Source: Aquificaceae bacterium (GTDB lineage Bacteria; Aquificota; Aquificia; Aquificales; Aquificaceae). From it: 35,593 nucleotides of DNA. The notes below the pieces were generated by a model that saw nothing but the letters and a program-made list of their open reading frames with translations, ran no database searches and had not been told where the DNA came from. The number at the start of each line of letters is the position of its first letter. The first letter of the stretch is position 1. Position numbers and translations under genes: made by a program. Location of the stretch: positions 1 to 35,593 of the forward strand of contig JBCNVD010000018.1 in NCBI GenBank assembly GCA_039630345.1. The letters are read 5' to 3'. Below are positions 1 through 35,593 of the stretch, one piece after another.

Positions 1-8487: not shown

Positions 8488-9358
8488 CAAGCACCCATTT
8501 AAGCGTTGCCATTCTTATATATAGTCCGTTCCTGACCTGAGCCTTGATGAGGGATTTTTCAGAGTATACCAAAGACTCTTCCATATCCACCCCTGTGATT
8601 ACAGGTCCTGGGTGCATAAACTTGCCTTTTAGAGCTCTGTGGCGCTCTTTGGTAAGGCCAAATTGCAAAAAGTAAGAGCTATCTGAAATAGGGTGTTTGT
8701 GGCGCTCTTTCTGAAGTCTTAGCCAGATAGTTATGTCTGCCCAGTTTATGGCTTCGTCAATGTTTTTAAATACGATAATATCCCCAAAGGGGGATAAATC
8801 CTCAGGCAGGAGCTCAAAAGGACCGCAGATGCCTATGTTGGCGCCAAAGAGCGAAAAAAGCTTTGCGTCGGAGCGAAAGACCCTGCTATGCAAAATATCG
8901 CCCACAAACAGCACATTAAGACCTTCAAGTCTTTCAAACTCATCCATAATGCAAAGAAGGTCTGTAAGGGCTTGAGTTGGATGCTGGTGGGTTGCATCGC
9001 CCGCGTTTATGAGACCTATGTCAATATTCTCAAGCCATTTATATGGAAAAAGCACAAAGTTGAGTCTGAAAACAGCCATGCAAAAACCAAGTTCTTTCAG
9101 GGTTATTAGAGTATCTAAAAAAGACTCTCCCTTGGCAATAGAGCTCTCGGGCCTGGAAACAGAGTGAAAGCTAAATCCCAGCTCTTTACAGGCTCTTTCA
9201 AAAGAGAGTCTGGTTCTCGTTGATGGTTCTAAAAATATCAGGGCTACAGAGCCAGATAGACTTTCTCTTTTTCCTGCTCTGTATTCTTTTGCCCTCTGGA
9301 GGATAGAGTTTATCTCCTCCTTGCTAAGGTCGTCTATGGAAATAAGTCTTCTTGGCAT
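8480..9358 (-). CDS. pyrB: Aspartate carbamoyltransferase catalytic subunit
   Basis: FLEPSTRTRLSFE, HQHPTQAL, RLQKER and MHPGP. Confidence 0.95.
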   Translation of the reverse strand: MPRRLISIDDLSKEEINSILQRAKEYRAGKRESLSGSVALIFLEPSTRTRLSFERACKELGFSFHSVSRPESSIAKGESFLDTLITLKELGFCMAVFRLNFVLFPYKWLENIDIGLINAGDATHQHPTQALTDLLCIMDEFERLEGLNVLFVGDILHSRVFRSDAKLFSLFGANIGICGPFELLPEDLSPFGDIIVFKNIDEAINWADITIWLRLQKERHKHPISDSSYFLQFGLTKERHRALKGKFMHPGPVITGVDMEESLVYSEKSLIKAQVRNGLYIRMATLKWVLDG

Positions 9359-9382
9359 TTGAGTGTGATATTTTATAGCCTA

Positions 9383-9625
9383 ATGAGGGCTATTTTGGTT
9401 TATTTTTTTTCAGCCGGGATTTTGTTAGCTCAAACGAAAGAATGTGAAAACCCGCTAAAGAGAAACGAACTATGCAAGGCGATCTGGCCAGTTTGTAAAA
9501 CTCTGGCGATTAAGCGCTTAAATGCTATACAAGAGTGCATAAGACAGAGTAAATCTTACGAAGAGGGAACTTCCTGCTTTGAAAGGTCGATATTGAGAGA
9601 TATCTTCTCTTTAGCGCCTCCATAG
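9383..9625 (+). CDS. Small putative exported Cys-containing protein
   Basis: MRAILVYFFSAGILLA signal-like N-terminus and five Cys. TGaTATTTT -10 lies 8 nt before ATG 9383. Confidence 0.55.
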   Translation: MRAILVYFFSAGILLAQTKECENPLKRNELCKAIWPVCKTLAIKRLNAIQECIRQSKSYEEGTSCFERSILRDIFSLAPP

Positions 9626-10279
9626 CAAAACAGCTTCGCCTTTGATTTCCCCCATTGCCTCGAGTTTTTCCCTGACCTGACGGGCATTGCCCCTTATAAA
9701 CTCCTCGTGGATTTTTGTAAGCTCTCTTGCGACGCAAACCTCAAACTCGTCGCCATAAACTGCCTGAAGTGCCTGAACGCTCTTTAAAAGTCTTGAAGGT
9801 GCCTCAAAGGCTATGAAGGTCATATCTTTTATTGTTTCAAGCTCCTTAAAGTAGCGCTCCAGGGACTTTCTTGGCAAGAAACCAAGGAACATAAACCTGT
9901 CTGTAGGCAGTCCTGAGCCTACCAGAGCTGTCATAACCGCACTTGGACCTGGTACTACCTCAATGGGGACATTTCTCTCTATGCAGGAGCGAATGAGTTT
10001 ATATCCAGGGTCGCTGACAGAGGGAGTTCCTGCATCGCTAACAAGAGCCACGGCTTCGTGCTCCAAGAGCTTTAAAATCTTTGGCACCTGAACGCTCTCT
10101 TTGGGTTGATAGTAAGATAGAAGCTTTTTATCCTCAATTCCGAAATGGTTAAGGAGTATAGCGGTCCTTCTTGTGTCTTCGCAAGCTATGAATTCCACAC
10201 TTCTTAAGACCTCTACTGCCCTAAAGGTTATATCAGAGAGATTTCCTATAGGCGTTGAGACAACATAAAGCCTTGTCAT
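9611..10279 (-). CDS. rsmI: 16S rRNA (cytidine-1402-2'-O)-methyltransferase
   Basis: LYVVSTPIGNLSDIT.RA, CEDTRRT, LVSDAGTPSVSDPG and RELTKIHEE. Confidence 0.95.
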   Translation of the reverse strand: MTRLYVVSTPIGNLSDITFRAVEVLRSVEFIACEDTRRTAILLNHFGIEDKKLLSYYQPKESVQVPKILKLLEHEAVALVSDAGTPSVSDPGYKLIRSCIERNVPIEVVPGPSAVMTALVGSGLPTDRFMFLGFLPRKSLERYFKELETIKDMTFIAFEAPSRLLKSVQALQAVYGDEFEVCVARELTKIHEEFIRGNARQVREKLEAMGEIKGEAVLLWRR

Positions 10280-10299
10280 TTTTTCACCGGTTTAAGCAT

Positions 10300-12657
10300 T
10301 TAAATATCAAGGTTTTTGACCTCTCTGGCATAGCGTTCTATGAAGGCTCTTCTTTGCTCTACCTGCTCGCCCATTAGCATGCTTATGATTTTATCTGCCT
10401 CTATTGCATCTTCTATGCTAACCTGGATTAGGTTTCTACTCTTTGGGTCCATGGTGGTTTCCCATAGCTGTTCCGGGTTCATCTCACCAAGACCTTTATA
10501 GCGCTGAAGCTCAACTCCCTCACGCGCAAGCTCAAAAGCTACCTTATGAAGTTCTTCAAACCTCTCTATTGTTAGTTTTTTAGAGCCTTTTTCTATGGTC
10601 ATAGGTTCTAACTTTTTAAAGTTTCCAAGCTCTCTAAGCTGATGGGATGAGAGAAGCTCTGTGTTTATTTTAAAACTCTCCCCTGTTTTTGAATTTTTGA
10701 GCTCTATTGAAAACTCTTCTCTGTCTTCTTGTTTAATATCGAGTTTAAATTCCTTTAATTTTTCTAAAAGGAGATTCAAACATTCAAGAGCTTTATCATA
10801 AGACCTCAGGTCTTCTTCTTTTAAATTTAGCTCAAGCAAGGTATTTATTATTTCTTTAAAGCCCGACCTTTCAAAAGCTGTCATACTCTCATTTAACTCT
10901 TCGGATTTTCTAACTAACTCTATAAGAGTTTGACCTGAGTATGTTTTTGAGTTTGAGTCTATCAATTTCATGTTTTCCGAGATTATGCTGAAAAGTTCCT
11001 GCTCGAGCTCTCGCTCGTCTTTTAGGTATCTCTGGGTTTTGCCGCGCTTTATCCTGTATAGAGGGGGCTGGGCTATATATAAATGCCCGTTTTCAACAAG
11101 TTTGTACATATATCTGTAAAAGAAAGCAAGAAGCAAAGTTCTTATGTGAGAGCCATCAACATCTGCATCTGTCATTAATATGATTTTATGATAGCGGAGC
11201 TTTGATAAATCCAGGTCCTGGCCTATACCGCATCCAAGAGAGCTAATTATCGCCCTTATTTCCTCGTTTGAAAAGACTTTATCAAGCCTTGCCTTTTCAA
11301 CATTCAGGATCTTACCTCTTAGGGGCAATATTGCCTGAGTGTTTCTATCTCTTCCCTGTTTTGCAGAACCGCCTGCGGACTCGCCCTCTACTATAAAAAC
11401 CTCTCTTTTTGAAGCTTCCTTTTCAGAACAGTCCGCCAGCTTGCCAGGCAGTGAAGAGTCTTCAGACGAGCGTCTTTTTACAAGCTCTCTTGCCTTTTTT
11501 GCAGCCTCTCTGGCAAGCGCTGATTGTATGGCTTTGTCTACAATTAACCTGAGAATGTCTCGCTTTTTTTCAAGGAGTTCTGTGAGAGCTTCATAAGTTA
11601 TCGATTCAACGATTGTTTTTACATTCTGGTTGCCGAGTTTAGTTTTTGTCTGACCTTCAAATTGTGGGTTTGGAACTTTACAAGACAGAACAAGCACGAG
11701 ACCTTCTCTTAAGTCTTCTCCGGTAAATGTCTCTTTTAGCTCTTTTTGAAGTTTAACCCCGGGCAGGAGTTTGCCTATTGCCTTGCTAAGACCTGCTCTA
11801 AAGCCACTTAGGTGAGTTCCACCCTCTGAAGTTCTAATATTGTTTACAAAGCTTTCTGCGATTTCTCTGTCTTCTTTTGTATAGGTTAATGCTATATCCA
11901 CTATTACCTCTTCTTTTTCGCCTTTTATTCTTAAAACTTCGTCGAAGAGTCTTTCGCGTCCAACGCAGAGATATTCAACGAGCTCTTCTATGCCTTTTTC
12001 AAACCTGAGTTTAGTGCGCTTTAGGGTCTTTTCGTCTATTAGCTCAAATGTGCATTCAGGATTTAGATAGGCAAGTTCCCGGAGCTTTCTTTCGATAATT
12101 TCAAGCTTTAGCTTGGTTGTTTCAAAGATTTGTGCATCTGGTTTAAAACTCACCTTCGTCCCGCGCTTTGAGGTCTGTCCGATTTTTACTACATCCTGCA
12201 GTGGTATTCCCCTCTCATACTCCTGACGATAAGCCCAGCCGTCTCGCCACACTTCCACAACAAGCCATTCTGAAAGTGCATTAACGACAGAAGCTCCAAC
12301 GCCGTGAAGACCCCCGGAGTAGCGGTAGACTTTCTTGTCAAACTTACCACCTGCCCCGAGCATGGTAAAGACCATCTGAACGGTTGGGATGCCGGTTTCT
12401 GGATGCAAACCAACGGGAATCCCCCTTCCGTCGTCTTCTATGCTGATAGAGCCATCCGGATGCAGTGTCAGTTTTATGTTTTTTGCATACCCTGCCATGT
12501 GCTCGTCTACGGCATTATCGAGAATTTCCCAAACCAGATGATGAAGACCCCTTTCGCCCACATCGCCTATATACATGGCAGGGCGAGTGCGGACATGCTC
12601 AAGACCTGTTACTAGCTTTATGCTTCCTTCTTCGTATCGGTTTTCGCTCTCTATCAT
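10300..12657 (-). CDS. gyrB: Type IIA topoisomerase B subunit (GyrB) with TOPRIM insertion
   Basis: RPAMYIG, EILDNAVDE, GGLHGVGASVVNALS, VEGESAGGSAK, MTDADVDGSHI and RYKGLGEMNPEQLWETTM. Confidence 0.93.
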   Translation of the reverse strand: MIESENRYEEGSIKLVTGLEHVRTRPAMYIGDVGERGLHHLVWEILDNAVDEHMAGYAKNIKLTLHPDGSISIEDDGRGIPVGLHPETGIPTVQMVFTMLGAGGKFDKKVYRYSGGLHGVGASVVNALSEWLVVEVWRDGWAYRQEYERGIPLQDVVKIGQTSKRGTKVSFKPDAQIFETTKLKLEIIERKLRELAYLNPECTFELIDEKTLKRTKLRFEKGIEELVEYLCVGRERLFDEVLRIKGEKEEVIVDIALTYTKEDREIAESFVNNIRTSEGGTHLSGFRAGLSKAIGKLLPGVKLQKELKETFTGEDLREGLVLVLSCKVPNPQFEGQTKTKLGNQNVKTIVESITYEALTELLEKKRDILRLIVDKAIQSALAREAAKKARELVKRRSSEDSSLPGKLADCSEKEASKREVFIVEGESAGGSAKQGRDRNTQAILPLRGKILNVEKARLDKVFSNEEIRAIISSLGCGIGQDLDLSKLRYHKIILMTDADVDGSHIRTLLLAFFYRYMYKLVENGHLYIAQPPLYRIKRGKTQRYLKDERELEQELFSIISENMKLIDSNSKTYSGQTLIELVRKSEELNESMTAFERSGFKEIINTLLELNLKEEDLRSYDKALECLNLLLEKLKEFKLDIKQEDREEFSIELKNSKTGESFKINTELLSSHQLRELGNFKKLEPMTIEKGSKKLTIERFEELHKVAFELAREGVELQRYKGLGEMNPEQLWETTMDPKSRNLIQVSIEDAIEADKIISMLMGEQVEQRRAFIERYAREVKNLDI

Positions 12658-12671
12658 AGCATTTTTAAATC

Positions 12672-12747
12672 CACCCCCAGCGGGATTCGAACCCGCGATC
12701 TCCGCCTTGAAAGGGCGGTGTCCTGGACCTGGCTAGACGATGGGGGC
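12672..12747 (-). tRNA. tRNA-Glu(TTC), CCA not encoded
   Basis: Reverse complement reads GCCCCCATCGTCTAG...CCGCC-CTTTCAA-GGCGG...GGTTCGAATCC...TGGGGGTG. Confidence 0.95.
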
Positions 12748-12761
12748 TAATATTCTAGTCA

Positions 12762-12789
12762 ATTTTATCAAAAACTCTTTTATTGTCAA
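12762..12789 (-). promoter_or_regulatory. sigma70-type promoter for tRNA-Glu (and probably gyrB-rsmI)
   Basis: Minus strand TTGACA (12789-12784)-16 nt-TAAAAT (12767-12762) with a TG extension. Confidence 0.65.
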
Positions 12790-12813
12790 GGCTTTAAGGT
12801 ATAATCCCTAAAG

Positions 12814-13506
12814 GTGCGAAAAATTGCCGTTTTGACAGGTGCTGGCATCTCTCAAGAGAGCGGAATTCCCACCTTTAGAGGTAATGACGGTCTTTGGGAA
12901 AAGTATGACCTATATGACCTTGCAACGCCGGAAGGTTTTAGTAAAAACCCGCGCCTTGTTTGGGAGTGGTATATACACAGGAGAAATCTCATAAAATCAG
13001 CAAAACCAAATGAGGCGCATAAAACTCTAGTGAAGCTAGAGAATAAATTAGGAGATGGTTTTATCTTAATTACCCAGAATGTCGATAATCTCCATAGGAT
13101 TGCAGGCTCTAAAAACCTTATAGAACTCCACGGCAATATCTTTAAAGTAAAGTGTACAAATTGCAAAGCGGAATACTTTGAATTTGGTGATTTAAAGCCC
13201 ATGCCGGAGTGTAAAGAGTGCGGGGGTTTATTAAGACCAGGTGTTGTCTGGTTTGGCGAGAGTTTGCCTATTGACGCTTTAAATAGGGCAATAAGCTATA
13301 GCGAAAGCTGTGACATTTTTGTATGCATAGGAACATCTGCAGTAGTTTATCCTGCAGCGGAGCTTCCAGTTTTGGCAAAGCAAAGAGGCGCAACTGTTAT
13401 AGAGATAAATCCGGAGCGGACACCTGTATCGGATATTGCCGACATTAAAATACAAGACAAAGCTAGCTCTGGAGTGAAAAAACTACTTGAGATTTTGGGA
13501 ATTTGA
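12814..13506 (+). CDS. cobB: NAD-dependent protein deacylase (sirtuin)
   Basis: TGAGISQESGIPTFRG, TQNVDNLH, ELHGN, two CxxC, RPGVVWFGE and GTSAVVYPAA. TATAAT lies 8 nt before GTG. Confidence 0.93.
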   Translation: MRKIAVLTGAGISQESGIPTFRGNDGLWEKYDLYDLATPEGFSKNPRLVWEWYIHRRNLIKSAKPNEAHKTLVKLENKLGDGFILITQNVDNLHRIAGSKNLIELHGNIFKVKCTNCKAEYFEFGDLKPMPECKECGGLLRPGVVWFGESLPIDALNRAISYSESCDIFVCIGTSAVVYPAAELPVLAKQRGATVIEINPERTPVSDIADIKIQDKASSGVKKLLEILGI

Positions 13507-14468
13507 GAGGGGTTTTGATTCTTACAGAAGCTTCAAGGACGATAGGTCAGGGGCACTTAAGCAGATGCCTGGCTTTAAAACAGGCACTTTTGGAGCTTGG
13601 GGTTTTTAGCAAGCTCTTTGTAAGAGGGGATAATACTGTAAAGGCTTTCGCAAAAGGCGCAGCTATTTCAGAGTGGCTGTGGTGGGACAAAGCCTATCTA
13701 AAAGCCCTATCAAGGAGATATTCTGGCATAGTGATAGATTCTTATCATGCCCCTGAGAGGTTTTACTGGACTTGTGCTGAATTTTTTAAACCTGTTGTTG
13801 CCATTGATGATTATAAAAGACTAAGCGGGGATGGGGTATGGATTTTAAATCCCGGTCCATATGCCTTTGATATGGGATACTTGGGCAAAGGCCATATGCT
13901 AGGTCCATCCTTTGCTCTTTTGCGAAAGCCCTTCTGGGGAGGTTTTTTAAAAAAAATCCGCGCGCGAAGCGCGCGCTTTCTTATAACTTTTGGCGGAGAG
14001 GATATAAGGGGATTGACCCCTAGATTTGTCAGGGCTTTGAGAGAGGCTTTTGATTTAGAGCTTTATGTGGTGCTTGGGCATGCAAGCAGGGCTCAGGTTC
14101 CAGAGTCAGAAAGTGTCAAAGTCTATAGAGCTGTTAATGCCAGAACCATGAGGCGTTTGATGGAGGCATCAGACATAGCTATAAGCGCAGGAGGTCAGAC
14201 GACTTTTGAGCTTGCAAGGGTTGGGCTTGCTGCGGTTTTAATTAGCGTTGCTGACAACCAGCTACTTAATTGCAAAAGCTGGCATGAGCTTGGTGTTTTT
14301 CATTGGGCTGGAAACTGGGATCAGAGCGATATTGAGGAGAGGGTTATTGGCGCCGTTTTGGAGCTTTTTGCATACGAAAAGAGGCTCAGGGCTTACGAAT
14401 CCGGGACTAAGTATGTTGATGGGCTTGGGGCTATGAGAGTAGCCAGAAAGATTATTCAGATATCTTAG
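13503..14468 (+). CDS. PseG/SpsG-like UDP-sugar hydrolase (GT-B fold)
   Basis: IGQGHLSRCLAL, VIDSY, AIDD, ITFGGED, ISAGGQT.FELA, VADNQ and VDGLGA.RVA. Confidence 0.8.
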   Translation: MRGVLILTEASRTIGQGHLSRCLALKQALLELGVFSKLFVRGDNTVKAFAKGAAISEWLWWDKAYLKALSRRYSGIVIDSYHAPERFYWTCAEFFKPVVAIDDYKRLSGDGVWILNPGPYAFDMGYLGKGHMLGPSFALLRKPFWGGFLKKIRARSARFLITFGGEDIRGLTPRFVRALREAFDLELYVVLGHASRAQVPESESVKVYRAVNARTMRRLMEASDIAISAGGQTTFELARVGLAAVLISVADNQLLNCKSWHELGVFHWAGNWDQSDIEERVIGAVLELFAYEKRLRAYESGTKYVDGLGAMRVARKIIQIS

Positions 14469-15223
14469 GCCTGTCTTACTTTTATGTATCTTCCTGTCAG
14501 GTAGGATTTTATTCTTACAATATCGTAATCTCTTAAAAATAGCATCTTGCCTATAGCGCAGGCTTCGCAGTTGACCGTTTCAAAGAGCTGCACTATATGT
14601 TCGTAGTTTCCGGCTCCGCCTGAAGCTATCATAGGCACATCAAGTCTTTCCTTGACAGTCTTGTAAAGTTCTATGTCAAAACCTGATAGAGTGCCTTCTC
14701 TGTCTATGCTAGTTAGCATTATCTCTCCTGCACCCATTTTTAAACAGGTTTCTATGTGTTTAAAAAGGTCAACTTCTGAAGGGATTTTACCGCTAAGGAT
14801 GTAGATTTGGTATTTATCTTCTTTTTGTTTTTTAACGTCTATTGAGATGATAATTGCCTGAGAGCCAAATTCTTCTGCGAGCTCTCTTACTAAAAGAGGG
14901 TTGATAACTGCTTGTGTGTTGATTACTATTCTGTCAGCTCCGCTGAGGAAGAGTTCTCTGGCATCTTTGACACTTTTTATTCCGCCACCGGCCGATACAG
15001 GTAGCCTGCAAGCACTTGCTATTTTTTTAAGAATTTCTTTATCTATTAATCTCTCTTCTCTGTTTGCATTTATATCAAGAATAATAATTTCATCTGCTCC
15101 CTGAGCGTCATATATCTTTGCCTGAGATAGAGGGTCTCCTGTGTCTATGTAGTTTGAGAAGTTAGTCCCCTTAACGAGCCTTTTTCCAGAAAGTAAAAAC
15201 AGCGGGATGATTCTCTTTAGCAC
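14465..15223 (-). CDS. HisF-like cyclase paralog (WbuZ-type, sugar amidotransferase partner)
   Basis: LKRIIP...LVKG..F, GADEIIILDI, SIDREGTLSGFD and IASGGAG; in an operon with HisH-like and PP-loop genes. Confidence 0.85.
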   Translation of the reverse strand: MLKRIIPLFLLSGKRLVKGTNFSNYIDTGDPLSQAKIYDAQGADEIIILDINANREERLIDKEILKKIASACRLPVSAGGGIKSVKDARELFLSGADRIVINTQAVINPLLVRELAEEFGSQAIIISIDVKKQKEDKYQIYILSGKIPSEVDLFKHIETCLKMGAGEIMLTSIDREGTLSGFDIELYKTVKERLDVPMIASGGAGNYEHIVQLFETVNCEACAIGKMLFLRDYDIVRIKSYLTGRYIKVRQA

Positions 15224-15837
15224 CTGAGAGTCTCCAGGGTGTTAAACAAAACCCTTATGCCATCTGCCTGACTCTTTTCTGGATGAAATTGAAAGCCTAT
15301 GATGTTGTCTTTTTTAATAGCAGCCACAGGTTCTTCTTTGCCAAATTTAAAGCGAGCTATAACGCAAGAGTCTTCTTCTGGGATAAAGTGATAGCTGTGC
15401 ATAAAGTAAAAACTTTTGTCTCTTATTCTCTTAAATATTTGACTGTCTAAGGGTGTTATTTCGCTCCAGCCTATGTGTGGAACTTTTGCCTCCTGGCTGT
15501 TTAGCTTTTCTACTCTTGCGCTTATCCAGTTAAAACCTTCATGAGCGCCATTTTCATAACCTGTCGTTGCAAACAGTTGCATGCCAAGACATATACCTAT
15601 CAAAGGCTTTCCGATTTTAACGTGTTCATCTATTGCTTCAAAGAGCTGTTTTTGCTTAATTTTTTCAATTGAACTTGCGAAGCTGCCAACACCTGACAAA
15701 ACTATGATGTCTGATCTTCTTACTTCTTCTGGGTTTTTACACAAAGATACTTCACAGCCAAGAAATTTAAAAGCTTCTTCAACTGAAAACAGGTTACCAA
15801 CGCCGTAATCAATTAGTGATATTTTCAGCTTTAGCAT
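15217..15837 (-). CDS. HisH-like class I glutamine amidotransferase (WbuY-type)
   Basis: IDYGVGNL.SV, GICLGMQL, VPHIGW and QFHPEKS. ATG 15837 preferred as the start. Confidence 0.87.
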   Translation of the reverse strand: MLKLKISLIDYGVGNLFSVEEAFKFLGCEVSLCKNPEEVRRSDIIVLSGVGSFASSIEKIKQKQLFEAIDEHVKIGKPLIGICLGMQLFATTGYENGAHEGFNWISARVEKLNSQEAKVPHIGWSEITPLDSQIFKRIRDKSFYFMHSYHFIPEEDSCVIARFKFGKEEPVAAIKKDNIIGFQFHPEKSQADGIRVLFNTLETLRC

Positions 15838-16999
15838 CTCTAAACCACAGGTCCTGGTCCCATAGTTTTTTGCTAACTGGCAGCGTCTTTGGGTCAACCC
15901 CTTTAAAAGGATAGATGATATGATTTAGAACTATTTTGTTAAATTCCTCTTCGGATATACCTAGATATTCAAGAAATATTTCTAAAGAGGCTGGTTTAAA
16001 GGCTTCGTACTGCTCTATCAGTTTAAGACCCTCCTCCAGGGTAATTTTTCCCTCTCTTATATCTATTGCGACTCTGTGGGTCATTCGGGAAAAGCCACGC
16101 TTTAAAAACTTTATATAGTCTCTGATGCCTATAAACATACACTCAATTTTGTCAAAAGTGAGTCCAGGCAGACTCTCTATTTCATCTTCTTCCCAGCCTA
16201 GCTCTTTCTTTATGATTTCAACATTTCTCGACTGGCTCCACTCTATAAACTTTCCAAGCGGCAGACTAAGAATACCTGCCTTTTTTAGCTCTTCTTCAGG
16301 CGGGAACAAATAAGGCTGCAAATCTCTTATATCTGCGTTTATAAATCCTGCCATATCCTCTGCTCTCATACCAAGAATGATGCGCCTGTTGAACTTCCAC
16401 TCGTCAGTTTCTTCTATGTCTTCAAAACGGAAGTATCCTTCATATTCTCCCCCTCCTTCGCCCCATAAAATAAGAGGAACTTGAAACTTTAGAGCTATTT
16501 GCATCGGGTATGCAAATACCCCAGCATGACAGTGCCAGCAAAAGTCGCCTTTTCTGATTAGAGCTTCAAGCATAAGCTTTCTGACTATGTGCCAGTTTGG
16601 TGTAAAGGTTATTACATCTACCCCGAGGCGTCTAAAGGTTCTTGTGCGATTTTGCAAGGTTTTTGGTCTGTAAAAGCCGTGGTCAAATGATACCACCAAA
16701 ACCCTGAGACCTAATTCTTTAACTGCATAATACAGCGTAAAGGTCGAGTCTTTTCCGCCACTGAATGGAACTATGCAATCGTAACTCGCATTTTTCGCCT
16801 TTACATCTTCTACTATTCTCAGGAGTTCTTTTTTTCTCTCTTCCCAGTTTATTTTTTCCTGTTTTGCTTCCCAATTTCTGCATATATTGCATATACCCTC
16901 TTCGTCCAGGTAGACAGTTTCCCATGTAACTGGAAGACCACAACGCCTGCATCTTTCAAGACCCCTAAAATCCAGTATCCCTCTTATCCTGCTTTGCAT
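15809..16999 (-). CDS. N-acetyl sugar amidotransferase (PseA/WbuX family PP-loop ATPase)
   Basis: CRRC...CNIC N-terminal metal motif, YDCIVPFSGGKDS, GDFCWHCH, WGE, KFLKRGFSR and DIREG. Confidence 0.87.
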   Translation of the reverse strand: MQSRIRGILDFRGLERCRRCGLPVTWETVYLDEEGICNICRNWEAKQEKINWEERKKELLRIVEDVKAKNASYDCIVPFSGGKDSTFTLYYAVKELGLRVLVVSFDHGFYRPKTLQNRTRTFRRLGVDVITFTPNWHIVRKLMLEALIRKGDFCWHCHAGVFAYPMQIALKFQVPLILWGEGGGEYEGYFRFEDIEETDEWKFNRRIILGMRAEDMAGFINADIRDLQPYLFPPEEELKKAGILSLPLGKFIEWSQSRNVEIIKKELGWEEDEIESLPGLTFDKIECMFIGIRDYIKFLKRGFSRMTHRVAIDIREGKITLEEGLKLIEQYEAFKPASLEIFLEYLGISEEEFNKIVLNHIIYPFKGVDPKTLPVSKKLWDQDLWFRDAKAENITN

Positions 17000-17053
17000 A
17001 AGTTAATCTTGATTTACTTGGCTCTTGGTTGTCAAGAGTTTAACCTATTTTTC

Positions 17054-18259
17054 ATGTTAAGGTCTGCTATCAACCTCCCTTTTTTGATACTGGCTTATAA
17101 CTACTTTCTCTATCACATCTCAAGTGCCCTGCCGGTTGTGCTGTTTCCTATACAGCTAAAAGAGCTGCTTATTCTGAGCTCTTTTACATCTGCGCTCTAT
17201 CTTGCCTGGCTTTTTGGTGAGAGGGCAAGGACCGTTCTCTGGCTTGGATACGTTTTTCTCTTTCAGATCATAGCAATGGGGTTTACTGCAGGTAGTTTTG
17301 AGGTTGTTCTGGAGTTTACGCCTTCTTTTTTAATTACTCTCCTTTTGATATGGGTATTTGAATCCCCGACTGAAAAGAGGATAAATAAACTAAAATACGA
17401 AAAAGAGCGACTTGAACATGAGCTTGATTCAAATACTCAGCAGATAAATCAGTTAACTTCACAGATAGAAATCTTAAAAGAGCTAATTAAGAGTCTTGAA
17501 AGAGAAAAACAAAAAATAGAGCAGGATATGCTAAATTCCAAAGAGTTTGAGTTAACAAAACTCAGCCAGTTAGAAGTAGAAAAGCTTGAACTGGAGAAAA
17601 AATTAGAGCACAGCCAGAGACTTTTAGAAGATTATAGCTCAAGACTTGAGAGACTTACGAATGTAAACAGGGAGCTATTTGAGATGCTTGAGAGCTTTTC
17701 TGAGCCAAGACAAGACCCAAAGTCAGAGCTCTCCAGGTTGCGTCAGGAGCGAAAGAGACTTATTAAAGAGACTTCGAAACTATCCCAGGAGCTAGAGGAG
17801 TGTTTAGATAAACACAAATCAATTGAAAGAGAATATCTTGATATTCAGCTACAACTATCTCAGGAGCGAATAAGCAAACAAAAACTTCAACTTGAGGTTG
17901 AGAGTCTCCGTTCCCGTATAGAGTCAAAAATTGAAGTCTATTCAAGGTTTTTTGACGCTATTCTTGATAATATTGAGTTTGAACCAGGTGCAATAGAGGA
18001 GTTTTCTGCTCTCTCGCCCGAGATGAAGAGAGTTTTTTTCAAAAAACTGACTTTGCTTAACGATGCAAACCCGCAGGAGAGGTTTGAAACTTTAAGAGAG
18101 CACAGAGGAATTTTCAAACTAAAGCCAAAAGGCGGTAGAATATACTTTACCCACGGTAAGGCAAGGCGCTGGAAGGTGATAGGTATACTCTGGGGAGAAG
18201 ATCCAAAGAGTAAAAGTAGATATCTAAGAGATATGCTTTCTCGCTATGACTTTGGCTAA
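17054..18259 (+). CDS. Membrane protein: ~4 TM helices + long coiled coil + C-terminal RelE/ParE-like domain
   Basis: Hydrophobic first ~100 aa, ~190 aa E/K/L/Q heptad-rich region, then IEFEPGAIEEFSAL...FFKKL..L...FETL....GIFKLKPKGGRIYF.......VIGI. ATG 17054 preferred because the track start overlaps the neighbouring gene. Confidence 0.65.
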   Translation: MLRSAINLPFLILAYNYFLYHISSALPVVLFPIQLKELLILSSFTSALYLAWLFGERARTVLWLGYVFLFQIIAMGFTAGSFEVVLEFTPSFLITLLLIWVFESPTEKRINKLKYEKERLEHELDSNTQQINQLTSQIEILKELIKSLEREKQKIEQDMLNSKEFELTKLSQLEVEKLELEKKLEHSQRLLEDYSSRLERLTNVNRELFEMLESFSEPRQDPKSELSRLRQERKRLIKETSKLSQELEECLDKHKSIEREYLDIQLQLSQERISKQKLQLEVESLRSRIESKIEVYSRFFDAILDNIEFEPGAIEEFSALSPEMKRVFFKKLTLLNDANPQERFETLREHRGIFKLKPKGGRIYFTHGKARRWKVIGILWGEDPKSKSRYLRDMLSRYDFG

Positions 18260-18271
18260 AATTCAGATTAA

Positions 18272-18856
18272 ATGAATCAGGAAAAGGTGGTTGTATTTAT
18301 AGATGGCTCAAATCTCTTCCATGCAATAAGGCAAATGAATATCAAAATTGACTATCAAAAACTCGTTGATTTTCTCAAGGAAGACAGAAGATTGATAAGG
18401 GCTTATTTCTATAGTGCCATACCTCAGGAGAAGGATTTAAAGCGCGAAAGCCCTGAGTGGGAAAGCCTTCAGCGTCAAAAGAGGTTCCTGGATGAGCTTT
18501 CGCTCCTTGGCATAAAGGTAAAAATCGCAAGACTAAGGAGACTAAACTCCGGCGAATTTATCGAAAAGGAAGTTGATGTGATGCTTGCTACTGATATGCT
18601 TAGCCTCGCCTATAACGGGGTTTACGATACTGCAATTCTGGTAAGTGGTGACTCGGATTTTTCGTATACAGTCGAAGACATTCAGCGCATAGGCAAGAGG
18701 GTAGAGAACGCAAGTTTCAGGAAAATAAGCTCTTTTCAACTAAGAAAAGTCTGCGATAGGTTTGTCTTGCTTGATGAATATTTAGATAGATTCGTGGTGG
18801 AGGAAAGTCAAAGCCAGAGTATCTGGAACAAAATCTCAAAGCTGTGGCGAAAATAG
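18272..18856 (+). CDS. NYN domain (LabA/DUF88, PIN-like) protein
   Basis: VFIDGSNL, EKEVDVMLATDML, ILVSGDSDF, GKRV and LRKVCDRF. Confidence 0.9.
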   Translation: MNQEKVVVFIDGSNLFHAIRQMNIKIDYQKLVDFLKEDRRLIRAYFYSAIPQEKDLKRESPEWESLQRQKRFLDELSLLGIKVKIARLRRLNSGEFIEKEVDVMLATDMLSLAYNGVYDTAILVSGDSDFSYTVEDIQRIGKRVENASFRKISSFQLRKVCDRFVLLDEYLDRFVVEESQSQSIWNKISKLWRK

Positions 18857-19794
18857 ACAAAGTCTTTAGCGTAAAAACGCAGGTAAGTGATTGTGTAAAA
18901 GGCTTTGAATGTATTCAAAATTTAAACACTGACTGCATTGTAGCGGTAGGAAACTTTGATGGACTTCATATTGGACACAAAAAACTTCTAAATTCAGCGC
19001 TTAAAGAAGCCAGATTGTCAGGCTTGCCCCTCGTGGTACTTAGTTTTTTGCCACATCCTGCAAGATACTTAAAAAAAGAGCATTGCTATGTAGTGCCACA
19101 GAGACAAAAACTCGAGCTATTAACTCAAAGCGGGGCACTTGTTTGTTTGCTTAGATTTAACCAAAAGCTTAAAGATACATCGCCTGAAGATTTTATAAAC
19201 TCTGTCCTTAAAAACGCCCTGAATGCAAAAACGCTGGTGGTTGGTAAAAACTGGCGCTTTGGCAAAGATGCTCTTGGTAATCCGGATTTGGTAAAACGCC
19301 TTGGCATAAGGGTTCTTGAGGTAGATTTACTTAGGATAAATCAAACTCAGGTTAGCAGCAGTCTCTTAAGAACCTATCTCTCACAGGGGGATTTAGATAG
19401 CGCAAGAGCCTTGCTTGGCAGACCTTATGAGGTTTGGGGAAAGGTCGTAAGAGGTCAGGGTCTTGGCTCAAAAATTGGCTTTCCAACTGCCAACATAAGC
19501 GGAACTCACAGCCTTTGCTTAAAAGAAGGGGTTTATGTCGTTGTTTCTGAGGATGGGCTTTTGGGTCTTGCAAACTTTGGAAAAAGACCCACTGTAGGGG
19601 GACTTTCTAAAAGACTTGAGGTGCACTTTCCTGATTTTTCTGGCTCTTTTGAGGGCAAGGTTTTAAAACTCAGATTTGAGAAGTTTTTAAGACCTCAGAT
19701 AAGGTTCTCAAGTCTTGAGGAACTGAGGGAGCAAATCTCCAAGGATTTGCTGATTTTGAGAGATTTTGCGCCTAAAAGGCGCGTTTATGAATAA
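18844..19794 (+). CDS. ribF: Riboflavin kinase/FAD synthetase
   Basis: GNFDGLHIGH, SSSLLR, GFPTAN, GKRPT and LEVH. Exact start is uncertain. Confidence 0.93.
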   Translation: MAKIDKVFSVKTQVSDCVKGFECIQNLNTDCIVAVGNFDGLHIGHKKLLNSALKEARLSGLPLVVLSFLPHPARYLKKEHCYVVPQRQKLELLTQSGALVCLLRFNQKLKDTSPEDFINSVLKNALNAKTLVVGKNWRFGKDALGNPDLVKRLGIRVLEVDLLRINQTQVSSSLLRTYLSQGDLDSARALLGRPYEVWGKVVRGQGLGSKIGFPTANISGTHSLCLKEGVYVVVSEDGLLGLANFGKRPTVGGLSKRLEVHFPDFSGSFEGKVLKLRFEKFLRPQIRFSSLEELREQISKDLLILRDFAPKRRVYE

Positions 19795-20045
19795 ATACAG
19801 ATAATCTTCCCATCTTCTGTTAGAGCAAAAGAGCGAGAGAGCTGGTCTTTTATGCCTTTTTTGTTTTCGATAAAGTCTATAAGCCCTTTTGGTTCACCGT
19901 GGGTTTTTAAAATGTGAGTTAGCTCCTGGCCGTTATCAAACTTTATGATAACCTCAAGGCAATAAAATTTTGAGGCCTCTCCTTCATTGCACCTCTTTAT
20001 CTGCCCAACGACGATTATTTCCTGGCTCTTGGCAACTATCCTCAC
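19785..20045 (-). CDS. Hypothetical protein (86 aa)
   Basis: In-frame GTG at 20045, 9 nt after a minus-strand TATAAT. The longer track ORF (to 20237) is antisense to argH. Confidence 0.55.
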   Translation of the reverse strand: MRIVAKSQEIIVVGQIKRCNEGEASKFYCLEVIIKFDNGQELTHILKTHGEPKGLIDFIENKKGIKDQLSRSFALTEDGKIICIYS

Positions 20046-20067
20046 TGAAGCGTTATTATAAACTTCT

Positions 20068-21444
20068 ATGCAAAAACCTTGGGCGGGAAGATTCAGCGAA
20101 AGCACCTTGCCTTTTGTCGAGGAGTTTACGCAGTCCATAGACTTTGATTGGCGACTTGCCAGGTTTGATATTCTCCAGAGCATGGCGCATGTAAAAACAC
20201 TCGAAAAGGCAGGGGTTTTGACCCCTGAAGAGTCCATTAAGCTCTATCAAGGGCTCGAGGGACTTCTTAAGGCACTTGAGGGGGGGAATTTATTGCCTGA
20301 CAAATCTCTTGAGGATGTTCATATGAATATCGAAGCCGCGCTTACGCGCGAAATTGGTCAGCTTGGCAAAAAGCTCCACACAGGGCGCTCAAGAAACGAC
20401 CAGGTCGTTTGTGATGTAAGACTCTTTCTAAAAGAGGAGCTACAAAACATCATTTCAGAGCTAAAATCCCTTAGAAAAACCCTTGTTTTACTGGCCAGAG
20501 AGCATATAAATACCATCGCTCCATCTTACACTCATCTGCAGCACGCCCAGCCTATAAGACTCTCTCATTACTTTCTCTCCTTTCGCGAGGCTTTTTTATC
20601 TGACACTATAAGGTTTATAAACGCCTACAGGAGCTGCGATGCTCTGGTTCTTGGCTCAGGCGCAGTAGCCGGGGTTGACTTTGAGCTAGATAGGTTCTAT
20701 ACCGCATCATTGCTTGGTTTTAACCGCGTTAGCAGAAACTCAATTCAGGCAACATCAGACAGGGACTTTTTGCTTGATTCTCTTTATGCCTGCGCCGTGT
20801 GTGGTATGCACCTATCCCGTATAGCGGAAGATATGATTATCTGGTCAAGTCAGGAGTTTGGCGTGCTTGAACTCCCTGATAGACTCTGCACCGGGAGCTC
20901 AATAATGCCACAGAAGAAAAACCCTGATGTTCTGGAACTCATAAGGGGCAAGACCTCAAGGCTTTATGCAAATTTGTTTAATGTTTTTGTTCTTCTAAAG
21001 GCTTTGCCAAGTGCATATAATAGAGACCTTCAGGAGGACAAAGAGCCTCTGTTTGATAGCCTTAAGACCACTCTTGATTGTATAAAGGCCCTTAACCTTA
21101 GCCTCGAGGGGGCAAAATTCAACAAAGCCCGCCTTTATGAACTCAGTCAGGATTTGAGTGTTATGACAGACCTTGCAAATTATCTTGTCAGGAAAGGTGT
21201 TAGCTTTAGAGCTGCACATGAAATTGTTGGTAAAATCTGTGCAAAGGTTTTATCCAGCGGTATTTCGCTAAAAGACATCTCTATTGATATGCTAAAGAGT
21301 TTTGACCAAAGATTTGAAGAGGATGTTTTGAGATTTTTAAAGCCTGAAAATTGTGCCGATGCCAGAATAACTTTTGGCTCAACTGGCATTTCAGCTCTTG
21401 AAAAAGCCCTTGAAAATGCCATGCGCGAGGAGGGTATATCGTGA
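20068..21444 (+). CDS. argH: Argininosuccinate lyase
   Basis: WAGRF, HTGRSRNDQV, YTHLQHAQP, GSSIMPQKKNPD and YNRDLQEDK. Confidence 0.96.
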   Translation: MQKPWAGRFSESTLPFVEEFTQSIDFDWRLARFDILQSMAHVKTLEKAGVLTPEESIKLYQGLEGLLKALEGGNLLPDKSLEDVHMNIEAALTREIGQLGKKLHTGRSRNDQVVCDVRLFLKEELQNIISELKSLRKTLVLLAREHINTIAPSYTHLQHAQPIRLSHYFLSFREAFLSDTIRFINAYRSCDALVLGSGAVAGVDFELDRFYTASLLGFNRVSRNSIQATSDRDFLLDSLYACAVCGMHLSRIAEDMIIWSSQEFGVLELPDRLCTGSSIMPQKKNPDVLELIRGKTSRLYANLFNVFVLLKALPSAYNRDLQEDKEPLFDSLKTTLDCIKALNLSLEGAKFNKARLYELSQDLSVMTDLANYLVRKGVSFRAAHEIVGKICAKVLSSGISLKDISIDMLKSFDQRFEEDVLRFLKPENCADARITFGSTGISALEKALENAMREEGIS

Positions 21445-21656
21445 AGTTAACCTTATGGGTCATCACCCTTCTGATTCTTGCAGGTATCCTGGGGACTGGG
21501 GTTTTTTTAAACCCGCAGGTTGTTAGAATTGTCCTTACTCCAGCTTTTGATGGGGTTTATTACTATGTTGAGCTTCCTCTTGGTGTTGCAGTTTTTGGCG
21601 GTATGGTCTTTGGTGCTTTTGTGGGCTATATCTTAAATTCTCTCTGGCGATTGTAA
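21441..21656 (+). CDS. Small two-TM membrane protein (LapA/DUF1049-like)
   Basis: TM-N.Q.V.I-linker-LPLG..VFG....GA..G pattern; GTGA overlap with argH. Confidence 0.55.
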   Translation: MKLTLWVITLLILAGILGTGVFLNPQVVRIVLTPAFDGVYYYVELPLGVAVFGGMVFGAFVGYILNSLWRL

Positions 21657-21670
21657 TATAATTTTGCAAA

Positions 21671-23353
21671 ATGCATTCAGTAGGTGTGGTTCTTGGTACA
21701 AAGCCTTCAAACCCGCTTGAGTTCTGGATAGGCATTGAATCAGATGATATTTTAGAGCTTGACCAGATAGTTTTCGTGGTATCAAAAGCCAAAGATAAAG
21801 AGTATTTCTTCTATGCCGTTGTTGCTGAGGTTTCAAAATATTTCGAAGGTGTCGAGCTTGTGCTTGATGCCCAGCTTGCAACAAATGGAGTAATACCAGT
21901 TAATATTGCCCACATAGCAAAAGCTAACGTTATAAGAGTTGAGCCAGAGGCATTTTTTGCGCCATCTCCGGGCGATAAAGTTTATATAGCCACCGATGAT
22001 CACTTAAAGAAGGCAATTTATGTAGACCAGATGAGGGCAAAGTTTCCCGCAGGCGTTGATAGATTCGGAAATGTCATATACGCAAACTTAAACTTCGTCA
22101 ACGGAAAAGAAGGGGCGCACATTAGCATCTCCGGAATGTCGGGAGTGGCGACCAAAACCTCTTACGCCCTTTTCCTGCTATATTCGATTCTCTCAACCGT
22201 TGAAGACCGCTCTGGAGTAGGGACTCTTATTTTCAATGTAAAGGGTAAAGACCTTTTGTGGCTTGATAAAAAAAACAAAAACATAAGAGAAGAAGACCGC
22301 AAGCTATATAGGTTAATGGGTCTAGAACCTAAACCATTTAAAGATGTCGAGTTTTATTGCCCGCCTCATCCTTCTTCCAGAGGCTTGCCGGATTCAAACA
22401 GATTTGATAAGAATGTAAAGACCTTTTGCTGGAGTATGCAAGACTTTGCCCGGGAGGGATTGATAAGATTTATGTTCACGGAGGGTCTCGAAGGTTCTTC
22501 CAACCTTCACTATGTTATAGACAGAGTTGCAAACAGACTCTACGAGCTTGCGGAAAGTAGTTCTAAGGATGACTTAGGTAATAGACTTATAGGCAAAGAC
22601 GGCAGGGATATAGAAACTCTTGAAGATTTGCTGCAGAGACTGAAAAATGCAATATCAGAAAAAGAGGAGGCAAAAAGCAGAGAAACCACGGACGACTATC
22701 GCTACTGGTTTGGTGATGCGTCTTTACAGACTGTCTATGCCTTTATGAGAAGGTTTACTAGAGCCTGCCACTACATTTCGCATTTTGTAGGAGTTAATGA
22801 AACTCAAAGTCCTGAAGTAAGCGGTGGCAGGATAGAGGTAGTTGATATAAGCTCGCTCCATAGTCTTGCCAAGATGTTTGTCGTTGGCGCAATTTTGAGA
22901 AGGCTTTTCAGGGAAAAAGAGCTCAGGACAAGTCCAGAACCGAGAATTTTCGTAGTGCTTGACGAGCTTAATAAATACGCTCCAAAAGAGGGTTGGAGCC
23001 CTCTTAAGGATATCCTTCTGGATATAGCAGAGCGCGGAAGGAGCCTTGGGATTATTTTAATTGGCGCACAACAAACCGCAAGCGAGGTAGAGAAGCGCAT
23101 AGTTGCCAACTGTGCTATAAAGGTAGTTGGCAGGATGGACCCTTCGGAACTTGCAAGCAAAGAGTATGACTTTTTAACCGGAGGCTTTAGAAGGCGCGCT
23201 CTTCTTCTTAAAAAAGGGAGCATGGTGCTATATCAGCCGGATGTTCCCAGTCCCTTGCTTGTGAGATTTCCAATGCCCGCTTGGGCAACAAGACAGGAAG
23301 AGGTGGAGGATGAGATTACTGTTCCAGATAGTTTTAATTACTTTGGTTCTTAG
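21671..23353 (+). CDS. HerA/FtsK-superfamily ATPase with N-terminal HAS barrel
   Basis: HISISGMSGVATKTS (variant Walker A), IFNVKG.D, VVLDELNKYAP, ERGRSLG and GAQQ. Confidence 0.85.
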   Translation: MHSVGVVLGTKPSNPLEFWIGIESDDILELDQIVFVVSKAKDKEYFFYAVVAEVSKYFEGVELVLDAQLATNGVIPVNIAHIAKANVIRVEPEAFFAPSPGDKVYIATDDHLKKAIYVDQMRAKFPAGVDRFGNVIYANLNFVNGKEGAHISISGMSGVATKTSYALFLLYSILSTVEDRSGVGTLIFNVKGKDLLWLDKKNKNIREEDRKLYRLMGLEPKPFKDVEFYCPPHPSSRGLPDSNRFDKNVKTFCWSMQDFAREGLIRFMFTEGLEGSSNLHYVIDRVANRLYELAESSSKDDLGNRLIGKDGRDIETLEDLLQRLKNAISEKEEAKSRETTDDYRYWFGDASLQTVYAFMRRFTRACHYISHFVGVNETQSPEVSGGRIEVVDISSLHSLAKMFVVGAILRRLFREKELRTSPEPRIFVVLDELNKYAPKEGWSPLKDILLDIAERGRSLGIILIGAQQTASEVEKRIVANCAIKVVGRMDPSELASKEYDFLTGGFRRRALLLKKGSMVLYQPDVPSPLLVRFPMPAWATRQEEVEDEITVPDSFNYFGS

Positions 23354-24524
23354 TTTTCCGACCTTTGGAAGGTTAGTTACTTCCAGAGTTGGAGATTACG
23401 AAGACAAAAAGCGTGTTGTTTTTGAGTTTTCCACGCAGGTTCAATATAAAGCCTTCACTCTGGAAAACCCAAAGAGGCTGGTGATAGACATATTTTCAGA
23501 TTTGGATAAGTCTAAAATTCCTCCCGGCGTAAGAGTGGGCAGGCATTCAGGTTTTACCCGTCTTGTTTTTGAGGGTGATTTTTCCCAGGTCAAGGTCTTT
23601 TCTCTCCAGGAACCTTATCGTATAGTTATTGATTTATACAAAGCTATTGAAAAAACTGCGCCTGAGGTTTCTGAAGATGATGAGATACTTGCAATCATAG
23701 AGCCCTCTATTGTAAAAATCATCCGCCAGGAGACAAGTAAGACAGAAAAACCAAGGATAGTGAGTGAAGTTAGCTCCTCGCGTGTTATTTCTCAAAGAAG
23801 ACTCATAGTTATAGACCCAGGTCATGGAGGGCACGATCCCGGTGCTATGGGGGTCAACGGTCTTAAGGAAAAGGACCTGGTTTTGGATATAGCAAAAAAA
23901 CTTGCAGAGCTACTTAAAAAAGATGGGCGCTTTAAAGTGGTTTTAACAAGAGAGAGTGATGTTTTTATACCTCTGGAAGAGCGCTCAAGAATAGCTCTTA
24001 GAAACCGGGCGGACTTATTTATAAGTATCCACGCGGACGCCGCGCCTGATCGCTCGCCATATGCAAGAGGGAGCACCCTCTTTGCCATTTCTTCAGAAGC
24101 TGCGATGCGCAAAAAACGCCAGATAGTAAACAGCGACTCTTATGCCTCTTTAGTTCTTGGTAATGCAAGCTTTTCTGTCCCTGCGAGATTGGCCCTTGCA
24201 GACCTTGCCATAGATGTTACCCTCTATGAAGGGTATAATTTTGCTAAGCTTACTGCAAACACCGTTAGAAAAAGACTATCGCGTGAGGTACATTTCAGGG
24301 GCATAAAAAGAGCGGGCTTTGCGGTTTTGAAAACCCCCGGGATTCCTTCTGTGCTCGTTGAAGTTGGTTTTATAACAAACCCTATGGAGGCAACCCTGAT
24401 GGCTCAGGAAGAATTTCAGGATGAGTTTGCAAAGGCTCTTTACCATTCAGTGGTTCAATACTTTTTCCCGCAAAGGGATGTCAAGAGAGGCCCAAAATCT
24501 TATGTAGCTGAAGAAGCACCCTGA
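23310..24524 (+). CDS. N-acetylmuramoyl-L-alanine amidase (AMIN + Amidase_3)
   Basis: Signal peptide, AMIN-like L.NP.RLVID twice, IDPGHGGHDPGA, EK..VL, FISIHAD and SVLVEVGFITN. Confidence 0.92.
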   Translation: MRLLFQIVLITLVLSFPTFGRLVTSRVGDYEDKKRVVFEFSTQVQYKAFTLENPKRLVIDIFSDLDKSKIPPGVRVGRHSGFTRLVFEGDFSQVKVFSLQEPYRIVIDLYKAIEKTAPEVSEDDEILAIIEPSIVKIIRQETSKTEKPRIVSEVSSSRVISQRRLIVIDPGHGGHDPGAMGVNGLKEKDLVLDIAKKLAELLKKDGRFKVVLTRESDVFIPLEERSRIALRNRADLFISIHADAAPDRSPYARGSTLFAISSEAAMRKKRQIVNSDSYASLVLGNASFSVPARLALADLAIDVTLYEGYNFAKLTANTVRKRLSREVHFRGIKRAGFAVLKTPGIPSVLVEVGFITNPMEATLMAQEEFQDEFAKALYHSVVQYFFPQRDVKRGPKSYVAEEAP

Positions 24525-25128
24525 CGTTGTATCCAAGAGCGCTAAGATCTCTTGCAAGCTCCTGGGCTTTTATTAAAAATTCCTCTTTATTGCTCTCTGG
24601 CTGAAGAGTGGTTCTAAAGTCCAGGTATTTTTTAAACTCTTCTCTTAGCAAAACCGAGAGAGTTAGTTTTCTATCCACTACAAACTTTAGTTCAAAGAGG
24701 TTTTTAAGAACTTCCTTATGCACTTGCCAGTCTGCAGAAGGTTTTGGAGAGCATGTTATAAAGAGCCCTTCAAGACTTTCAAGACCGTTTTGCCACAAAG
24801 TGCCGTTGGTTTCAATTTGCACCGTGTGACCTTCCTTTAAAAGAGCTCTCACCAACTCAGGAAGACCTTCATGTGCCATTGGCTCTCCGCCGGTGATTAT
24901 CACATGCTTTATGCCCCTTGCTTCCTCAACTAATTCACAGATGCTTTTGAGATTGTTTTTAGTAAATTCCAGAGAAGACTCCTGGTCGCACCAGCTACAT
25001 CTTAGATTACAGCCCTGAAGCCTTATAAAAAGCGCCGGCACGCCCGATAAAAGCCCTTCGCCCTGAAAAGACCTGTATATTTCAGAGATGCTCAGAGCTG
25101 TGCCTGTTCTAGCTTTATCTCGTAGCAT
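24481..25128 (-). CDS. queE: 7-carboxy-7-deazaguanine synthase (radical SAM)
   Basis: EIYRSFQGEG, FIRLQGCNLRCSWCD, TGGEP, IETNGT, SPK and QLHK. Confidence 0.9.
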   Translation of the reverse strand: MLRDKARTGTALSISEIYRSFQGEGLLSGVPALFIRLQGCNLRCSWCDQESSLEFTKNNLKSICELVEEARGIKHVIITGGEPMAHEGLPELVRALLKEGHTVQIETNGTLWQNGLESLEGLFITCSPKPSADWQVHKEVLKNLFELKFVVDRKLTLSVLLREEFKKYLDFRTTLQPESNKEEFLIKAQELARDLSALGYNVRVLLQLHKILGLS

Positions 25129-27299
25129 TCTATAATGTCGCCTACTTTAATGTCGTTAAAGTCTTTTACTTTAATACCGCACTCAAAGCCTTTGCTTAGC
25201 TCATTTACGTCCTCTTTAAAGTGTTTAAGGCTTTCAATTTTTCCGTCAAAGATAACTATCCCGTCTCTTACAACTCTTGCACGCGCATTTCTCAGGATTT
25301 TACCTTCGGCTATGTAACAACCCGCAACAGTTCCGACACCTTTGATTTTGAAAGTTGCCCTTACCTGCGCACTTCCGTGGAAGACCTCTCTCTGAATAGG
25401 CTTTAGCATGCCCATAAGGGCTTTTTTCACATCTTCTATCGCTTCGTAGATGATTGAATATAGCCTTACATCAACGCCTTCTTTTTCTGAAGCCTCTCTT
25501 GCCTTGGTATCCGGGCGGACATTAAAACCAACAACTATAGCTTCAGCCGCCTTTGCAAGCATAATATCGTTTTCGCTAACAGAGCCAACATCTGAGTGGA
25601 TTATCCTTATTCCTACCTGCTCGCTTGAGAGCTCTGTAAGCGACTTTTTAAGAGCTTCTATAGAGCCTATGGTGTCTGCTTTTATGATAATTCTGAGTTC
25701 TTTGCTCTTGCCCTCCTGAATTCTTTTAAATACTTCTTCAAGGGATATGCCTTTTGACAGCTTTTGCGAGAGCTCTCTCTTTAGTTTTCTTTGCTCTGCT
25801 ATGAGTCTTGCTTCTCTTTCTTCTTTGGTGACTTTTAGCTGGTCTCCTGCATCCGGGAGCTCTTCAAAGCCAAGCACCTCCACAGGTGTCGAAGGCCCTG
25901 CGCTCTTTATTGGTTTTCCTCTGTCGTCAAACATCGCCCTTACCTTACCAAAGGCACAGCCTGCGACGACAGGGTCTCCTACCTTTAAAGTTCCATCCTG
26001 GACTATTACGCTAACTGTGGGACCTCTCTGGCGGTCAAGCTTTGATTCTATGACAGTTCCATAAGCAGGGACATCCGGGTTTGCCTTTAGCTCTAAAAGC
26101 TCTGCAACTATCAGAATGTATTCAAGAAGGCTATCGATATTCTGTCCTGTTTTGGCAGAAACATCCACAAAAACCGTATCTCCTCCCCACTCTTCCGGAA
26201 TTAGACCGTGCTCTGAGAGTTCTCTTCTGACCCTTTGTGGGTCTGCTTCGGGTTTATCTATTTTGTTAACCGCGACGATTATGGGCACATTGAAAGCCTT
26301 TGCGTGGTTTATTGCCTCAATAGTTTGTGGCATAACCCCATCATCTGCAGCAACCACAAGGACTGCTATGTCTGTGACCTGTGCGCCTCTGGCTCTTAGG
26401 GTTGTAAAAGCCTCGTGTCCGGGGGTGTCTAAGAAAGTTATCCTGCCCTTGCCGTTTAACTCAACCATCGATGCGCCAATATGCTGGGTTATTCCCCCCT
26501 TTTCTTTTTGCGCAACGCGCGTTTTTCTAATCGTATCAAGAAGGGTGGTTTTCCCGTGGTCCACATGACCCATAACGACCACTATAGGCGGGCGGAGCTC
26601 TTTGCCCTCTGAGGGTTTTTGAATCTCTTGCTCTTGTTCTTTTTCTTGCTTTATCTCTGCAAGAAACCCCATAGACTGGGCAATTTCAAGGGCTATCTGA
26701 GGGTCTATGTTTTGATTAATGGTTGCCAGAATGCCCTTCTTTAATAGCTCTGTCATTACCTGATTTGGGGGGGTGGAAAGGAGCTCTGAGAGCTCTCTGA
26801 CAGTTAAAATGGGCGGAATTTCAACTATTTTTAATTCCTCGGTTTGTTCTTGCTGGGGTTTTTCTTTTTTTGCATTTTGCTGTTGTAGTTTTTTGAGTAT
26901 TTGCTGTTCGTCCTTTTTGGGTTTTGTGAAGTTATTTTTTTCCTGCTCTTTTTCTTTTATTTGAACAGGTGGAGGTGCAGGTGGTGGCGGTGCGGGTTTT
27001 ATGGCTTTTGGCTTTGGCGTTTGCTGTTTTTGCTCTTGCTTTTGACTAACTGGATTTTTCTGAGCGGGTTGCACCTGAGGTTTTTGAGTTTGCTGTTTTT
27101 TCTGGGCTGGTTGTTCTTTATTTTGAGTCTTTTGCTGACTTTTGGCAGAGCCAAAGTGGTCGTATATCATCTGGAGCTCTTCTTCCTCTAAAGTGGAGAA
27201 GTTTTTCTTCTCTATTCCCCACTCTTTGAGGAAGTTTTTGATTTCCGAAACTGGCACTCCTATAGATTCCGCAACTTCTTGAAGCCTTGGTCTTGCCAT
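25092..27299 (-). CDS. infB: Translation initiation factor IF-2
   Basis: [41 protein letters not shown] and ECGI. Confidence 0.97.
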
Positions 27300-27317
27300 C
27301 AATTATGATTATATTTA
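27300..27317. promoter_or_regulatory. Bidirectional overlapping -10 boxes (infB / GT2)
   Basis: Plus TATGAT 27304-27309 is 8 nt before ATG 27318. Minus TATAAT 27313-27308 is 8 nt before ATG 27299. Confidence 0.65.
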
Positions 27318-28055
27318 ATGCTCTCTCTTCTTGTTTGCGTGAAAGACCAGGAAGAGGCGATAAAGCGCGTCATAAATAGTGCAAAAGATATCGTAAGTGA
27401 GATAGTCGTTGTGGATTCTGGCTCAAAAGACGCCACTGTGGAAAATGCAAAAGCTCTCGGTGCAAAGGTGGTATTTAACCCATGGCAAGGCTATGCAAAC
27501 CAGCTAAATTTTGGAATAAACCTCTGCCAAAATAGCTGGATACTGATTCTGGACTCTGACGAGGAGCTCTCAGGCGAGCTAAGAGATAGCATCCAAAAAG
27601 AGCTTAAAAACCCCCGCTATGGGGCATATTATCTTTCTAGAAGGCCTTATTACCTGGGAAAGTTTTTAAACCACGGCTGGTATCCAGAGTGGAGACTTAG
27701 ACTTTTCAAAAAAGGTAGCGTGGTTTTTGAAGGCAAAGTTCACGAAAAGCCAATAGTTTCCACAAAAACCGGCAAGCTAAAAGGAGATATATATCACTTT
27801 TCTTTCAAAGACCTTAAAGAACAATACGAAAAAAACCTCAGATATGCTCATTTGATGGCTATTGAGATGAAATCCTCTGGAAAAAAATTCAGGTTTTGGA
27901 ACTTAATTTTTAACCCTTTTTGGCACTTCTTTAAAGTTTACTTTTTAAAACTTGGATTTATGGATGGCACTCGCGGTTTTCTTGCCGCATCCTCCGGAAG
28001 TATATATACATTTTTAAAGTATAAGTTTCTCTATGAACTCGAAAGAACTCTATAG
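27318..28055 (+). CDS. Glycosyltransferase family 2 (WaaE/KdtX-like)
   Basis: VVVDSGSKD.T, WQGYANQ.N, ILDSDE, GWYP..RLRLF, VHE and LGFMDG.RGF. Confidence 0.88.
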   Translation: MLSLLVCVKDQEEAIKRVINSAKDIVSEIVVVDSGSKDATVENAKALGAKVVFNPWQGYANQLNFGINLCQNSWILILDSDEELSGELRDSIQKELKNPRYGAYYLSRRPYYLGKFLNHGWYPEWRLRLFKKGSVVFEGKVHEKPIVSTKTGKLKGDIYHFSFKDLKEQYEKNLRYAHLMAIEMKSSGKKFRFWNLIFNPFWHFFKVYFLKLGFMDGTRGFLAASSGSIYTFLKYKFLYELERTL

Positions 28056-28779
28056 CATCAGAATGAGAGCAAGTCTCTCCGGAGAGCATATATCAGGTGC
28101 AGAGAGAATAGCCGAAAAAGACCATCTAAGGAGGGTTTTATTAGAGCTCTCTAAAAGACCTTCCTGCTTTGATAAGATGGTGCTAACTGTGGAAAAGCTA
28201 TCGTCTGTGGAAATTATAGAAAGAGCTCTAAAAATAAGCAGTTATGACTTTAATTCCGTTAAAGAAGCAAGAGATTTTGCAAAGAGTCTCCTTATAAAAT
28301 CAGGCGTTAACCAAAGATGCGCCAATCTGGCTATAGAGCTCTTAAGCAAAGGTCCTTCGCCGGATTTTAAAAACATGCGAGGGGCTATTCTTATGAACCC
28401 TGAGAGCTGCGAAAGGCTTGAGAAAGACCCCTATAGAGGTGTAAGAACCATAAAGGTAGACTGGCTTTCGCGAAGCGAGATTAAGAAAATTCTTATAAAT
28501 CGCTCTATAAGGAAAGAATACCTGAGTAGATTGCCCGATGCCCTTGCGCTTGCTACCAAGAATGTCTTTTGCGGGGTTTTGGCAGAGCTTTGCTGGAGCG
28601 ATGATTTAAATTATCAAACCGGGTATGTAGCCTCCCCCTCTCTTGGGTATGTCAGGATAAAGCCTCTTAAGGAAAAAGACAGCCCAAGGGGCGGAAGGGT
28701 CTACTTTGTGCCAGAAGATAGCCTTGAAAATATCCTAAACTGCCTTGAAAATACCCCTTTGCTTATTCGCTCGCTTTAA
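28033..28779 (+). CDS. bioW: 6-carboxyhexanoate--CoA ligase
   Basis: YSIRMRAS...HISGAERI, MRGA, DALALATK, ELCWSDD.NY.TGYVA and GGRVYF. Confidence 0.93.
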   Translation: MNSKELYSIRMRASLSGEHISGAERIAEKDHLRRVLLELSKRPSCFDKMVLTVEKLSSVEIIERALKISSYDFNSVKEARDFAKSLLIKSGVNQRCANLAIELLSKGPSPDFKNMRGAILMNPESCERLEKDPYRGVRTIKVDWLSRSEIKKILINRSIRKEYLSRLPDALALATKNVFCGVLAELCWSDDLNYQTGYVASPSLGYVRIKPLKEKDSPRGGRVYFVPEDSLENILNCLENTPLLIRSL

Positions 28780-30437
28780 TCCTCGTCAAGAATCTCTTTG
28801 CCAGATTCGTCTATGTAGGTCTCTTCGTAGGAAGAATAATAATAAGGAGTTAGAGCTTCAAACTCGCCTGCGCAAGTATCGACGCTTTTAAAGCTCGGTC
28901 TTAGTCCAAGGGAGCTCTTTAAGTTTCTTACTTCATCAACGCTCATGTTGCAAAGGTAAGCAATCTCTTCGTCTGAGCGCCCATCCATCTTGGCGCTTTT
29001 TAGATTGTTTTGATTTAGTCCATAAATAAAGTCCTTCTCAGAAATTACCAGCTGTCTTATTTGCTCTAAAAACCAGGGGTCTATTCTGGTATGATGATGA
29101 ACCTCTTGCAAGCTAAAGCCCTTTCTAAAGGCGCCTGATATAAACCATAGCCTTTCCGGGTTTGGAATCCTTAGCCCGTTTTCTATATCCTGAATACTCA
29201 AAGTCGAATAGTCGGGGTTGCTAAGCCCGTATCTACCTACTTCAAGGCTCTGGATTGCCTTATTAAGAGCTTGCTTAAAGGTTCTCCCTATTGCCATAAC
29301 CTCGCCCACTGACTTCATGCTGGTGCCAAGGGCGTTTTTGGAGGTTGGAAATTTAGCAAAGTCGAATCTAGGGATCTTAACAACAACATAATCAAGACTT
29401 GGCTCAAAGCTTGCAGGCGTTGTGCCAGTGACCGCGTTTTTAATCTCATCCAAAGTGTAGCCAAGAGCGAGCCTTGTGGCCACTTTCGCAATAGGAAAGC
29501 CAGTAGCCTTTGAAGCAAGAGCGCTCGAGCGAGATACCCTTGGGTTCATCTCAATTACGAAAAACCTGCCGGTTTTGGGATCTATTGCAAACTGCACATT
29601 TGCGCCCCCGCCCTCTATTCCGACCGCGTTCATTATGGCAATTCCTGCATCCCTTAGAGTCTGATACTCTTTATCGCTCAGGGTCATAATAGGGGCTACA
29701 GTTATGGAATCGCCCGTATGAACTCCCATCGGGTCAAAGTTTTCAATCCCGCAAACCACTATGACATTGCCATTTTTGTCTCTTAATAGCTCAAGCTCAA
29801 TCTCTTTCCAGCCATGCAAGGACATATCCATAATCGCCTGTTTGATAGGGGAGCTCCTAAGAGCGTTCTCAAGCCCGGAAATTAGCTCACTTTCGCTACT
29901 TGCCACAGAGCCACCAAAGCCCCCTAAGGTAAAAGCAGGTCTTATAATCACGGGAAAGCCAATGTCTTTTATGGCTTTTAGCCCTTCTTCAATAGAAGAA
30001 ACCACCGCGCTTGGCGGCACTTCCAGCCCTGCTTCTTTTACCACTTTTCTAAAGAGCTCTCTATCCTCGCCCTTTTTTATGGCGCTATAACTTGCGCCAA
30101 TTAACCTAACCCCAAACCTATCCAAAACCCCAGACTCATAAAGCTTTACACAAACATTCAGAGCAGTTTGCCCCCCCATCGTTGGCAAAATCGCCTCCGG
30201 TCTTTCAATCTGGATGATTTTTTCAATCACTTCAGGCACTATCGGCTCTATATAAGTTCTATGAGCCATCCTCGGATCAGTCATGATAGTCGCCGGATTT
30301 GAATTAACCAGAACAACCTCTATCCCCTCTTCAAGGAGCTCTCTGCAGGCCTGCACCCCCGAGTAGTCAAACTCCGCCGCCTGACCAATCAATATAGGAC
30401 CAGACCCTATAACCATAACCCTCTTTAAAGTCCCCAC
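28776..30437 (-). CDS. carB: Carbamoyl-phosphate synthase large subunit, N-terminal half only
   Basis: IGSGPILIGQAAEFDYSG, NSNPATIMTD, EMNPRVSRSSALASKATG, and it ends just after VDTCAGEFEALTPYYYSSYE (553 aa). Confidence 0.92.
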   Translation of the reverse strand: MGTLKRVMVIGSGPILIGQAAEFDYSGVQACRELLEEGIEVVLVNSNPATIMTDPRMAHRTYIEPIVPEVIEKIIQIERPEAILPTMGGQTALNVCVKLYESGVLDRFGVRLIGASYSAIKKGEDRELFRKVVKEAGLEVPPSAVVSSIEEGLKAIKDIGFPVIIRPAFTLGGFGGSVASSESELISGLENALRSSPIKQAIMDMSLHGWKEIELELLRDKNGNVIVVCGIENFDPMGVHTGDSITVAPIMTLSDKEYQTLRDAGIAIMNAVGIEGGGANVQFAIDPKTGRFFVIEMNPRVSRSSALASKATGFPIAKVATRLALGYTLDEIKNAVTGTTPASFEPSLDYVVVKIPRFDFAKFPTSKNALGTSMKSVGEVMAIGRTFKQALNKAIQSLEVGRYGLSNPDYSTLSIQDIENGLRIPNPERLWFISGAFRKGFSLQEVHHHTRIDPWFLEQIRQLVISEKDFIYGLNQNNLKSAKMDGRSDEEIAYLCNMSVDEVRNLKSSLGLRPSFKSVDTCAGEFEALTPYYYSSYEETYIDESGKEILDED

Positions 30438-30459
30438 GCCAAGATTTTATAATTTCTTG

Positions 30460-31080
30460 ATGGAGTTTGTCCTAAAGCGAAGGGGGGAGTTCCCCCCTTC
30501 GACCCCCCCTGCAAACTCTCATGTCTCTGTTGCGCTTTTACACTATCCTGCCCTTGATAAAAACGGCAAGCATGTGGTTACCTCTTTTGTAACTCTGGAC
30601 CTTCATGACATCGCTAGGCCCGTTAGAGCCTACGAACTTGGCTCATACTACATAATCCAGCCAGTGGATGGCCAAAGAGAGGTTATAAAAAAACAGCTCC
30701 AATACTGGCTATCTGAGGAAGGAGCAAAGATAAACCCAACCAGGCACGAAGTTGTCAGTTTGGTTAAACTCTCTTACACTCTTGATGAAGTGATGGAAGA
30801 CATCTTTACCCAAACGGGCAAGCGCCCAAAGCTCATAGGAACAGACGCAAGAGAATACCCATTTAAAATAAGCTACAAAGAGCTCACAGAGATTTTAAAG
30901 GACAAAAATCAGCAGTTTTTGCTGGTCTTTGGCACAGGCTATGGCATACCCCCGGAGCTTTTAAAGACCTTTGACTACATGCTTGAGCCCATAAAAGGTG
31001 CAGGCGATTGGAATCATCTATCTGTGAGAAACGCGGTCGCAATAATTCTGGATAGACTCTTTAGCAAAAACAGGTGCTAA
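30460..31080 (+). CDS. SPOUT RNA methyltransferase (TrmD C-terminal-like family)
   Basis: [24 protein letters not shown] and [16 protein letters not shown]. Confidence 0.85.
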
Positions 31081-31081
31081 C

Positions 31082-32158
31082 GTGCTGTATCATCTTGCAT
31101 TGCTTTTAAAAGAGGAGTTTTCACCTCTGAATGTTTTCAGATACATAACTTTCAGGTCTTTTCTTGCGGTTTTGATGGCGTTTTTGATAACCCTTTACCT
31201 TACCCCTTACTTTGTTAAAAAAATGAAAGCCCTTCAGAGACTCTTTCGGGGATATGTAAGGCAATACACCCCTGAAGGTCATATAAATAAACGCTACATA
31301 CCCAGCATGGGCGGTCTGATTGTGGTTTTATCTGTGGTTCTGTCCTGCTCTTTGCTTATGAGACTTGACCTATTTTATTTCTGGATTTTATCCTTTTGCA
31401 CCATCGGCTTTGCCATGGTTGGCTTCTGGGACGATTTTACAAAACTCAAAAACAAAAAGGGCATAAGCGCAAAGAAGAAGTTTCTGGCCCAGGTTTTGAT
31501 AGCTTTTTCAGTGTCTGTGTTTTTGTATCTTCTTGAGTTTGTGGATACAAGGCTTTATTTTCCGGTTTTTAAAGATCTGAGTCTCGACCTTGGTTTGCTC
31601 TATATCCCCTTTGCCACTTTTGTGATAGTGGCTGCTTCAAATGCGGTTAATTTAACCGACGGACTTGATGGGCTTGCGATAGGTCCTGTCATGACCTGCG
31701 CGGGCGCTTTAGGGCTCGTTTCGTATGCAGTTGGACACTACGAAATTGCAAGATACCTTGGAATACCGCATGTTCCATACGCGGGAGAGGTAAGCGTCTT
31801 CTGTTTTGCCATAGTTGGCGCAGGTCTTGGATTTTTGTGGTTTAATGCCTTTCCTGCCCAGCTGTTTATGGGTGATGTTGGAGCTCTTTCCCTTGGCGCA
31901 GCCCTTGGGGTTATAGCTTTAGTTTCAAAATCCGAGCTGCTATTGCCCTTAGCAGGCGGAATATTCGTCTTTGAAACCTTGTCTGTTATACTTCAGGTTT
32001 GGTATTTTAAAGCCCGCGGCAAAAGACTCTTTAGAATGGCTCCATTTCACCACCATCTTGAGCTCCTTGGCATGCCAGAGCCAAAGATTGTTATAAGAAT
32101 GTGGATAATATCTATTCTCCTTGCAGTATTTACGCTTGCCAGTTTAAAACTTCGTTGA
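31082..32158 (+). CDS. mraY: Phospho-N-acetylmuramoyl-pentapeptide transferase
   Basis: [34 protein letters not shown] and MAPFHHHLE. Confidence 0.96.
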
Positions 32159-32536
32159 GTTAAGCTCAATGCCCATAAATTTGCATCTTCTGCCTCTTAG
32201 TAGTTCAACCACCATATCAACAGGCTCAGGCGAGCTAACTATCATAAGCCCATGCTGTTCTATGGGTTTTAGCTCTGAAACCCCAATTAGTCTTCCCCCT
32301 CTAAACCAGTAAAGTATCAAATCAAGATGAGTGTTCATATTCCAGAATTGCCTTGGCTCTGCGCTTTCGTATATAAAGACCATCCCATCGTAGTTATCGA
32401 GCGTTCTTCTATGCATAAGTCCCTGACTATGTTCCTGCGGCGTCCTTGCAGTTAAAAGCTTACACTCTCTGGCTTCAATAGAGCCCCCGCAACTGACTAT
32501 ACTGGCAATCAGGATGAAAATAACTATTATCTGCAC
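32144..32536 (-). CDS. DUF192 family lipoprotein
   Basis: Lipobox-like [33 protein letters not shown] and VVEL. Confidence 0.8.
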
Positions 32537-32548
32537 TATATTATATTA

Positions 32549-32971
32549 ATGAGTTTAGGCGCTTTAGAGAGCTTTATAACTGCGTTTAAAGAGCGCGGTC
32601 TTAAGCTAACGCCGCAAAGGGTTGCGGTTTACGAAAATATCAAAAACCGCTCTGACCACCCAACTGCGGAAGAAATTTACCTAAGTGTCAAGCAAAAACA
32701 TCCTTTCGTCTCATTGGCAACAGTTTATAGAACTCTTGAAACCTTAGAAGAAGCAGGTCTTATCAAAAGAGTTGCCTACTTTGGAAACTCTGTGCGCTAC
32801 GATGCAAACATCTCACACCATCACCATCTTATATGTGTAAGCTGCGGTGCAATACAGGATATAGAGCTAAGTCTTGACTGGCATCCGCCAAAGGAAGTTT
32901 TAGGTTATAAAATTCAAACCTTTGGTATAAACTTATTTGGGGTCTGTCAAAGATGTCAGAAAAAGAGCTAA
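32549..32971 (+). CDS. Fur/PerR family transcriptional regulator
   Basis: LTPQR, HPTAEEIY, SLATVYRTL, HHHLICVSCG and GVCQRC. Confidence 0.92.
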   Translation: MSLGALESFITAFKERGLKLTPQRVAVYENIKNRSDHPTAEEIYLSVKQKHPFVSLATVYRTLETLEEAGLIKRVAYFGNSVRYDANISHHHHLICVSCGAIQDIELSLDWHPPKEVLGYKIQTFGINLFGVCQRCQKKS

Positions 32972-33258
32972 AGCTTTTATCAAAAGAAGAAATCCTCTCT
33001 CAGCTTCCGCCCGGCTGGTCTATTGAGGAGAGCTCTATTAAAAAAACCTACCAGACAAAGTCCTGGCTTCAAACCGTGATGCTCTTTAACTGCGCAGCAT
33101 CGCTTGCCCAATCCCACTGGCATCATCCAGATATTAGCGTAAGCTACAGATCAATCACAATAGTTTTAACAACTCACGAAGCAAAAGGCATAACCTACAA
33201 AGATGTAGAGCTTGCAAAAGATATAGAGCTCTACTTTAATGGTATTTTGCAAAGGTGA
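32953..33258 (+). CDS. Pterin-4-alpha-carbinolamine dehydratase
   Basis: LPPGW, WHHPDI and LTTHEAKGIT.KD.ELA. Confidence 0.88.
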   Translation: MSEKELKLLSKEEILSQLPPGWSIEESSIKKTYQTKSWLQTVMLFNCAASLAQSHWHHPDISVSYRSITIVLTTHEAKGITYKDVELAKDIELYFNGILQR

Positions 33259-33277
33259 TATAATCATGACCTTAGCT

Positions 33278-33355
33278 GGAGCCGTAGTTCAGCTCGGTCA
33301 GAACGCCGGCCTGTCAAGCCGGAGGTCGCGGGTTCAAGTCCCGTCGGCTCCGCCA
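33278..33355 (+). tRNA. tRNA-Asp(GTC), CCA encoded
   Basis: Acceptor GGAGCCG/CGGCTCC, anticodon stem CCGGC/GCCGG with loop CTGTCAA, GGTTCAAGTCC and GCCA end. TGaTATAAT lies upstream. Confidence 0.96.
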
Positions 33356-33509
33356 TCAAAAGTAGAGCAAAAGTAAAAATATCAGGACTTGCAAGAAAAT
33401 GTTTATATAACAGTATTTCGGCAAGCTCAAAACCCTGATTGTCAAGGAAATCTGTTTGCAAGACTTAGACCGAAACTTAGACTAAGGTTAGAGAAATTTA
33501 AGTGATAAC

Positions 33510-33886
33510 CTCTGAGTTCTGCCACCATACCGCAAGTTCCTTTCCTACAATTACCTCTACCCATTGACGGAAAGGGAAATCAGTATAATCCTCTAAGTCC
33601 TTCTGACGTTAGCAGTTTTGTATGGCGTGGACCTCGTTTTGGTGTAGGTCTTGGCTTCGGGTATGGCTTTGGCTCCAGCTCTCTCTGGGTGGGTTCTGGC
33701 TACAGCTCTCCACCACCCGCAAGAGGTTCTCCGGACGTGGTAAACTATGCCTTTATATTTGGAGAGCTCCAGACAGGTGCAAAGCTAAAAGGCTTTGTAT
33801 ACTTTCCTTTACTGCCTAAAGACATATCCAGTGCCACCCTTTACGTAAAAGGGTACAGGTTCAATCTTGCGCTTGTCAAAAAATAA
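33510..33886 (+). pseudogene. 5'-truncated, frameshifted hypothetical gene
   Basis: Protein-like frame PRFGVGLGFGYGFG...DVVNYAFIFGELQTGAKLKGFVYFP...LVKK* with no credible start. It ends 7 nt before radA. The left boundary is approximate. Confidence 0.45.
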
Positions 33887-33893
33887 AAGGAGC

Positions 33894-35218
33894 ATGAGGA
33901 AGGAAAACTATCTTTGTCTGTCAAGGATGTGTTTTTCAAGCTCCCGATGGTTGGGGAGACGTCCTTCTTGTGAACCTGGAACTCTCTAGTGGAAAGACAA
34001 GGATCTCCCGGGAAAGACAGTAAACGCATCTGCCAAGCTTGCAAGACCGGTGCTAAGCTGGACGGAGGAAGGGTTAGAAAGGCTAAGCACTGGCTTTAGG
34101 GGCTTTGATCTTGCGATTGGCGGGGGGTCTTATAAAAGGGCAAGTAGTTTTACTCGCGGGCGAACCGGGTATAGGGAAATCCACCTTTTTCATTCTCACA
34201 GTCTTCCGAAAACTTTTCAAAAACTTACGGCACCGTCTTGCATACTGTCTCCGGCGAAGAGTCTCCTTCGCAGGTTGCGGTAGCTCTGAAGGCTCGTGTA
34301 TCTTCGGAGAGACTTTTAACCCTTCCAGAGACCAACCTTGAAAACCTTTTCTGCAATTTCAGGAGAAAAGCCCGCTTCTCTGTGGTGGACTCTATACAGA
34401 CCCTTCACAGCTCTGGGTTAGAATCTTCTCCGGGTTCTGTCGCTCAGGTAAACAGAGTGTGCCTTCAGACTTTTAGAGTTCTGCAAAGCCTACGGCGTAC
34501 CCTTTTTTTCTTGGTAGGTCAGGTAAACAAGGAAGGTGTGGTGGCAGGTCCAAAGGTGCTGTAAGATCTGGCGGATACGGTGCTATACTTTGAGGGAGAG
34601 AGATTTAACTTTTATAGGATTTTGAAGGTGATTAAAAACCGCTTCGGTGCGGGTGGGGAGCTCCTGTTTTTCAAAATGTCAGATAAGGGTCTTGAGGAAG
34701 TGCCGGAGCCTTGCCTTTTTACTGCAGGAAAGGGTCGACTCCCCAGGTAACGTGGTCCTTCCACACACAGAAGGTAGCAAGCCGGTCTTGCTTGAGGTTC
34801 AGTTCTTTACCAGGACGGGCTCTCATACCACACCGCAGAGAAGGACGGAGGGGTTTCTAATCTGAAGACTCTCTCTCTATACTTGCGGTCCTTGAGAAGG
34901 AGGCAAGGTCTTTACAAGGGACAGGGATGCGTTTGTAAACCTTGTGGAGTAAGGGTGGAAGAGCCTGCTATAGACCTTGCGGTAGCCCTTGCGGTAGTAG
35001 CTTGGTAAGGACAGGCCAGTGGGTGACCTTGTGGTCTTTGGAGAGTTAGGACTCTCCGGGGAGGTCAGAGCGGTTCACTTTGCACAAGAGAGGCTAAAAG
35101 AGAGCCTAGGTTTGGCTTTAAAAAAGCCATAGTGCCAAAGAGCTCTTACGTAGAAATTGAGGGAATGGAAATAATACCCGTCAGACACATAAAAGAAGCC
35201 ATTGAGGTTATAATCTAA
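33894..35218 (+). pseudogene. radA: DNA repair protein RadA/Sms pseudogene
   Basis: AGGAG SD + ATG 33894. Degenerate Zn-finger region (RWLGR.PSC), LLAGEPGIGKST, SGEES, VVDSIQT, GPKVL then TAA (34562-34564), KNRFG (34634-34648) and GELGLSGEVR, split over several frames. Confidence 0.9.
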
Positions 35219-35221
35219 GCG

Positions 35222-35593
35222 GTGAAAGTTTTGTGGTAGAGACTACAGACTTCTGGGGGAAGTTCGAAAGAATACCTTAATATGGAAGGTTTGGTGGTGG
35301 ACTGGGTAGAGGACGGCAGAGAGTTTTTTGACCTTCTTGAGGTTTCCGCATATGATGTGATAGTGCTTGACCTTATGATGCCACACATAAGCGGGAAACT
35401 CCGAAGGGTTTAAGAGAGAAGGGAGACAAGACACCGGCTTCTCTGTGCTTACCGCAAGGGGTAAACTTGAGGACAAGGAAAGGTGCTTTTCCTTGGTGCG
35501 GATGACTATCTTACAAAGCCTTTTGAACCGAGAAGAACTCCTCCTAGAATAAGAGTCTTTCACAGAAGGGTGGTGAGAGAGGAGAAGGTAAAA
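35222..35593 (+). pseudogene. OmpR-family response regulator, frameshifted, running off the window
   Basis: Fragments MKVL/VE, YDVIVLDLMMP, LTARG.LEDK and LGADDYLTKPFE in different frames. TATAAT lies 7 nt before GTG 35222. Confidence 0.8.

Follow-up and report, generated by a model that had tools for sequence, protein, structure and literature searches.

A predicted membrane-anchored RelE-fold protein of the Aquificaceae and its gene neighbours, an aeRF1-like factor and an NYN RNase

Gene content of the locus

The window, by which we mean the whole stretch of 35,593 nucleotides of DNA from a hot-spring bacterium of the Aquificaceae analysed here, carries a gene that we call ORF A (17054..18259, forward strand, stop included), encoding a 401-amino acid protein with a predicted membrane anchor, a helical stalk and a RelE-fold domain. 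Its start is placed at the ATG at 17054, from which full-length homologues of ~390–405 amino acids align; on the same alignment an in-frame TTG at 16994, which would add 20 residues, is disfavoured. After a spacer of 12 nucleotides lacking a Shine-Dalgarno sequence (18260..18271, forward strand) follows the gene of a 194-amino acid NYN-domain RNase (18272..18856, forward strand, stop included), whose end is overlapped by 13 nucleotides by ribF (18844..19794, forward strand), the FAD synthetase/riboflavin kinase gene (Pfam FAD_syn 3.2e-38, Flavokinase 2.1e-31) that closes the co-oriented block. Upstream of ORF A lies a divergently transcribed PP-loop-type gene. The flanks are of a housekeeping kind (hisF/hisH-like genes, the PP-loop gene, ribF, argH), and no mobile or defence genes were found in them near ORF A. 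Nor is there an antitoxin gene beside ORF A, whose neighbours are the PP-loop-type gene, NYN and then ribF, with baeRF (see below) joining them in relatives. The initial annotation of this DNA had reported both the missing antitoxin and the 12-nucleotide spacing correctly. It had also pointed to a TAAAAT of NYN's own at 18257–18262. The hexamer is in that position, overlapping the ORF A stop codon 9 nucleotides ahead of the NYN ATG. A promoter and terminator scan of 16800–20200 gave nothing above shuffled sequences (3 promoter-like sites against 5.0 expected) and did not call it. A look for sequencing runs that contain the locus gave one DNA run, which may be the source sample, and no RNA run.

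The NYN protein matches Pfam PF01936 with an E-value of 2.5e-31 (109.6 bits against a cut-off of 24.2). Its DGSN and GDSD motifs and its acidic residues D11, D102, D108, D127 and D129 are invariant in 20 orthologues, in agreement with the intact acidic motifs first noted in the window, and its identity within the family is 56–90%. The protein ends in a conserved cationic amphipathic tail (18818..18853, forward strand; SIWNKISKLWRK in the window), recognized from the alignment, with a net charge of +1 to +4 in the 20 orthologues and, in the window's protein, a hydrophobic moment of 0.83 that only 0.4% of shuffles equal. From these properties such a tail could bind membranes.

Membrane anchor and stalk of ORF A

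The AlphaFold model of full-length ORF A (pLDDT 84.5) begins with four predicted transmembrane helices (17057..17356, forward strand) at residues 2–25, 35–53, 57–79 and 83–101, and Kyte-Doolittle peaks fall at residues 22–44, 59–86 (three overlapping windows) and 81–103. In 20 full-length homologues the anchor residues F10, L11, P32, G55, P90 and P105 are invariant, and the anchor is terminated by FESPxE, a conserved membrane-exit motif. Clusters of lysine and arginine in the loop at 54–57 and just past helix 4 suggest, by the positive-inside rule, an N-in/C-in topology, so that the stalk and the RelE-fold domain would both be cytoplasmic. In the model the predicted periplasmic loops measure no more than about 9 and 3 residues, and ORF A thus has no external sensor domain. 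Searches of the ESM Atlas with the membrane domain (residues 1–110) returned generic helical-bundle neighbours only (TM 0.48–0.61), and its feature search gave no usable match.

The stalk consists of two modelled helices, residues 105–215 (17366..17698, forward strand), a probable coiled coil by model, composition and weak SMC/Rad50 matches, and residues 223–303 (17720..17962, forward strand). Between them lies a predicted hinge or break at residues 216–222 (17699..17719, forward strand), where P218 and P222 are found and where pLDDT drops below 50 (residues 214–222). The stalk contains no glycine and has prolines only at 105, 218 and 222, and its best conserved residues border the hinge, with N205, L208 and F209 before it and E225, L229, R230 and E232 after it. 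Weak matches to SMC/Rad50 coils cover residues 107–292, and Pfam and NCBIfam searches with the full-length protein gave coiled-coil noise only. The stalk probably forms a hinged, dimeric coiled coil, roughly 16–28 nm long if extended. The proposals of about four transmembrane helices and a coiled coil of ~190 residues are therefore both borne out, the two stalk helices summing to 192 residues.

The C-terminal RelE-fold domain

The third proposal, that the last ~95 residues resemble RelE or ParE, was pursued by AlphaFold, Foldseek, VIA-align and a profile search of PDB sequences, all of which agree with it for residues 307–398 (17972..18247, forward strand). The isolated domain is modelled with a pLDDT of 87.5 and a pTM of 0.80, and the secondary-structure order that DSSP assigns to this model (E18–20, H22–29, H33–48, E56–58/E61–67, E72–78, E84–91, H95–106) agrees with the RelE topology quoted in PMC11980606. 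The best Foldseek match in the PDB, with an E-value of 7e-4, is E. coli RelE (2kc8); target-normalised TM scores reach at most 0.76, and every one of the 32 matches listed is a RelE, HigB, ParE or YoeB toxin, another chain of a toxin-antitoxin module, or Cami1. In VIA-align the best match is M. tuberculosis RelE1 (9g12_B; Z 9.7, rmsd 2.5 Å over 81 residues), and E. coli RelE on the 70S ribosome is aligned over 91 of 94 residues with a Z of 9.1. The leading scores of 9.7, 9.5 and 9.1 are modestly above the stated background of 7–8, and each of the 50 entries listed belongs to this superfamily or is a toxin of a toxin-antitoxin module.

At the sequence level, a profile of 21 domains searched against PDB sequences has E. 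coli RelE variants as all of its top four matches (E 0.009–0.015). A phmmer search of the PDB with the C-terminal 112 residues of ORF A gave chance matches only (E at least 0.78), and no Pfam gathering score was reached by the domain, the best being Gp49 (PF05973) at 13 bits against 23.9. Among the 21 orthologues, four touch Gp49 and three ParE_toxin, all weakly (best E 0.013–0.018), and the ESM Atlas feature search with the domain gave 0.76–0.79, under the noise level of the tool. On the strength of the models, their structural alignments and the profile search, we consider the RelE fold of the C-terminal domain confirmed.

The profile search aligns the FKLKPxGGRIY motif of ORF A with YKIKLrsSGYRLV of RelE, which brings K355, K357 and R362 of ORF A, all invariant or at least 90% conserved, over K52, K54 and R61 of E. 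coli RelE. We take these three, together with R81 and Y87, to be basic catalytic or RNA-binding residues of RelE. The counterparts of R81 and Y87 can be placed by pattern only, among K385, K387, R389 and Y390 in the conserved GEDxKxKxRY of the C-terminal helix. In 20 full-length homologues K355, G360, G361, R362, Y364, E382 and K387 are invariant, and the motifs are retained in the second family that has ORF A (f3). The position of the first lysine is occupied by glutamate in a related standalone toxin and in a Myxococcota family described below, so this lysine is not universally needed.

Gene order in relatives

Around ORF A homologues we fetched 20 loci, and in 15 of them ORF A, baeRF and NYN follow each other on one strand. 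The middle gene is identified by PF18856 (E 7e-23, 82 bits) together with eRF1_3 and is a full-length member of its family; in these relatives it encodes an A-site factor like aeRF1, Pelota and Balon that lacks the GGQ motif. In the 15 three-gene loci the gap between ORF A and baeRF is 1–65 nucleotides. The baeRF stop overlaps the NYN start as ATGA in both junctions read base by base (L016 and L011), and by ORF coordinates the overlap is 4 nucleotides in 13 of the 15. The tightest pair of genes is baeRF–NYN and not ORF A–NYN. ribF follows NYN in 10 of the 15 (L001–L005, L007, L008, L016, L018 and L019). In the other five of the 20 loci ORF A is apart from baeRF–NYN, and in family f3 ORF A, baeRF and NYN are each on different contigs. 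The f3 neighbours of ORF A, from translations read by eye, look like an STT3-like membrane protein and an M23 peptidase.

Since 15 of the 20 loci have baeRF as an intervening gene, the ancestral operon is ORF A–baeRF–NYN, and the direct adjacency of ORF A and NYN is a derived state. The ORF A–NYN adjacency, whose conservation the initial proposal required, thus stands insofar as the genes form one operon-like unit in most relatives, and fails insofar as they are not direct neighbours there. In the window's genome, whose assembly is 96% complete, a protein search at E ≤ 10 and a PF18856 search at E ≤ 1 both failed to find baeRF, and a copy elsewhere in that genome is rejected on the same searches. 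The loss of baeRF there left ORF A 12 nucleotides upstream of NYN, in the place that a baeRF gene of ~1.2 kb occupies in relatives, and the spacer may be read as the scar of the deletion. baeRF has been lost in two other lineages as well, and ORF A is retained in all three cases, so ORF A does not depend on baeRF.

Distribution and inheritance

We surveyed 151 genomes of the phylum in five families (f1–f5). The ORF A domain is found in 64 of 72 genomes of f1 and 6 of 8 of f3, and in none of f2 (0/44), f4 (0/25) or f5 (0/1), while baeRF is found in 56/72 of f1, 6/8 of f3, 1/44 of f2, 0/25 of f4 and 0/1 of f5. NYN is far more widespread than ORF A, with 30 of 44 genomes in f2, and all seven genomes of genus g11 have it, none of them having ORF A (0/7) or baeRF (0/7). 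ORF A and baeRF therefore have one common phyletic pattern, in two families of the phylum, and neither is found in g11.

The question raised at the outset, whether the pair is core or patchy, is answered for ORF A by its presence in 53 of 61 genomes and 11 of 12 sampled genera within the family. Of the 53 genomes that match, 51 have it in one place; the remaining two (G043 and G008) each have two pieces of one gene, which cover complementary parts of the query and lie together on a single contig in G043 but on separate contigs in G008. ORF A, baeRF and NYN show correlated pairwise identities (r 0.78–0.83 over 105 pairs, which come from related genomes and are not independent samples). This pattern fits vertical inheritance of ORF A, to judge by sequence comparison, and the patchy, mobile and multicopy spread typical of type II toxin-antitoxin modules is not seen.

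Beyond the phylum, a Myxococcota family (P0142) has a sensor-like layout in which a transmembrane segment, a periplasmic domain, a second transmembrane segment and a coil precede the RelE domain. The best 120 listed relatives of P0142 are 338–471 amino acids long, mostly ~425, and the named ones are Myxococcota or Deltaproteobacteria MAGs. In the ESM Atlas the same C-terminal fold occurs in Thermodesulfobacteriota clusters and in response-regulator proteins.

Comparison with known systems

The domain of ORF A shares its fold and secondary-structure order with E. coli RelE and the RelE/HigB (Gp49) type II toxins. Unlike E. coli RelE, it forms the C-terminal ~95 residues of a 401-residue membrane protein, and unlike the type II toxins ORF A has no antitoxin gene, falls below every Pfam cut-off, occurs in 11 of the 12 sampled genera and has diverged congruently with the genes around it. 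ToxM, too, combines a transmembrane segment with a RelE/ParE-fold domain that is predicted to be cytoplasmic. It is described in Gerdes 2025 (PMC11980606) as an N-terminal toxin, a central transmembrane segment and a periplasmic C-terminal domain, with an RHH/HTH antitoxin, ToxR, encoded upstream. In ORF A the order is reversed, there are four transmembrane helices and a stalk of ~190 residues, and there is no periplasmic domain, upstream regulator or antitoxin. The word "coiled" is absent from the text of PMC11980606, and "coiled", Hydrogenobacter, Thermocrinis and Aquifex are absent from the searched part of its supplements, in which "Aquificaceae" occurs five times; the two "Aquificaceae" rows shown are monodomain toxins of 92–98 amino acids.

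Cami1, the CARF-RelE protein of type III CRISPR systems (8phb/8phj), has an N-terminal regulatory module, a C-terminal RelE domain (residues ~261–367 of 384) and no antitoxin, and has been solved on the 70S ribosome. It matches the ORF A domain model at a VIA-align Z of 7.6–8.0. Whereas Cami1 is a soluble, CRISPR-linked protein under the control of cyclic oligoadenylate, ORF A is membrane-anchored and stalked and has no CRISPR link. By analogy, Cami1 offers a precedent for an N-terminally fused RelE domain that still binds ribosomes.

RNase Y has one transmembrane helix, a coiled coil and KH and HD domains. ORF A resembles it in having a membrane anchor, then a coiled coil, then a nuclease module, and differs from it in having no KH or HD match in Pfam or NCBIfam. 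The window's genome encodes a bona fide RNase Y elsewhere (621 bits, above the cut-off), so ORF A is rejected as its replacement, and it also encodes an RNase E/G protein.

For the partners, Balon is described in PMC10901736 as an aeRF1-like bacterial hibernation factor that binds the ribosomal A site with EF-Tu, and the supplement of Burroughs and Aravind (PMC6514570) assigns Aquificae proteins of 402–407 amino acids, labelled "peptide chain release factor 1", to "baeRF1 family 15". By length and taxon, we infer that the baeRF of the relatives is this protein. The neighbours reported for the baeRF-1/Balon family in PMC6514570 and PMC10901736 are HPF/RaiA, RtcB and stress genes; the two papers describe no RelE-fold neighbour, and NYN is mentioned neither in their main texts nor in the 2019 supplement. 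As for NYN, the B. subtilis nuclease Rae1/YacP, of the same superfamily, is stated to act in the ribosomal A site (PMC6613710) and is a precedent by analogy for a translation-coupled NYN RNase; Rae1 is of the NYN_YacP family and the window's protein of PF01936. Our literature search found no description of the ORF A architecture or of an ORF A–baeRF–NYN operon.

In PADLOC 2.0, no model is matched by the RelE domain or by baeRF at E ≤ 0.01, the matches of ORF A are confined to the coils of SMC-like proteins, and NYN matches HEC-09 (1.4e-17) and a generic NYN model. Genome searches found no HPF in the window's genus, from which baeRF is likewise missing; SmpB is present in the window's genome.

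Discussion

The reading that we favour, tentatively and at somewhat less than even chances, is that ORF A is a vertically inherited, membrane-tethered and ribosome-directed mRNA endonuclease that serves housekeeping translation surveillance or shutdown. By prediction, the RelE-fold domain enters the A site of membrane-proximal ribosomes and likely cleaves the mRNA that they carry. Through the stalk, the nuclease would be confined to ribosomes docked on the membrane or close to it, and this spatial confinement may take the place of an antitoxin in its control. Cleavage would fall on stalled or idle ribosomes; in most relatives, baeRF might then occupy the emptied A site, for rescue or hibernation, and NYN might degrade the pieces of mRNA. 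In the reduced genome of the window, which has no HPF, rescue would fall to tmRNA-SmpB.

A bolder and rather doubtful form of this reading is a membrane-localised bacterial "no-go decay". Here the leashed RelE would cut the mRNA of ribosomes that have jammed in the course of co-translational membrane insertion, the archaeal-type aeRF1/Pelota-like factor would clear or park the ribosome, and the translationally coupled NYN would remove the fragments, so that a domesticated toxin fold would have become part of core translation quality control.

A different role on the same ribosomes, which we rate as improbable though worth weighing, is that of a silent tether, in which the RelE-fold domain does no more than bind the 30S A site, holding idle ribosomes at the membrane for hibernation or storage together with baeRF, NYN being an unrelated passenger of the operon. 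A stalk of this length is suited to tethering, RNA binding alone could be the task of the conserved basic residues, and the phyletic pattern of ORF A is also that of an aeRF1/Balon-like factor, Balon being a hibernation factor according to PMC10901736. Against this, ORF A is intact in the window's genus, which has neither baeRF nor HPF, and the positions aligned to the catalytic lysines and arginine of RelE are invariant or nearly so. Moreover, the A site that RelE occupies is also that of aeRF1-like factors, so the two cannot share one ribosome, and this mutual exclusion argues against a joint tether.

Toxin-antitoxin and abortive-infection systems, the latter among the initial proposals, are less likely than a housekeeping role. 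In the version without an antitoxin, which we regard as unlikely, the anchor would sense envelope damage or phage entry and free the RelE nuclease, with NYN, as a suicide or defence effector. Some defence toxins do contain RelE/ParE domains, among them the membrane-bound ToxM (PMC11980606) and the sensor-fused Cami1; NYN matches the PADLOC HEC-09 and NYN models; and the sensor-like Myxococcota layout and the response-regulator proteins of the ESM Atlas that share the C-terminal fold point the same way. A defence role is weakened by the presence of ORF A in most genomes and genera of the family, as a single copy that diverges congruently with its neighbours, by housekeeping flanks without mobile or defence genes, and by the absence of PADLOC matches for the RelE domain and baeRF. 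The periplasmic loops of ORF A are too short for an external sensor domain.

The other initial proposal, membrane RNA decay in the manner of RNase Y, would make ORF A and NYN a ribosome-independent degradosome. The order of transmembrane region, coiled coil and nuclease, and an NYN tail that could bind membranes, are what such a complex might look like, but the genome already has RNase Y and RNase E/G, the RelE-fold RNases characterised so far need the ribosome (PMC11980606), and the ancestral operon had a ribosomal A-site factor as its third member. We consider this quite unlikely. Least probable is a ParE-like or other non-RNase role on a target such as gyrase or a membrane complex: ParE toxins come close behind RelE in VIA-align (Z 8.2–8.7) and 3 of 21 orthologues weakly touch Pfam ParE_toxin, but the best sequence and structure matches are RelE proper, the residues aligned to its catalytic lysines and arginine, which ParE toxins are stated to lack in PMC11980606, are conserved, and the operon partners are translation- or RNA-related.

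Conclusions

RelE-fold nucleases are known mainly as small toxins controlled by antitoxins or as defence effectors; ORF A is a conserved membrane protein with no antitoxin. If its domain is active, holding a ribosome-dependent toxin in check by spatial confinement would be a new mode of control, and the operon would be a testable bacterial counterpart, at the membrane, of the endonuclease-plus-Pelota surveillance of eukaryotes and archaea. To judge by the Myxococcota layouts and the Thermodesulfobacteriota clusters, RelE effectors linked to a sensor or an anchor may form a wider class that has no name yet. The baeRF/Balon family, so far poorly understood, would gain a specific pair of nuclease partners, and the natural deletions of baeRF in the window's genome and in two other lineages provide ready-made genetic variants.

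Architecture and surroundings of ORF A

ORF A (17054-18259 on the forward strand, 401 aa) is the first gene of a co-oriented block, in which a 12-nt spacer between 18259 and 18272 separates it from a gene for a 194-aa NYN-domain protein (18272-18856, +; PF01936, E 2.5e-31, 109.6 bits against a cut-off of 24.2), whose reading frame overlaps by 13 nt that of ribF (18844-19794, +; 316 aa, FAD_syn and Flavokinase). Upstream lies a divergent gene for a PP-loop-type enzyme (15809-16999, -), beyond which a profile scan finds hisH-like and hisF-like genes and a glycosyltransferase, with argH on the downstream side. The surroundings are housekeeping genes, and no mobile-element or defence genes were seen around ORF A. 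Between 13503 and 16999 the window holds a glycosyltransferase-28-like gene on the forward strand and hisF-like, hisH-like and PP-loop amidotransferase-like genes on the reverse strand, a cluster that we take to look like sugar modification of the acetamidino-sugar type rather than histidine biosynthesis. Further along, a 560-aa ORF (21671-23353, +) has motifs that by eye resemble those of a Walker-type, HerA/DUF87-like ATPase, and no Pfam match at E <= 0.001.

Against curated profile libraries the full-length protein returned only coiled-coil noise (SMC/Rad50 coils, residues 107-292). An AlphaFold2 model from an alignment of 20 full-length homologues (pLDDT 84.5) has four helices inside residues 2-101, a stalk made of a 111-residue helix (105-215) and an 81-residue helix (223-303) with a disordered break at 214-222 (pLDDT < 50), and a compact alpha/beta domain at 307-398; at a pTM of 0.35 the mutual arrangement of these parts is undefined. 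The four helices and stalk, the PF01936 match and the 12-nt spacing bear out what the initial annotation observed of the two proteins. Hydropathy backs the membrane segments, and the stalk is devoid of glycine and has proline only at 105, 218 and 222. Lys/Arg clusters occur in the loop at 54-57 and right behind helix 4, which by the positive-inside rule would place the two ends of the protein, and with them stalk and C-terminal domain, on the cytoplasmic side; the outer loops span merely ~9 and ~3 residues. The anchor is more than a greasy tag: homologues of ORF A vary hardly or not at all at F10, L11, P32, G55, P90 and P105 and in the exit motif FESPxE, and the same is true on either side of the hinge (N205, L208 and F209 ahead of it, E225, L229, R230 and E232 behind).

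The C-terminal domain

Searched alone, the last 112 aa make a single Pfam contact, Gp49 (HigB-like), at E 0.11. A profile from 21 orthologous C-terminal domains (alignment A2), run against all PDB sequences, has four E. coli RelE variants as its top four matches (E 0.009-0.015); the alignment spans strand one to strand three and sets FKLKPxGGRIY on RelE YKIKLrsSGYRLV, with K355, K357 and R362 of ORF A coinciding with RelE K52, K54 and R61, which are catalytic or RNA-binding residues. For RelE R81 and Y87 we can offer only a pattern-based proposal of equivalents, a conserved GEDxKxKxRY in the C-terminal helix, which superposes on the last helix of RelE. Compared with the PDB by Foldseek, the domain model gave 32 listed rows (best E 7e-4) of RelE, HigB, ParE and YoeB toxins, other toxin-antitoxin module chains and the Cami1 RelE domain, and all 50 entries among the matches listed by VIA-align are of these same kinds, including M. 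tuberculosis RelE1 (Z 9.7, rmsd 2.5 A across 81 residues) and 70S-bound E. coli RelE (Z 9.1, 91 of 94 residues aligned). VIA-align carries the caution that Z values of 7-8 often arise as background, which leaves the structural score moderate when taken by itself; the predicted RelE fold is nevertheless firm because sequence profile, topology and modelled structure concur, and the assignment made by eye in the initial annotation was right. Because ParE-type members score nearly as high (Z 8.7), the fold alone cannot choose between an mRNase and a protein with another target, and a ParE-like activity has to be weighed; against it, conservation of the basic residues speaks for the RelE/HigB type.

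A release-factor homologue between ORF A and NYN

Within the same family, 53 of 61 genomes (39 of the 45 high-quality ones) and 11 of 12 genera have a homologue of ORF A, under the source names Aquificaceae, Hydrogenobacter and Thermocrinis; in the remaining genus, g11, this search found none (0/8). A gene of ~406 aa on the same strand separates ORF A from NYN in 15 of 20 fetched ORF A loci. It starts 1-65 nt past ORF A, its stop overlaps the NYN start as ATGA at two junctions checked base by base, and by ORF coordinates the overlap is 4 nt in 13 of the 15 loci. The gene matches baeRF_family12 (PF18856, E 7e-23), baeRF_family10 (E 3e-11) and eRF1 domain 3, and is a bacterial archaeo-eukaryotic release-factor homologue (baeRF); the GGQ motif is absent from the two sequences inspected. 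Burroughs and Aravind 2019 (PMC6514570) list Aquificae proteins of 402-407 aa in their supplement under 'baeRF1 family 15', with the domains codon-recognition, baeRF1 and Pelota, and from length and taxon we infer that this is the same gene. Balon, a relative of baeRF, is described in the text of PMC10901736 as a hibernation factor that binds the ribosomal A site with EF-Tu. In the other five loci ORF A lies elsewhere and baeRF and NYN remain together, which makes these two the tightest pair. The pairing of ORF A with NYN proposed in the initial annotation holds for most relatives in that both belong to one operon-like unit, but there they are usually not immediate neighbours.

In the window's assembly (96% complete) a search with the baeRF protein found nothing at E <= 10, nor did PF18856 at E <= 1, a profile that control genomes did match, and this genome has lost the gene. 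The same-genus genome shows this ORF A-NYN junction too, and the two genes are also directly adjacent, without baeRF, in one g12 genome and two sister g6 genomes. A FastTree tree of concatenated ORF A and NYN (20 loci, midpoint-rooted) places the baeRF-less lineages separately, implying three deletions if regain is excluded, or at least two, as the window and the g12 genome branch off one after the other. NYN has no Shine-Dalgarno of its own, and every deletion has left its start somewhere from 4 nt inside to 12 nt past the ORF A stop, which suggests that translational coupling of the two genes persisted. In the same-genus locus L030 (G005:C151, 2662-3246, -) an internal TAA breaks the NYN orthologue (90% identical) into two ORFs; as this MAG is 69% complete, the gene is either a pseudogene or misassembled.

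Distribution and inheritance

Among 151 genomes of the phylum, the ORF A domain is found in 64/72 of the window's family (f1) and 6/8 of f3, and in 0/44, 0/25 and 0/1 of f2, f4 and f5; the corresponding counts, in the same order, are 56/72, 6/8, 1/44, 0/25 and 0/1 for baeRF and 66/72, 8/8, 30/44, 0/25 and 0/1 for NYN (E <= 1e-30). Genus g11 has ORF A in 0/7, baeRF in 0/7 and NYN in 7/7 of this set, and HPF in 8/8 in a separate HPF count. By these counts ORF A and baeRF mostly came and went as a pair, except in the few lineages that shed baeRF alone; since related genomes are not independent, the joint pattern represents a handful of events rather than statistics. The three genes lie on different contigs in f3, with ORF A beside unrelated envelope genes, so the three need not be linked. 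Pairwise identities of the three proteins correlate (r 0.78-0.83, 105 pairs from 15 loci; means 44% for ORF A, 63% for baeRF and 76% for NYN), as would fit vertical co-inheritance. The sole f2 baeRF match (G147, genus g17, C63:540-1751), 60% identical to the f1 query and from an 82%-complete MAG, could be a gene transfer or contamination.

HPF/RaiA (PF02482) was not found in the window's genome (G000, 1.16 Mb, 96% complete); HPF is present in 57 of 61 family genomes. This genome shows neither hibernation-factor type looked for (HPF/RaiA, baeRF/Balon-like), nor does the same-genus genome (69% complete), and the genus may have shed known hibernation factors through genome reduction.

The NYN orthologues share a conserved cationic amphipathic C-terminal tail, SFWEKIKxLWKR-like (18818-18853 in the window; alignment A3), whose hydrophobic moment of 0.59-0.98 is reached by < 5% of shuffles in 13 of 20 sequences. 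The tail is retained in g11, which is without ORF A, and speculatively it might act as a membrane-binding helix or else as a docking peptide. Most family genomes also have a second, distant NYN paralogue (~30-39% identity; G000:C40:7975-8463, -, and equivalents). Many of these matches hold in-frame stops within the read-through alignment of the 194-aa query, and with open frames of 163-255 aa the stops may simply mark a shorter gene.

Rarity and related layouts

An exhaustive domain-profile search of 1.84 billion representative proteins returned only 26 at E <= 0.001, most sharing the ~400-aa architecture of ORF A; the exceptions are a 113-aa standalone toxin-like protein and a 431-aa protein laid out as TM, periplasmic domain, TM, coil and RelE-like domain. 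The best 120 listed relatives of the latter (P0142-P0261) are 338-471 aa long, mostly ~425 aa; the named ones among them are Myxococcota or Deltaproteobacteria MAGs, and the family has E and G at the positions of the two ORF A lysines. As leads only, an ESM Atlas structure search gave Thermodesulfobacteriota clusters, response-regulator proteins included, with the same C-terminal fold (TM 0.75-0.81). Taken with the Myxococcota family, these clusters point to a wider, unnamed class of RelE-fold proteins linked to sensors.

The text of Gerdes 2025 (PMC11980606) describes ToxM, in which an N-terminal RelE/ParE domain precedes a central TM segment and a periplasmic domain and whose antitoxin is ToxR; multidomain proteins for which no antitoxin could be identified were, it states, omitted. 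Neither a coiled-coil-tethered RelE protein nor an NYN neighbour is mentioned in the text of the Gerdes, baeRF and Balon papers or in the part of one Gerdes supplement covered, and other literature searches found no description of the ORF A architecture or operon. On the literature covered, ORF A places a known fold in an architecture, a mode of inheritance and an operon not described before.

Proposed function

The best-supported reading is that ORF A is a domesticated membrane-tethered RelE-type nuclease that would act on ribosomes near the membrane, and that its ancestral operon combined it with an aeRF1/Pelota-like A-site factor and an NYN RNase. ORF A might instead be a non-catalytic ribosome tether, or a suicide effector triggered by stress or phage; among PADLOC models none matches the RelE domain or baeRF, and NYN matches HEC-09 and a generic NYN model. 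Ribosome-independent RNA decay at the membrane is disfavoured, as the window's genome has a genuine RNase Y of its own (621 bits), for which ORF A therefore does not substitute, and an RNase E/G protein. SmpB is encoded in this genome as well.

At a helix rise of ~0.15 nm per residue, the 111 and 81 helical residues of the stalk would reach ~16-28 nm if extended. This is the scale of the ribosome, so spatial confinement at the membrane could replace control by an antitoxin. Because RelE and aeRF1-like factors share one site, they would act one after the other: ORF A would cut first, and the aeRF1-like factor would then rescue or park the ribosome, an order that by analogy resembles the endonuclease-plus-Pelota logic of no-go decay.
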